Shown: positions 1-60,538 of the stretch, in pieces | Layout of the letters: each line of letters starts with the position of its first letter | Position numbering within the stretch: position 1 is the stretch's first letter | Notes under the pieces: generated by a model | The model's database searches: none | What the model was told of the DNA's origin: nothing | Seen by the model: only the letters and a program-made list of their open reading frames with translations | Origin: an uncultured Candidatus Poseidoniales archaeon | GTDB taxonomy: Archaea > Thermoplasmatota > Poseidoniia > Poseidoniales > CAYMED01 | Reading direction: 5' to 3' | Length of the DNA: 60,538 nt | NCBI GenBank assembly: GCA_964389655.1 | Contig: CAYMED010000007.1 | Coordinates: 31,399-91,936 of the forward strand | Position numbers and translations under genes: made by a program

Positions 1-419
1 TCGAGAATATTTGTCAGATCCCTTGGAGTCAAATCAACACCCCCTCCTCGAACCGCACCTGCGGGAATAGCTTTGGCCAATTGCTTTCCTAGATCCTTGC
101 ACATAGCTAGAGCATCGGATGCCACGAGGTCAGTAGCCAGCATGCGGACCCCGCAATTGATGTCAAAACCAACCCCACCTGGAGATACGACTCCTTCGGT
201 CAAATCAGTGGCTACAACGCCGCCAATCGGAAATCCATAGCCATGATGCCAATCCGCCATTGCCCACACGGGACCAACAACCCCGGGTAGATGTGCAGTA
301 TTTCGGACCTGTTCGATGGTTCGCGGGTCACCATGGTTCTCCCAAGCAATTTGATCTGCAACGACCTTCCCCTCAACACGCATTTTGCCGGACTTTGGGA
401 TCGTTTGTACATACCCCAT
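1..419 (-). CDS. rtcB: RNA-splicing ligase RtcB (5' part; runs off the left edge)
   Basis: Not in the ORF track. Manual translation from ATG at 419 gives MGYVQTIPKSGKMRVEG...EQVRNTAHLPGVVGPVWAMADWHHGYGFPIGGVVATD...VVSPGGVGFDINCGVRML, with the RtcB DxHxGYGFPIGGV and GFDINCG metal-binding motifs. Confidence 0.95.
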   Translation of the reverse strand, partial: MGYVQTIPKSGKMRVEGKVVADQIAWENHGDPRTIEQVRNTAHLPGVVGPVWAMADWHHGYGFPIGGVVATDLTEGVVSPGGVGFDINCGVRMLATDLVASDALAMCKDLGKQLAKAIPAGAVRGGGVDLTPRDLTNIL

Positions 420-488
420 TTTGACTCCCACAGATGGGGCTTTGGTCGAATGGTTTTCAGTCCTTGCACCCTACCCGCACCGAGAAGC

Positions 489-3311
489 ATGGACCTGCCC
501 GGCGACCTTCCCGTATTCGTCACTCGTGGATACACGCGCTTGAAGTGCCGCGTCACCAGCCTCTCATTTTGGTCTAAAGATAAAGCAAAAGAGACCTGTG
601 GCGATACTGAAGAAGACCCTTACACGTTCATTGGAAATCCCATCATCACTGGTTTTCCCGAGCGCGGGACTGCCCTTAAGGATAGAATGAGAGAGAGTTT
701 CATCAGTTTCTTTGAGCAACGAGACCACAAAAGGGTGGAACCGTACCCTGTGCTGGCGAGATGGCGGGATGATATTCACCTTACTATTGCATCAATAGCC
801 GATTTCCAGCCGCATGTGACAAGCGGGTTGGTCCCTCCACCCGCTAACCCTTTGGTGATATCACAACCCTGTATTCGCCTAACTGATGTGGCAAGTGTAG
901 GCAGATCAGGACGGCATTTGACGACATTTGAGATGATGGCACATCACGCATTCAATCGTCCCCTTGAGGCAGAAGTCCACTATTGGATTGAAAAATGCAT
1001 TGAGATGTGCGATGATTATCTGGTCAAGGATCTAGGGATTGACCCACAATCGATCACATATGTCGAGAACCCGTGGTCAGGAGGGGGTAATGCGGGCCCA
1101 GCAGTTGAAGTGATTGTAGGAGGGCTAGAACTTGCAACACTCGTGTTTATGAATCTCGAGGAAGATGAAGAAGGCCCCATTGGCCTAAAAGGCTCAAATT
1201 GGAAAGAAATGCCCTTGCAGATCATTGATACGGGCTATGGACTTGAGCGGTTTTGTTGGGCTGCTGCAGGAACTCCAACAATCTATGACGCCATATACCC
1301 TGAAACCGTGGCATATCTGAAAGATGCCTGTGATTGGTCTGGAAAAATGTCCGCACTTGGTAATCTCGATATTGAACGAATATTGTCAGAGACGAGTAGA
1401 CTCGCAGGGATACTAAATCTAGACCTCGGAGGTGATTTATCCCCCCTCCGTCATCGCCTTCTTGTGCGCCTAGAGGAAGTCGGTGTGTCGATTGATGAGC
1501 CCACACTTCTAGCAGTAACTGAGCCTCTTGAGGCCATTTACGGGATTTCAGACCACCTACAAGCACTCTGTATGATGTTGGGGGATGGACTAATCCCATC
1601 AAACGCGAGGGCAGGATATCTTGCTCGAATGATCGCTCGCCGCACTTTGCGGCTGCGCGACCGAATTGGAATATCGATCTCACTAGCCGATCTTGCTATC
1701 ATGCATCTCGACTACCATGCGCCCCCCCTAAATACACAAACACGTGATGGGATACATGAGGTATTAGCAGGGGAAGAGGCCCGTTACAACACGATGCTAG
1801 ATCGTGGACAAGCGGCCGTACGCCGTGTTCTAAGCGAAATTCCGAAACATGTGACGCAGATTGATGATGACCTTCTCTTTGGATTGAATGACTCGCATGG
1901 CCTCCCTCCTGAAACAACCATTGAAATCGCACAACGTGAAGGGTGGAGTAAACTCAAGGTACGTGCTGGAATCGAAGCGGAAATTGCGCAACGTCATGCG
2001 GAAATGGCTAGGACACGGGCAAAATCATCCGCTGCCCAATCACATCTGCCCGTTGGACATGGACACCCTGCGACTAAACGCCTAGACCGTGTTGATGCCT
2101 ATGCCACATCCACAGCTGCAAAGGTATTGGGATGTTACCCTATTGAAGACAAATACGGAATTGTCCTAGACCAGACAGTCTTCTATCCCGAAGGAGGAGG
2201 GCAGGCATGTGACCTAGGAAGACTTGTTGCTGATGAGTTTGAGTTAGAGATCATAGATTGTCAATCAGAAGGAGAAATTGTACTTCATATCGCACAGGAG
2301 AAGTTGGAGGTAGGGACATCTGTTTTTGTCCAAATCGATGCAATGCGCAGGCGCAAGTTGATGGATCATCACACATCAGTCCATATTGTGGGTGGTGCGG
2401 CTAGGAAAATATTGGGACCGCACATTTTCCAAGCAGGTGCAAATAAGAGCGCTGAAGGGGCAAGGCTTGACATCACACATCACAAACGCCTCACTCGTTC
2501 AGATCTTGATTCTATTGAGGCATTGTCTAATGACGTTCTTCTAAGCGTAAGAACTACAGAAAAGTTAGAACTATCTCGTGCCACTGCTGATCAGGCCTAC
2601 GGCTTTGACCTATACCAAGGAGGTCCTCCAAAAGGAGCAGTCATTCGGATCCTGAAAATTGCTGAGCATGACATTCAGGCATGTGGTGGAACACACCATG
2701 ATGATCTCGCACTGATTGGTCAAATTCGAGTTCTTCGAAGCAGCTCACCATCTGACGGGGTGGAACGCCTCCATATTGTCGCCGGATCAGCGGCACTTGA
2801 GCATGCCCGCTTGCAATCTCAGCAATTAGAGGAAGTTGCATTAGCACTTGCTGTCGACTCGCAAGATCTTCTCAAATCATGCCAGAGGTTCTTTGGAGAG
2901 TGGAAAGATCAACGAAAGCGCATTGATGCATTGGAAGGGGAAATTGCACGGCTCAAAACATCGAGTAGTGTGAATGAATCACCAGTTATTGATGGAGTAC
3001 GCATCATCATCATGGAAACAGAAGGAGGCCTTGGAGAATTACAACGCCTTTCTGCAGAACTAACCCGTGACGAAAGCATACCCACGGTGGCAGTACTTGG
3101 AAGCCGCACTGGAGGGGCAAAATTGCTCATTGCAGTTACTGATAGAACCATCGCATCTGAGAAATGGGACGCTTCAGTCTTACTCCGAGAGATCTCACCC
3201 CACATTGGGGGAGGGGGTGGAGGAAGCCGGATCTTCGCCCAAGGGGGTGGGAGTAATGCTGATGGCCTCTCAGCGGCCCTTGACTCTGCCAAATCGTTCT
3301 TAGGAATCTGA
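489..3311 (+). CDS. alaS: Alanine--tRNA ligase, archaeal type
   Basis: Motifs TIASIADFQP, QPCIR, GRHLTTFEMM, WSGGGNAGP and IDTGYGLER; editing domain HHTSVH...CGGTH; C-terminal GGGG DHHA1 domain. Start moved from 291 to ATG 489 (MDLPGDL) because 291-419 overlaps rtcB. Confidence 0.96.
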   Translation: MDLPGDLPVFVTRGYTRLKCRVTSLSFWSKDKAKETCGDTEEDPYTFIGNPIITGFPERGTALKDRMRESFISFFEQRDHKRVEPYPVLARWRDDIHLTIASIADFQPHVTSGLVPPPANPLVISQPCIRLTDVASVGRSGRHLTTFEMMAHHAFNRPLEAEVHYWIEKCIEMCDDYLVKDLGIDPQSITYVENPWSGGGNAGPAVEVIVGGLELATLVFMNLEEDEEGPIGLKGSNWKEMPLQIIDTGYGLERFCWAAAGTPTIYDAIYPETVAYLKDACDWSGKMSALGNLDIERILSETSRLAGILNLDLGGDLSPLRHRLLVRLEEVGVSIDEPTLLAVTEPLEAIYGISDHLQALCMMLGDGLIPSNARAGYLARMIARRTLRLRDRIGISISLADLAIMHLDYHAPPLNTQTRDGIHEVLAGEEARYNTMLDRGQAAVRRVLSEIPKHVTQIDDDLLFGLNDSHGLPPETTIEIAQREGWSKLKVRAGIEAEIAQRHAEMARTRAKSSAAQSHLPVGHGHPATKRLDRVDAYATSTAAKVLGCYPIEDKYGIVLDQTVFYPEGGGQACDLGRLVADEFELEIIDCQSEGEIVLHIAQEKLEVGTSVFVQIDAMRRRKLMDHHTSVHIVGGAARKILGPHIFQAGANKSAEGARLDITHHKRLTRSDLDSIEALSNDVLLSVRTTEKLELSRATADQAYGFDLYQGGPPKGAVIRILKIAEHDIQACGGTHHDDLALIGQIRVLRSSSPSDGVERLHIVAGSAALEHARLQSQQLEEVALALAVDSQDLLKSCQRFFGEWKDQRKRIDALEGEIARLKTSSSVNESPVIDGVRIIIMETEGGLGELQRLSAELTRDESIPTVAVLGSRTGGAKLLIAVTDRTIASEKWDASVLLREISPHIGGGGGGSRIFAQGGGSNADGLSAALDSAKSFLGI

Positions 3312-3318
3312 ATGGGAA

Positions 3319-4110
3319 TTATGATCTAGAATCCTCGAGGAGTTTTTCCAGTGCTGAACGATCAAATGCTGACCCCACCCGACGGATTGCAACCCCAATT
3401 GGAACCCACGCCAATTCGCTGATTTCATCGGGTTTCGGTATGAGCTCGACACTCGAATTAATGGAAGACCGATAAGTAAAGGAGACATAATTTAGCCCAG
3501 CATTGGTAAATATTTGACTATCAATGTGAGTCCATCCCCTTGGCTCCCACCCCTCAGAAATTTCTAGAGAGATGCCTGCTTCTTCTAGAGCCTCTCGTTG
3601 AGCACCTCTTGCAGGGTGCTCCCCATGGTCGAGATAACCACCTAAAAGAGTCCATTGTCCAACAAAGAAGCCCCGACGGACTTTGCCAATCAGGACATCA
3701 CCTCTTTCATTCTCAACGATGACTTTGGATACGAGGCGGTGGATGGTGCGATACACAGATTCGCGGAGGACGGGGTCCGCTGATGAATCAGAGATCACAT
3801 CATCTTTCCACGCCCATTCATCGGGCCACCCCACATCGATGGGGGATGCGATTTGAATCGAGATAGTACGTATGCCAAATTGAACTTTAATGGAGGACTT
3901 GACATTCCATTTTAACTTTGCAGATCGCGCTTCTTCAGGCGTTGGCAGTCGCACTTCGATGCCCTGGCTAGTCCTCCCCGGCACGGGAAGGCAAGGACCA
4001 TTTCCATCTGGGTCAACGGTGAATATTTTGCCATCTGTTTCGAGATGGACATACACCTCATTCTCGGCCATGTGGTGAGGACCGCGAGACCCCATGATAA
4101 TTGTGCCCAA
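3319..4110 (-). CDS. NUDIX hydrolase with an N-terminal extension
   Basis: Nudix box GGYLDHGEHPARGAQREALEEAG. The likelier start is ATG 4071 (MAENEV). Confidence 0.88.
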   Translation of the reverse strand: MGTIIMGSRGPHHMAENEVYVHLETDGKIFTVDPDGNGPCLPVPGRTSQGIEVRLPTPEEARSAKLKWNVKSSIKVQFGIRTISIQIASPIDVGWPDEWAWKDDVISDSSADPVLRESVYRTIHRLVSKVIVENERGDVLIGKVRRGFFVGQWTLLGGYLDHGEHPARGAQREALEEAGISLEISEGWEPRGWTHIDSQIFTNAGLNYVSFTYRSSINSSVELIPKPDEISELAWVPIGVAIRRVGSAFDRSALEKLLEDSRS

Positions 4111-4120
4111 TTCGAGCAGG

Positions 4121-5065
4121 CTAATACCCGAGAATCTCAGTTAATTGTTCCTTGTAAAATCGGCCAGATCCTTGCAAGCTAGCTAATTCGTCATCTGTAA
4201 GTTCTAACTCAATAATCCGCTCAACACCATTCCGGCCAAGTATTACTGGAACGCCTATGTAAACATCTTGCAATCCATATTTCCCTGTCAAATAGGCACT
4301 AGCAGGAATCAGGCGCTTACGGTCCTTAACGACGGATTCGGCCATGATCGCAGCTGCAGAACCAGGGGCATAGAATGCAGACCCATTCTCCAAAAGCTTG
4401 ACGATTTCACCCCCCCCTCCTGCGGTTCGTTTGCAGATACTATCAATCCTATCCGCATCTAGTAACTGCGTGATGGAAATACCTCCCACCGTGGTATATC
4501 TCGGTAGAGGGACCATTGTATCTCCATGCCCACCTAGCACCATAGCAGTGACATCTTCATTAGAACAGCCAAGTGCTTGTGCGACAAAATGCGTCATACG
4601 GGCAGAATCTAGGATGCCTGCTTGTCCAACAACCCGAGAGGGGGAAAAACCAGTTACCTTTTGCATGTGATAAGTCATCAAATCAAGGGGATTTGTAACC
4701 ATGATGACAACAGCATTCGGTGCATGTTCCCGCACTCCAGCCCCTACTTGCGAAATTATGTCTGCATTTTTACCAATAAGATCCTCTCTAGACATGCCAG
4801 GTTGACGGGGAAAACCACTAGTAACTACGACCACATCTGAATCAGCAATATCTGCATAATCAGAAGTCCCAGAAACGGTGCCGTCATAGTTGAGAACTTG
4901 GCCACCTTGACTCATGTCAAGTGCTTTCCCTTTAGCAAACCCCTCAAATATGTCGAGAAGGACAATATCACCTAGTTTTCGCTCTGCTAGCACAAAAGCA
5001 CATGTTGCACCTACATTTCCTGCTCCAATGACGGCAATCTTGGCACGTCCTGAATCATTTCCCAT
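4121..5065 (-). CDS. mdh: Malate dehydrogenase (LDH-like, NAD-dependent)
   Basis: Motifs GAGNVG, GKALD, PRQPGMSREDL (MDH Arg loop), VTNPLD, LDSAR, GGHGD and SAFYAP. Confidence 0.95.
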   Translation of the reverse strand: MGNDSGRAKIAVIGAGNVGATCAFVLAERKLGDIVLLDIFEGFAKGKALDMSQGGQVLNYDGTVSGTSDYADIADSDVVVVTSGFPRQPGMSREDLIGKNADIISQVGAGVREHAPNAVVIMVTNPLDLMTYHMQKVTGFSPSRVVGQAGILDSARMTHFVAQALGCSNEDVTAMVLGGHGDTMVPLPRYTTVGGISITQLLDADRIDSICKRTAGGGGEIVKLLENGSAFYAPGSAAAIMAESVVKDRKRLIPASAYLTGKYGLQDVYIGVPVILGRNGVERIIELELTDDELASLQGSGRFYKEQLTEILGY

Positions 5066-5224
5066 GAGTTGCCGGAGTGGGTATAGTGCATAGCGATTGC
5101 GCGGGTATCATCATATTCGTCTATGTACTAGATGCGAGACGTTCAAGAACTCTATTCGCCCCCCTATTCTCATCATTCACCGGATGGAATCCGGAGACAT
5201 GACTCGCAAAATGGAGACTGCACA

Positions 5225-6388
5225 ATGAAACTCGGAGTTCTCAAGGAAAGTGAAGATGAAACGAGAGTCGCAATTGTGCCAAATTCCATTCCTAAACTCA
5301 GCAAAATTGGGTTTGAGGTCCTAGTTGAAAACGACGCAGGGAAAAGTGCATTTCATGAGAATTCGGAATATGAGGCAAAGGGAGCTGTGATCGAATCTAG
5401 AAAAGCCGTGCTTGATGCTGACTTGCTTGTCTCAATCGGGACGCCAGACATTTCGAGCGTTTTGCCAAAAAAGATGTTAATCTGTATCTCTGACCCATTT
5501 CGCCGGCCTAAGCGCATCAAGGAGGCAATTGATGCTGGAATTACCCTATTCAGCATGGATATGATACCTCGGCGCTTGTCTAGGGCTCAGGCAATGGATG
5601 TAAATTCAAGCCAAGACAATCTTGCAGGATACAAAGCAGTTCTTCTTGGGGCAGCCCACGTTCCCAAGGGTATCCCAATGATGACCACATCGGCAGGTAC
5701 AATCCGCCCAGCAAAATTTGTCATCATGGGGAGTGGCGTCGCAGGTTTGCAAGCCATTGCCACTGCAAAAAGAATCGGAGCAGTAGTCTATGCATCAGAC
5801 GTACGCCGTTCTGCTGCTGAACAGATTGAATCAGTAGGTGGTCGTTTCATCGAAGTTGAAGGGATGGACGATTTTGAGGACGAGGCTGGTTATGCCAAGC
5901 CTCTGACACCAGAGTTCATCCAAAAAGTCAATGAGACTGTCTGTGAAGTCGCGAAGGATGCTGATGTCATCATCACAACTGCCCGGATTTTCGGTAGACC
6001 CGCACCCATCACTGTGCCTAGCGATGCAGTTCAATCCTTTAAGCCCGGTTCAGTCATCGTGGATATGAATGCAGATGTAGGTGGCAATTGCGAATTAACA
6101 AAAGCAGGGGAGGTCATAGTTACTGGGAATGGAGTAACTGTTGTTGGTATGTGTAACCTTCCGGGTCAGCTAGCAAATTCCGCTAGCATGCTGTTCTCAA
6201 ATAACATCACCACATTTGCAAGCACGCTGGTTAAAGATGGCGAACTATCCATTGACCTCGAGGATGAGATTCTAGTCGGAGCTGCTGAAGGAAGTGACTT
6301 TCACGTCCCTGGCATGGGTGGTGTGCTCATTTGCCATGAGGGATCTATGCATGAAAAACAGACACGCTTGATGGAGGCAATAGAATGA
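5225..6388 (+). CDS. pntAA: NAD(P) transhydrogenase subunit alpha, part 1 (dI)
   Basis: MKLGVLKES..ETRVA, RAQAMD, AGYKAV, GxGVAGLQAIATAKR, EDEAGYAK and GGNCELT motifs. Start set at ATG 5225. Confidence 0.93.
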   Translation: MKLGVLKESEDETRVAIVPNSIPKLSKIGFEVLVENDAGKSAFHENSEYEAKGAVIESRKAVLDADLLVSIGTPDISSVLPKKMLICISDPFRRPKRIKEAIDAGITLFSMDMIPRRLSRAQAMDVNSSQDNLAGYKAVLLGAAHVPKGIPMMTTSAGTIRPAKFVIMGSGVAGLQAIATAKRIGAVVYASDVRRSAAEQIESVGGRFIEVEGMDDFEDEAGYAKPLTPEFIQKVNETVCEVAKDADVIITTARIFGRPAPITVPSDAVQSFKPGSVIVDMNADVGGNCELTKAGEVIVTGNGVTVVGMCNLPGQLANSASMLFSNNITTFASTLVKDGELSIDLEDEILVGAAEGSDFHVPGMGGVLICHEGSMHEKQTRLMEAIE

Positions 6389-6702
6389 CGCTCACCCTTG
6401 CCGCATTGATTGCCAGCATCACAGTATTCATACTAGCGATATTCCTTGGTTTTGAACTGATTAGCAAGGTACCGCCAACTCTTCACACGCCACTTATGTC
6501 CGGAGCAAATGCCATCTCAGGGATCACGATTGTGGGGGCCTTGATTCTGTCAAATGCTGCATTCAACAATGGAAATCCTGGAACTGCTGCGTGGTTAGCA
6601 TTTGCAGCACTAGTCATGGCCACTATCAATGCTGTTGGTGGTTTTATGGTCACGAATAGGATGCTAGAGATGATCGCTGGAAAGAGAAAGAGGGGGGTTT
6701 GA
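6385..6702 (+). CDS. pntAB: NAD(P) transhydrogenase subunit alpha, part 2 (membrane)
   Basis: VPPTLHTPLMSGANAISG and INAVGGFMVTNRML motifs; ATGA overlap with pntAA. Confidence 0.95.
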   Translation: MTLTLAALIASITVFILAIFLGFELISKVPPTLHTPLMSGANAISGITIVGALILSNAAFNNGNPGTAAWLAFAALVMATINAVGGFMVTNRMLEMIAGKRKRGV

Positions 6703-6703
6703 G

Positions 6704-8167
6704 ATGTCTGCATCAGAGGTCACAATCGATCCAGCCATCTATGACCTTGGATATTTGGTTGCTGCTTCCTTGTTCATCTTTGGAATCAAGCGCCTATCAA
6801 GCCCCAGAACTGCACCTTCCGGTAACCGCCTAGGGGCGTCTGGCATGTTTCTTGCAGTCGTCGTTACCTTAGCGAGAATGGCTGATGAAGGAATTATAGG
6901 CTGGGAATTAATCATCGCGGGACTTGTTGTCGGCACTTTGATTGGTGCATGGATGGCAATTCGGGTCAAAATGACGGGGATGCCTGAACTTGTTGCTTTA
7001 TTCAATGGGTTTGGAGGCGCTGCTTCAGCACTCGTTGGCCTTTCTGAAGCGCTAGGCCGTATTGAAGATGGAGCAATACCTGAATCCGGCATTGAATTGT
7101 ACGCAATTTGGATTGCTATTGGTCTATGCGGAATAGTGGGCTGGCTCACACTTACGGGAAGCCTTGTCGCCATGGGCAAATTAATGGGTGGTTTCTACAT
7201 TCCTTTCAGCAAGAAGGATGAGAAAGGCCGAGGGAAATGGGTGGATTTTCCTACTTGGGGGCCCGGTTGGCTGAATTATGTGAAGGGGTTGTTACTCATT
7301 GTTTCGGTGAGTCTCATCTATCTAACAATTCAGGAACCCACAAATCAAGGATATATTTACGCACTTGTAGGAGTCTCTTGCTTGCTCGGAGTATTGTTTG
7401 TACTCCCAATTGGAGGGGCTGACATGCCAGTTGTTGTCAGCCTTCTGAACTCATTATCTGGAATTGCCGCAGCATTTACTGGATTTGTAATAGGAAATAA
7501 TGTTCTGATTATTGCTGGCTCGATGGTGGGGGCAGCGGGATTAATTCTCACATTCATCATGTGCAAAGCGATGAATAGAACACTCACAGCAGTATTATTC
7601 AAATCATTTGGAGGGGGCGGTCGAGAAACAGTTACTAGGACTAAAGTCGGCAGTGATCCAGAAGAAGTTGCAATGGTTTGCGATGGAATTGGAAAATGCG
7701 TAATCATACCCGGTTATGGAATGGCCGTCAGCCAAGCACAACACGCGGTAAAAGAATTTGCAGACCTAATGGAAGAAAGAGATGTAGAAGTCAGTTATGG
7801 CATCCACCCCGTTGCTGGACGGATGCCAGGCCACATGAATGTCTTACTTGCTGAAGCAAATGTGCCCTATGAGCAACTCATCGAAATGGATGACATCAAT
7901 TCTGAGCTTACCGAAACTGACGTTGCAGTGATCATTGGAGCCAATGACACGATCAATCCAGTAGCCCGTAGTGGTGAAGGGCCTTTAGGCGGTATGCCAA
8001 TCATTGATGCTGATAAAGCAAGGACGGTTGTAATCATCAAGCGAAGTCTTTCGGTTGGCTATGCAGGAGTAGACAATGACCTCTTTTATGATGACAAAAC
8101 GATGATGCTCTTTGGAGATGGAAAAGCCATGATGAATGAATTGAATGCTGCCATAAAGACCAGTTGA
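6704..8167 (+). CDS. pntB: NAD(P) transhydrogenase subunit beta
   Basis: MTGMPELVALFNGFGG, PIGGADMPVVVSLLNS, PGYGMAVSQAQH, HPVAGRMPGHMNVLLAEA and IGANDTINP motifs. Confidence 0.97.
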   Translation: MSASEVTIDPAIYDLGYLVAASLFIFGIKRLSSPRTAPSGNRLGASGMFLAVVVTLARMADEGIIGWELIIAGLVVGTLIGAWMAIRVKMTGMPELVALFNGFGGAASALVGLSEALGRIEDGAIPESGIELYAIWIAIGLCGIVGWLTLTGSLVAMGKLMGGFYIPFSKKDEKGRGKWVDFPTWGPGWLNYVKGLLLIVSVSLIYLTIQEPTNQGYIYALVGVSCLLGVLFVLPIGGADMPVVVSLLNSLSGIAAAFTGFVIGNNVLIIAGSMVGAAGLILTFIMCKAMNRTLTAVLFKSFGGGGRETVTRTKVGSDPEEVAMVCDGIGKCVIIPGYGMAVSQAQHAVKEFADLMEERDVEVSYGIHPVAGRMPGHMNVLLAEANVPYEQLIEMDDINSELTETDVAVIIGANDTINPVARSGEGPLGGMPIIDADKARTVVIIKRSLSVGYAGVDNDLFYDDKTMMLFGDGKAMMNELNAAIKTS

Positions 8168-8246
8168 TTTTCTCGCCGCAAATAGGCAGATGGCCAAGCA
8201 ACGGTTATGAGGCTCCTTCCGGTCGTGCGTATCAACGGGTGTATTC

Positions 8247-9245
8247 GTGGTTCGATGCGCATTTCGTGTGCTGATTGCTTCATCACTCTTGTTGATCCTT
8301 AGCACGACCTCTGCATACCATGATGGACCACCCCCTGTTGACAACAATCAAGATCTAGTAATTGAGGCTGGATGTACTTGCCACGGTTCGGGAGGGCCAC
8401 TAAATGGAGCATATTCACCTGAAACGATGATCAAGGTCAAAGGTGTTCCGTGGAATTATGAGCCAGGTGTTGAATCAACATGGACAATCAGCATTGAAGC
8501 AGCAGGTTCCACAGTGGGTGGTTTCTTGCTCAACTCCACTACACCGGGCACCTTTACGTGGGCAGAGGATGCCGGAATTAGGCCATCTAAGGGAAGTGGA
8601 TTAGATGCCGGGGCAACTACCGCACCTGCAGAGATTTCTCAGAATGATGCTGACCGTCTTCAGTGGGTAGTCTCCTTCACACCAGACGAAGACGCATCAG
8701 AGCCCCTTTATTTCACGCTGTTTGGAAATGCCGTCAATGGAGATGAAAATTCTGATGAGGGAGATCGCTGGGCATGGGTCCATTTCAATATGGATCCACT
8801 TGCACCGGGAGATGCTGCGCGTGATGATTCAGAGCGAGTCATCATGTCAACTGACAGAAGAACGATAGATGAGGGAGAAGATCCAGAAGCATCAGAAGGG
8901 GCAAACCAAGCCGCTGCCATGGAGTGGGTCTTCACAAATGGGAGTTTAGCATATTTTGCCTCGCTTACACTGCTTATCGTTGCCGCCGTTTTTCAACGAG
9001 AAATCTTTGAGCGCCGTGAAGGAGGAGGACCGATATACCTCGCAAAAGAGATCGCACTTCCGCAAGGAGTCAAGCGAGGAGTGCTCGCAGTAATCCTACT
9101 AGGCATCGGCAGTTATGGGGTGGTAAGCAATTGGCCTCTCCCAATGGTCTGGATACTCTTATTCAGCTCTGCTTGGGCGACATATGGCGTATATCGATCC
9201 ACCCGCATGGCACGTGCACCACCTGCTGTATCTGACATGGTGTGA
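8247..9245 (+). CDS. Exported Reeler/choice-of-anchor-V-like protein with a GCTCHG motif and C-terminal TM helices
   Basis: Sec-like signal peptide; GCTCHG; GVPWNYEPG...TISI...GGF...GNAVNGD..GD pattern of Reeler-like beta-sandwiches; about 3 C-terminal hydrophobic segments. Confidence 0.6.
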   Translation: MVRCAFRVLIASSLLLILSTTSAYHDGPPPVDNNQDLVIEAGCTCHGSGGPLNGAYSPETMIKVKGVPWNYEPGVESTWTISIEAAGSTVGGFLLNSTTPGTFTWAEDAGIRPSKGSGLDAGATTAPAEISQNDADRLQWVVSFTPDEDASEPLYFTLFGNAVNGDENSDEGDRWAWVHFNMDPLAPGDAARDDSERVIMSTDRRTIDEGEDPEASEGANQAAAMEWVFTNGSLAYFASLTLLIVAAVFQREIFERREGGGPIYLAKEIALPQGVKRGVLAVILLGIGSYGVVSNWPLPMVWILLFSSAWATYGVYRSTRMARAPPAVSDMV

Positions 9246-9249
9246 AGGG

Positions 9250-10533
9250 ATGGCAAACATCCGATTGGCAGATGATGAGGCAGAGCCCATTGTCAGTCAT
9301 GTTATCGACTTGGGCAATCGATTACGTGTGTGGATATTCTTTGTTACATTGACGGGGGGCCTGCTTTTACTCCGAATAGATGGCATGATCGCATTCGGAC
9401 TTGACCGGCTTTCCCCTTGTGGGCGGCCTTGCTTGCGAGTCTATGGACCTGCGGAATGGACAGCACTAAGGTGGAGAACAGTATCCGTAATCGCAGTTAT
9501 TGTAACACTCCCCATACTTGGTCTTCTCCTAGATGGGTTCGCCAAAAGGGGGTTACTACCAACTGAGAGACGTGCTTGGAGAGTAACGTTAGGAGTGATC
9601 GTTTTTGGTCTACCGGTGCTGTCATTCCTGACAATTCTAATGGGGCTTCCTCGCCTCTTTTCCATGGCTGCAGCGGATGCTGACACGTTGGGTGTGAAAG
9701 CAGCCTATGATGCTGCAAGCATGCATCGAATCGCACTTGGATTAATATGGGTTGAAGCAATTCTAGGCCTGTGGATTCTAGCAACAATCCTAGCAATTCT
9801 GAGCAAGGCAATCGGTCCATCCGACCTAGATTCTTGGCGATTTCGTTCATCCATTATGGCCGCTGTCGGGCTTGGCCTAGGCACCCCCACCGAACTCCAC
9901 GAGGCCGCATTCCTAGGGTGGATTGCGACTTTTACCGCAATTGAGATCATTATCATTTGGTTTGGCCCTAAAGGAGCCGATTTGGCAAATGGGCCAAAGA
10001 CCGTCTTGGATACCGAAGGTCGGCGATATAGGTACACACTGATTGATTGCAGTTGCTTAGGTGGTTGCCCTCAAATCGAGACATTACCCCTATTGCAGGG
10101 CTCTGGAAGGGTCAGAGCAAAGGGATTGTGCGCGTTGTCCGCAGAGAGGGACATGATCGTTGATTTAGCGAGGCGCGGGAATTGGACTAATGCGGTAATT
10201 GTTGGTTGTGACGGCAACCCTGTACCTCGCCGGATGATAAACACACTTGATACGATAGGATGTAAGGTACAGGGGCTGTCAATTCTAGACCTCGCGATCG
10301 AAAGTGGGCTAGAAAGCGACTTAGAACAGTTCACAATCGCAATGAACATTGCAGCAATGGATGGCCCATGGACACCGGAGCAGCGCAACTCACTGCGTGC
10401 AGAAATCGAACACAAATTCGGAGTCCACCCCCTACGACATGACACTAGAGGAGAACATGATCAAAAAGGCCCTAAAGTAAGAATCGGAAAAGACGGGGTT
10501 GTCGAGATGCGAAGAGATAATAGTACAGAATAA
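9250..10533 (+). CDS. Divergent TatC-family protein fused to a Cys-rich C-terminal domain
   Basis: EPIVSHVIDLGNRL resembles TatC PLxxHLxELRxRL; GPAEW resembles xPxE; GFAKRGLLPTERR resembles FxxPGLxxxERR; about 6 TM helices. The C-terminus carries CSCLGGC...GLC...IVGC. Start set at ATG 9250, 4 nt after the upstream stop. Confidence 0.7.
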   Translation: MANIRLADDEAEPIVSHVIDLGNRLRVWIFFVTLTGGLLLLRIDGMIAFGLDRLSPCGRPCLRVYGPAEWTALRWRTVSVIAVIVTLPILGLLLDGFAKRGLLPTERRAWRVTLGVIVFGLPVLSFLTILMGLPRLFSMAAADADTLGVKAAYDAASMHRIALGLIWVEAILGLWILATILAILSKAIGPSDLDSWRFRSSIMAAVGLGLGTPTELHEAAFLGWIATFTAIEIIIIWFGPKGADLANGPKTVLDTEGRRYRYTLIDCSCLGGCPQIETLPLLQGSGRVRAKGLCALSAERDMIVDLARRGNWTNAVIVGCDGNPVPRRMINTLDTIGCKVQGLSILDLAIESGLESDLEQFTIAMNIAAMDGPWTPEQRNSLRAEIEHKFGVHPLRHDTRGEHDQKGPKVRIGKDGVVEMRRDNSTE

Positions 10534-10582
10534 TCATTCTACAAACCTGTGAATTGAAATTGAATGACGATGGAGGGAGAAT

Positions 10583-12709
10583 GTGCGACGAGCCATCACC
10601 TCCATCATTGCACTGGCGTTGGTCGCTGCATCTATCGCAGTACTGGTCGAGCCGAGCATCATCGCAGGAATAAGGGAGCGAGTATCCCCTTTTGTGGATG
10701 ATTCATCAACTTCTGAATCGGAGTTAGAACTTGTGGGTATCTCTCCAGTGGAGCGCTGGATTGTCTTACTTGTTGAATTTCCAGATTCAAAAACAGATGT
10801 TGATGTTGCTAATCAAAGGGCTTCATCCTATTTTTCAAAAATCTCAAAATGGCTCAACCAAGCAACTGCTAATGAGAGTCGACTTGAGGTAGAGATACAC
10901 ACCGCATTGCTTACCGCAATTGGGCCATCACATGAGTGGGGGATGAATGGAAATGTACGTGACACGGGGATCGAGGGAGTAGATGGGCCTAGGGATCTTG
11001 CAAGATGGGCTGTGAAAGAAGCCGGTCCAGATGTCAATTGGTCCCATGGGGACCTCAACAATGATGGTATTGTAGATCGTCTTCTGATTCTCCACAGTGA
11101 CGAGCCTGAAGAAGACGGGGGGGGAAGCAATGCAATATGGAGCCATTTCGGGAGTCTTGGTGAGCCTATAGACGCTGGTTCAAAATTTCTTGTCCAACAC
11201 TACACAATGGCATCGTTTGCACAGGGAGGGACTTCTAGGTCCCTCGGGACAATTACGCATGAAATGATGCACCAAGCAGGCGCTATCGACCTTTACGACA
11301 CACATAGTGGTAAGGATACAGAGGACTGGTCTGGTCTGGGTGATTTTGACATCATGGCTAGTGGAAACTGGAATGGAAATGGCCTTCAACCAGCATTGCC
11401 AAGTGCCGCAACATTAGATTTAATCGGCATTAATCGATCGCAGGAATTAGAAAAATTGGAAAATCAGACATTAGAACTCACTGGAATGAGTATTGGAGGA
11501 AAGGCAGTCCGCATTGAGATTGGGCCACAGGAATTCGTTTGGATTGAACATAGGTCAGACGATGGTTTTGACCGCCACCTCCCAGGCTCTGGCATCTTAG
11601 TTACCATTCAGGACAAAGGCGTAGGTGGTGTTGATGACAATACTGCCAACATGGATCCTGAACGCCCGTGGTTAAGAGTCATCGAAGCAGATGGAAATAA
11701 TCGATTGCTGCGGGGGATGGACCATGGAGTTGCATTAGACCTCTTCACATCTAGCAGCAAATTTGGTCGGGAGGGAATACAAATAAGGAATCATCTTGGG
11801 CAAGTAGTACCTTGGACTATCGAAGTTTCTTCAATTAATGGAAGTATTGCATACCTTGATGTGTCGAATGCAAGTACAAATCTCAAATTTGACGCTGGAA
11901 GGCTCCCCATCGGTGTCTTACGGAATACAGCCATTCCATTTATCCTTGAATCAAATTCAGAATGCACACCCTCATTGGACCTAATTCGTTCGGATCAGAG
12001 CGGTGGGTTATTGATTGACCTACAACCATCTAAAAGCCACTGGATTGGCTCTATTCTTCTTGACCCAGCACCAGTTAATGGTAGTTCGATTCAATTAACT
12101 GGCACTGTAAATTGTGGACTCAAAAGTCATGATATTGAGATTATGATAGTCATCCTACCTAGCATATTGAAAACCGATAGTCCAATCACTGCCAAGATCC
12201 ACAGTGATGAAGCCACATCGATCATCCACACTTTCGAGAGTGCAGATGGCGCCGGGCAGGGAACTGGGACGAGAATGTATGAACTCCGAATTGAAGGACC
12301 ACTTTCACAGATCGCAACTGTCAAATCACCCCGGGCACTTTCGCCAGGCGATTCAGTTACGATTGAAATTGATCCGCGGGGGATGCTGTCCGAAAATATG
12401 CTCGCATTAGGGACATTAGTCTTACTAGCAGACGGACAACGCGATGAGGTTGAATTAGAATTTATGACCCCTGCTCCTGTACCTGAAGTACCTCGCCTGT
12501 TTGGATTGTTAGCTGCTGAGCACCTACTCTCAATGGCACTAATGTTAATGGCGTGTTGGACAATACTCAATGGAAAGTCCACTTCTGAAACTGCCAAAAA
12601 GGACATTTTGAGGCCACAAAGTGCAATTGAATTTGGACTAAGCAATTCTAGAAACTCGACTTCAGGTATCGTGCATCCCGGGTCGGCGGCGGACGAGACT
12701 GCTGAATGA
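10583..12709 (+). CDS. M6-family (immune inhibitor A-like) zinc metalloprotease, membrane anchored
   Basis: DLNNDGIVDRLLILH, IWSH, THEMMH (HExxH), DLYD and DIMASGNWNG Met-turn motifs; hydrophobic helices at both termini. Confidence 0.88.
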   Translation: MRRAITSIIALALVAASIAVLVEPSIIAGIRERVSPFVDDSSTSESELELVGISPVERWIVLLVEFPDSKTDVDVANQRASSYFSKISKWLNQATANESRLEVEIHTALLTAIGPSHEWGMNGNVRDTGIEGVDGPRDLARWAVKEAGPDVNWSHGDLNNDGIVDRLLILHSDEPEEDGGGSNAIWSHFGSLGEPIDAGSKFLVQHYTMASFAQGGTSRSLGTITHEMMHQAGAIDLYDTHSGKDTEDWSGLGDFDIMASGNWNGNGLQPALPSAATLDLIGINRSQELEKLENQTLELTGMSIGGKAVRIEIGPQEFVWIEHRSDDGFDRHLPGSGILVTIQDKGVGGVDDNTANMDPERPWLRVIEADGNNRLLRGMDHGVALDLFTSSSKFGREGIQIRNHLGQVVPWTIEVSSINGSIAYLDVSNASTNLKFDAGRLPIGVLRNTAIPFILESNSECTPSLDLIRSDQSGGLLIDLQPSKSHWIGSILLDPAPVNGSSIQLTGTVNCGLKSHDIEIMIVILPSILKTDSPITAKIHSDEATSIIHTFESADGAGQGTGTRMYELRIEGPLSQIATVKSPRALSPGDSVTIEIDPRGMLSENMLALGTLVLLADGQRDEVELEFMTPAPVPEVPRLFGLLAAEHLLSMALMLMACWTILNGKSTSETAKKDILRPQSAIEFGLSNSRNSTSGIVHPGSAADETAE

Positions 12710-13696
12710 CCAACCAAGGTTTGTTCTCTGCGCAATGAGCCATGCCTTGCGTACGCCACTTGCCAAGCGGCTTGCTCGGCAAGCTGCATTCCAATCCCTA
12801 GGTGCCTCATCTACATGCGCAATGAGCCAAGGTGCATGGCCATCTCCAACTTCACAATCATAGGCACGCCACCGAGTGCCATACTTGAAGCCAGGTCTGA
12901 GAAGCAGGCCACGACAAATAAGTTCATCCAAGAGGCCTACAGGATCATTACGTTCTGGACTAGGCCTGTTTCTGAGAAGCCACTTCATCCATTCTACTTC
13001 CGTACGCTCTAGTACCCGGCCACCACGGACTCCGACGCCGAGTGACTCTATCGACCATCCCACCTCATCGGGCACCCATAGTCCATGAACTGTGTGACGG
13101 CCTAGTTCTAGGGACTTTTCGAGCATGTGTAGGACATTTGGATCATTCACAATTGGGGGAACATGACCCCCTTTTGGATTGGCAATTGATATGTCAAACA
13201 CAGTCACGCTACCTTCATCATCGACCACTGCAACTTCTGAAGTGCGACCTGCTTTATGCACTTCACGTGCCCAATCGAGTTCAAGTCCCCAGTCGCACAT
13301 TTGGCTAGCGGAGATCCAGCGTATCTCTGCAATCGGATCAGCTGACCTAGGGCGCTCTCCACGGGCCCAACGCAGACACCAAGTCTTGTCACTGCACTCT
13401 ACATCGCTGCGGCTGCGAAGCAAAACCAAATCCCCAGGGCCCCTAAGTGAGCTAAATGCCAAACCTGCGTGAAGTGCTCCGGGGTCATCAGCAAGTGCTT
13501 TTGATAGCCATCGGGGTGATGGTTGAGGTACCCCGCGATGATCAATTGCATGGGCTAACTCAGCACTTGAAAGCCGTATTTTGGTGGAGGAAAGGCGTTC
13601 GCCAAGAAATCCACGTTCGTATAACCTAGCTGCAGAAGAACCTTTGAGGATCCACCCCGATCCGTCCCAGACAGGTACGCGATCCGACTCACTCAC
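12662..13696 (-). CDS. endA: tRNA-splicing endonuclease, two-unit (alpha2) type
   Basis: C-terminal catalytic unit RPGFKYGTRWRAY...GHAPWL...RLASGVRK with the Tyr/His/Lys triad; non-catalytic N-terminal repeat ends in AVVDDEGSVTVF. Start set at GTG 13696 to avoid overlap with the divergent gene. Confidence 0.9.
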   Translation of the reverse strand: MSESDRVPVWDGSGWILKGSSAARLYERGFLGERLSSTKIRLSSAELAHAIDHRGVPQPSPRWLSKALADDPGALHAGLAFSSLRGPGDLVLLRSRSDVECSDKTWCLRWARGERPRSADPIAEIRWISASQMCDWGLELDWAREVHKAGRTSEVAVVDDEGSVTVFDISIANPKGGHVPPIVNDPNVLHMLEKSLELGRHTVHGLWVPDEVGWSIESLGVGVRGGRVLERTEVEWMKWLLRNRPSPERNDPVGLLDELICRGLLLRPGFKYGTRWRAYDCEVGDGHAPWLIAHVDEAPRDWNAACRASRLASGVRKAWLIAQRTNLGWSFSSLVRRRPGMHDT

Positions 13697-13747
13697 AGTA
13701 CACCCGCGTAGGCAATACCCATCAATCCCTTCCCCTTTGGCTCCCCT

Positions 13748-14626
13748 ATGAGCGGCGATTGGGAGGAGGTGGTCTCGTCGCTGACCGTGCGCGAACGAGT
13801 GCTTGTGCATCTAGCTGGTTTGCCGGCCGAAGTTGCAAAGTATGAGGCAGATGTTGCCCATACTCAAGCAGGAATTGCAGGTGCGGTAGGTATCGAAAGG
13901 AAGCACGTACCCCGCGCGATTAAAGCACTCAAAAATGAGGGTTTAGTTGACGTCATGCAAGGCCGAGCATTAGGCTCATCCCAGCGTCAAATGCTCCACA
14001 TATTAACCCCTTTAGGCCTGGAATCAGCAAAAGAGATTAGCCAAGTACACGGCATCAACACCCTGCCAACTCCCGATATTTCAGCTGAAAAGCATCGTTC
14101 TGAAAATGACAGAATCAGAGCGCTCAGCATTCTACAGATGTTGCTTCGCCGAGCATGGAGTGATGGACGCTTGACAATCGAGGAGGAAGCGTTGATCCAA
14201 GAAGCTGCACTGGCTTTCCGTGTTGGTCCTGAAACGCTAGAAGTCATGACTGCAGATGAACGAAAGGCAGTACTGGGTGATAATGCACAAGATGTGAGAG
14301 AAGTTTACCGAGAACTTCTCCGCGTAAGTGCTGAAGAAGGGATGGATGATGTAAATGACGACCATCCGATGTTTGCTGGCCTGAGGCGAGCATTAGGGCT
14401 AGATGAGAGGGAACACTCGTCACTTGCGCTTGATGTTCGACTGGAAACAGAGGGACTGGAAGATGCTAGACTTAGGGCATATTTTGATGCACTCTGCACG
14501 GCATGGGGTGACGGGGGGATCTCCGAAGATGAAAACGCGATTCTTCTGAGTTTGCGAAATACATTCAACATCACAGCAGATGAAGAGAGAGCACTGATCC
14601 GAAAAGTGCGCGACAGGTTGACGTGA
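13748..14626 (+). CDS. Winged-HTH protein with TerB-like helical repeats
   Basis: N-terminal TQAGIAGAVGIERKHVPRAIKALKNEGLV...LTPLG wHTH; repeats RAWSDGRLTIEEEALI and TAWGDGGISEDENAIL, plus a degenerate middle copy (ADG..EE TerB signature). Confidence 0.65.
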   Translation: MSGDWEEVVSSLTVRERVLVHLAGLPAEVAKYEADVAHTQAGIAGAVGIERKHVPRAIKALKNEGLVDVMQGRALGSSQRQMLHILTPLGLESAKEISQVHGINTLPTPDISAEKHRSENDRIRALSILQMLLRRAWSDGRLTIEEEALIQEAALAFRVGPETLEVMTADERKAVLGDNAQDVREVYRELLRVSAEEGMDDVNDDHPMFAGLRRALGLDEREHSSLALDVRLETEGLEDARLRAYFDALCTAWGDGGISEDENAILLSLRNTFNITADEERALIRKVRDRLT

Positions 14627-14645
14627 TGAAAGGGGATCGGGTAAC

Positions 14646-15701
14646 ATGGACGAAGAGGCTCTTGTCGCGATCGAGCGCCTTGCCAAAATATCCAGTTGCC
14701 TCCGCACAATTGAGGGGGGAAATGTCGTGATTGTGGGGGATCTCGTGATAGATCACTATGTTTACGGAACCGTGAGTGGGTTAGACACCAACGCACCCGT
14801 TGCAGCAATGACCGCAGAGAGTGTCGTCCATTCACTTGGGGCATCTGGGCATATTGCACGCGCTCTAGTCCGAATAGGGCTACAACCAAGTTTCCACACC
14901 GCCATTGGGGACGACTGGACTGGCAGGAGAGCTCTTGAACTGGCTGCTGCCGATGAACTAGACTCAAAGAACATGCAAATCATAGAAGGAAGGCACACAT
15001 CTCAAATTTCCCGATACATCGCGAGACGCCGCATAGATCTTGCTGACCGCCAACTCGTCTTCCGACTAGAACGAAATGATGAAAATCCAATCCCTGAAAC
15101 TGAGCAGACTGCCATAATTGAGGCTGCCCTAACTGCCCTTGATACAGCAGATGCATTAGTAATTAGTGACTATGACCGGGGTGTGATCACTGACGAATTA
15201 ACATCTAAATTGCTTGCAGCTGCTAGAAAAAGAGGTGTCCCCAGCATTGTCGATCCAAAATTGATTCGCCTTACCCCACTACATGAAGCCGGTGTAGTCA
15301 TCTTTGAGCAGCGCGGTTTGGAAATTATGCGGAGAAGGCGTGAGGCACAATCAACGGATGCTGTTGTCGAAGAACTGCTAACCACGCATGAATGGACCGC
15401 AATACTTGAGTTACTCGGCCCTAAAGGGGTTCGCCTGCACCGTCGAAATCAACCTGCATTTAGTGTGGATTCAGATGCCGGCCCTGCCTTACAATGGCTC
15501 GGCTTGCATGACGCTGCTGCACTTGCTCTCGTTCTAGGAGCAATTGGGGGCCTTGATCTTGAAGAATCTGCAATTCTAACGAATGCTGCCTGCGAATTGA
15601 TTCTAAGGGCACAGGGAGAAGAACAAGTGGTACTCAACCTTGAACGATTGATTGACCGATTAGATGAAATGGCATGGTCCTTGCGAATTTCACAGAGGTG
15701 A
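14646..15701 (+). CDS. PfkB/ribokinase-family protein resembling the HldE (RfaE) kinase domain
   Basis: VVIVGDLVIDHYVYG..APV, ALVISDYDRGV and VDPK motifs; the anion-hole GAGD is replaced by GLHD. Confidence 0.78.
   Translation: MDEEALVAIERLAKISSCLRTIEGGNVVIVGDLVIDHYVYGTVSGLDTNAPVAAMTAESVVHSLGASGHIARALVRIGLQPSFHTAIGDDWTGRRALELAAADELDSKNMQIIEGRHTSQISRYIARRRIDLADRQLVFRLERNDENPIPETEQTAIIEAALTALDTADALVISDYDRGVITDELTSKLLAAARKRGVPSIVDPKLIRLTPLHEAGVVIFEQRGLEIMRRRREAQSTDAVVEELLTTHEWTAILELLGPKGVRLHRRNQPAFSVDSDAGPALQWLGLHDAAALALVLGAIGGLDLEESAILTNAACELILRAQGEEQVVLNLERLIDRLDEMAWSLRISQR
15695..15701 (+). promoter_or_regulatory. Shine-Dalgarno-like GAGGTGA upstream of the archease start
   Basis: GAGGTGA contains the upstream TGA stop and lies 4 nt before GTG 15706, suggesting translational coupling. 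Confidence 0.55.
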
Positions 15702-15705
15702 TTCA

Positions 15706-16200
15706 GTGTCTTGGTGGGTATTGCCCACAACCGCAGATATAGGCTTACGCATTTGTGGACCCAGCCCCTCAGCCATTCTGTCGGATGCAGTGCAAGGGTT
15801 GCAGACACTGGGATCCTCGGATGAGGCGATTCGTGCAACAATGGAAATACCACAACGGGAAGGTGAAATTCATCTCAAACTACCTGCCCCCGGATGGGAC
15901 CGTGCGCTATTAGCGCTGCTCTCGGAAGTGATTTGGCGAATTGACGCAAAGGGAGAATGGATCACTGGATTTTCACTAGATCCACGACTAAATGAGAGCG
16001 ATGACCCCAGTCACATTCAGGGGATAGCACGCTGGATACCGCTGCATCATGTTGAACGGAGTCTCGAAATTAAAGCAGCAACACACCACGCACTGCGAAT
16101 GGAGGAAGTTGCGGATGGAGAAAGAGACTCGAGTCTCTTTGATGACCTCCCACCCGTGATTGGGCCTGCGTGGGTCGCTGAAATCATTCTAGATGTATAG
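15706..16200 (+). CDS. Archease (RtcB cofactor)
   Basis: N-terminal LPTTADIGL (HTAD-like), EIKAATHH (EIKAxTYH-like) and terminal ILDV (xxDV/I) motifs. Start set at GTG 15706. Confidence 0.9.
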   Translation: MSWWVLPTTADIGLRICGPSPSAILSDAVQGLQTLGSSDEAIRATMEIPQREGEIHLKLPAPGWDRALLALLSEVIWRIDAKGEWITGFSLDPRLNESDDPSHIQGIARWIPLHHVERSLEIKAATHHALRMEEVADGERDSSLFDDLPPVIGPAWVAEIILDV

Positions 16201-16506
16201 TGGGATGGCCTTCGGTGGACACTCGTCTCCTCGGAGATCAACTGTGGATCTTCTCAACCCCGGGATCCCAAGGCACCCACGGCTCTGAGTCGGGCTGCTC
16301 CGTTCCCGGCCTGACCTGATTCCCCAGCAAAGAACACTCATCATTTCCTTCCGGAAATGACCTGTGCTGACCGAGGTCACATGGGGGCGAAGTATCAACG
16401 TCCATGCCACAGTAACTCCTTGGTTCGATGGTGCCGCCCGAAGGCGTTCAGACCGCCATGATGACGATTTGCGGTACAGGGCACGCCAAACTCCCCTCCT
16501 ATCCCA
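16201..16506 (-). ncRNA. ffs: Archaeal signal recognition particle RNA (7S/SRP RNA)
   Basis: On the minus strand, helix 8 reads GUCAGG-CCG-GGAA-CGG-AGCAGC and helix 6 reads UCAUUUCC-GGAA-GGAAAUGA. The Alu-like 5' region has CUGUAC, 5' UGGGAU pairs with 3' AUCCCA, and helix 5 is GCCUUCGG/CCGAAGGC. About 306 nt, GC-rich, and fills the intergenic gap. Confidence 0.93.
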
Positions 16507-16558
16507 AACTATCGTAGAAGAGCATCGCCTATCAACCGACCGGAGCATAACTCGATAC

Positions 16559-17662
16559 TCAACGGCCTTGAACCAAACCAAGCTCAGAAGCAACTACGGC
16601 GCATTCGTCCCCATGCCCTAGGACAATTAGAATAGAGCCCCCTTTGATTTTTGAAGACCTAGGAGGGTTGGGCTCGACATTCCAACCACCGCCTTTCTTC
16701 GGAATACCAAGCGCAATTAGGAGTGGACCACCTTTCGAGAGCAATTCCCTTCGCAATTTTCCCACTTCCATACCGACCACATCACCTTCATCAGGTACGG
16801 TGAACTGCTGAATATCGTGACCTTCTAAACCACTCGACACATTGTCAATTAACAATGCCACTTCTGGTTCAAATGCAGCAGAAGCAACAAGCCGTCCTCC
16901 AAGTTCAAAGGGTGAAGCAACATAGGTAACTCCTGATGCGTCGAAAGTCTTGCGCAATTCGGGCTGTTGAACATAGACAATAACGCGGAGGTTCGGATGA
17001 TCTGCATGAATATTGAGGCTCGCGATAAGATTCAGAGTATCCTCATCCGTAGCAATAATGATTGTATCTGCACTGCCAATATTGACGCGGTCAAGCACAC
17101 TACGGTTGGTCATGTCGCCAAAAGTTACGAAGAGATCACCCCCTGTTTCTTCACCAACCTGGCGTACGATTTTGATCTGATCTTCAGTTTCACAAATTAC
17201 CGAAACTGCGCGACCAGCAGCGAGAAGTTCTGGCACGCTGACACGTGAGATCCGGCTCCACCCGCAGACAATCACATGCTGCTTCATTGAATTACCACTC
17301 ATTCCCAATTCCCTCAGTGTTGTGTATTCTCTTAATGCGTCTTGGATGTTCGTCAGCACCACGGCGATGAAGATTATGGTAGCGAGCATATAGACACTAG
17401 CAATGATTCTTCCGAATCCCGAGATTGGGACCTCATCTCCAAATCCTACTGTTGAAAGCGTGACCAAGGACCACCAATAGGCATCAGAAAGAGAAGTGAT
17501 TTTGGCATTAGAAAGATCCTTCTCGATATACCATACTGTAAACCCTACTGCAATAAACAATGACAAAAAGGTCAGAATGGGGCGAGTAATACGCTTGATT
17601 ACGAGCGCGCGGATATCGTTTTCGCGTATTAGATTCAACTTCCGAGAACCTGTTGCGTCCAT
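16559..17662 (-). CDS. Potassium channel, 2TM plus RCK (MthK/TrkA-like)
   Basis: YWWSLVTLSTVGFGD pore and filter; HVIVCGWSR Rossmann-type RCK domain; C-terminal RCK_C. Confidence 0.9.
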   Translation of the reverse strand: MDATGSRKLNLIRENDIRALVIKRITRPILTFLSLFIAVGFTVWYIEKDLSNAKITSLSDAYWWSLVTLSTVGFGDEVPISGFGRIIASVYMLATIIFIAVVLTNIQDALREYTTLRELGMSGNSMKQHVIVCGWSRISRVSVPELLAAGRAVSVICETEDQIKIVRQVGEETGGDLFVTFGDMTNRSVLDRVNIGSADTIIIATDEDTLNLIASLNIHADHPNLRVIVYVQQPELRKTFDASGVTYVASPFELGGRLVASAAFEPEVALLIDNVSSGLEGHDIQQFTVPDEGDVVGMEVGKLRRELLSKGGPLLIALGIPKKGGGWNVEPNPPRSSKIKGGSILIVLGHGDECAVVASELGLVQGR

Positions 17663-17713
17663 TTGATCGTCTCGGCGAAATAGTCACAGGTCATAGGATT
17701 TCGGCTATGTATC

Positions 17714-18091
17714 TCATTCAACTTCATACTTTGAGGGGCAGCCTACTGTGATTTCTTCAGCGACTAGCACCCAATTTCCGAAGCGCTGATGAACCTCTCC
17801 CCGAACAAGAATCGTCCTACCCTCTGCAAAGCCATCTGAAATTGGTATGCCAGCATAATCAACAGACATGTGATTTTGATTACCTATTAAATCGAAAGTA
17901 GAGAGGTTCCTATCGAGTGTGTCATTCCCTACGACGCCTCGGACTGCTAATCGGTCGTCTTGATATTTACTTGGATCTGTGGCAATCTCATCGACATTCA
18001 CTGACGCTTCAGGTGGACGTAGTAAAAAACTCGCACCAAAAATGCCTGAGATCAATATCCCAACGAGCAAAAGGCGCAGGCGGCGATCCAA
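17714..18091 (-). CDS. ccmE: Cytochrome c maturation heme chaperone CcmE, Cys (System I*) variant
   Basis: N-terminal TM helix, OB-fold pattern (VRGVV...VDYAG..DGFAEGRTILVRG) and terminal GCPSKY. Confidence 0.85.
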   Translation of the reverse strand: MDRRLRLLLVGILISGIFGASFLLRPPEASVNVDEIATDPSKYQDDRLAVRGVVGNDTLDRNLSTFDLIGNQNHMSVDYAGIPISDGFAEGRTILVRGEVHQRFGNWVLVAEEITVGCPSKYEVE

Positions 18092-18095
18092 CTTT

Positions 18096-19208
18096 TCATC
18101 TCCGATGTGCGTGGCCTACTGCCTCACTCAGCTCTTGATAACCATTCGCGGCCAATTTCTGTGATATACCTTTGTTAATTCGCTTCACGACACTTGGACC
18201 CTCAAACACGAGGGCACTGTATACCTGTAGAAGACTTGCACCTGCTGCTATCTTTTCCCAAGCGCTTTCTGCATCAGAAATTCCACCAACACCCACAATG
18301 GGAATGTTACCCTCTGCGTGCCTATAAATCAGGTGTACGACTTCAGTAGATCGATCGCGCAGCGGTTCTCCAGATAAGCCACCTTCTATTTCCATGAATT
18401 TGTCAGTCGAAGGACGGGAAATTGTGGTGTTAGTAGCAACGATACCTGAACATCCATGCATCATTGCAGTATCTACTAAAATTTTGATTTGGTCATCAGC
18501 GAGATCTGGTGAAACCTTCACCAAAAGGGGTTTTGGCGGGGAAGACACCTGTTTAGAGAGATTATGATTGACTTCATTGCATGCAGTCAAAATTCGGTCT
18601 AGCTCAGAGCCTGCTTGAAGTTCACACAAGTTAGGAGTATTGGGACTTGAAACATTGACTATGAAAACATCTGCAAAATCCCACAAATGCTGCAGCGTCT
18701 CAGCGTAATCCAGTTCTGCATCAGCATTTGCTGTCATTTTGCTCTTGCCAATATTGATTCCTACGGGAATAGAGGGCCAATGCCCCTTTCTTTTCAGCTT
18801 TGATAGATATGCAGCCATCGCTTCAGCCCCGGGATTATTGAATCCCATTCGATTGACCAGAGCCTTGTGTTTTCTACTTCGGAACATGCGCGGCTTTGGA
18901 TTTCCACCCTGACTATGCAGCGTGACTCCACCAATCTCAATCCAACCGAATCCTAGACATTCCCAATTGCGAATATTCATCCCCTTCTTATCCATGCCAG
19001 CTGCAAGACCAAGAGGGTTTTCAAAATCGAGAGTAAACACATCTGCGCAAATTGTAGGCGATCTGAATATCGTCCCTATGATCCAGCGCATCCCCGGAAG
19101 CGATAAAAGGATACGGAACAGTTTCGTTGCGGCCATATGCAGTGTTTCTGAAGTAAATGGCAAAACTGCCATCAGTGGCCGAGCGAAAATGCGCCAGAAA
19201 AACCCCAT
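18096..19208 (-). CDS. pyrD: Quinone-dependent dihydroorotate dehydrogenase (class 2)
   Basis: NPLGLAAGMDK, GNPKPRMFR, NRMGFNN, NIGK, NVSSPNTP, VKVSPD, NTT, GGLSG and GVGGI motifs. Confidence 0.95.
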   Translation of the reverse strand: MGFFWRIFARPLMAVLPFTSETLHMAATKLFRILLSLPGMRWIIGTIFRSPTICADVFTLDFENPLGLAAGMDKKGMNIRNWECLGFGWIEIGGVTLHSQGGNPKPRMFRSRKHKALVNRMGFNNPGAEAMAAYLSKLKRKGHWPSIPVGINIGKSKMTANADAELDYAETLQHLWDFADVFIVNVSSPNTPNLCELQAGSELDRILTACNEVNHNLSKQVSSPPKPLLVKVSPDLADDQIKILVDTAMMHGCSGIVATNTTISRPSTDKFMEIEGGLSGEPLRDRSTEVVHLIYRHAEGNIPIVGVGGISDAESAWEKIAAGASLLQVYSALVFEGPSVVKRINKGISQKLAANGYQELSEAVGHAHRR

Positions 19209-19260
19209 TCATACTCCGGGCCCAGCCGACATCCTTCAAGGGTTGCGCTCCTGCCGAGGT

Positions 19261-19677
19261 GTGGACCCGGCCGTACAGGCAATTTACGAGGCGGCTAGGA
19301 GGCTTCTAGGTGGCTCGGAGACAAGCATACTTCTACCAATACGATTCTCCGAGGATGCAGAAATGTTGCGCACTTACATGATGGAACATTTGCCCAAGCG
19401 GGTCACTGATTTAGTGGTTAATCATCACGATATTGCTTCAATTGTGATTCTAAATGGTGGTGACATGACTGCTCAAATTGGAGGTTCTGAACCACCTCCC
19501 CATGCAGTTTGGTCCCCTATCAATATCGATTCAGGATGGGGATTAATGATTGATGCCTGCAAAGATTTGCTGTCTTCCGGTTATCCGGGTTGCCGAGATT
19601 GCACTGGAATGAGCGCAGAGCCATGGAATGAGATCGAAAACAGAAAGGGATTCACCAGATCACATAATCGCCATTGA
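19261..19677 (+). CDS. Hypothetical protein with a C-terminal CxxC (GYPGCRDC)
   Basis: 3' part of ORF 18922-19677 that does not overlap pyrD; in-frame GTG at 19261; fills the gap to the topA stop. Confidence 0.6.
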   Translation: MDPAVQAIYEAARRLLGGSETSILLPIRFSEDAEMLRTYMMEHLPKRVTDLVVNHHDIASIVILNGGDMTAQIGGSEPPPHAVWSPINIDSGWGLMIDACKDLLSSGYPGCRDCTGMSAEPWNEIENRKGFTRSHNRH

Positions 19678-19681
19678 GGTG

Positions 19682-22018
19682 TCAAAACTGACTTTTTCTG
19701 CGGCGGCGATTTCCCTTGATGCCTAGTGAGTCCCTAAGTTTTGAGATGAATTCACTAGCTTCTGAAGCATTGAGTTCTTCGAATGTTTTACATCCATGTT
19801 CTGAACACATTTCTCCTTCATCCATCTCTGCCTTCTTTGCGAGGTCACGAAGGTATTTAGCCTGACGATCTGAAATTGGCCTTGGCTTATCACCACCTAA
19901 TATTTTGAGTTGGCCGATAAGGTCTGAAGCAGTTCCATTCCTTCCCCCTGTTAATTCGTCCAGCGAATTGAGGTCAACGAGCTGAGCCGCTTCCGAATCC
20001 TTTAGTTCGAGTCCATCAAGAAGGCTAGAGATGAATTTCAGCTGTTTTTCTGAAGGCCCTGCTTGAACGTCTTCATTTTTTAGTGTCTCAATAATCAACT
20101 TCGCATCTTCCCCACTTATACTCTCGGGATCACGACCGTCAAGTAAGAGAGAGCGTCGTTCCTTCGGCACAGCTGCAAGCAATTTTAGCATATACGCGAG
20201 TTGCTTGGGAGTGGGAGTTTGGCGACGGAGGTCCAATGCATGATCATGTGCATCTTTAAATTCCGACACAAAGGAATGCCAAATTTCTGGCGCTGGAGTT
20301 TCCCCATTTTCAATGGAATCTAGACGTACTTCCATCTCTGCTGTGAAATGTGCTTCAAACACGCCACGGCTATTACTTCCTGATCCATACATAGGAGCTA
20401 CGGAGAGCCAAAGTGTCTTTCCACCCTCGGTTGGCTTAAGTGCACCATTATCTTCAACCAGATATTTTCGCTTTTCATCTAGTAACTTATCGATCGTCGA
20501 GGCATAGGTCGACGGCCGTCCAATTCCCTCATTTTGCATTTTTTCGACAAGTGTGTGCTGACGATATCGAGCGGGTGGCTTTGTTTCATCTTCGATCAGC
20601 CTCGGGTTTTGTTTGTTATTTTCATCAAGATAAAGAGTTCGTCCAACTTCAATTGGAGGCTCAGGGGGGGACGTAAGTGGTTGAGCACGCAACTCCCCAA
20701 AGGCTGCTTCCCATCCTGAATGAATGCGCCATGAGATACTCGATGTCCATGGTCGTTCAAACCCGCCCACTTTAGCACGTATGCTGAGTGTCTCAAATTT
20801 CGCATTCGACATCTGACTTGCCGCAAATCTAGCCCATATGAGACGATAAAGGATATTCTGCTGGTCATCCAACCCATCAGGAGAAAGAACTGTTGAATCT
20901 GTAGGCCGGATCGCTTCATGAGCATCTTGAACATTCTTTTTCCCCTTTTGCACCTCACCCCCCACACCCGGTTCAGGACGAAGGTGTTCAGATCCCCACT
21001 GAGATACAATATATTGGCGGACCTCACTTCTAGCCTCAGGGTTTGTTCGAGTTGAATCAGTACGTATATAGGTGATATGACCTGCATTGTACAAACTACT
21101 AGCCACTTGCATTATTTTCTTAGATCCCCATCCAATTTTTGGATGTGAGCCTGCAGTTCTGAGGAGTGAGGGGGTTGAGAAAGGGGGCTTCGGAGAAGAA
21201 GACCTTGTCCCATCCTTGGTATTAGTTACCTGCACTCCGCCTTCCTCATTGATTGTAGATCGAGCCAAATTAGCAAGGGATAGGTCATTTGTCCGATAAG
21301 GATGATGCTTTGGGGGTTCTGCATCCCGATCAAACCACGCATCTGGGTCTTCTTTCTCATGGAATCGTGCTTTGAAGGTTAAGCCTCCTGCCTCGGCATC
21401 TACCGCATAGAATGGTTGTGGCACAAATGCTTCACGTTCCAATTCCCGCTCCACAATAAATCCTAAAGTTGGTGTTTGGACACGACCCATGGATTTCAGC
21501 GACCATGATTTTGAAAATTTGGAACTTCGAAAACCCACAAGTCTATCCATAAATCGACGCACTTTAGCTGCATTAACAAGTGATTCATCGACTGATCTTG
21601 GGTCAGACAAAGCTGCCACAACTGCATTTTCAGTAATTTCATTAAAAGTAATGCGCTGTGTCGAAAAGTCCCCGAATATCTCCGAAAGTCGCCAAGCAAT
21701 GAATTCACCTTCCCGGTCAGGGTCAGTGGCAATGAACACCTTGTCCGCTTTCTTCTTACGCGCTTTCTCAAGCAGTGGCTTGATGACCATTTCGGCACTT
21801 CTGCCTCTCTGATCGACCACCCAAGGCCACGGGGGGGAGGGTAGGGAGTCCTCAGATGCGGCCCACATTGCCTTGTTTGCCTGTTTTCGATCAGGGTATT
21901 TGGGCCCAGGGAGATCTTGTACATGGCCTTGACAGGAAGAGACAATGTAGTTCCCCCCAAGAAAACCCCCTATTTTTTTCGCCTTCGCGCTGGATTCAAC
22001 TATGATCAGGTTGACCAT
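19682..22018 (-). CDS. topA: DNA topoisomerase IA
   Basis: TOPRIM IVES..KAKKI, ATDPDREGE, GRVQTP, ITYIRTDS (catalytic Tyr), DAHEAIRP and GIGRPSTY motifs; C-terminal helical repeats. Confidence 0.96.
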   Translation of the reverse strand: MVNLIIVESSAKAKKIGGFLGGNYIVSSCQGHVQDLPGPKYPDRKQANKAMWAASEDSLPSPPWPWVVDQRGRSAEMVIKPLLEKARKKKADKVFIATDPDREGEFIAWRLSEIFGDFSTQRITFNEITENAVVAALSDPRSVDESLVNAAKVRRFMDRLVGFRSSKFSKSWSLKSMGRVQTPTLGFIVERELEREAFVPQPFYAVDAEAGGLTFKARFHEKEDPDAWFDRDAEPPKHHPYRTNDLSLANLARSTINEEGGVQVTNTKDGTRSSSPKPPFSTPSLLRTAGSHPKIGWGSKKIMQVASSLYNAGHITYIRTDSTRTNPEARSEVRQYIVSQWGSEHLRPEPGVGGEVQKGKKNVQDAHEAIRPTDSTVLSPDGLDDQQNILYRLIWARFAASQMSNAKFETLSIRAKVGGFERPWTSSISWRIHSGWEAAFGELRAQPLTSPPEPPIEVGRTLYLDENNKQNPRLIEDETKPPARYRQHTLVEKMQNEGIGRPSTYASTIDKLLDEKRKYLVEDNGALKPTEGGKTLWLSVAPMYGSGSNSRGVFEAHFTAEMEVRLDSIENGETPAPEIWHSFVSEFKDAHDHALDLRRQTPTPKQLAYMLKLLAAVPKERRSLLLDGRDPESISGEDAKLIIETLKNEDVQAGPSEKQLKFISSLLDGLELKDSEAAQLVDLNSLDELTGGRNGTASDLIGQLKILGGDKPRPISDRQAKYLRDLAKKAEMDEGEMCSEHGCKTFEELNASEASEFISKLRDSLGIKGNRRRRKSQF

Positions 22019-22169
22019 TCCCTCAGCACCTTTCGCGATTGCGGTGTCACACGGTCATAAATATGCGTGACTCAAATTCAGCATCCGAGGATCCCGAAAA
22101 CCACTTTTTTGACGGAAATCAGGAGTAGGTATACCGAGAGATGATGAGCAAGTCGTGTATCCACTGCCC

Positions 22170-23378
22170 ATGGCAGAGGTCGTCGACGCCCTCATCATCG
22201 GTGCGGGTCCAATTGGAGGTTGGCTCGGAAAACGCCTAGCAGAAAATGGTGCCAAGGTACTACTCATTGAAGAACACCTAGAAATTGGTCGCCCATTCCA
22301 ATGCGCAGGACTAGTTACTCCAAGTGCGATGGAAATCGTAGAGGGGCATGACTCGGTCTTGACGCCAATCTATGGAGCAATTATGCACAGCCCTACTGGG
22401 ATCTCAATCAGGGTAGGGAAAGAAGACACCGTACGAACGTGGTCTGTTTGCAGGAAACTTTTCGATCAGGGGATCGTGGCCAAGGCTCAAGCAGTTGGGG
22501 CGAGATTGATGCTAGATTGCAAGCCTATTTCGGCATCAATTGAGGGTGACGGAATGTCATTAGAATTGCAAAGAGGTGATGAAAGGATTCCCATCAAAAC
22601 ACGCCTTTTAGTTGGAGCGGATGGTGCACATAGTTGGGTCAGGCAACACTTCCGAATGGGTAGGCCAAAAGAAATGATGATTGGTTTTCAAGTTGAAGCC
22701 ACTGGTTTCGAGAGTGAAGATGGTTGGCTCGAGATGTTCACAGGAAGGGATATCGCTCCAGGACTATTTGCTTGGGCAATACCAACTGGAGATACACATC
22801 GAATCGGCGTGTGGGTACGAACTACTGATTTAGACCAGCGTCATGCGGTTGATCTTTACACTGCCCTTAAAGCACACCCACTCCATGGCAAGCGCGTTGC
22901 TGCTGCAAAAGAAATTGCGCGGTATTGCGGACCCCTTCCTTGTGGAGTTGTACGTCGCCCATGGAAGGATCGGACGATCCTAGTGGGTGATGCTGCCGGT
23001 CTTGCCAAACCAACCACGGGAGGGGGAATTGGCCCAGGAATCAGACAGATTGAAGAAATTCTACCACCTCTTCTTGAGGCATTAAATCTGGACAACCTCA
23101 ACACACGAGGCCTCGAAAAAGTGATGAAATCAACCATGAAAAAATTCAGGAAGGAGTTTGAACGCGGACGCATATTGCGAGACACATTTGTTACTTCCAA
23201 AAATGACTCAGAACTCGATGAGGTGTTTTCCGTATTTGCCCAAGATCATGTTATTTCGCTAATTAATTCGGAGGGTGACATCGAAAAGCCTGTGCGCTTG
23301 GGGATGTCCCTCCTCCGAAAAGTCCCCGAATTTCGCCGCTATGCGAGTCGCGCCACGTGGGCACTCCTCAAAGGATAG
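22170..23378 (+). CDS. Geranylgeranyl reductase family FAD oxidoreductase (DGGR-like)
   Basis: IIGAGPIG, PFQCAG, GADG, PGLFAWAIP and VGDAAGLAKPTTGGGI motifs. Confidence 0.88.
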   Translation: MAEVVDALIIGAGPIGGWLGKRLAENGAKVLLIEEHLEIGRPFQCAGLVTPSAMEIVEGHDSVLTPIYGAIMHSPTGISIRVGKEDTVRTWSVCRKLFDQGIVAKAQAVGARLMLDCKPISASIEGDGMSLELQRGDERIPIKTRLLVGADGAHSWVRQHFRMGRPKEMMIGFQVEATGFESEDGWLEMFTGRDIAPGLFAWAIPTGDTHRIGVWVRTTDLDQRHAVDLYTALKAHPLHGKRVAAAKEIARYCGPLPCGVVRRPWKDRTILVGDAAGLAKPTTGGGIGPGIRQIEEILPPLLEALNLDNLNTRGLEKVMKSTMKKFRKEFERGRILRDTFVTSKNDSELDEVFSVFAQDHVISLINSEGDIEKPVRLGMSLLRKVPEFRRYASRATWALLKG

Positions 23379-23380
23379 GC

Positions 23381-24769
23381 TCAGCTAGAACACATGAGTG
23401 ATTCAATTTCATCAATAGTCTTTGGGCAATCTGCAGATAGGACGTCAGGTCCATCAGAAGTGATGTGAACATCATCTTCAATTCGAACTCCAATCCCTTT
23501 CCACCGTGAATCAATCATATCAAGATCTGAGCGCCAACGAGCGATGTAAATACCTGGTTCAATGGTGAGGACCATACCCTCCTCAAGGAGGCGTGGACTG
23601 TCATCTGGCCGATACACACCGACATCATGTACGTCAAGTCCAATCCAGTGACTGGTATTGTGCATGTAAACAAGTTGAAGAAAATTTTCAAGAATCGAAT
23701 CCATTGATTCAGAAAACACACCCAAATCATGTAGTCCTTGAGCTAAAATCTCCTTGGCAACATTGTGAGGCTCGTCATATGGCGCACCTACAACGCAAGC
23801 ATTGATTGCAGCCTCTTGAGCGCTGAGAACCAGATTATACAGTACACGCTGCTCGGTAGAAAAACTTCCAGAAATAGGCCAAGTTCTAGTCACATCTGAC
23901 GTATAACCACGATATTCTGACCCCGCGTCAACAAGGAGAAGGTCACCTGCCAAGAGGGGAGCATTATTTGCCTGATAGTGCAAAATGGTTGCATTATCCC
24001 CTCCTCCAACGATCGAAGGATAGGCCCATCCATCGGCGCCCAGCCATCTAAACGCGCCTTCAAGTGTTGCTTCGATCTGCCATTCACCCATATCCGGAGA
24101 GGTGGCAACCATAGCTGCCTTATGTGCTGCGGAGGTTATTTGTGCAGCATAACGCATCTGCTCAACCTCTGCTGGTGACTTTCGCAACCTTGCCTCAGCA
24201 AACATTTCGCGTGGGTCAATGACTTGATGAGGACCCTTTCCTAATCGCTGACGGTCTCGGTTTTCTTCACTCAAAGCGCGTAGTAGCATTTCATCGAGTT
24301 CACTGTGCTCACCAAATACGTGGTAAATCGTGCCAACGTTTCCAATATTTTCCGAGATCCATCCATCAAATTCACCGATCACATGCGCCTGATCGATGGG
24401 GAATTCATCTTCAGCACCGATTACACCCAATCTCCTACCAGTCCAAGTTTCTCGTTCGGCATCTTTAGGCGCTACAAATAGATGCCAAGAAGTACTACAT
24501 GTTGCATCAGAAAAGGCAACAAGGACCCCTTCCTCTTCAAGCCAGCCCGACAAATAGAGCACATCTGAAGATGGCCGATATCGATGATTAACGTCTCGCG
24601 AACGAGAGCGTGTTGGGTTGTTTGGGACAATTAGCATGCTTCGAGCACTTAGTTGCTGGCTAATTTGAGATTGGCGCTTTTGATATTCATGCTTTGAAAT
24701 AGGTGGGGGCGGAGACGAGGCAATAGGGGCCATGGAAAAAGGGGCCATCAACAGTAACCGGGAGGGCAT
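23381..24769 (-). CDS. pepP: Xaa-Pro aminopeptidase (aminopeptidase P)
   Basis: AMP_N domain (RSRDVNHRYR, TWTGRRLG) and M24 motifs ILHY, LVDAG, SDVTRT, HWIGLDVHD, TIEPG and GVRIEDD. Confidence 0.93.
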   Translation of the reverse strand: MPSRLLLMAPFSMAPIASSPPPPISKHEYQKRQSQISQQLSARSMLIVPNNPTRSRSRDVNHRYRPSSDVLYLSGWLEEEGVLVAFSDATCSTSWHLFVAPKDAERETWTGRRLGVIGAEDEFPIDQAHVIGEFDGWISENIGNVGTIYHVFGEHSELDEMLLRALSEENRDRQRLGKGPHQVIDPREMFAEARLRKSPAEVEQMRYAAQITSAAHKAAMVATSPDMGEWQIEATLEGAFRWLGADGWAYPSIVGGGDNATILHYQANNAPLLAGDLLLVDAGSEYRGYTSDVTRTWPISGSFSTEQRVLYNLVLSAQEAAINACVVGAPYDEPHNVAKEILAQGLHDLGVFSESMDSILENFLQLVYMHNTSHWIGLDVHDVGVYRPDDSPRLLEEGMVLTIEPGIYIARWRSDLDMIDSRWKGIGVRIEDDVHITSDGPDVLSADCPKTIDEIESLMCSS

Positions 24770-24775
24770 GAATTC

Positions 24776-26560
24776 TCAATCCTTCGGACGTTGTTCAACC
24801 CAATTTGGCAGTCTCCTCTTTCGGTGCAGCAGCACCAGGGTCACGAGGCCGGCTACCAACATCCCGGAAACAAACACAGAAATGGGATATGCGGAATTCA
24901 CTTTTTCTTCTGAAGAAAGCGCTGAATTCCCTGAAGGAAGGTTGATCAAAAATATCTTTTCATCGGATGCTCCGTCATCATCGGTAATTCGCACGCGTAG
25001 TTCTAGGGGGGCTTCTCCATCCAAATTCATTGGGTCAATCTGAGAATCCCATTCAGAAGACATCGAAACATTTTGTAACCACCACTCCACATTCAAGGTG
25101 GGGAAATCATTCGCCGTATCAGAACCATTCCAAACCCCCACCTTCACCGGTAAAAAATGCGGAAATTGAATGCCATCAGACGAATTTAGTTTCACGCCAC
25201 CTATTGTCAGTGAAATTCTTGGTTCTCGGTTTTCAATTTTGATTGTGTGCAGTACATGGGCAGAGCGGCCCACTTCATCCACAACTATTGCGCGTATTCG
25301 GAACGTTCCTGATTGGTACGTCGAAACTAATATACTCCGATCTGAATTTGAAATAGTGTAGGTTTGAGGTGTAGCATCTGTGGTTGATACAACACTCCAA
25401 TTTATTGAGCAAGTTGATGGGCATGATTGATTTCCATCTTGTACGTTTGCAGTTACAAGTACGCCGTCTGCCGATTCTTCAACCTCAGAATTTGCATCGA
25501 GTGTGATACTCGGTGCAGTTCGATCAATCAAGATAATTCTACAAGATTGCCAAACTGTGAGGTCATCTTCCTGAACACGTAGAGCAACAAGTAATGCACC
25601 TTCATCAAAGGTACGAAGGTCAATTGATTTTGCATTTTTGTCGATGTTTTGCCATGACACGTCATCACTTGGCGGGGTCGCAGCACAGCGGTCACTGATT
25701 GTAGGTCGGATATTCAATGCCTCTAGGGCAACTTGTACAATGCCATTCGCACTAAGATTTGACCAACGAGCTATGCCCAATTCCAGATCTAATTCATCCG
25801 TCCAATTGCCGGCATATGGGTGTGACCAGGTGATTGTCGGCTCTAATCCGAGAGCAGGGATCCAGTCAATTAATGCCGATGAATTTCTTCCAACTAAACC
25901 ATCCAAATCAACTGCTTCAACTGCAAGAGCACACACACAAGGGGAAACTAGAGAATGAGCGATATCCCAGCGGAATGAAGTCGGTGATGTAAGTTCACTA
26001 CTTGGGCCAATTCCATTCGGGAGAATCCAGCCGCTTTCTAGCGGCTCGCCTTCTGAAATCCATGACCAACGGAGAGTTGGTGGACCTTGATCATCTGACG
26101 TGCGGCCATGTGCCAGAATTTTACCATCTCCCAATTCAATACTATCAATCGACACAGTCGGGGCACTACCAAGAACTGTTGGTGTGATTGCCGAGACATA
26201 CGCGAAGGCGAGATCATCCAGTGCAGTTGTTGCACGCACCTCTACCTCGTGCTTGCCTTCACTAAGATGAGCGGGCCAATGTATCCACCAATTGACATAT
26301 GCATCCTCATTTGAATCTGACAAAATCGCATTCCGCCAAGTTCCAAGGTCAACTCGCACTTCAACTCGCACTAAATTTCCCATTCGGTCATGGACACTCC
26401 CCGACATGAAGGCATCATCAGATAGCAGAATCTCGCCATCCCCTGGTGCGTCGATTTCAACCATGTAATCTGAAGATTGCTCTGCAGATACCCCATGGAG
26501 AAATGCGGGTGGAATTGAGGCGATCAGCATGATCATAGCCAGTCCCTGAAGGCGCCGCAT
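24776..26560 (-). CDS. Exported Ig/PKD-like multi-domain surface protein with a C-terminal TM anchor
   Basis: Signal peptide MRRLQGLAMIMLIAS; beta-sandwich motifs (GKHEVEVRA, IDRTAP, RITDDDGA); C-terminal TM helix followed by RKRR. Confidence 0.7.
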   Translation of the reverse strand: MRRLQGLAMIMLIASIPPAFLHGVSAEQSSDYMVEIDAPGDGEILLSDDAFMSGSVHDRMGNLVRVEVRVDLGTWRNAILSDSNEDAYVNWWIHWPAHLSEGKHEVEVRATTALDDLAFAYVSAITPTVLGSAPTVSIDSIELGDGKILAHGRTSDDQGPPTLRWSWISEGEPLESGWILPNGIGPSSELTSPTSFRWDIAHSLVSPCVCALAVEAVDLDGLVGRNSSALIDWIPALGLEPTITWSHPYAGNWTDELDLELGIARWSNLSANGIVQVALEALNIRPTISDRCAATPPSDDVSWQNIDKNAKSIDLRTFDEGALLVALRVQEDDLTVWQSCRIILIDRTAPSITLDANSEVEESADGVLVTANVQDGNQSCPSTCSINWSVVSTTDATPQTYTISNSDRSILVSTYQSGTFRIRAIVVDEVGRSAHVLHTIKIENREPRISLTIGGVKLNSSDGIQFPHFLPVKVGVWNGSDTANDFPTLNVEWWLQNVSMSSEWDSQIDPMNLDGEAPLELRVRITDDDGASDEKIFLINLPSGNSALSSEEKVNSAYPISVFVSGMLVAGLVTLVLLHRKRRLPNWVEQRPKD

Positions 26561-26611
26561 CAATTCTGACAAACGAGTGTAAGGGAAGAACACTACGTGT
26601 AGATGAGCAAC

Positions 26612-29600
26612 TCACAAATCACTGCACAACTGAAATTGATCTGGCTGTGATTGTGCAGACCTTGGGTTTGTATTCCACTTATATTCACACCAATTAGGAA
26701 ATGAATCTGCATCTAAATCATCTTCACCATCATCAGGATCAAAGGGGTCAAGTTGGAAATAATACTCCCATCCTGAAGCCATAGAGTCATCATCTTGATC
26801 CTGATAGTAAACCTCAGATCCATCAATCCAATCATCGCCATCTGTATCATTGACCACTGGACTTGTACCATTCTTGTATTCCTCGTAGTTGGTAAAGTTC
26901 TCAAGGTCATCATAGAAGCGCTTGCCATCAGGAGTGAATGGGCTAATATGACAGCGGTCTGAATTGGGGCAATATCGTTTCTTCAATATCGCACGATCAA
27001 GCCCATCTTGGTCCGGATCTTCATCGCCGTCCTCAATTCCATTTAGGTCACTGTCGGGCATTCTAGGATCAAAGAGACCTTTAGCACCACTCTCTGAAAG
27101 AGTCGCAGAGTCGATCAAACCCATATTTGCCGCAAGCGCTGAATTCTTCACTTCCCACCCATCTGGCAAGCCATCATCATCAGAGTCAGATCGAACAGGA
27201 TTAGTGTTCCATGTCTTTTCGCCTGGTTTCTCAAGGGTATTTTGCAGGCTATCGTTATCAACATCGAGATTGGTATCAGCTGGTGTACCTGGTGCAGGAT
27301 CAATCGCCCACCTCCCCGAGGATCCTTGTGAGAAAGAGATTCCACTCAGATTCATCTCCTCGAGTTCATAGATTTTGAACCATTTCAAAATGGCATTTCT
27401 CCATAACCAGCCGCCAGGCCCTAATTGACAATCAATGGTTTCATCATCGGGAGTTCCCGAATCATCAACACAGCCGCGAGGCAACCAATTTGTAGGTGCA
27501 ATCCAAAGAGAATGGGACTTGGTATTATCTTGCGCTGATTCTATTTGCATCTCCCATCCATCTAGCATGCTGTCGCCATCAGTATCATTGTTGAGGGGAT
27601 CTGTTGCAGTTTGAAATGGACGAGGGATCTTCAAAACTTCGTAGCCATCTTTAAGCCCATCATTGTCCGTATCACTGTCATTTGCATTTGTAATATATCC
27701 ATCTTCACCACGTACAACTTCTTCTCCGTCTTCCAACTGATCATTATCGGTATCAAACATAGATGCATTTGTGAAATAAGGAGTTCCATTCCAATCGTAG
27801 CCAATACGCGTTTCAACATAGTCGCTGAGACCATCATTGTCCGTATCCGCTGCAGATGCATTCGTGAATGTATCCGAATATTCTGCTGAGTCAGAAAGAC
27901 CATCGAGATCAGTATCAAAAACGCTGGGATCGGAAGATACTGTTTTCAATACTGAGCCAAGTGTTGCGGTTACAACGCGTATTTGCCATCCCATGACCTC
28001 AATACCATCCAAAAGACCATCCTTGTCTGTGTCGGGATCGGAGGGGTTAGTTGAGGCGCCCACTTCAAGGCCATTTTCATCGAAACGCGCGTTGTACTCC
28101 ATCAAATTGGTAAATCTCTCATTATCCTCTACAACAACCATCCATTCAGTCAATCGACTGTCAATGATGTCTCCAACGGCCACATTAATCTTGTAGACAT
28201 AGCCATCACATGGGCTTAGGAGGTCGATATAGCGGGCAACACCTGCACCCTCAACAACTCGTGCGCGTGCTACAACTGTTTCATTGCCTCTAACAAATTC
28301 TCCCAAGTCTGTCTCAATTGTTGCCACTGTAGCTAGATTAAGCAAAGTCGAAAAGCGAACACGCCCATTTCCATTAGCATCCCAGCCATCGCGATCAGGA
28401 TCCTCTTCACTATTCCCTGGGTCTAAGGGATTAATTCCGCTCTCAACTTCCCACCCATCAGGCATCCCATCACCGTCAGTGTCAGCAACATTTGGGTTCG
28501 TGAAGGATACATCCACATTCCACTCAGGATGCTCCGCAACTAGTCTTGCCACCTCAACATATTCCTCCAAATTCGTCATGCCATCTTGATCAGGATTGCC
28601 AAAGGCATCCGAGTTGTCAGTTGGGTCAAGGCCAAAGCAGAATTCATAGCCATCGGGCATTCCATCTCGGTCCGAATCGAAATCAGATGGCCCATTTCGA
28701 CGGCCATCTCTATCGTCATCCTGAGAAAACCAAACCATCCCTTCCTGCTCAATCACGCTATCAAAAGGAGCAACTTTTGTGAGTACTTGATTCCCAGTTC
28801 CGCAATTAAGCTCAATTTCAACGCTTCCACGGGCTATTTCAACCGCATCAGGGAGGCCATCCATGTCACTATCTGCTAGAAAGGGGTCGGTGCCATATTG
28901 TTCTTCGATGAAGTTAGGTAAACTGTCATCATCAAAATCAAGGACATAGTCGCAACTCCAGCGTCCTCTTTCATCCGCTAGTTTTGTCCAATTTTCTTCC
29001 GAATAGAATGATGCACGTTCCTGCTTACGGTCATCAGTCAGGAGAGGGCAATCCCAATTTCCCGAAAGGGGGTCAAAAACGCGAAGTAACGAGACGCCAT
29101 CCCCTGGTTCGGTGACAATTGCACCACTCTCGTCATCTACAAAATAAGATACATTGTACTTTGCTTCCCACCCATCGCCCAAATTATCACCGTCTGTGTC
29201 CCGTTTATTTGGGTTCGTCGCGTTATCTGCTTCCTGAGAATTTGTCAAGCCATCTCGGTCGGGGTCGCCATCAGCACCATTGTTGGGATTTGGAGAGGTC
29301 TCATTTTGATCACCGGACTCACCAGAATTATCCGAGACATCCGCACCTGTAAAGGTCGAATTGAGGGCTGAACCGGGATCTAATGGGTCCAATCCATTTT
29401 CAATTTCATAAGAATCATTCAACTGATCACCATCAGTATCGGGATCATATTTGTCAGTATCATACAAATCTTCAAGTCGGTCTGGAAGGCCATCCCCATC
29501 TGTGTCTTTGTCATTGATCGATGATAAATCGGCATCCTCAATCACATCCTCTGCCCCTGATTCGTAACTAAGGTTGGTCTCGACAAATGCTTTTGAAGCA

Positions 29601-29671
29601 CCAAAAGCAGAGGCGAACATGAGGGATGAAAAAATTGCAACAACTGCCCAACGATTTGGATTCTCAACCAC
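26612..29671 (-). CDS. Large exported Ca2+-binding (DxDxDG, thrombospondin-3-like) repeat protein with a biotinyl/lipoyl-like insert
   Basis: Signal peptide; many DTDGDGxxDGxE and DPDxDGLTNxxE repeats; internal SPCDGYVYKINVAVGD segment. Confidence 0.8.
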   Translation of the reverse strand: MVENPNRWAVVAIFSSLMFASAFGASKAFVETNLSYESGAEDVIEDADLSSINDKDTDGDGLPDRLEDLYDTDKYDPDTDGDQLNDSYEIENGLDPLDPGSALNSTFTGADVSDNSGESGDQNETSPNPNNGADGDPDRDGLTNSQEADNATNPNKRDTDGDNLGDGWEAKYNVSYFVDDESGAIVTEPGDGVSLLRVFDPLSGNWDCPLLTDDRKQERASFYSEENWTKLADERGRWSCDYVLDFDDDSLPNFIEEQYGTDPFLADSDMDGLPDAVEIARGSVEIELNCGTGNQVLTKVAPFDSVIEQEGMVWFSQDDDRDGRRNGPSDFDSDRDGMPDGYEFCFGLDPTDNSDAFGNPDQDGMTNLEEYVEVARLVAEHPEWNVDVSFTNPNVADTDGDGMPDGWEVESGINPLDPGNSEEDPDRDGWDANGNGRVRFSTLLNLATVATIETDLGEFVRGNETVVARARVVEGAGVARYIDLLSPCDGYVYKINVAVGDIIDSRLTEWMVVVEDNERFTNLMEYNARFDENGLEVGASTNPSDPDTDKDGLLDGIEVMGWQIRVVTATLGSVLKTVSSDPSVFDTDLDGLSDSAEYSDTFTNASAADTDNDGLSDYVETRIGYDWNGTPYFTNASMFDTDNDQLEDGEEVVRGEDGYITNANDSDTDNDGLKDGYEVLKIPRPFQTATDPLNNDTDGDSMLDGWEMQIESAQDNTKSHSLWIAPTNWLPRGCVDDSGTPDDETIDCQLGPGGWLWRNAILKWFKIYELEEMNLSGISFSQGSSGRWAIDPAPGTPADTNLDVDNDSLQNTLEKPGEKTWNTNPVRSDSDDDGLPDGWEVKNSALAANMGLIDSATLSESGAKGLFDPRMPDSDLNGIEDGDEDPDQDGLDRAILKKRYCPNSDRCHISPFTPDGKRFYDDLENFTNYEEYKNGTSPVVNDTDGDDWIDGSEVYYQDQDDDSMASGWEYYFQLDPFDPDDGEDDLDADSFPNWCEYKWNTNPRSAQSQPDQFQLCSDL

Positions 29672-29758
29672 GTAAGTTCACCCAAGGACAGATGAACGAA
29701 TCGCGAGCGTGGCATAAACGTTCGGCGTCCGCGGAAGGCGATGCTCGCACGCAGCGGC

Positions 29759-30769
29759 CTATTCCGCAATATCCCGCCAAGGCTGAATTATGAAATGGTG
29801 CCCCGCCTCAGACTGGCTCCATTGGCATCGGCCCATTCGTCCTTCTGCGCGATCCCAAAGCCCTAACAAGATCCCTCCTGTAAGAGCCGGGTGAAAACAC
29901 GAATTGACAATTACTTCAATTCCACCATGTTGCCCAAACGGATTCACGTTAGAGGCAGAAGTCAGGCCAAGACGGCCCAATCTACGATCAATCATCATCA
30001 TCCAGTGCTCAGGTGTAGCCGCCAAAGCTGAATCCTCAAAATCGAGTGTTGTGACTGCTGCTGATTCAGCGAGAATGTCCCACCAAATGAGGCGGCTTGT
30101 TTCGCTAATTGCACCCCATTCAGTGCGTGGATCTACACTGCGCTGCCGGTCTTCCAAATGTGGGAGTTCTAATTCGCCCAAGCGAATGAGAGTATCCCTA
30201 GCTAAAAGAAGGGAGGGGATCCCCTCAATTTGGAGGCCACCTCTAGTTTGGCAAGCAGGTTCGGGCAAGTGCCCAAATTCAGGGGCAGGACCATCCATCT
30301 CCCGCCAAATGGGTTTCGTGACATTTGGAATTGGAACCGGATCTGATGTAGCATCAAGATGCAAGAGAGTACGACTTCCGCCATCATCTTCCCAGCGAAA
30401 TCGGAACCTCCTATGCTCAATTGATTCCCAAACTGCAACTGCAGCACCTGCAACTAGAGCTGACGCACAGTAGCGCTGAATGATAAGGGAGACTTGCTCC
30501 TTTGGCTTACCCTTAACTGAAATTTGACCGAGACCACGTAATGACCAATCATTATTAACCACGTGAAGGGCTGCTTTAGTGCGTCCAAATAAAGGGCGAG
30601 GATATTCGAACCTCTCCCAGCGAAGAGATTCGGTTTCAGCCATTGCAGTAGAAATACGCCGTCCGATTGGGTGTCCGACGCGCTCTTCGATTTCATCCTG
30701 AAGCCTCTCCAAGCGATCGAGAGGGTAAGCAAGCATGGGCTCATTTGACTGCTTCCCATCACCTATCAA
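29759..30769 (-). CDS. Hypothetical protein with a tandemly duplicated V4R-like domain (true start uncertain)
   Basis: Two similar halves: WSLRGLGQ..RYCASALVAGAAVAVWESIE and LGRLGLT..SCFHPALTGGILLGLWDRAE. The frame stays open upstream to 30868. Confidence 0.55.
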   Translation of the reverse strand: MIGDGKQSNEPMLAYPLDRLERLQDEIEERVGHPIGRRISTAMAETESLRWERFEYPRPLFGRTKAALHVVNNDWSLRGLGQISVKGKPKEQVSLIIQRYCASALVAGAAVAVWESIEHRRFRFRWEDDGGSRTLLHLDATSDPVPIPNVTKPIWREMDGPAPEFGHLPEPACQTRGGLQIEGIPSLLLARDTLIRLGELELPHLEDRQRSVDPRTEWGAISETSRLIWWDILAESAAVTTLDFEDSALAATPEHWMMMIDRRLGRLGLTSASNVNPFGQHGGIEVIVNSCFHPALTGGILLGLWDRAEGRMGRCQWSQSEAGHHFIIQPWRDIAE

Positions 30770-30868
30770 GCCATCCGGCCGGAGTAAAAAGCGCTCAGAA
30801 ATGCAAACCTGCGTCTGGGGATCAGTAAAATCAGATTCGTTCGGAACAAGTGGGATATTTCTCCCCCC

Positions 30869-33800
30869 TCACTTTTTCGAGCTCTTCCGTCGGACCGCTT
30901 TTTTACGCTGCTCGGAAAGAACCGTCCCTGAAACAATGCTCCTCCCTGACATATATTCTCTTGTCATCTTGCGCCCTTCGCTAGGGAGTTCACCCACTCC
31001 TTTTGCCCGTCTACCCCCAAGTGCTCCAGCAATTCGTAATCCATCTGCCCCGAGAAGGTTTTCCCAAACATTGGTTTGTTCGGCCCCGCTCCGACTTTGC
31101 CTCACCCACCAATTTTTCTGCAACTTACGATCACGTGCTGGCTTATTCGAGAGATATTGCACACGCTCACTTTGCATCTTTCGCTTGTAGTCTGATGGCT
31201 TCATTTGATCGACCATGCGGTTTGTCAACCACCCAGGGTAGCCCACATCATAGACTGCCCCATTAATTGTTAGCAAAAGACCGGACAGAAGCAGGTGTGT
31301 TCCCACAGGTATGCGCTCCTTGTCCAATTTCACACCATTCCTTCTCAAATAGCGATCATAAGAAACCATCATCCCTTGGTCTCGGTGTCGAACAACTTTG
31401 CTTTGTTGCGACCGAGTGCGCAGTATGTAAATCAGTGTAGCCAGCAGAATCCCCGAGAAAATCACACGTTCTAAAAGAAGTTCTCCACCTTGAATAAGCG
31501 AGCCAAAAGAAATCCAGAAAAGCGTGGGAACCGTGACTATCATCAGGGAAAGAAGAAAGAGGGATGAACCGCGATATGTCGGTGAAATCACATGCTCAAT
31601 CGCATCTGCCGATGCCACCCAAATATTTGCCGATAAAGCTTCATCGCGTCCAGACTTGACCGCCAATGCCGCCATTGGATTAGAAGGAGCCATGTCAATC
31701 CAACGCCTTTGCTCCTTCCAATCACCTACTGCAAGAGAATTCTCAAGTTGGTTGCCATCTACATCGTGCCCAATGATTCCACCTAATGCATGAACGCGCG
31801 TATCGCCACCACGGAACTTTTCAAGTTCTTCATGGATATCATATGCCGCAAAGAATTCACCTTGGTCCAATAAACAAAGTGCAACAGCGATGCGTGCTTT
31901 GGCCGAATCAGGATTTTGGCGGACCAATTGAAGTGCGAGATCCATTGCATCTTCGTGTCTGCGATGCATGCGTAGTAGAGCAACTGACGATACATTTGCA
32001 TGGAATGCTATGGGGTCATCATGTGTCATCATCAGCTCCCCTAGTTCAGGGTTCCAAGATTCAATACGTTGGTTGAGGTCCCGTAGTAAATCTACGATTG
32101 AATTGTTCTCATAATCAAATAGATCGTCTTCCGTAATTGTTCCTCTCCATGGATCAAGCCATTCAATCAAGACACCAAGCATTTCAGGCTCATCATAGTC
32201 ATCCTCCTGTTCAAGCCCTCGAAGAGACTCGCGTGCTGCATCAAGACGGCGACATGCGATATGGCTGGCACACAACAACATGCGTGCTTCATCATCTTCA
32301 CCACCAGATTGAGCAAGCACATTACGTGCATGGTCTGCAACATCATTCCAAAGCCCGCGCTTTGCGTACTCAATCATTTTAGCGCGGGTGCGTTGCAGGC
32401 GTAATACACCCTCGTCCTCCTCGAAATCATCAGTCTGTATTCTTGACAAGTCATTCAAATCATCAGCGAGTGCAGCGTCATCTACCCGTTTTGCCAGAGC
32501 ATCTGAAGTCGCAGTAGATACTGAACCCTCGCGCCGCGCATCAGGGCTTAGGTCAAACTTCATCTTGCGTAGTCCATTAAGGCGAGCAAGAGAGAAAAAC
32601 CACGTTAGAAGAAAAATTGAGTGCCCTGCTGAAATGAAAAACCATACAGTTCGATTCACAAGATTCTCTTCAAAACCGGCTGCACGCATCTCTGCAGCAT
32701 ATGGCATAAAAGAAGTAAACTCAGTATAGCACGTCATCAGCATCAAGAGCACTGAATATCCGCTGAACCCTGCAAATGTAAAAAATAGTAATTTATTTTG
32801 GGCCTTCTGCTCAGACCGAATTTCACGGGGAGTTGCCAAAATTAGCCCACCTATGCCACCAAAAGCCTGCCCGCCAAGGAACATGACCCGAGTAACTTCA
32901 AAGATAAAGGCGAGTCCAATGATTGCCACATTAAAACTCAGATAGACAGTAAGAATCACGCTCATTTGCTTGAGTGCTTGGCCAAATCCCCCTAGTTTCT
33001 GAATCCAAGGGCTCTCGATAAATTGGTACATTTTCCAACCAATGACGCCTCCAAAGTCATACATTCCAGCTGCATTTGGGTCTGCGGGATTGAGTATTTC
33101 CACATACACGACTGTCAAAACTCCATTGATTGCCGCAAGAGGCATTGTAAAAACAAAAACCATGATTATGAGAGCAGTAAAACGCCCCATCAAACTTGCT
33201 TGATCGGGATCGACTGGGTTGGGAATGCCCCTCAGCGTCCTCGTTTTATTGACAACTAGCATATTCCATGAGGCTCCCATAATCCGCCCATATGCGAGGA
33301 TTGTGGGCGACATGAAAATCAATAAACCATATGCCAAATATTCTGCACGTTTCCTTGGATCTATCTGCGCTGCTGCAACGACCAAAATCGCTAGGACTGT
33401 CCCTCCTAAAATCAGCATAGTTGAGAAGCGTCTGAAGAATAATTTGACAGGACTCACCTTCTGATCTGCGCGAGTTTTGCGAGACAATTGCGCATTAAGT
33501 GTCTCCCAGGGTGAGAGAATGATCGGGAGCCCAACAAGGATGAGTAAGAGGAACACGATAGGCTCTGCATATGTGCGCGGCGCAAAAATTAGTTCGGCAA
33601 TGAGGATCAATAGTCCAACCATTGAAAATAAGTAAACGTAAATTCCGAATTCCACTGATCGCTGCCTCATGAGTTGCCTTGCTTCACGACGATCATTGGT
33701 CAGCCTGTGCACTTCGAAAAGATCTTCACCAACTTCAAAGGCTACCTGAAGGTTTGACAAATTCTGCGAGATAAGGAAACGCCAAAGTAGAATCATTACC

Positions 33801-33946
33801 ACAATTCCAACGATAACGGGGATGTATGCGGTGATGCCCATCTCATCAGGGGAGAGAACTCGGACAGCATCTCCATCCTCTGCACTAACGGGCAAAGCCA
33901 TGACTGCCACAGCCGCAATCAAGACTGTGGCCGTGATGCGACGCAT
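30869..33946 (-). CDS. Polytopic membrane protein with a cytoplasmic TPR-like region
   Basis: Signal-like N-terminus, about 10 TM helices, helical-repeat region (NPDSAKARIAVALCLLDQGEFFAA), two further TM helices and a basic C-terminal tail. Confidence 0.7.
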   Translation of the reverse strand: MRRITATVLIAAVAVMALPVSAEDGDAVRVLSPDEMGITAYIPVIVGIVVMILLWRFLISQNLSNLQVAFEVGEDLFEVHRLTNDRREARQLMRQRSVEFGIYVYLFSMVGLLILIAELIFAPRTYAEPIVFLLLILVGLPIILSPWETLNAQLSRKTRADQKVSPVKLFFRRFSTMLILGGTVLAILVVAAAQIDPRKRAEYLAYGLLIFMSPTILAYGRIMGASWNMLVVNKTRTLRGIPNPVDPDQASLMGRFTALIIMVFVFTMPLAAINGVLTVVYVEILNPADPNAAGMYDFGGVIGWKMYQFIESPWIQKLGGFGQALKQMSVILTVYLSFNVAIIGLAFIFEVTRVMFLGGQAFGGIGGLILATPREIRSEQKAQNKLLFFTFAGFSGYSVLLMLMTCYTEFTSFMPYAAEMRAAGFEENLVNRTVWFFISAGHSIFLLTWFFSLARLNGLRKMKFDLSPDARREGSVSTATSDALAKRVDDAALADDLNDLSRIQTDDFEEDEGVLRLQRTRAKMIEYAKRGLWNDVADHARNVLAQSGGEDDEARMLLCASHIACRRLDAARESLRGLEQEDDYDEPEMLGVLIEWLDPWRGTITEDDLFDYENNSIVDLLRDLNQRIESWNPELGELMMTHDDPIAFHANVSSVALLRMHRRHEDAMDLALQLVRQNPDSAKARIAVALCLLDQGEFFAAYDIHEELEKFRGGDTRVHALGGIIGHDVDGNQLENSLAVGDWKEQRRWIDMAPSNPMAALAVKSGRDEALSANIWVASADAIEHVISPTYRGSSLFLLSLMIVTVPTLFWISFGSLIQGGELLLERVIFSGILLATLIYILRTRSQQSKVVRHRDQGMMVSYDRYLRRNGVKLDKERIPVGTHLLLSGLLLTINGAVYDVGYPGWLTNRMVDQMKPSDYKRKMQSERVQYLSNKPARDRKLQKNWWVRQSRSGAEQTNVWENLLGADGLRIAGALGGRRAKGVGELPSEGRKMTREYMSGRSIVSGTVLSEQRKKAVRRKSSKK

Positions 33947-34018
33947 GTCAAATCGTGTAGAAGCAGCCGCTTTGCATACTTCAATCCACCCGCAGAAAGA
34001 GACGGCTTTGCAACAGTA

Positions 34019-35245
34019 TCAAGGGCCCAAGCGTTTGCGGGAAAGAAATGCATCGATCCGATCAAAGGCCGTGTCAAGAACATCGACTTCGGGAAGATAG
34101 ACAAGGCGCACGTGCCCCTGCCCCATTTCCTGTGAAAAACCCGATCCGTGGACCAAAAGGACGTGTTCTTCATGGAGTAATTCGAGCACAAATCGCTTAT
34201 CATCTTCCGCCCACAAGGAATCTGTCAACCGGACAAACATGTAGAATGCTCCTCCTGGCGCCTGTACATCTAAACCCTCAATCTCCCGAATGCGCTCCAA
34301 ACAACGATCTCGCTGCTTCAGCAAGCGGGAATTGGTATCTATCATCCATTCACGGGATCCTGTGAGTCCTGCAAGATATCCAATTTGGGCGGGAGTAGAG
34401 GCACATAACCTGCTTCGCAAAATCCGTTCGACACCATCCCTAATATTGGACATACTCCCAGTGGGATCATGAATTGCAAGATATCCAAGCCTCCACCCGG
34501 GTGCATACCATACTTTAGAGACCCCATTAAGCGTGAACACAGGCACATCTGAACTTTGGCTGGCAACAGAGACCTGCCTTCCTGTGAAGTCAATTGCATC
34601 ATATATTTCATCCGCAATTACAATGCAATTCGGCCATTTCCTGGCAATTCCAAGCAACTTCCCAATTTCTTCCACTCCCGCGACATTCCCCGTAGGATTG
34701 TTGGGGTTAATCAAAACGAGGAGACGAACACGATCACTCATTTTTGATTCTATATCCTCAAAATCAACCTTCCACCCGTCATCAGGGTTCAAGCGATATT
34801 CAACAGTTTTTGCACCATACATCTGAGGATATGCCATGTAGGGTGGATAATGCGGCCCGGGAGCGAGAACCTCATCACCTTCATTTAAACAAGCCTGAAA
34901 GATAATTTGTAGCGCTTCCGTAACTCCATGACACACGTAGACATCGTCAGCAGTACAATTCCAACCTCCCCCATTTTTCCCACATTCATCATTTGCGATT
35001 GCATTCCGTAATTCGGGAAGACCATAAGATGCTGAATAGCCATTATTCTGCCCCCTAAGTGCAGAAGAGAATGCATCAATCATGTGTTCAGGAGTCGGCA
35101 AACCGGGATAGGCGAGAGGGTCACCAATGTTGAGTTTCAGAATCTGGTGCCCCTGCTGTTCGAGTTCCATCGCTGGAATCACCACATCTCGTATCGCGTA
35201 TTCGATTCGGGAAGCCCGATCTGCAACTGGAATAACATGCCCCAT
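34019..35245 (-). CDS. PLP-dependent aminotransferase class I/II (AlaA-like alanine aminotransferase)
   Basis: IEYAIRD, LNIGDP, GVTEAL, INPNNPTG, ADEIYD and NGVSKVWYAPGWRLGY (PLP lysine) motifs. Confidence 0.92.
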   Translation of the reverse strand: MGHVIPVADRASRIEYAIRDVVIPAMELEQQGHQILKLNIGDPLAYPGLPTPEHMIDAFSSALRGQNNGYSASYGLPELRNAIANDECGKNGGGWNCTADDVYVCHGVTEALQIIFQACLNEGDEVLAPGPHYPPYMAYPQMYGAKTVEYRLNPDDGWKVDFEDIESKMSDRVRLLVLINPNNPTGNVAGVEEIGKLLGIARKWPNCIVIADEIYDAIDFTGRQVSVASQSSDVPVFTLNGVSKVWYAPGWRLGYLAIHDPTGSMSNIRDGVERILRSRLCASTPAQIGYLAGLTGSREWMIDTNSRLLKQRDRCLERIREIEGLDVQAPGGAFYMFVRLTDSLWAEDDKRFVLELLHEEHVLLVHGSGFSQEMGQGHVRLVYLPEVDVLDTAFDRIDAFLSRKRLGP

Positions 35246-35260
35246 ATGATGGCCTAGGGG

Positions 35261-35755
35261 TTAGGTGCAATCAAGTTCACGCAAGATCGTCCCCTTAATC
35301 CCACCCATTTGGCACACTAACAAAAAGTGTTCCCGAGATACGTTTTGCACACTTAATCGGCAGAACCTCTGCAATAACAGCATACCATCTAGGTCTTGAT
35401 TTGCCTTCATATCTGCTAAGGGGATGATCCATCTCATAGCCTGGATGGGCTCAATGTCCACCATCACCCATCTCGGATTTTCGGGGGTAGATTTAGGATC
35501 GAAATAATTCGAAGAAGGGTCTTGGGCAGTATGATCTGGATACCCCTCCTTACAAACTCTGGCAATTCCTGCGACATGTGGCGGCTTGCTATTTGAATGA
35601 TAGAACAGCACCAAGTCACCGACCGACATATCGTCCCTCATCAGATTTCTTGCTTGGTAATTACGCACGCCATCCCAATGGGTTGAGCCATCCTCGACAA
35701 GTTGTTCCCATGAGTAGACATGTGGTTCACTCTTCATCAGCCAGTGTTGGACCAT
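35261..35755 (-). CDS. EVE domain protein
   Basis: WLMKSEP, WDGVRNYQARN, FYHSN, YPDHT..FDPKS and RLSV motifs. Confidence 0.95.
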   Translation of the reverse strand: MVQHWLMKSEPHVYSWEQLVEDGSTHWDGVRNYQARNLMRDDMSVGDLVLFYHSNSKPPHVAGIARVCKEGYPDHTAQDPSSNYFDPKSTPENPRWVMVDIEPIQAMRWIIPLADMKANQDLDGMLLLQRFCRLSVQNVSREHFLLVCQMGGIKGTILRELDCT

Positions 35756-35791
35756 ATGAGGCCGTATTTGACAAACATTTCAAGGCTTATG

Positions 35792-38695
35792 TTACCAAGC
35801 ATCGGCACCATCATCTGAATAATCAAGAAGTGCTTCAGAATGATCGGCGATTGAAGAACGCCGGTTGATACCCAGCCTTTTAGCCATAGCAGATGCACCT
35901 CCAGTGAGACCAATATTGAATTTTAGCAAGAAAGCAAAGATCGCTGGCAGGAGTACAAGTGCAGAAGATGCCGCTATGATCAAGAGCACGATGATGACGG
36001 TTACGAAAGGTTTGACTTCAGGAATGGGGATCATGTAGGCAGTCCAAAGTCCAAATGTAGTTACAACGGTTGCTTCAGTAAGTGACATTCCTGTCGAAAC
36101 AGTCGCTTTCTCAATTGCCTCTAATGTCCCACCAAGTTCTCGTATCCGGTTCGAAATATGGATCGAATAGTCTACGCCAACTCCAATCACGATGGAACCA
36201 ATCATCACAGTTACCAAGGAGAGGGTAATGTCAAGCCCCCACATGACAAGCCACTGTAGACCAACGGTTGCCACAACCGGAATTGTGGTCCACACAGCAT
36301 ACCGCAAATCTCGGAATACGATCGCGAGGGTGAGCAGGGTGAGCAGAACTGCAAAACCCAAACTCGTCCATTGTGAGTCTACAATGAGGTTGTTGACTGC
36401 AATTGTTACTGCAGCTACGCCCGTTAGATCCTGAACATTGACTGAGCCATAAGGATATGAAATCCAGCGATTTACGTCATCCACAGCCACAGAAGTCTCC
36501 GACACGGGGAGAAATGGCATATTCACATAAAGCAGGGTTCGAGTATAGTCTTTTGATACAAAAAATTCTCGTGTTTCATTGGTTAAACTGTCATAGAATA
36601 CATTGAGCATAAATGACTGTGATTCAGTATTTTCCAACCCCTGTAACACCTCCCAGAAACTCGTATCTTGGTTTACTTGTTGGTCGAGAACGGTTTGTGC
36701 AATGTCCTTGATTTCAGAAGGAACGCCCGGTGTATCACGAATGATTTCCCAAATAGGGGTTCCAGATACATTCGCCTCAAGGCCAACAGCTTTCATAAGG
36801 AAAGTTATCCCAATTGCAGTTGTATTTTCTACAGATGAGACGCGGTCCGTAAGAAGATCAATTTGTGCTAGATTTTCAGCAGGGTCCGTTCCGCCAAAGG
36901 GTTGTTCTCGGACGGCACCTTCGCAGAGGATCATTCCAATTTGGCCAGCATTGAAATCATTGCTATATTCCCCCATTTTGGCCACTGCTTGCTCATCTGG
37001 AGGGGCCATCTTTAGGAGGTCTATGTTCCTCTCTATGGCCGGTTGGGCCCAAATTGCTGATCCTGCGAGCAATATACCAAAAATCAGAAGAACGATCCCT
37101 GGGCGTTGTGTCGGCACTGAAACTACTGCAGTAAACACTCGAGGTGTTTCATGTTTCGGTTTATCAAGGTCCAGTAACATGGTCAAATTTGGCACCATGA
37201 CCATTGTCAATAGATACACAACGACAATGCCCCCTGAAAGGATGAAACCAATTGTCCGAATTGGAGCTAATGGTGTGAAGGTGAGGGAGAAAAACCCGAT
37301 CAGTGTGGTGAGGGCCGAGAGCATAACTGCACGTCCAGTAGATGAAAGCGCAACTGCCATTTTTTCCTCCCGTGTGCCACTTTCCTCTGCATACCGATTA
37401 GTGATATGAAGGCCATACGAAACACCAAGAGCAAGCAAAATTGGCCCTACAATGATAACAGTCATTGTAACCTGAACACCGAAATATCCCACGATGCCGA
37501 GTGTCCAAAACACAGCGCAAAGTGTCGGAAGGCCAGTAATCACGACGACTTTGATACCTTGAAGTGCGCGCACCCTGAAGGTCTGAATGAAATCAGAATG
37601 AAATAGAAATAGTCCAAAACATACGGCGATTCCAGTTAAGGGAAACACAGACCAAAAACTAGAGACAATGCTCTCGGTAACTGCTGAGGTAATCGGAACT
37701 GGACCGGTAAGTGTCATTGACAGACCCATCTCTTTCCATCCACGCTCCTCAGATAGTTCAGATAAAACACCGCTTGTGTACTCAATTACTTCATCAGCAG
37801 GTCGGTTCTCAGCAACGCCAACGATGATTACTGCTCGATCCCACACACCATCTGGTTCGCCAACGGGTCGAGTATCTCGGACGAGATAGTCAAGTGCATT
37901 CTCTGGTAATTGGTCAACGATTTGGGATATTCTAGTTTCACTAGGAATCCGGTAAGACCCAAGAAGATCTTCATTCGCGTCGATCTGCTCCGCAATGAGT
38001 TTACTGGCATCAGAACCGAGGGGGAGTTCCCGGAGAGATTCATCCAAGATTGCCTTGGTGACTCTAGGCAAGCTCGAATTGAGTTCTTTTACAACGGTCG
38101 AGATAGAAAGAACATAGATCGCATCATCGGAATATGGATCATCAATGTGAGGGTTGACCTGTTGTTCCACCAGATCAATTTCTCGCATGATAGACTCGCT
38201 TGTTACATTGATCGTTTCTGACTCAACATAGACGATCATGACATTAGTGGTCCACCCAGACTCACTTTCAATTGCCGCGAGTTGGCGGGCCACTTCTCCT
38301 TCTTCTCCTTGTCCTTCTGGAAGATAAGCATCAAGATCCCCGTTCACATTGAGGGCCTTGTCTCCTACACCTGCCCATTGAGTCATTGCACCTGCCTGAT
38401 ATGCAAAAAATGCCGATGAAACTATACACGCAATCACAACAACCAAGGGAAAGCGAGTCAGGAGGCCAACTACCCCCATTTCTCGCAATTCCCTCCTAAT
38501 TTTTGCCCGACTTGAGCGAATTAATTCGGAGCGTTCGATAGAATCCATCTCACGGATTTCTTTGCTCCGGCTGAGAACCTGTTTTCCGCCTTTCCTCAAG
38601 AAATCCCTTGAACGTCGAACCTTTGCGCGCAAGCGATCCTGTAGGTCATGAAGCCGGGAGCCCTTCGGGTCGGGAGCCTCCGAATCAGAACCCAT
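35792..38695 (-). CDS. MMPL/RND superfamily transporter
   Basis: Two repeats, each one TM helix, a large loop and five TM helices; GRAVMLSALTTLIGF, GVGVDYSIH and LVLLPA motifs. Start set at ATG 38695. Confidence 0.9.
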   Translation of the reverse strand: MGSDSEAPDPKGSRLHDLQDRLRAKVRRSRDFLRKGGKQVLSRSKEIREMDSIERSELIRSSRAKIRRELREMGVVGLLTRFPLVVVIACIVSSAFFAYQAGAMTQWAGVGDKALNVNGDLDAYLPEGQGEEGEVARQLAAIESESGWTTNVMIVYVESETINVTSESIMREIDLVEQQVNPHIDDPYSDDAIYVLSISTVVKELNSSLPRVTKAILDESLRELPLGSDASKLIAEQIDANEDLLGSYRIPSETRISQIVDQLPENALDYLVRDTRPVGEPDGVWDRAVIIVGVAENRPADEVIEYTSGVLSELSEERGWKEMGLSMTLTGPVPITSAVTESIVSSFWSVFPLTGIAVCFGLFLFHSDFIQTFRVRALQGIKVVVITGLPTLCAVFWTLGIVGYFGVQVTMTVIIVGPILLALGVSYGLHITNRYAEESGTREEKMAVALSSTGRAVMLSALTTLIGFFSLTFTPLAPIRTIGFILSGGIVVVYLLTMVMVPNLTMLLDLDKPKHETPRVFTAVVSVPTQRPGIVLLIFGILLAGSAIWAQPAIERNIDLLKMAPPDEQAVAKMGEYSNDFNAGQIGMILCEGAVREQPFGGTDPAENLAQIDLLTDRVSSVENTTAIGITFLMKAVGLEANVSGTPIWEIIRDTPGVPSEIKDIAQTVLDQQVNQDTSFWEVLQGLENTESQSFMLNVFYDSLTNETREFFVSKDYTRTLLYVNMPFLPVSETSVAVDDVNRWISYPYGSVNVQDLTGVAAVTIAVNNLIVDSQWTSLGFAVLLTLLTLAIVFRDLRYAVWTTIPVVATVGLQWLVMWGLDITLSLVTVMIGSIVIGVGVDYSIHISNRIRELGGTLEAIEKATVSTGMSLTEATVVTTFGLWTAYMIPIPEVKPFVTVIIVLLIIAASSALVLLPAIFAFLLKFNIGLTGGASAMAKRLGINRRSSIADHSEALLDYSDDGADAW

Positions 38696-38767
38696 CAGGA
38701 TGAAGAGATCGTTCACCCTCTTTGAAAGGGACGCAGCAAATGCCCGCCTACAGTGCAGTTGGAAGTA

Positions 38768-40681
38768 TCATGTGTATGGCGGGTGAGAATTTTGTGCGGT
38801 TGAATGAGGCAAGTGTGCATGTTGTATTTGCACCTCTAATTCTGTCTTTCTATCCTCATAAATTTGGGTCAGAATTTGATATTGGCCCTGATCAATCTGT
38901 TCTTGGAACATTGCTAATCTGCAATCTTCTCTGTAAACTTGATCGAGATGTTGCACAGTAGGAGCCGCGCGAATCTCATCAATTAGTTCACGGGCCTTTC
39001 TGCGCTTGGCAGATCGAAGTTGTCTGCCAATGATGATACCAATGACAGGCAAGAGCATCGCGATGAAGATCCCCAATAAATCGAGGTTCCATCGCTGGTA
39101 GATGCTCTGTTTTTGAGATGCTAATTCAGCAGATTCAGCGTCACCTGCCACCTCACTGTTGTTAGCATCTGTTGTTGAATTCAGGGATGTTTGATTCGGT
39201 GAAGTCCCAATACTCGAAGAATTCTCAATGGTCTTGTTCTCCACGATAGTGGTGTTTGTACCTCCACCATTCGCAACGGATGAATTGTCATGGGCATCTT
39301 CATCAACATCAACTTCACAGCCAAATCCATCTACTGAAATTCCAATTGCAGTGTTAGGACAATCATCTTCAGAATCTTGGATACCATCGTTGTCGTCATC
39401 GATGTCCTCATTGGAGTCCTGGCAACCATCTGTGTCGTGATCGGTGAAGGAGCCGGAGGTCCATCCGAGGTCCCCAGTTGGGCACGTGTCCACTAGATCT
39501 GCAATTCCGTCGTTGTCATCATCGGTATCCTCGTCGGAGTCATGACAGCCGTCTGTGTCGTGGTCAGTGGCCGAACTCGAGGCCCATCCGAGGTTCCCGG
39601 CCGCGCAGTCGTCGGATGTATCGGTGACCCCGTCGTTGTCATCATCCAAATCTTCCCCACCATCTTGACAACCATCGTTATCGTGGTCGGTTCCACTCTT
39701 TGATGACCAGTCCTTCTCACCTGGCGTGCAATCATCGTTTACATCCACGACACCATCATTGTCGTCATCATTGTCTTCTGTTGAGTCATGACATCCATCA
39801 CCATCATGGTCATACGAAGCATCTCCTGCAACCCAGTTCGTCATTCCCGTATCACATGTGTCGAGCCCATCGATGAGGCCGTCATTATCATCATCGTCAT
39901 CCTCACTGCTGTCCTTGCATCCATCACCATCATGGTCATTCTGGCTGTTAGAGGTCCAGCCTTTGACACCCAATTGGCAATCATCATTCCCATCTATGAT
40001 GCCATCTCCATCGTCATCATCATCACAAGAATCACCTTCATCATCATCATTGTGATCTTCCTGCCCGAAATTTTGGACAGAGGGGCAATTATCATCTCCA
40101 TCTGCAATTCCGTCCCCATCTGTGTCCGCAGCATAGAGCCAAAAATCACGAATCTTAAGAAACAGTTCATCTGCATTCTCGGCATTGCCAGAATTTTCAG
40201 AATGTGTTCGTATCTTGATTTCGTTGTTTGACCCTATGTGATCCGAATTTAGGGGATATTGGACAAGAGTCCACCCCCCAAGTGAGCCAGACTTACTAGT
40301 TACTAAATCCCAACGCGAATAAGTGTGATCATAGATCTTAATCTCGCCTTTTGAACCAATTGGGGTAAACGTGTCAATCGAATAAAGATGCCATTCAAAT
40401 TCAAGTTGGCTAGGTGAATCGCTCACAGTCAGTGTATAATCAACTGTAATCCAAGCGGGTGTGCACCCGCCTGGAGGGGTAGAAGAGCATGCCTTCGAAT
40501 TGATCGTGGATTCAGTAGAATTTAACCCGTCGTATGAACTGGAAAGGCTCGTTGAGTAAGACAGAGAACTCTTCGACTCCTGCGTGCTACCTGATTTGGA
40601 AAGAGAGACGCCTCCGAGGGCTGAACCGGGAAGAAGGAGAACTGTAATCGCGACGGCGGCAAAGATGTGGCGAGTCTCCAT
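38768..40681 (-). CDS. Exported thrombospondin type-3 repeat protein with a C-terminal TM anchor
   Basis: Signal peptide, beta-rich N-domain, Asp-rich repeats, Asn/Ser/Thr-rich linker, TM helix and cytoplasmic tail. Confidence 0.85.
   Translation of the reverse strand: METRHIFAAVAITVLLLPGSALGGVSLSKSGSTQESKSSLSYSTSLSSSYDGLNSTESTINSKACSSTPPGGCTPAWITVDYTLTVSDSPSQLEFEWHLYSIDTFTPIGSKGEIKIYDHTYSRWDLVTSKSGSLGGWTLVQYPLNSDHIGSNNEIKIRTHSENSGNAENADELFLKIRDFWLYAADTDGDGIADGDDNCPSVQNFGQEDHNDDDEGDSCDDDDDGDGIIDGNDDCQLGVKGWTSNSQNDHDGDGCKDSSEDDDDDNDGLIDGLDTCDTGMTNWVAGDASYDHDGDGCHDSTEDNDDDNDGVVDVNDDCTPGEKDWSSKSGTDHDNDGCQDGGEDLDDDNDGVTDTSDDCAAGNLGWASSSATDHDTDGCHDSDEDTDDDNDGIADLVDTCPTGDLGWTSGSFTDHDTDGCQDSNEDIDDDNDGIQDSEDDCPNTAIGISVDGFGCEVDVDEDAHDNSSVANGGGTNTTIVENKTIENSSSIGTSPNQTSLNSTTDANNSEVAGDAESAELASQKQSIYQRWNLDLLGIFIAMLLPVIGIIIGRQLRSAKRRKARELIDEIRAAPTVQHLDQVYREDCRLAMFQEQIDQGQYQILTQIYEDRKTELEVQIQHAHLPHSTAQNSHPPYT
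39350..39990 (-). repeat. Five tandem ~41-aa coding repeats, consensus DxCxxGxxxWxSxxxxDHDxDGCxDxxEDxDDDNDGxxD
   Basis: Visible directly in the translation; the units begin DDCQLG, DTCDTG, DDCTPG, DDCAAG and DTCPTG. Boundaries are approximate. Confidence 0.85.
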
Positions 40682-40782
40682 TAGATGGGGACGCATGATC
40701 TACTGATTGAAGATTCCGGGGAAAGTGATGGTCCCGGCGCGTTCAAGAATCCATGCCTCAGGCCCCGGTCGGGGACAACAGA

Positions 40783-43281
40783 ATGGCCGAGCCGCGTATC
40801 GCCGATAAGCGATGGTCGATTGACCTCGAAAAACGCATCCAAAAAGAACACGACGCAAAGACATCTGAATACCAACGCCGTTATGGGTTCAACCCTCATG
40901 ACGATCGTGAAATATTTGTCATTGACACTCCCCCACCCTATCCAAGTGGCACATGGCACATTGGCGCTGTTGCACAGTACTCGATGATCGATGTCATTGC
41001 GAGATCCCAGCGTCTGCTAGGAAAGGCAGTATATTTCCCATGGGGTGTTGATCGAAATGGAATCAATATCGAATTCACTGTTGAAGCAAAAACCGGTCGT
41101 AAAATGAAAACATTTGATCGCGCCGAATTTATTGACATTTGCACAAAGACCATCGAACCATATACTCAGGCAATGAGGAACACAGCACGTAGAGTTGGAC
41201 TTTCATGCGATTTTGAGAAGGAATACCTGACCGACGCACCCAATTATCGTGCAATCACGCAATCCATTTTTATCGATCTTTTTGAAAAAGGAGACATTAT
41301 AGAAGATTTACGTCCAAACCTGTATGATCCCGTAGAAGGCACAACAATTGCAGACGCAGAAGTTGAGCGGCAATCACGCACTACAAAACTCATCGATGTT
41401 CGGTGGACAACTAAAACAGGAGAAGACGTAATCATCTCGACAACCCGCCCTGAATTGATTTGTGCATGTGGCGTTGTTGTTGTCCACCCAGAGGATGAGC
41501 GATATAGACATCTCGTTGGGGAACAAATCCATCTGCCCGTACCAACGCTTAATAGGGAAGAAACTGTAGAAATCCGTACACATCCAAGTGTCAAATCGGA
41601 ATTTGGATCAGGAGTCCTGATGGTCTGCTCCTTTGGTGATCAAAATGATGTATCCATATTTAGAGAATTGGGATTGCAGCCATTTGCAGCTATCGATCTT
41701 GAAGGCAAGTTGACTGACGTAGCAGGCCCGCTATCCGGGATGAGCGTAATTGATGCACGGAGTCATATTACTGAATGGCTCGATGCAGAGAATCGAATCA
41801 CCAGCATCGAAGAGCGGGAACAGGAAATCCCAATCTCTGAACGCGGCAAAAATCCTGTGGAAATCATTCTTCTCAAAGAATGGTATGTGAAGCAGACGCA
41901 CAAGCAAGACCGGATGCGGGAACTCATTGAGGAAATCGAATTTCATCCCAAGAGGAATCGCCAGTATCTACTTGATTGGATGGATGGAATCACGATAGAC
42001 TGGCCAATCAGTAGAAGACGGTGGTATCACACCGAAATCCCCATTTGGTATACTGACGATGGAAGCAAAGTCATCATTCCACCAAAGGGACACTATGTTC
42101 AGCCTTGGAAAGAAAAGCCACCACAGGGAAGCCAAGTCCTCGACCGCAACACCCGCGAGGTGATCGGGTCATGGGATGAGATGCAAGATCATTTGCACGA
42201 AGCCATTGGGGAAGAGAAAGTCTTTGACACATGGATGGATTCATCAAACTCGAACCTTTTTGTTTCGGGATATGGACACGGGGAAGAGGCTTTTGAGAGG
42301 GCATTCCCCACTAGCTTAAGGCCCCAGGGGAAAGAAATTGTTCGCACTTGGTTGTACTATACATTGCTCAAATCTGCACTTGTTCTTGACAAACCCGGAT
42401 TCAAGCATGCTTGGATTGATGGCCTCGGAATGGACCCATGGGGCCGCAAGATGTCAAAATCTTTGGGCAATGGGATTGATGCTGATTCGGTACTTGAATG
42501 CGGAGCAGGAGGACGAACTGGTTCCTGGAAAGTACGAGGCCCTGATGGAAAGCAAGTCCATCTACAAGCCAAGAAAATTGGATCCGAGTGCTTTCGCTTG
42601 TGGAAAGCATGTGAAGCGCAAGTAGGTGATGATTTCCACATCAACCCAGAAGAAATCGAGCAAAAATACTTCGGAGTGCTGACAAAATTGTTCAATGTAG
42701 CAAGGTTTGCTTCTCAATTTGATGTCCCTAATGGACTAGAGGCGCCCCCAGAATTTGCGCTGCTGGTGGAAGATCGCTGGATCTTAGCTGAATTTTCAGA
42801 AGTCCTAAGCACAGTTGAAGCTGCTTGGAGAGGCATCGACATCTACACTGCAGGACAGGCATGCAAAGCATTTGCAACAGGGGTTTTCCCGTCACATTGG
42901 CTTGAAATGGCCAAAACAAGATTGTACGACGGGGATGAAAATGCGGCTTGGGTGTTGCACCGAATTGTTCGAGACCTCCTAGCCATCATGTCCCCAATTA
43001 CTCCATTCCTCTGCCATTATCTCTCAGAAACGCTCTATGGAGCAAGTGCACTTGACGCCGCTGCTTATCCTAAACAAGCATTTGTAGATCTAACAGTGGG
43101 GAACGAAGAGGGAGATAATTTGCGCGGCCTGACACAGGCAATTGTTGAATTCAATTCAGGTGTTTGGAAGCAGAAAAAGGAGGAAGGAATCTCCCTAAAC
43201 GCAGAAATCGGGGAAATCAAAATCCCTCATGAAATCAGGTCATTCGATGATGTACTGAAGCGGATGCACAAACTAACCTAG
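40783..43281 (+). CDS. valS: Valine--tRNA ligase, archaeal type
   Basis: DTPPPYPSGTWHIGA (HIGH variant), STTRPE, FGSGVLMVCSFGD, DWPISRRR, VFDTWMDS, RPQGKEIVRTW and KMSKSLGN motifs. Confidence 0.95.
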   Translation: MAEPRIADKRWSIDLEKRIQKEHDAKTSEYQRRYGFNPHDDREIFVIDTPPPYPSGTWHIGAVAQYSMIDVIARSQRLLGKAVYFPWGVDRNGINIEFTVEAKTGRKMKTFDRAEFIDICTKTIEPYTQAMRNTARRVGLSCDFEKEYLTDAPNYRAITQSIFIDLFEKGDIIEDLRPNLYDPVEGTTIADAEVERQSRTTKLIDVRWTTKTGEDVIISTTRPELICACGVVVVHPEDERYRHLVGEQIHLPVPTLNREETVEIRTHPSVKSEFGSGVLMVCSFGDQNDVSIFRELGLQPFAAIDLEGKLTDVAGPLSGMSVIDARSHITEWLDAENRITSIEEREQEIPISERGKNPVEIILLKEWYVKQTHKQDRMRELIEEIEFHPKRNRQYLLDWMDGITIDWPISRRRWYHTEIPIWYTDDGSKVIIPPKGHYVQPWKEKPPQGSQVLDRNTREVIGSWDEMQDHLHEAIGEEKVFDTWMDSSNSNLFVSGYGHGEEAFERAFPTSLRPQGKEIVRTWLYYTLLKSALVLDKPGFKHAWIDGLGMDPWGRKMSKSLGNGIDADSVLECGAGGRTGSWKVRGPDGKQVHLQAKKIGSECFRLWKACEAQVGDDFHINPEEIEQKYFGVLTKLFNVARFASQFDVPNGLEAPPEFALLVEDRWILAEFSEVLSTVEAAWRGIDIYTAGQACKAFATGVFPSHWLEMAKTRLYDGDENAAWVLHRIVRDLLAIMSPITPFLCHYLSETLYGASALDAAAYPKQAFVDLTVGNEEGDNLRGLTQAIVEFNSGVWKQKKEEGISLNAEIGEIKIPHEIRSFDDVLKRMHKLT

Positions 43282-44357
43282 GCATTCACACTGCGGAAGC
43301 CATTCTGCCCCTCATATGCTTTGTTAAACATCACTCTAGCGAGTTTATAATCAAGTCTTCTACGTCTTTCTCCAGTTTTTGTATTGCCCATGAAAGCAGT
43401 CAGGAAGACATCATGTGTCGCTTCCCGGTATTCATCAATGGTTCTGTTGACTTCTGCAATGGTTGCATCGAGAACTTCACCCTCAATTTCAATATCTATG
43501 TATGTCAAATGCCTACTGCTCACTTTGATATTCTCACGAGGATAACCTAATTCATCCCCCCGACAGAAGCGAATGCACATTGAACCATCTTCCCTAGTCC
43601 CATCAACTGCACGGAATCCGAGAGGTCCATTTGGTGAGTTAAATCTCATCGGAGTTAATCTAGAATCCCCTGTCGCAAATGAATCATGGATTGCTTTCAG
43701 ATCAGGATAGTTACCAAGCAATTCATCATTTTTCCAAATCTGTTGAATAGGATTGGAACTTGAAAAAATCATGACGCAGACCGGATGCTCCGTATCGTCA
43801 AAGGGATTTTTCTCGAGGATCGTGATCGAGTGCAAATTTTCAATCCAATCGGGAAGGTCAGAGAGATCTTGAATCAAAGACTCAGGAACGACCCAGATCG
43901 AATCATCAAACCGCCGGATATTCTGGTCAATCGCAAGTTTGGCAAGGTCATCGAGAATGGGGAGGTTCCGTGGATTGTGCAGCGGTACATGCCCTTCTTT
44001 GAAGTAGCGAAACATGGGGGACCGCAAACGCCTTGCCGAATTTTTCGCGAGGTAAGGCGGATTTGTCAGTACAAATGCATTCTCATGTGAAATGATTTTC
44101 ATGATCGAATCATTTGGCTCACCCCACCCATGAGACGCACAAATCGTGGGATCACAATCGTGTCCCTTCACCTCAAACCCAAATGTTGATGCGATATTGA
44201 GCAGGTGTCCCTCACCCGCAAATGGATCGACACATGTAGTGTACGTATGTTGCAAGTTCGAAATCCAATCACGAATGTGGGGGCGAAGCCAAACTGCGTC
44301 GCGGGTGAAGAACTGCCCTAGGTCGCGCTTGTCCATCAAAGATCTGTATTCGTTCAC
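43278..44357 (-). CDS. DNA N6-adenine methyltransferase (gamma-class motif order), orphan
   Basis: GQFFT (motif X), VDPFAGEGHLL (motif I), TNPPYLA (motif IV) and FDDT (motif VIII). Confidence 0.85.
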   Translation of the reverse strand: MNEYRSLMDKRDLGQFFTRDAVWLRPHIRDWISNLQHTYTTCVDPFAGEGHLLNIASTFGFEVKGHDCDPTICASHGWGEPNDSIMKIISHENAFVLTNPPYLAKNSARRLRSPMFRYFKEGHVPLHNPRNLPILDDLAKLAIDQNIRRFDDSIWVVPESLIQDLSDLPDWIENLHSITILEKNPFDDTEHPVCVMIFSSSNPIQQIWKNDELLGNYPDLKAIHDSFATGDSRLTPMRFNSPNGPLGFRAVDGTREDGSMCIRFCRGDELGYPRENIKVSSRHLTYIDIEIEGEVLDATIAEVNRTIDEYREATHDVFLTAFMGNTKTGERRRRLDYKLARVMFNKAYEGQNGFRSVNA

Positions 44358-44366
44358 AGTTAATGA

Positions 44367-46301
44367 TTAAGCCGCACCAAACATGCGTTGTAAAGCATCA
44401 TCGATCGGTTCAGAACTTCCACTTTGTGCCTGATGCCAAATCACAGTACCGTGCGGATTGATGATCACGTGATTGGGTGTGCTTGTTACACCCCATGCAT
44501 ACATTTGAGACTGATTTCGGTCATCAAGATATAACAGATCATGGGGCGTCCCTGGGCGTTCGTTGCAATCTTTTGTCCCGTAATAACACCCCATATAGGA
44601 CGATTTAGCCTGAAATGCTTCAACTTCTTCTCGCGTGGCATTGAAATTGTCATTCGAACTAAAATTAGCAGCAAGCAGGACGATCTCTAATTGGTCACCG
44701 TAAACGGCATTCCAATCCTCGATCGTCGGTGCGTGATTCCAACAGTGTGAACAATCAGTTGATATCCAAATCAGCAAGAAGAATTTCCCATCATCGCTGG
44801 AAGCGACAAATTGGTCGCAAAGCCTCCAAGGAACCCAAATGCTGGCCCCTAAACTGTGGGAATCCGCTCTCACGTCAAGTGCGTGATTCCCCTCACTAGG
44901 GCCAACCGATGAACCTGCAGGGACTGTGCACGGGTCATAGATTGGTAACGATGAATTAGTTGAATTATTCGCGATTAGAATTGGGAGATAAGTACCATTT
45001 GGGAGGGAGGAGGGAAGATTCAGAGACGTATTGGTAAGCAGCGCATAGAAGTCAGGGTCAGTTGACTGGAATTTCGCTGAAGTACATGGCTTCCACTCAT
45101 GCTCAATCTCACTGCATCTGTTTGCTTGTGCACCAAGATGGCTCGTTAGCCCCCAATATACATACTCAGTGATCATGCACTCATAGGAACATGTATCGTC
45201 ATCATAGGTATACCAAGCACCATCTGGATACGCACCCCCATTTGGCAGAGAGCATTGAGAGCCACCTTCACAAGCATCACCATTGGTCTCTTCAAAGTGG
45301 CCGCCACGTGCTGCATCCATCAAATTCGCAATCCGGCTCCCTGATGCTTCTGCGAATAAATCGGGATAGGCTTTCGCCCAACCCACATGAGTCACCAAAT
45401 GCAATACTTCCTCCAGTGTAGCATCAAAGTCCGAAGTGGCTTCATTTGGGTTGATTGTTTCATCACCAAATAGTGCCTGCACCTCAATGATGCCTTGGTC
45501 TACCTTCTGGAGAAAAGAATCTGGAAGGTCACCTATGGCACTTTCAAGATCGGATTCTGTCGGAGCCATGACAATGGTTGCTGAGGTGGAGGACAAATTT
45601 TCAGCAATTGCGCGGTCATCTAGAACTCCATCTTCATCATTATCCAAATATTCAGCTAATACGGTTGCCGCATGCATCAAGTCCGCATCACTGACATGTT
45701 GGGTCGAAACGACGTGTGAACCGAATACCTCAATGTGTTTTGAGAAGGTTGAACGCATCTCATAAATCGACCCATTCGGACTGCCAATCACAAACTGAAG
45801 TGCTGTTGAGAGGTCTGTGGACGATGAGGTTGGGATTGTCGAAAAACTAAGATGCGCTGTCGCATTTTGTGAGCGGATAGTGCAGTCAATGGATGATTCT
45901 TCGGGCAACCCATCAATATACAGAACGTGAACATTCTGAAGCGTAAAACGTTGTGCCCCCCGTTGGGATGAATGAGAAAATTCGCAACTCGCTTGCGCAT
46001 CAGCGGGATAATTCGTCGACCAAGACAAATAGGCTGACTGATTTGTGATATTACTCACAGAAGGCGTGATGATCCTAACATCAACCTCTGGTTCAGAAGG
46101 AGTCGTTTCATTGTTGCTCCCTTTTTCGACTCCACTTTCACATCCCGTGTGTCCTAAAGTTGTGTCTTGCGAAGCATCATCAGGGATGATGCATTGGTCA
46201 ACGGGCACAGAATCAGGCACCTCATCTTTGCCAAAGCATCCAGAAAGGCCAACTGAAAGCAATAGAAACACAACGCCAAAGGCCACTTTAGGTTGCGACA
46301 T
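44367..46301 (-). CDS. Exported, lipoprotein-like mosaic protein: FN3-like domain, EExxH domain and thioredoxin-like CxxC domain
   Basis: LSGC lipobox-like motif; SNITNQSAYLSWST FN3-like segment; ATLEEVLHLVT..CSYECMITEYVYWG; C-terminal WISTDCSHC..WGVTSTP. Confidence 0.65.
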   Translation of the reverse strand: MSQPKVAFGVVFLLLSVGLSGCFGKDEVPDSVPVDQCIIPDDASQDTTLGHTGCESGVEKGSNNETTPSEPEVDVRIITPSVSNITNQSAYLSWSTNYPADAQASCEFSHSSQRGAQRFTLQNVHVLYIDGLPEESSIDCTIRSQNATAHLSFSTIPTSSSTDLSTALQFVIGSPNGSIYEMRSTFSKHIEVFGSHVVSTQHVSDADLMHAATVLAEYLDNDEDGVLDDRAIAENLSSTSATIVMAPTESDLESAIGDLPDSFLQKVDQGIIEVQALFGDETINPNEATSDFDATLEEVLHLVTHVGWAKAYPDLFAEASGSRIANLMDAARGGHFEETNGDACEGGSQCSLPNGGAYPDGAWYTYDDDTCSYECMITEYVYWGLTSHLGAQANRCSEIEHEWKPCTSAKFQSTDPDFYALLTNTSLNLPSSLPNGTYLPILIANNSTNSSLPIYDPCTVPAGSSVGPSEGNHALDVRADSHSLGASIWVPWRLCDQFVASSDDGKFFLLIWISTDCSHCWNHAPTIEDWNAVYGDQLEIVLLAANFSSNDNFNATREEVEAFQAKSSYMGCYYGTKDCNERPGTPHDLLYLDDRNQSQMYAWGVTSTPNHVIINPHGTVIWHQAQSGSSEPIDDALQRMFGAA

Positions 46302-46419
46302 AACCTCAACGAGGCGCGCATATGACTTGAGGCCAGCGGGTGTTTGTGAGGCTTTATGTTCAAAATTCTGGCTTCGGTGCAACCGAGTAATTGATGTCAT
46401 ATGGGGCTAAGGGCTTGCC

Positions 46420-48708
46420 ATGGATCAATCAAAACGAACGGCATCCCGGCTCTGCCTGCTTGTGGTGTTGCTGCTCTTCCCATTCTCAGCCAGCACAATT
46501 GCCAGCGAGGGAAGGCAAATCGACCCTTCCCCAAATATATCCCTTTCATCTACGAGTACTGTTGCGCCCGGCACTGTGCTTACAATTACGTCAACATCTC
46601 TAATTAGTGGGTCATCTTATCGAATTTGGGCTAAGCACTCCATCTCAGATTCTGAATTTGTCATTGATTCGCAAAAGGAGGCCGTTGAGGAAAAAGTCAC
46701 CTCATATTGGTCTATACCCGAATCCATTGAAACCGGCTCATACCAAATCTGCATAGATTATGAGGACCAAAATGAGCGGGAATTTTGGACATCTGATTGT
46801 TCATCCGTTTCCATCACAATCTTTGAGATCCTAATCGAGGTAGATGAAGAAGTACCTGCACCTGGCCATGAAGTAAAAGGAACTGTGTCCTTTGTTCACC
46901 TCAAGGATGGGAAACCAACATCTCCAGCAACGGCAAACCTTGACGTCCAGTACTACATAGCTGCTGATGGGCCATGTTGTGAGGTGAAAACAATTTCAAA
47001 GAAACTCGAGCCATTTGAAAATACGCAATTTGCATTTGTGGTTCCAAGCAATGTGGAGCCATCTTTTGGGGTGACGATCATAATATGGGGAAATACAAGC
47101 ACAGGACAATCCACAATGGCCTCCAAATCGGTCTTCCCAGGAACAAATTCCCTTACCGTAACCATGCCAAGTTTAGGAGAGGCTGTCCGCATCGATTCTC
47201 CGTTCAATTTCCAAGCCTATGCTAGACGAGTTGGTCCACAATATAGTTGGAGTCCTGAAGTAGGATTAGACGTAGACGTGTTTGTCAACCAATCTGAAAA
47301 GACTCACCAAGTTGAAATGAGAATTCCCTCAAACTCCATCGGACAAGTCTCATCCATCCTTGACTTTTCCTCAATCACAACTCTTGAAGTTGGATCGGCA
47401 ATTTTGAGTCTGCGGTGGAAAGACCCCATAGAGAAAAACACCATCTATACTGAACACCCAATCTTCTTGACGGGTTATACGGCAACCTCCGGAAACGCAG
47501 GAGGGATTGAAATTACAGTCACAGATGATGGTACTGAAGTCTCTCCTGGTGAAAAAACAACGATTGTGGTGGAGGCTGTTGATGTCGCCGGAAATCCAAT
47601 TAAAGACACCTGGGTCCACTGGTCATTGAAGAGAATAAGGTCGATCTCAAGCGTCATACCTGGCTTCAGCACCTCAAACACTGCTTGGAATTCCGGTAAG
47701 ACTACTGATTCAGGTGTCATCTCAATTGACGTATCTGTACCAGATGATTTCAACGCCGCCCTTGAAAATTTGCAATTACAGGTCATGGCTTGGAATCATA
47801 GTGGAGCAAGAGACTCTCTTTCTGAATATATTGATATCAAAAAGCCCGATATTGATGTAGAGGTTGAGCCGAAACGCTGGACACAGGGTGACCGATTAGA
47901 CATTGACCTCTCTTTTGAAGGAATGACTGGATCTGTAACTATTTGGTGGGAAATTACAGAACTCGATTTGAGGGGAATTGAGAACATCGCTAGTGCAGGC
48001 GGAACATTTGTGGTCCAATTGCCAAAATATTTGCCAACAACCATCAGTGATTCGATGAATGATCTACAAATCACAATGGTCGCGGTAGACGAAAATGGAA
48101 TCGTCGAAATCGAGAATAAGAGAATCTACAAATTGCAAGGATATGTTGTCAAGGCCACCACTGTATCACAGCCCGTCGTTGCAGGGGATACACTAGAGAT
48201 CGATATTGAATTAATTGCATTGGGGGATACGGAATTGCCCGATGAAAAAGTGGGGTGGGATGCGTATATCATTTCACGGTCAGATACAGCAGTCGGGGGT
48301 GAGTTGAGCACCACATCAGGAAGAATCTCCCTCCCAATTCCTGCAGACATGCCTACGGGAATCCATCTTGTGGAAGTGGGTCTGGGCATGGATGAGGCTC
48401 TTGTCATGATCGAAGTACGTTCAGCAGATGATGCATCGGGTTTCGCAGGGTTTGCTTCTTCAGCGAACGACATCTTAGCACCTGCCACACCTTGGATATC
48501 CATCCTAGCGGTCATCATTGGCAGCCTCGCGCTTCTGTTAGGATTGCTTCGGAAAGGTGGAAAAGATGGAGGCGACACTGTATTTACACCAACACCACCA
48601 CCCATGCCGCTACCAACTCCTACACCAACTCAGCAGTCTTATGCACCACCCCCTATACCTCAACAAGCAGCACTGGGGACAAACACATATGGTGAAAAGA
48701 ATTGGTAA
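46420..48708 (+). CDS. Exported multi-Ig-fold surface protein with a C-terminal TM helix and Pro-rich cytoplasmic tail
   Basis: Signal peptide; repeated PG/AGD-initiated beta-sandwich units; TM helix ISILAVIIGSLALLLGLL; PTPPPMPLPTPTP tail. Confidence 0.7.
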   Translation: MDQSKRTASRLCLLVVLLLFPFSASTIASEGRQIDPSPNISLSSTSTVAPGTVLTITSTSLISGSSYRIWAKHSISDSEFVIDSQKEAVEEKVTSYWSIPESIETGSYQICIDYEDQNEREFWTSDCSSVSITIFEILIEVDEEVPAPGHEVKGTVSFVHLKDGKPTSPATANLDVQYYIAADGPCCEVKTISKKLEPFENTQFAFVVPSNVEPSFGVTIIIWGNTSTGQSTMASKSVFPGTNSLTVTMPSLGEAVRIDSPFNFQAYARRVGPQYSWSPEVGLDVDVFVNQSEKTHQVEMRIPSNSIGQVSSILDFSSITTLEVGSAILSLRWKDPIEKNTIYTEHPIFLTGYTATSGNAGGIEITVTDDGTEVSPGEKTTIVVEAVDVAGNPIKDTWVHWSLKRIRSISSVIPGFSTSNTAWNSGKTTDSGVISIDVSVPDDFNAALENLQLQVMAWNHSGARDSLSEYIDIKKPDIDVEVEPKRWTQGDRLDIDLSFEGMTGSVTIWWEITELDLRGIENIASAGGTFVVQLPKYLPTTISDSMNDLQITMVAVDENGIVEIENKRIYKLQGYVVKATTVSQPVVAGDTLEIDIELIALGDTELPDEKVGWDAYIISRSDTAVGGELSTTSGRISLPIPADMPTGIHLVEVGLGMDEALVMIEVRSADDASGFAGFASSANDILAPATPWISILAVIIGSLALLLGLLRKGGKDGGDTVFTPTPPPMPLPTPTPTQQSYAPPPIPQQAALGTNTYGEKNW

Positions 48709-48724
48709 TTCTCATCCTAGTGGA

Positions 48725-49555
48725 CTAGTCCTCTTTTCCACCTGATGAGCCTTTTATCCGCAATGAATCTTTGATTGATGTTGCAATTCCAGATACTGTG
48801 CGCTTTGCCTTTGAGCCCATCTCCTTGATTGCTGCAGATGCATCTTCGGCAAGATCCTTGACCTTGTCAACGAATGATGCATCTCCTGGTTCATCTGAGG
48901 CGATGATTCCACTATCCAATTCAATGATTCGGGTTGCATACCGTCTTAGGCTGCGATCATGGCTAACAAGAATGGCCGTGATATCTTCCTTTTTACACGC
49001 TTTTACTAGCGCCTCCATCACGCGTTGAGTGGTTTTTGAATCTAGATTCCCGGTTAATTCATCGCCAAGAAGAAGTTTTGGTTCCTTGCTGAGGCTTCTA
49101 GCAATTGCGACACGCTGTTGCTGGCCCCCAGACATCTCAGCTGGAAATCGGTCTGCAAGTTCCTCAATGCCAACCAATTTCAGCAAATCAAGCGCGCGGC
49201 CAGGGTCTCTTTTCCCAGACAGAGATTGAACGAGGGTGACATTTTCAAGTGCTGTGAGGTCCGGTAGGAGATTAAAAAATTGGAAAATATAGCCAATGTT
49301 TTCCCTTCGGAACGTCGTCATTTTCTCGGCAGCACCGCGCGGGACCATTGAATTTAGAAATTCATATTCACCTTCAGTTGGCTCATCAATAGCTGCTAAG
49401 CAATTGAGAAGGGTCGTCTTCCCTGATCCTGATGGACCAAGAAGCAAGACAACCTCTCCGGATTCAACGACGAGGTCAATTCCGTCCAAAGCGCGGACGA
49501 GCGTTTTCTCTAGACCATAATGTCGCTTCAATCCTTTAAGTTCGAGCAGCACCAT
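48725..49555 (-). CDS. ABC transporter ATP-binding protein (LolD/MacB-like) with a C-terminal extension
   Basis: GPSGSGKT, IFQFFNL, MSGGQQQRVAIAR, LLGDELTGNLD and SHD motifs. Confidence 0.93.
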   Translation of the reverse strand: MVLLELKGLKRHYGLEKTLVRALDGIDLVVESGEVVLLLGPSGSGKTTLLNCLAAIDEPTEGEYEFLNSMVPRGAAEKMTTFRRENIGYIFQFFNLLPDLTALENVTLVQSLSGKRDPGRALDLLKLVGIEELADRFPAEMSGGQQQRVAIARSLSKEPKLLLGDELTGNLDSKTTQRVMEALVKACKKEDITAILVSHDRSLRRYATRIIELDSGIIASDEPGDASFVDKVKDLAEDASAAIKEMGSKAKRTVSGIATSIKDSLRIKGSSGGKED

Positions 49556-49588
49556 GTTGCATCCCCTGAGTGTTAGACAACGTCACAA

Positions 49589-52171
49589 TTACTGGCTTAG
49601 ATTTTTGGAGATTTCAACAAGGTCCATCTTTCGAATTCTGCGCATGCCATATGGTGTTAATGCAGCAGACATGGCAAGCACTGTTCCTGTGATAATGAAA
49701 AGAGCCCTTGGGGTTGCCGTTACTCCAAAGTACAATGTCCAAGACAATTGTGCTGAAATCAGGAATGATGTACCTGCAACAGCAAAGATGCTGGCCAGTA
49801 TACCACCAATGAGGCCTATCGCTAGATGCTCACCGAGTAGCATGAAACCGAGTTTTCCAATAGGAGCGCCGAGGACTCGCAGAGTTGCCAATTCTGTATC
49901 CCTCTCGGATAGATTCATGATCAGTGTATTGAATAGGACTGCTATGGCCATGATTGCCCCAAGGAATAGGATTGCATAGAAAAACTGCATTTGAGTATCA
50001 AGAGCTTCGGCCAGAGCTTCTTCACTGTCTTTGCTATATTCGACACCTCCTGAATGGAGAACAATTTCATCAGGCAGTACTGTGTTTTCAGGGAGGTCGA
50101 GCATCACCACTGAGACCCTATTGGGAAGCACGTCAAGCAAGTCACTGCGATGGAAATAGACCGTCCGTGACAATTCCCCATTTGTGATCCCAACGACCTT
50201 GACCTCCATGTCATTTGTCCCGAATGTTAACCTTTGGACTTGGCCGACATCCCATTTAAGGAAATGAGCAATCCCCTCATCAACTAGCACTTCAGGTGTT
50301 GGAGCACCACTGACTGGTAATTCACCAGATTTGAGACTGACACGGAACAATCCATTAGGGTCAGTAGCACGATTGAACTGATCTAGGCCAATCACAGCCA
50401 TTGGTCTTGGCGTATCTTCAATTGTAAATGCAACCGATTCAAGGACAAGTTCATGAGTCGTATTGTTTCTATTAGCCCACGCAATGATCGCATCTTCATC
50501 CCCATCGGAAACTTGCATGCGCGCATCCCAATTTCCATTGCTACCCAAGAACAGATCACCAAAGGAATCCATCATGATGATCATTGTCCCAAAGAGAAGC
50601 ATCGAGATACCGACGCCAGTGAACGTGACCAACAAGCGCACGGGTTTCCTGACGCTTGAACGAATCGTGAGGCCGGCAGTAGCCGGCAACCCTGCTGTAA
50701 TTTTCTGCAGCCTTTTGGAAGCCATACGAACTTCATGCCGGCCACTTAACACCTCAAGGGGCTGCAATTTAGCCGCTTTCCATGCGGGCAGAATTCCAGA
50801 AAGAACAACGATGATCATGACCGTAGCAACAAGGTAAATGAGGTCACTAGGCGGGATTGAGAACTCACGATTTGGTAGCCCCATATACCCTGTGTAAAAA
50901 TTGGTCATTCCCGGTGCTCCAACAAAGAAACCCAGGATAACTCCGATGATGCATCCCACAAAGCCGATGATCATTGGAGCAATGATGTAGCCGGGCATGA
51001 TTGAAGTGCGTGGAGTTCCTAACGTCCGAAGAACTGCAATTTCTTTAGCCTGCGACTGAATCAAGCGTTGAAGACTCAGAAATATCGTGATTCCTGCCAC
51101 AAGGCCGATCATCCCCGTGATGTAAGGAGTGATTTTCTGAGCACCTGCAACATCTTGCCGAAGTAACTCAATGAAATACATCCCAGACCGATCATACACG
51201 AGAGTCGGATCATCTGTTTCAGAAAGCATTGTTGAGCGAATCTGAGACATTACATTGGTCAGAGATTCTCCCTCAACGAGATCTGTTTCTGGAAAATCAA
51301 ATTCAGGGTCACCTTCTATGTCGATTAAGAGAAGATTGGAAGTGCCCTCGGGCACACCCCGAAGTGTCTCAAGTCCTTCTGCAGTCATGTATCCTGTAAA
51401 GAAGACTGGACTAGATACTGGGACGATTTCCCCTTCTCGCGCATAAAAAATGTGATTTGAGTGAAAACCAATACCAACTACGGAGAACTCCTTGGGCCCC
51501 ATTGATGCACTTAGCGTTAGTGTTTCTCCAAGTTGTACTTGACAGTACCACATTTTACTCGCTGAATTCTTATTGCATTTAGTTTCCTGAACGATTTTAT
51601 CTGAGGACCAGTTACTCAAACGACAGGCATATGCATCACCTTTCTCCTCGCAAGAATCGTATTCGCCACCAAATAAATCCGCTGCGCGGGCATCGATGAC
51701 AATCTCAGAATCATCGCTAGGGAGGCGTCCTTTGCAGCAATCGTCGTCGGTGGGCAACCAAACACGGTCGATGTATCCTTCATCGATACCATGCAAAGTT
51801 GAAGGAACGAAGTTTAATACCCCTCCCGTGCTATTATGGGCAAGCAACGCGTTTTCGTATACAAATCTCGGCTCACATCTCTTAACCTTCAGGTCGGCAC
51901 TGGTCCAATTAGAGAGGATTTTTTGACATAACTCATCGCCTAGAGTTCCATTCCAAGTTGACTCCTGGTTTTCGACCCAAATGTCTGGGAGATTGACACC
52001 ATCTGCATCATCCTCATAGATATCAGTGTACATATTGATAGCGGCATGCGCATATGCAGTGAATGATAGTCCAGCAAATACGCTTACGGCAACCATGAAT
52101 ACGACTGCTGCGAGCCGTAACTTCGTTCTCATGAGACTGCGCATCAATCGCTTTGTGAGAAGCATCGACAT
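49589..52171 (-). CDS. FtsX/MacB-like ABC permease with two FtsX units
   Basis: EIAVLRTLG and ERDTELATLRVLG motifs, PAWKAAKLQP, and two large extracellular loops. Confidence 0.92.
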   Translation of the reverse strand: MSMLLTKRLMRSLMRTKLRLAAVVFMVAVSVFAGLSFTAYAHAAINMYTDIYEDDADGVNLPDIWVENQESTWNGTLGDELCQKILSNWTSADLKVKRCEPRFVYENALLAHNSTGGVLNFVPSTLHGIDEGYIDRVWLPTDDDCCKGRLPSDDSEIVIDARAADLFGGEYDSCEEKGDAYACRLSNWSSDKIVQETKCNKNSASKMWYCQVQLGETLTLSASMGPKEFSVVGIGFHSNHIFYAREGEIVPVSSPVFFTGYMTAEGLETLRGVPEGTSNLLLIDIEGDPEFDFPETDLVEGESLTNVMSQIRSTMLSETDDPTLVYDRSGMYFIELLRQDVAGAQKITPYITGMIGLVAGITIFLSLQRLIQSQAKEIAVLRTLGTPRTSIMPGYIIAPMIIGFVGCIIGVILGFFVGAPGMTNFYTGYMGLPNREFSIPPSDLIYLVATVMIIVVLSGILPAWKAAKLQPLEVLSGRHEVRMASKRLQKITAGLPATAGLTIRSSVRKPVRLLVTFTGVGISMLLFGTMIIMMDSFGDLFLGSNGNWDARMQVSDGDEDAIIAWANRNNTTHELVLESVAFTIEDTPRPMAVIGLDQFNRATDPNGLFRVSLKSGELPVSGAPTPEVLVDEGIAHFLKWDVGQVQRLTFGTNDMEVKVVGITNGELSRTVYFHRSDLLDVLPNRVSVVMLDLPENTVLPDEIVLHSGGVEYSKDSEEALAEALDTQMQFFYAILFLGAIMAIAVLFNTLIMNLSERDTELATLRVLGAPIGKLGFMLLGEHLAIGLIGGILASIFAVAGTSFLISAQLSWTLYFGVTATPRALFIITGTVLAMSAALTPYGMRRIRKMDLVEISKNLSQ

Positions 52172-52186
52172 TCATCAAACCCCCTA

Positions 52187-52882
52187 TCAGTTCTGCTCAT
52201 CCGAGATGACTTTTCCACTGTCCAAACGAATTACTCGAGTGGCATATTCAGTAAGTTGTTCGTCGTGGGTTACCATGATGGTGGTGATATTCTCGGCCTC
52301 ACTGGCTTTAATGAGAACTTCCATCACGGTTGCAGAAGTAGTGGAATCCAAATTTCCAGTTAATTCATCCCCAAGTAAAAGTTTAGGGGCTTTGGCAAGG
52401 CTTCGAGCAATCGCAACGCGCTGTTGTTGACCCCCACTGATTTCAGCGGGAAAGCGGTCAACCTCATCTTCGAGACCCACGAGACCCAGCAGTTCCCGTG
52501 CTCGTTTTTCATCCCGACCAGAAGATAATTCTTGGATCAGTAAGACATTCTCAAGGACCGTGAGGTCTTGAAGGAGATTAAAGAATTGAAAGACATACCC
52601 TATATTTTCGCGCCTAAATGTAGTCATTTCTTCCGATTTATCCCTCGGAACTTCTTTTCCACCAAAAAGATAGACACCTTCGCTTGGTTTGTCAAGAGCA
52701 GCCACGCAATTCAATAGGGTTGTTTTCCCTGACCCCGATGGGCCAAGTAGGACAATACGCTCACCCGCTTGAATTTCAAGGTCAATGCCATCCAGTGCCT
52801 TGACCGTTTCTGAAGTCATCTCGTAATGTCGCTTAAGACCAACAAGACTCAACAGGGCCCCATCGCCTACTTCTTCAGGCAC
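52187..52882 (-). CDS. ABC transporter ATP-binding protein (LolD/MacB-like)
   Basis: GPSGSGKT, ISGGQQQRVAIAR, LLGDELTGNLD and THD motifs. Confidence 0.94.
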   Translation of the reverse strand: MPEEVGDGALLSLVGLKRHYEMTSETVKALDGIDLEIQAGERIVLLGPSGSGKTTLLNCVAALDKPSEGVYLFGGKEVPRDKSEEMTTFRRENIGYVFQFFNLLQDLTVLENVLLIQELSSGRDEKRARELLGLVGLEDEVDRFPAEISGGQQQRVAIARSLAKAPKLLLGDELTGNLDSTTSATVMEVLIKASEAENITTIMVTHDEQLTEYATRVIRLDSGKVISDEQN

Positions 52883-53007
52883 GGACTGGGACTAAAGAAC
52901 GGAGTTATTGAGATTATTCCTCGCATAAAAAACGAACAGTAAGCGCCGTCTAGGTATAGGTCATCAGAGGTGTTGTATTGATCACTCATCGCCATAGTGG
53001 CCCTTTG

Positions 53008-54261
53008 ATGGTGAAACTTCGGCAGACACCCGAAGACTTCTGTGTCTGCGAGATTGGAGGCCTAGACATTTTTGATACACCTCCCCTGGATACGACTCCC
53101 GATGGTCCATTTCGAGTGTACCGACTGAGGAAGAAAAACTGGGACACATTGGCACTCCTACCTCAAATCGCTAGGCGTTTTAAGATCCCCAGGCGAGCAT
53201 TTGGGCTCGCAGGACTCAAAGATCGCCATGCTGTAACTGAACAGAGGGTAACGATCGCTGAATCGCACAAAGTAGGGGGTGCACATGTAGGTTGGGAAAG
53301 AGGCGACCTAGAACAAATGGGTTGGCATATCAAATGGCTTGGATGGGCGAAAAAACCAATGACATCAGGTACACATGATGGAAACAAGTTCGTGATTGTG
53401 ATGCGGGATTTAACGCATGAGGATATACAGCGACTGCCAGCGCGCATTGACCTGTTACATCGTGTAGGGACAATCAACGCCTTTGACTCACAGCGATTCG
53501 GGTCGGCCAGCCGAGGGAAATTGCCCGGTTCCCTCGTGGTTTCTGGACGTTTTGAAGATGCATTGAGAATGCACTTGACCGGGCGACAGCATTCAGACCG
53601 GTCAAGGATGCGAAGGCAAAAGTCGGCCTTGTCTAAAGCATGGCCAAATCTTGGTCAAGTTGATATTACACACAAGCCCTTTCGACATCCCATCGAGAAA
53701 TATCTTGCCACAGGTGATGCAAAGGAGGCAGTCAAATCGATTCCAGAGGAATTGCTGCGGCTTTGGATGTCTGCCTGGCAATCGAAGGTGTGGAATGAAA
53801 TTGTAAATGGGTTGCTCATTGAGGTCGCAGGAACGAATTATTTTGACGAAGTACTAATCCCAGCCAGTCGGTTATTGCTTCCTAGAGTTCCATTTGAGGT
53901 TCGAGGAAGGGAAAGGAGAGAACACATTGATAAAATGGAGGAACTCTTTCTACAAGTGCCTAAGTTGTTTCCAACCCCATCCCGAACACCACCCACAAAC
54001 TCCGCAGAAAAAGCAAGAATCGGTGATTATCTAGAGCGTAAAGGGCACGCATGGGAAGACCTTCAACTCAGAGATTTCAAGGTATATTTGGGATTGCATC
54101 AACGCTTGATCCGGTTGCGGCCAGAACAACTAGAAGTTAGTGATCCTGTACGCGATGAATTGAATGGCTCTGAAGCGCATAAACGATGGCGTGCCACACT
54201 CACCTGTACGATACCCAGTGGATCATATGCAACAATCATTGTCAAGAGTTTAGTGCGATAA
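53008..54261 (+). CDS. truD: tRNA pseudouridine(13) synthase TruD
   Basis: QTPEDFCVCE, KKNWDT, AGLKDRHAVTEQ (catalytic Asp), GNKF, NAFDSQRFG, SAWQS and PSGSYAT motifs. Confidence 0.93.
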   Translation: MVKLRQTPEDFCVCEIGGLDIFDTPPLDTTPDGPFRVYRLRKKNWDTLALLPQIARRFKIPRRAFGLAGLKDRHAVTEQRVTIAESHKVGGAHVGWERGDLEQMGWHIKWLGWAKKPMTSGTHDGNKFVIVMRDLTHEDIQRLPARIDLLHRVGTINAFDSQRFGSASRGKLPGSLVVSGRFEDALRMHLTGRQHSDRSRMRRQKSALSKAWPNLGQVDITHKPFRHPIEKYLATGDAKEAVKSIPEELLRLWMSAWQSKVWNEIVNGLLIEVAGTNYFDEVLIPASRLLLPRVPFEVRGRERREHIDKMEELFLQVPKLFPTPSRTPPTNSAEKARIGDYLERKGHAWEDLQLRDFKVYLGLHQRLIRLRPEQLEVSDPVRDELNGSEAHKRWRATLTCTIPSGSYATIIVKSLVR

Positions 54262-54298
54262 CCCAAGACTGAAGGCGGAAGAGGGTCCGAATGCAGAT

Positions 54299-55354
54299 AT
54301 GGGATCTTGCATCGTCATCGGCGGAGGACTTGTTGGGCAATTTGTTGCTGTCCAATTAGCAAAACATCGTGATGTTTGTCTTTTTGACATTAGCCAGAAG
54401 GTAGTCAATGAAGCCCACTCGAATCGGATTGAAGCGAGAAAATGTGACATCCTATCTGAAAATGACCCATTTACTGATCTCGAAGTTGAAGTTGCAGTTA
54501 ATGCGGTACCAGGATATCTTGGCCATGCCATGCGAACTCGTTTGATTGAAGTCGGCATTCCTCTTATCATCGATCTCGCCTTTAGTGAAGAAGACCCGAC
54601 CACCCTATCTAAACTAACTCAAGCATCCCATTCCCGCCTCATTCCAGATTCAGGAATTGCCCCCGGATTATCGAATATGCTGCTTGCAGTTGCAGTAGAA
54701 CGGCTGGGTCCCTTGAGCCATGCAGAAATTATCGTTGGAGGAAATCCGACTGAACCCGATGATGAGTGGTCATACATGGCACCATTTAGCCCGGTTGACG
54801 TCATTGAAGAGTACACGAGACCCGCACGAATTATCCAAGGAGGGAAAATCAAGACAGTACCTGCTCTTTCTGAGAGAAAATGCGTAGAAGTTGATGGCAT
54901 TGGCACTCTCGAGGCAGCACTTACCGATGGATTACGGACCGTCTTGACAACGATTCCTTCTGAAAACATGTCAGAATGGACACTGCGGTGGCCGCAACAC
55001 TGGGTCCGGTGGAACAAATCAGGTGATACGCTCGATCCGTCTTCCCTCATCAAGGCATGGCATTTTGACCATGGACGTGATGAACACACTTGGATGCAGG
55101 TGAGTGCAGAAAATTCCAATGGGCAAATCAAGTGGATCGTCGAGGATCACGGAGATGAGAGGTGGTCATCAATGGCTAGAGCAACAGGTTTTGTCAGTTG
55201 GGCGTTAGCATTTCGGTCTTCTGAACTAATCAAAAACATAGGACCAGGAGTCCATCCACCAGAGAGCTTGCCATCGCATTTGCGAGCCATGATACTAAGT
55301 GAACTGGATAAAATTGGACTTTCCATCTTTGAGACTGAAAATGCCATTTCCTAG
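54299..55354 (+). CDS. Saccharopine dehydrogenase / lysine 6-dehydrogenase family protein
   Basis: IGGGLVG, NAVPGYLG, DSGIAPGLSN, FSPVDVIEEYTRP, TDGLRT and SSMARATG motifs. Confidence 0.88.
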   Translation: MGSCIVIGGGLVGQFVAVQLAKHRDVCLFDISQKVVNEAHSNRIEARKCDILSENDPFTDLEVEVAVNAVPGYLGHAMRTRLIEVGIPLIIDLAFSEEDPTTLSKLTQASHSRLIPDSGIAPGLSNMLLAVAVERLGPLSHAEIIVGGNPTEPDDEWSYMAPFSPVDVIEEYTRPARIIQGGKIKTVPALSERKCVEVDGIGTLEAALTDGLRTVLTTIPSENMSEWTLRWPQHWVRWNKSGDTLDPSSLIKAWHFDHGRDEHTWMQVSAENSNGQIKWIVEDHGDERWSSMARATGFVSWALAFRSSELIKNIGPGVHPPESLPSHLRAMILSELDKIGLSIFETENAIS

Positions 55355-55423
55355 TCCTTCGCGTAAAAACGTTCATATCACTGTCGTCGCACCTCGACTT
55401 CAGGCGCTCCACGCGCTGTTGGG

Positions 55424-55672
55424 ATGGGAAGTATCAATATGAGTGTGAACAGGATTGCTGAAAAACAAGATAAAGAAGAAATAATGAGTTCAATTGAGGC
55501 GCTGTGGGTTCGTTCAAAACCGAAGAAAGTCATCAAGGCACCTGCGGCGGGTGAGAGACATTCTGCAGTTCAAATTCTGAGTGGCCTTGCTTCACGTGCA
55601 CAGGCAAACGAGGCAGGGATGAAGAAAAAGGAAAATCCCGACATGGTTGTAGTTGATCTGCGATCTACTTGA
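55424..55672 (+). CDS. Small hypothetical protein
   Basis: 82-aa charged ORF that fills an intergenic gap and is co-oriented with its neighbours; no recognised motif. Confidence 0.45.
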   Translation: MGSINMSVNRIAEKQDKEEIMSSIEALWVRSKPKKVIKAPAAGERHSAVQILSGLASRAQANEAGMKKKENPDMVVVDLRST

Positions 55673-55726
55673 TCCATTTTTATCAATCCACACAATTATT
55701 GAAGAGGCATAACCATAACCGGTTTC

Positions 55727-56557
55727 ATGGCTAATCTGCAAACAACGTGGGAGTCCCTGCCCGATTGGCTTAGACCTGAAGACCGATGGGCACTACAATG
55801 GCGCTGGTTTGTCTTCGGAATTCTTGCTTCCCGCATCCTCTCATTTGTGTCTCCGATTGAGATTGGAGAAATGGCAATTCATCTCTCAATGTTCGCGTAT
55901 GTGGCTGCATTCATTCTCGTGCCAATGTGGATGTTTCGATCTCGCCTAGGTATAAATGGGCCGGAGTTAGCCATTTGGTCACTTTCTGCGGGAATACTCA
56001 TCGATGAGCTCGGTTGGTTGGTCGTACGGGAGCATGGCCATAGCACATGGACATGGGGAGGGTTACTTGCACCCATAGGCCTTGGAAGCGCCTATCTCCT
56101 CATCGCTTGGATGAGTTCTCGATGGCAACCCTCTGCTCATCAGCGCCTTGATCAAAAATGGCTGATGGCATTCATTGTAATTCAATTAATCCTTTTCTTC
56201 ACCATTCGCATCCAACAAGAAGTCTTGAGGGCAGATGGCATCCCAAATGAAGAAAGGTCACTCATGCTCAATGGATATGAAGTCCATCATATTGTAACTG
56301 GGACGGTTCTGTTCGTTATTGCGACACTTATGATCATCACACCTCCCGTGAAAGAGGCTTTTTTCGTGGCATTTGTGCTTGCCGCGATTGGACTCCAATT
56401 CGCAGCAGATGAGTGGAGTTACTATTTCATGGAAGTTGTCGATGATGCCGCATATTTTTCTTCGACATCATGGATTGGAGCAATTATCGCCGAGACCATA
56501 CTCATTTGCAGCGCATGGTGGGCTCTTAATCAGCAGATGGAGAGTGAGCAAGAGTGA
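55727..56557 (+). CDS. Integral membrane protein with an internal duplication (xHH/HL...G..DE motifs)
   Basis: About 8 TM helices; halves EIGEMAIHL...AGILIDE and LNGYEVHH...IGLQFAADE. Confidence 0.65.
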   Translation: MANLQTTWESLPDWLRPEDRWALQWRWFVFGILASRILSFVSPIEIGEMAIHLSMFAYVAAFILVPMWMFRSRLGINGPELAIWSLSAGILIDELGWLVVREHGHSTWTWGGLLAPIGLGSAYLLIAWMSSRWQPSAHQRLDQKWLMAFIVIQLILFFTIRIQQEVLRADGIPNEERSLMLNGYEVHHIVTGTVLFVIATLMIITPPVKEAFFVAFVLAAIGLQFAADEWSYYFMEVVDDAAYFSSTSWIGAIIAETILICSAWWALNQQMESEQE

Positions 56558-57795
56558 CGATTGAAATTGATGACCTTCTCGGTGATGTGGGAGCTACTGC
56601 GGCGCCACCCCCACAAGCAACTCCTCCACCTGTTGGGAGCCCACCTGCCCCACTACCACTCCCTCCAATGCCACAAATGGCTGTACAAAACGCACACGTG
56701 CCACCTCTTGAAAATCAAAACATGTCCGAGGCAGATGATGTGAACATCACCACAATTGAGAGGATGTTTCCCACCCTCAACAGACGAATGGCGGTCATCC
56801 TTGGAATGTACATCACATGGTGGGGGGGGATCACGGCTTTGGCTTGGATCAGTTCACGATACGATATTGCCATGCCATTACGAACTTGCTCTTTCGCAGC
56901 TTTGGGAGGCGAATGTGTTGACGCATGGACGGCTTGGTGGACTGAAGGTCGATTATGGACTGAAGTGGTTTGGGGAATCCCTTTCATACTGGTCGCATAT
57001 GTCATAGGAGGCATCCAAGAAAGCATGGATTCTACACTTGAAGATATGAGAATCCCTGAAGAAAAAAGGCGAGAGATTGACAAAATGGTACCGAATAAAA
57101 AATGGAGGATTACAGTACTTTTTCTCTATTATTCAATCTACATGACTGTAGGTGCAGTCACCCATTTCGATATCCAAATCCTCGGTATTGGGGGTGCGAT
57201 ACTTCTGCTTCCAATTTATTGGATTCAAGGTATACTCGTGGCCGATGCATTCAGCCTTTTCCCGTCTATATTCATCACTAAAAAAATAGCGAAGGACCTC
57301 ACACTTGATCCACTCCATGAAGATGGTTGTGGAGGAATGACTGGGATCGCCCTTCAATTTGTCAAATTGTCGAGCATTCCCGCTGCATTTGCGGTCATGC
57401 TTGCCATTCGATCATGGGTATACTGGTTCATTGGGGGAGAGAGTGTTGGGCATCGGCTGTGGGGTGAAGTCGCATTTCTGACACTGGCTCTCTTGTTTAC
57501 ATTCCTTATGTTCTCCTACCCTTTATTAGCCATCATCAGTGCAGTGATCGAGAAAAAGCTCGAGGCGAGGGAGCAAGTGATCACGCTTGCCGGGCTTAGT
57601 GGCCTTCGGGATTTAGGGATAGGGACGCCGCACTTTGAGCGGCAAGACATGTCACCTACTGATGCATTGACCTTGCTCGCACTGGTCGACAAAATTCGAG
57701 AAGCACCGATTAATTTAGCAGTCATCATGAAACTCGGTATTCGGATCGGTCCCCCCGCTCTTCTAGCAACTGGAAGAGTCCTCATTGGATTGTAG
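56554..57795 (+). CDS. Hypothetical membrane protein with a Pro-rich N-terminus and a PLHxDGCGG motif
   Basis: GTGA overlap with the upstream gene; about 6 TM helices; LDPLHEDGCGGM. Confidence 0.65.
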   Translation: MTIEIDDLLGDVGATAAPPPQATPPPVGSPPAPLPLPPMPQMAVQNAHVPPLENQNMSEADDVNITTIERMFPTLNRRMAVILGMYITWWGGITALAWISSRYDIAMPLRTCSFAALGGECVDAWTAWWTEGRLWTEVVWGIPFILVAYVIGGIQESMDSTLEDMRIPEEKRREIDKMVPNKKWRITVLFLYYSIYMTVGAVTHFDIQILGIGGAILLLPIYWIQGILVADAFSLFPSIFITKKIAKDLTLDPLHEDGCGGMTGIALQFVKLSSIPAAFAVMLAIRSWVYWFIGGESVGHRLWGEVAFLTLALLFTFLMFSYPLLAIISAVIEKKLEAREQVITLAGLSGLRDLGIGTPHFERQDMSPTDALTLLALVDKIREAPINLAVIMKLGIRIGPPALLATGRVLIGL

Positions 57796-57889
57796 ACCGT
57801 GTGCTCAAAATAGGAAAGGGCGGAAAAATAAAATTCCTATCTGTTTCATAGAGAGAAAGATAAAACCCTGCTTTAGAGGCGTTTCAGAA

Positions 57890-58813
57890 GTGAACTGGCG
57901 CCAGTTTGCTATCAGGGCTTGCTCAGTTGCAGTCGGCGTAATCCTCATCTCGTTCCTCTGGCAGAAAACGGATGGTGAGTTTCTCAAATTGGTCCAGAAG
58001 GTGAACTGGATAACAATATTTATTATCATATTTTCATATTCAATTGTGGTCTTTTTTGATGTCATTCGACTCCTCTTTGTTTTTCATCCAAACTCAAAAT
58101 CACTTACATCCACCTCTATTCGTGGAGTAATCGCTGCTCCTTCGTTGAACATGTTATTTCCTGGAAGAGCTGGAGATCTCAATGCACTCATATCTTCACG
58201 CTCAAGCGATTGGCCACTTGGGCAAAGGACAAGGAATCTCGTCCTTCTCCGACTTACAGATCTTGGCACGTTAGCAATACTCACAGTGATTCTTGGATCT
58301 GTATTTTTCGATTATTGGGTAACACTCATTGTCATGATTGTAACACTTATTGCAGGATTCTTTGTTTGGGCTTCGCTTCCAAAGATTATCGAAAAATTCG
58401 CAAGGGTACTCAACATACCGATTGGCCAAACCAAACCAGACGAGGATTCAGTAGTTCTCCAAAGATTCATTGCATCTTCCTCCTTTTCACTCGTGTTTTG
58501 GTTCGTGCAAGGGGTATTTACATGGTACTTACTATACTTACTAGGGATCGGAGAGATTGGGATTTTGGCAACCATTGGAGCAATTTCAGTTGCCAATTTA
58601 TCCAAATTAATCCCAATAACTCCAGGTGGAGTTGGCATCTATGAAAATATACTCGCATATATTTTCCATACTGTAGGAGATATGAGTGCTGAAGTGGCCG
58701 CAACTGCTGCTTTAGCAGATGGGTTATCTCGATACATGCTTACAGGCATACTTCCTTGGTTGGGAGTCATCATTGTCCCACAGGGCAAGGGTCTTACTGG
58801 AAGTGAAGAGTAA
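57890..58813 (+). CDS. Lysylphosphatidylglycerol-synthase TM / UPF0104 (AglD-type) putative flippase
   Basis: NMLFPGRAGD, RLTDL and IPITPGGVGIYE motifs. Start set at GTG 57890. Confidence 0.85.
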   Translation: MNWRQFAIRACSVAVGVILISFLWQKTDGEFLKLVQKVNWITIFIIIFSYSIVVFFDVIRLLFVFHPNSKSLTSTSIRGVIAAPSLNMLFPGRAGDLNALISSRSSDWPLGQRTRNLVLLRLTDLGTLAILTVILGSVFFDYWVTLIVMIVTLIAGFFVWASLPKIIEKFARVLNIPIGQTKPDEDSVVLQRFIASSSFSLVFWFVQGVFTWYLLYLLGIGEIGILATIGAISVANLSKLIPITPGGVGIYENILAYIFHTVGDMSAEVAATAALADGLSRYMLTGILPWLGVIIVPQGKGLTGSEE

Positions 58814-60273
58814 TGCTCGAAGAAGATCCACCAAAAAAATTTACAAAAGCTGAATTAAGTGTTCTCAGTTGCTGGGCTATTTGGCTCATCGCTTGGCTTC
58901 TTGAACCTCCAATTCACCGCCATGACTTCAACACCGCCCAGTGGTTGTTGCACAGTTGGTGGTTCATTCAAGAGCCGTGGCCAACTTGCTTGGAGTCAAC
59001 ACGGCTTTCTTGCTGGTACTACCCCTCTCATCCACCTTTAATCCATATTATTGGAGTCCCGACCACGTTATTATTTGGCTGGCAAACATGGCCGCTACGC
59101 CTGATTCAAGCGTCTTTGGTCCTATGGGGTGCCTTGGAATTGCGTGCATTGGTTCGCCGGAAATCAACTGTGGAAGGGGGAACAATGGCATTGGTGCTCA
59201 TTTTGGCGTCGCCAGTGATGATAGGATTTGCCGCTATACCAAATTACGAACCTACGATTGTGGCCTTGCTTTGTGTACTACTCAATCGAGTATCCCACTA
59301 CATAGAACATCCATCTATGTCCCGTGGTGCGATCGTCATACTGGTTTCAGTACTAGGAATGCTTACGGATTGGAGTGCATATCACCCAGTTGGGGTTGCA
59401 TGGCTCATTGCGTGGTGGGGATACAAAACAGGCTCAGAACAAATTTGGGTATCCACTCTAGCAAAACAACGCTGGGTTCTCACCGGCCTAGTTTGCGTGG
59501 GCATTGCCATTGTGCTCATGCACTTATGGATGCTTGAAATTGCTCATGGGTCATCGCAAATTTTGTTCGATACCGCAGAAAAGCGCTCATTTGGGAGGCC
59601 ACCTCTGATGATATTGCAATATCTTGCCATCATCATTTCAGGAACACTTGCACTGATGCTTCCCATTTGGATTGTTTTTGTCCTCTGTCAAACTAAATCG
59701 TTCCCAAATGCCGATGTCAAAGTTGGCTTTTGGCTAATCATCCCCCTCTCAGCAGGGTGTATTCACACACTGATGTTCCTACAGGGTGCATCACGGCATG
59801 AATATTGGACTGCCCCGTTACTCCCACCTCTTGCCCTTGCTGCTGCCATTTCATCCTCAAATTGGACTAAAAAACAGATACATATTGCTTCAACGATTGG
59901 CTGTGCTGCCTTACTAATTTGGGGATTGGGACTGTTACAGACAACTCCCTCACACGGAATTAAAGAAAAAACATCAGCAGTTGAGGGTCTTGAAGATATT
60001 TGGGGGGATGATGCATCCTTGCTAGTTTCTGATCAAATTATCAATGGACGACCTGAAGTGGTTGCCACCTTGCATACTGGTTATGTCACACCTGTTTCAT
60101 GGACAAGTAACAAAGAGACATCTCCTGAATGGGATGGCGCCCTTCTATGTGAGAACAGCGAGTGGGCAAACTACCTTTTCTCAGACTCCCAAAACTGGGA
60201 AATTCTAGAACTTAGAAACACGCCTGACTGTGAAGGAAATCCTCTGCTCATCATGATTCCACCAATCACATAA
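58813..60273 (+). CDS. GT-C fold glycosyltransferase (ArnT/PMT_2, GT39/83-like)
   Basis: HD near the N-terminus, YPSHPPL, WPLRL, ASP and LTDW motifs; many TM helices; C-terminal extracellular domain. Confidence 0.72.
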   Translation: MLEEDPPKKFTKAELSVLSCWAIWLIAWLLEPPIHRHDFNTAQWLLHSWWFIQEPWPTCLESTRLSCWYYPSHPPLIHIIGVPTTLLFGWQTWPLRLIQASLVLWGALELRALVRRKSTVEGGTMALVLILASPVMIGFAAIPNYEPTIVALLCVLLNRVSHYIEHPSMSRGAIVILVSVLGMLTDWSAYHPVGVAWLIAWWGYKTGSEQIWVSTLAKQRWVLTGLVCVGIAIVLMHLWMLEIAHGSSQILFDTAEKRSFGRPPLMILQYLAIIISGTLALMLPIWIVFVLCQTKSFPNADVKVGFWLIIPLSAGCIHTLMFLQGASRHEYWTAPLLPPLALAAAISSSNWTKKQIHIASTIGCAALLIWGLGLLQTTPSHGIKEKTSAVEGLEDIWGDDASLLVSDQIINGRPEVVATLHTGYVTPVSWTSNKETSPEWDGALLCENSEWANYLFSDSQNWEILELRNTPDCEGNPLLIMIPPIT

Positions 60274-60286
60274 AATTGCAATTTAA

Positions 60287-60538
60287 TCAGGACCTATCCA
60301 TCCTCATTGTTTGGGCGGTAGCGCTTGATGGCTTGATTTGGGGAGAGAAGAACACCAAACCAACCCGGTCTTTGACATCCCCTTCCTCATTGACGAATGA
60401 ACGGATCAGCATCGAGAGCAGATCGATCACGACGACGACAACAAAGACGACAATCAGTAGGGCAAATAACTTCTGATAATGATGGATAGGCCATATGCTC
60501 GTAGCGGTGCCGCCATCCGTTGCCTGCTGTTCATGAAA
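60287..60538 (-). CDS. 3' end of a PhnE/PtxC-like ABC permease (partial, enters from the right edge)
   Basis: Not in the ORF track. Manual translation gives HYQKLFALLIVVFVVVVVIDLLSMLIRSF, resembling the last TM helix of PhnE (..vl.iD..S..lR). The stop position is uncertain (possible 1-nt indel). Confidence 0.5.
   Translation of the reverse strand, partial: FHEQQATDGGTATSIWPIHHYQKLFALLIVVFVVVVVIDLLSMLIRSFVNEEGDVKDRVGLVFFSPQIKPSSATAQTMRMDRS

Follow-up and report, generated by a model that had tools for sequence, protein, structure and literature searches.

The locus at 9250-10533 of a 60,538-nucleotide stretch of DNA from an uncultured Candidatus Poseidoniales archaeon, a stretch that we call the window, raises the question of what role a TatC-like membrane protein may have when a cysteine-rich domain is fused behind its membrane part. 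A first-pass annotation had described this protein as a degenerate TatC paralog joined to an HdrA-N-terminal/MvhD-like Fe-S domain, and had offered redox or cofactor sensing, or proofreading of metalloprotein export, as its function. Our best reading, which is drawn from sequence comparison and structure prediction, is that the protein, here called TatC-A, would be the receptor subunit of an asymmetric translocase and would have, next to its signal-binding site, a docked accessory domain that is probably of the Fe-S kind.

Reading frame, fold and conserved sites of TatC-A

The tatC-A open reading frame (Table 1) codes for 427 amino acids without an internal stop. It begins 4 nt after the upstream gene ends and contains the motifs that the first-pass annotation quoted. 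The ATG at 9250, and not position 9184, is the likely start since homologues share the same start position. The fusion of the two domains is real, as both lie in one reading frame, a Foldseek search with the model finds TatC and then HdrA, and the same fusion is present in 119 of 151 Poseidoniales genomes, a count that leaves out one 24-residue chance match. A weak Pfam score and the 5.7% contamination of the assembly could raise the suspicion of an assembly chimera or of a chance cysteine pattern, but this is extremely improbable and already refuted by the recurrence of the fusion, by the invariance of its cysteines and by reciprocal profile matches.

Table 1. Coordinates of tatC-A, its parts and its neighbours in the window.
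Feature	Position	Strand	Basis or remark
tatC-A, TatCo-type TatC with HdrA-N-terminal-like four-cysteine domain	9250..10533	+	ORF, profiles, AlphaFold, Foldseek
Cytoplasmic N-terminal arm bearing hxLxxD (L6, D9)	9250..9297	+	kept only in proteins that have the C-domain
Six-helix TatC-fold membrane domain, residues 14-238; TM4 FExP and TM5-6 TPPD lost	9289..9963	+	
HLxELxxR-type motif (H17 = E. coli H12; D20 = E15; R24)	9298..9324	+	
C57/C61 pair, first outside loop	9418..9432	+	kept in 30/41 homologues
FxxPGLxxxE loop (F97 = E. coli F94; E106 = E103)	9538..9567	+	
HdrA N-terminal-like alpha/beta domain (C-domain), residues 246-352	9985..10305	+	
Putative metal site, [4Fe-4S] or other, of the four invariant cysteines (C267-x-C269, C294, G319-C320)	10048..10209	+	
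Helical extension (to ~residue 390) and low-confidence tail	10306..10530	+	variable; AlphaFold and homologue alignment
Gene just upstream, for an exported choice-of-anchor V protein that has CxCH	8247..9245	+	synteny conserved; functional link only a candidate
Downstream neighbour, M6 metalloprotease with N-terminal anchor	10583..12709	+	synteny conserved

The N-terminal half of TatC-A matches PF00902 with an E value of 3.6e-5 and 24.1 bits against a cut-off of 25.1 (26.2 bits in another search) and TIGR01912 with 24.4 bits against a cut-off of 192.6, and TatC-A orthologues match PF00902 down to E 1e-21. An AlphaFold model built from 41 sequences (pLDDT 88.3, pTM 0.81) places six long helices in residues 14-238, followed by an alpha/beta domain. 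When this model was compared to known structures with Foldseek, six TatC structures ranked first (including 9e01, 9dzz and 4b4a; TM by target 0.70-0.74) with HdrA chains next. As modeled, residues 14-238 adopt the TatC fold, and the assignment of the N-terminal half to TatC is borne out by the fold, with profile scores that fall on either side of the PF00902 cut-off.

In the E. coli TatC structure the residues H12, E15, F94 and E103 touch the twin-arginine motif, and the trimer is locked by TM5/6, which includes D211 and also binds TatB/TatA (bioRxiv 10.1101/2025.09.16.676506). We scored conservation in E. coli numbering for 64 sequences of the A family, to which TatC-A belongs, and 51 sequences of the B family described below. 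The A family retains H12 (100%), E15 (82%), P85 (100%), F94 (98%), G98 (98%) and E103 (100%), with Asp (D20) at the E15 position in the TatC-A of this genome. It has, however, neither F169/E170/P172 nor TPPD, of which only P210 remains (90%). Thus the claim that the TatC half is degenerate fails for the half as a whole, where HLxEL, FxxPGLxxxE and H12/F94/E103 are kept, but is right for TM4-TM6, where the erosion is family-wide. Among the signs of decay that had been cited, HVIDLG and RGL are for the most part peculiar to this genome, and TPTE does not represent a conserved relic of TPPD since Pro alone is conserved across the family. We infer that the HLxELxxR-type motif and the FxxPGLxxxE loop make up the first and the second half of a twin-arginine binding site in TatC-A. 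Canonical TatC (E. coli TatBC 9DZZ/9E01; Aquifex 4B4A/4HTS) shares with TatC-A the six-helix fold and the H12/E15/F94/E103 site, but differs in having the signal site and FExP/TPPD on one chain and in having no extra domain. By its pattern of conserved residues TatC-A is not a spare, degenerate paralog.

A complementary TatC partner and its spread

The genome contains exactly two TatC-like genes and one TatA gene. The search for canonical tatC and tatA genes elsewhere in the genome, which the first-pass annotation had proposed, thus gives one tatA copy but no canonical tatC, as the second TatC (TatC-B; 1399-2226 of L001, G000:C13) is without a signal-binding site. At least two TatC-like matches are present in 142 of the 151 Poseidoniales genomes, and the B family (n=51) has lost H12 and F94 from its commonest residues and has E103 in 17% of its members, while F169 (100%), Q170 (96%), P172 (100%), SPPD (98%) and E227 (98%) are conserved. 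TatC-A therefore has the reading site and TatC-B the TM5/6 element, so that neither appears sufficient alone. TatC-B is also the best Pfam TatC match of the genome though it is without H12/F94/E103, and is likely annotated as a normal TatC. Other Thermoplasmatota have a single canonical TatC with both motif sets; these proteins often bear an N-terminal exported domain of 200-300 aa (L108, L120, L122, L127, L128, L129, L139-L143), and one of them (L129) has a C-terminal repeat-like domain of ~380 aa.

As the first step of the proposed mechanism, TatC-A would bind the twin-arginine signal via H17/D20/F97/E106, with a Rieske protein as its main cargo. As the second step the unlinked TatC-B, which has no signal site yet keeps FQxP, SPPDP (D211) and E227, would supply the TM5/6 element and TatA docking, with a probable stoichiometry of one TatC-A and two TatC-B plus the single TatA. 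A complex of A, B and TatA with one reading site is, from these complementary motifs, quite probable. The fit of TatC-A in such a trimer is not assured since its TM4-6 is far more eroded than that of haloarchaeal TatCo. A predicted complex of two TatC-B, three TatA, TatC-A and 4Fe-4S scored 0.21 against a mark of 0.32, a score that counts neither for nor against the trimer. The pairs bear on the question of how a Tat complex limits transport to one site at once, and in small 6-TM pairs the signal reading and TM5/6-TatA functions lie on separate chains, so that each can be mutated independently.

The neighbourhood of tatC-A raises the alternative that the protein works outside of Tat, where it would anchor to the membrane an Fe-S electron carrier that acts with its neighbours (the PntAB transhydrogenase and the CxCH surface protein), with TatC-B exporting alone. 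The order pntAA-pntAB-pntB, CxCH choice-of-anchor V protein, tatC-A, M6 protease and opposite-strand endA is indeed kept in almost all loci across Poseidoniales, tatC-A is linked to neither tatA nor tatC-B in this genome, and the C57/C61 pair, a possible disulfide, lies on the outside. This alternative is nonetheless quite improbable, as A almost always has H12/F94/E103 and B lacks them, so that B alone should not read RR signals, and as the synteny persists where the C-domain has been lost and extends to unrelated housekeeping genes. The M6 protease was rejected as a Tat cargo because its N-terminal MRR is not conserved among homologues. Two choice-of-anchor V-like proteins of this genome have CxCH rather than CxxCH, one just upstream of tatC-A (8247-9245 of the window) and a look-alike that heads the Rieske/cytochrome b operon (G000:C9:7345-8322), a pair that possibly links the two loci.

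Returning to the asymmetric receptor, a 2026 review describes Tat asymmetry for haloarchaeal TatCo/TatCt only, calls it exceptional and suggests salt as its cause; this review mentions neither Poseidoniales nor Halobacteriota by name (PMC13673990). The haloarchaeal TatCo, TatCn and TatCx keep F94/E103 and their partner TatCt has lost them (PMC13673990; PMC6525301), as is also the case for TatC-A and TatC-B. There are also several differences. TatCo keeps FQxP and xPDP and TatC-A has lost both; the partner TatCt is a fused double whereas the partner of TatC-A is a single 6-TM TatC encoded by an unlinked gene; and the C-terminal extension that TatCx also has consists of four membrane helices, as opposed to the soluble four-cysteine domain of TatC-A. 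The survey that records two 6-TM TatCs in Archaeoglobus veneficus does not, in the portion cited here, treat them as complementary (PMC6525301).

We compared these proteins with those of 71 genomes in the phylum to which an ANME-2 archaeon belongs, in which the TatCo and TatCt types were recognised by architecture (double proteins of 727-845 aa being the TatCt architecture). This phylum, which we take to be Halobacteriota (GTDB), has at least two TatC matches in 45 of its 46 TatC-bearing genomes. Among 56 TatC domains, 25 are A-types that keep FxxPGLxxxE and 31 are B-types that have lost it, and these A/B domains occur both in the 727-845-aa double proteins and in ordinary 6-TM pairs, where the complementary genes are often adjacent and divergent (L224-L255, genomes G319-G385). 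Both types, A and B, are also present in the sister order of Poseidoniales, where they have no cysteine domain, and tatA, tatC-A and tatC-B adjoin in a basal, HdrA-rich member of Poseidoniia. The A-types of Halobacteriota, of the sister order and of the basal class member all contain FQxP and xPDP, which are lost in Poseidoniales. A B-type TatC of basal Poseidoniia (L268:1408-2787, G400:C3) has four extra C-terminal hydrophobic segments, a likeness to the 10-TM TatCx, in which it is the other paralog that is extended.

In a TatC tree, in which branches are long, the A-types group together with 100/99 support and the B-types with 100/98; when the motif columns were removed the A-types still grouped (99/99) and the B-type clade was not resolved. 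A constraint that forced all Poseidoniia TatCs into one clade was rejected (p-AU 0.0015), and with it an independent, Poseidoniia-only TatC duplication. Judged by this tree, the TatC-A/TatC-B pair groups with the two Halobacteriota TatC types, haloarchaeal TatCo/TatCt architectures among them, with TatC-A on the TatCo side and orthologous to haloarchaeal TatCo. Asymmetric Tat therefore looks far wider than haloarchaea, as complementary A/B pairs are present in both Halobacteriota and Poseidoniia. Almost all of the sampled Halobacteriota genomes with TatC have such a pair, as do genomes across Poseidoniia, which argues against the salt explanation. The asymmetric design is known from haloarchaea, and what is new here is a TatCo-type receptor with uniquely eroded TM4-6 and an Fe-S-type domain.

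Identity and source of the cysteine domain

The cysteine codons of the C-domain start at 10048, 10054, 10129 and 10207 (C267, C269, C294 and C320). All 58 genome-derived copies, which are typically 20-33% identical to the query, have these four cysteines as well as G319, and the cysteines are present in 37-40 of 41 divergent database homologues, so their conservation among Poseidoniales homologs, on which the first-pass reading hinged, does hold. A profile of the C-domain, when run against 201 genomes of the phylum, matches outside the order only HdrA-family N-terminal-type domains, with best E values of 2.6e-5 to 0.04 per genome and with the cysteines in register with HdrA; two of these matched proteins were confirmed as members of the HdrA family. 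Direct alignment to the HdrA N-terminal domain with hhalign gives 96.7% (E 4.5e-10), a score inflated by the assembly of the HdrA alignment from query-profile matches, whereas none of 30 column shuffles exceeds 2.4% and MvhD reaches 2.2%. The reciprocal HdrA profile recovers TatC-A fusions, and in Foldseek the isolated C-domain has HdrA at ranks 1-3, at a modest similarity (probability 0.89-0.97, E ~0.06, TM 0.49-0.56). An Atlas search gave TM values of 0.62-0.67 to HdrA-like clusters, and in a wide VIA-align search, where the best Z was 7.0, all matches were to generic alpha/beta folds and HdrA was absent from the list. Searches of the C-domain profile against PDB sequences gave no match and of the C-domain against Pfam nothing significant, Atlas feature searches were blank, and a word-based homologue search returned the query alone.

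This establishes the HdrA-N-terminal part of the originally proposed HdrA/MvhD identity, and the MvhD part was rejected. Specifically, the C-domain has no CxxC motif, its direct hhalign match to MvhD is the 2.2% given above, and only one of 36 MvhD members matches it, at E 0.047. MvhD/FlpD (PF02662) does have a related fold (73% for HdrA-N against MvhD) and shares the last two cysteine positions, but has CxxC where the C-domain has CxC. The HdrA N-terminal domain (5ODC, 7BKB, 8RVU; [4Fe-4S] cluster HA3/A3), in contrast, shares both the fold and the CxC...C...[GA]C register, and the difference lies in the setting, as the C-domain is fused to a membrane translocase subunit in a genome where HdrA was not found. 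The whole TatC-A protein has no HdrA FAD-binding or ferredoxin domains, and the REQC cysteine of HdrA has no counterpart in the alignment consensus of the C-domain. This cysteine is found in many HdrA-family members, but is not universal in HdrA as 8RVU HdrA has His at that place.

The HdrA N-terminal domain holds the [4Fe-4S] cluster A3 (PMC13518236), which has been called a shuttle cluster (PMC13580544). A methanogen-type enzyme is the probable origin of the C-domain, which probably contains an iron-sulfur cluster. In the third step of the mechanism this domain, captured from an HdrA of an anaerobic ancestor, would bind [4Fe-4S] via its four cysteines; an Fe-S cluster in the domain is somewhat more probable than not, and zinc would fit the four cysteines equally well. 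The domain should be cytoplasmic if the usual TatC topology holds. A basal family of class Poseidoniia has many HdrA copies and is a plausible source. Marine Group II and the sister order each have one genome with an HdrA-like protein of ~1160 aa (L259, G036:C5; L258, G176:C3), while most of their genomes lack one, and the G036 protein ends in an MvhD-like domain.

Gain, loss and possible role of the cysteine domain

A TatC-A match, almost always single-copy, is present in 145 of the 151 Poseidoniales genomes, and members of its cluster are named Ca. Poseidoniaceae, Thalassarchaeaceae and Poseidoniales, which identifies the family as Marine Group II. About 23 sampled genomes have a form of TatC-A without the C-domain (241-291 aa). 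By genus, the domain is present in 0/10 and 0/4 genomes of two genera and in 1/9 and 3/8 of two others, and mapping onto the tree gives one gain at the base of Poseidoniales and about four losses, with at least three changes forced by well-supported branches. No stand-alone copies of the C-domain were found in the 151 genomes except for one contig break and one frameshift. The C-terminal extension behind the domain is shortened in many Thalassarchaeaceae-side homologues.

Loss of the C-domain is accompanied by loss of L6, D9 and R24. D9 is present in 47 of 48 proteins with the domain as compared to about one of 11 without it (the latter read by eye from an ungapped display), and R24 in 43 of 48 as compared to at most one of 11, where the 11 domain-less sequences represent only four loss events. 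As these co-lost residues flank H17/D20, this suggests that the C-domain docks beside the signal-binding site, with the N-terminal arm (L6, D9) probably being its docking site. In the fourth and weakest step of the mechanism the C-domain would dock on this arm and tune cargo access by the occupancy or redox state of its cluster, as an accessory control and not as a required step. Redox or cofactor sensing, one of the functions first suggested for this protein, is a possible role for the domain. The first three steps taken together with an accessory role of the C-domain at the binding site we consider evenly balanced, and tuning of cargo access by an Fe-S cluster is a tentative proposal that leans toward the doubtful. 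Rather unlikely as a whole is the wider, joint proposal that the two-TatC asymmetric design is ancestral to Halobacteriota and Poseidoniia and not a salt adaptation, and that the Fe-S cluster of the receptor gates signal-peptide binding.

The same co-loss of L6, D9 and R24, together with the pTM of 0.81, also suggests a fixed intramolecular dock, as would be expected if the C-domain of the same asymmetric receptor were a metal-stabilised scaffold (with Zn or a redox-inert Fe-S cluster) that senses nothing, and that props the eroded TM4-6 half or offers a cargo-docking surface where there is no TatB. The gain of the domain and the extreme erosion of TM4-6 fall on one long branch, and with HdrA not found in this genome the domain has no native partner, both of which fit a scaffold. 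However, TM4-6 is just as eroded in TatC-A proteins without the C-domain, and these lineages evidently cope. The four ligands are moreover invariant at 20-33% identity, which any metal site could explain and which is more than a pure structural prop needs. We hold this scaffold role to be a minority possibility, though a serious one.

A proofreading role, in which the C-domain as proofreader or cluster donor would free Fe-S cargo such as the Rieske protein only once its cofactor is loaded, gains some appeal from the cargo itself, as the Rieske protein of a cytochrome bc-type operon is the one clear Tat cargo that this genome was found to encode, and from the probable position of the domain next to the signal site. 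The RR motif is present in 30 of 30 Rieske homologues. An RR-bearing Rieske protein is, however, present in 147 of 151 genomes including domain-less lineages, and in 10/10, 9/9 and 8/8 genomes of three genera where the C-domain is wholly or partly missing. Since the domain-less lineages (the ~23 genomes noted above) keep Rieske, the C-domain is not an obligatory Rieske proofreader, and the earlier suggestion of a proofreader for metalloprotein export fails in its obligatory form. Co-occurrence of the C-domain with Rieske was rejected for the same reason, as was co-occurrence with molybdopterin-family genes, which do not track the domain, and with a CCG-fused cytochrome b subunit, which was in five of five genomes tested whether the domain is present or not. 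As the C-domain also resembles an electron-shuttle cluster domain and not a scaffold family, we regard proofreading as improbable.

We found no papers on TatC in Poseidoniales or on a TatC/Fe-S fusion in a literature search that covered few subscription papers, and the C-domain as a TatC add-on is not described in the papers searched. We know of no described protein translocase in which a core subunit is gated by a cofactor. If gating of signal-peptide binding by the cluster is correct, a single receptor's Fe-S cluster would link Rieske export to iron or oxygen status in Marine Group II, and should the cluster exist and influence export, protein export would be tied to iron/redox status in abundant ocean archaea. 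If the C-domain is only structural, it would amount to a curious but minor case of domain capture.

Several other redox and exported proteins were seen in this genome. The CCG-fused subunit lies behind Rieske and cytochrome b and is a 1339-aa fusion of cytochrome b subunit IV, a 4Fe-4S dicluster and a CCG (HdrD/GlpC-like) region (L188:3504-7520; G000:C9:10503-14519), the CCG part of which is 75-77% identical in five other genomes. An NrfC/NrfD-like fusion is followed by a molybdopterin oxidoreductase (G000:C26:6509-10727) that probably faces the cytoplasm since it is without a Tat signal. A sulfatase-like protein with a bacterial-style Tat signal is present on a small contig (G000:C66:1-1404) and may represent contamination, which is 5.7% in this assembly. 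Finally, further along the window, a protein at 13748-14626 that combines a winged-helix domain with two TerB-like repeats lies opposite the tRNA intron endonuclease gene.
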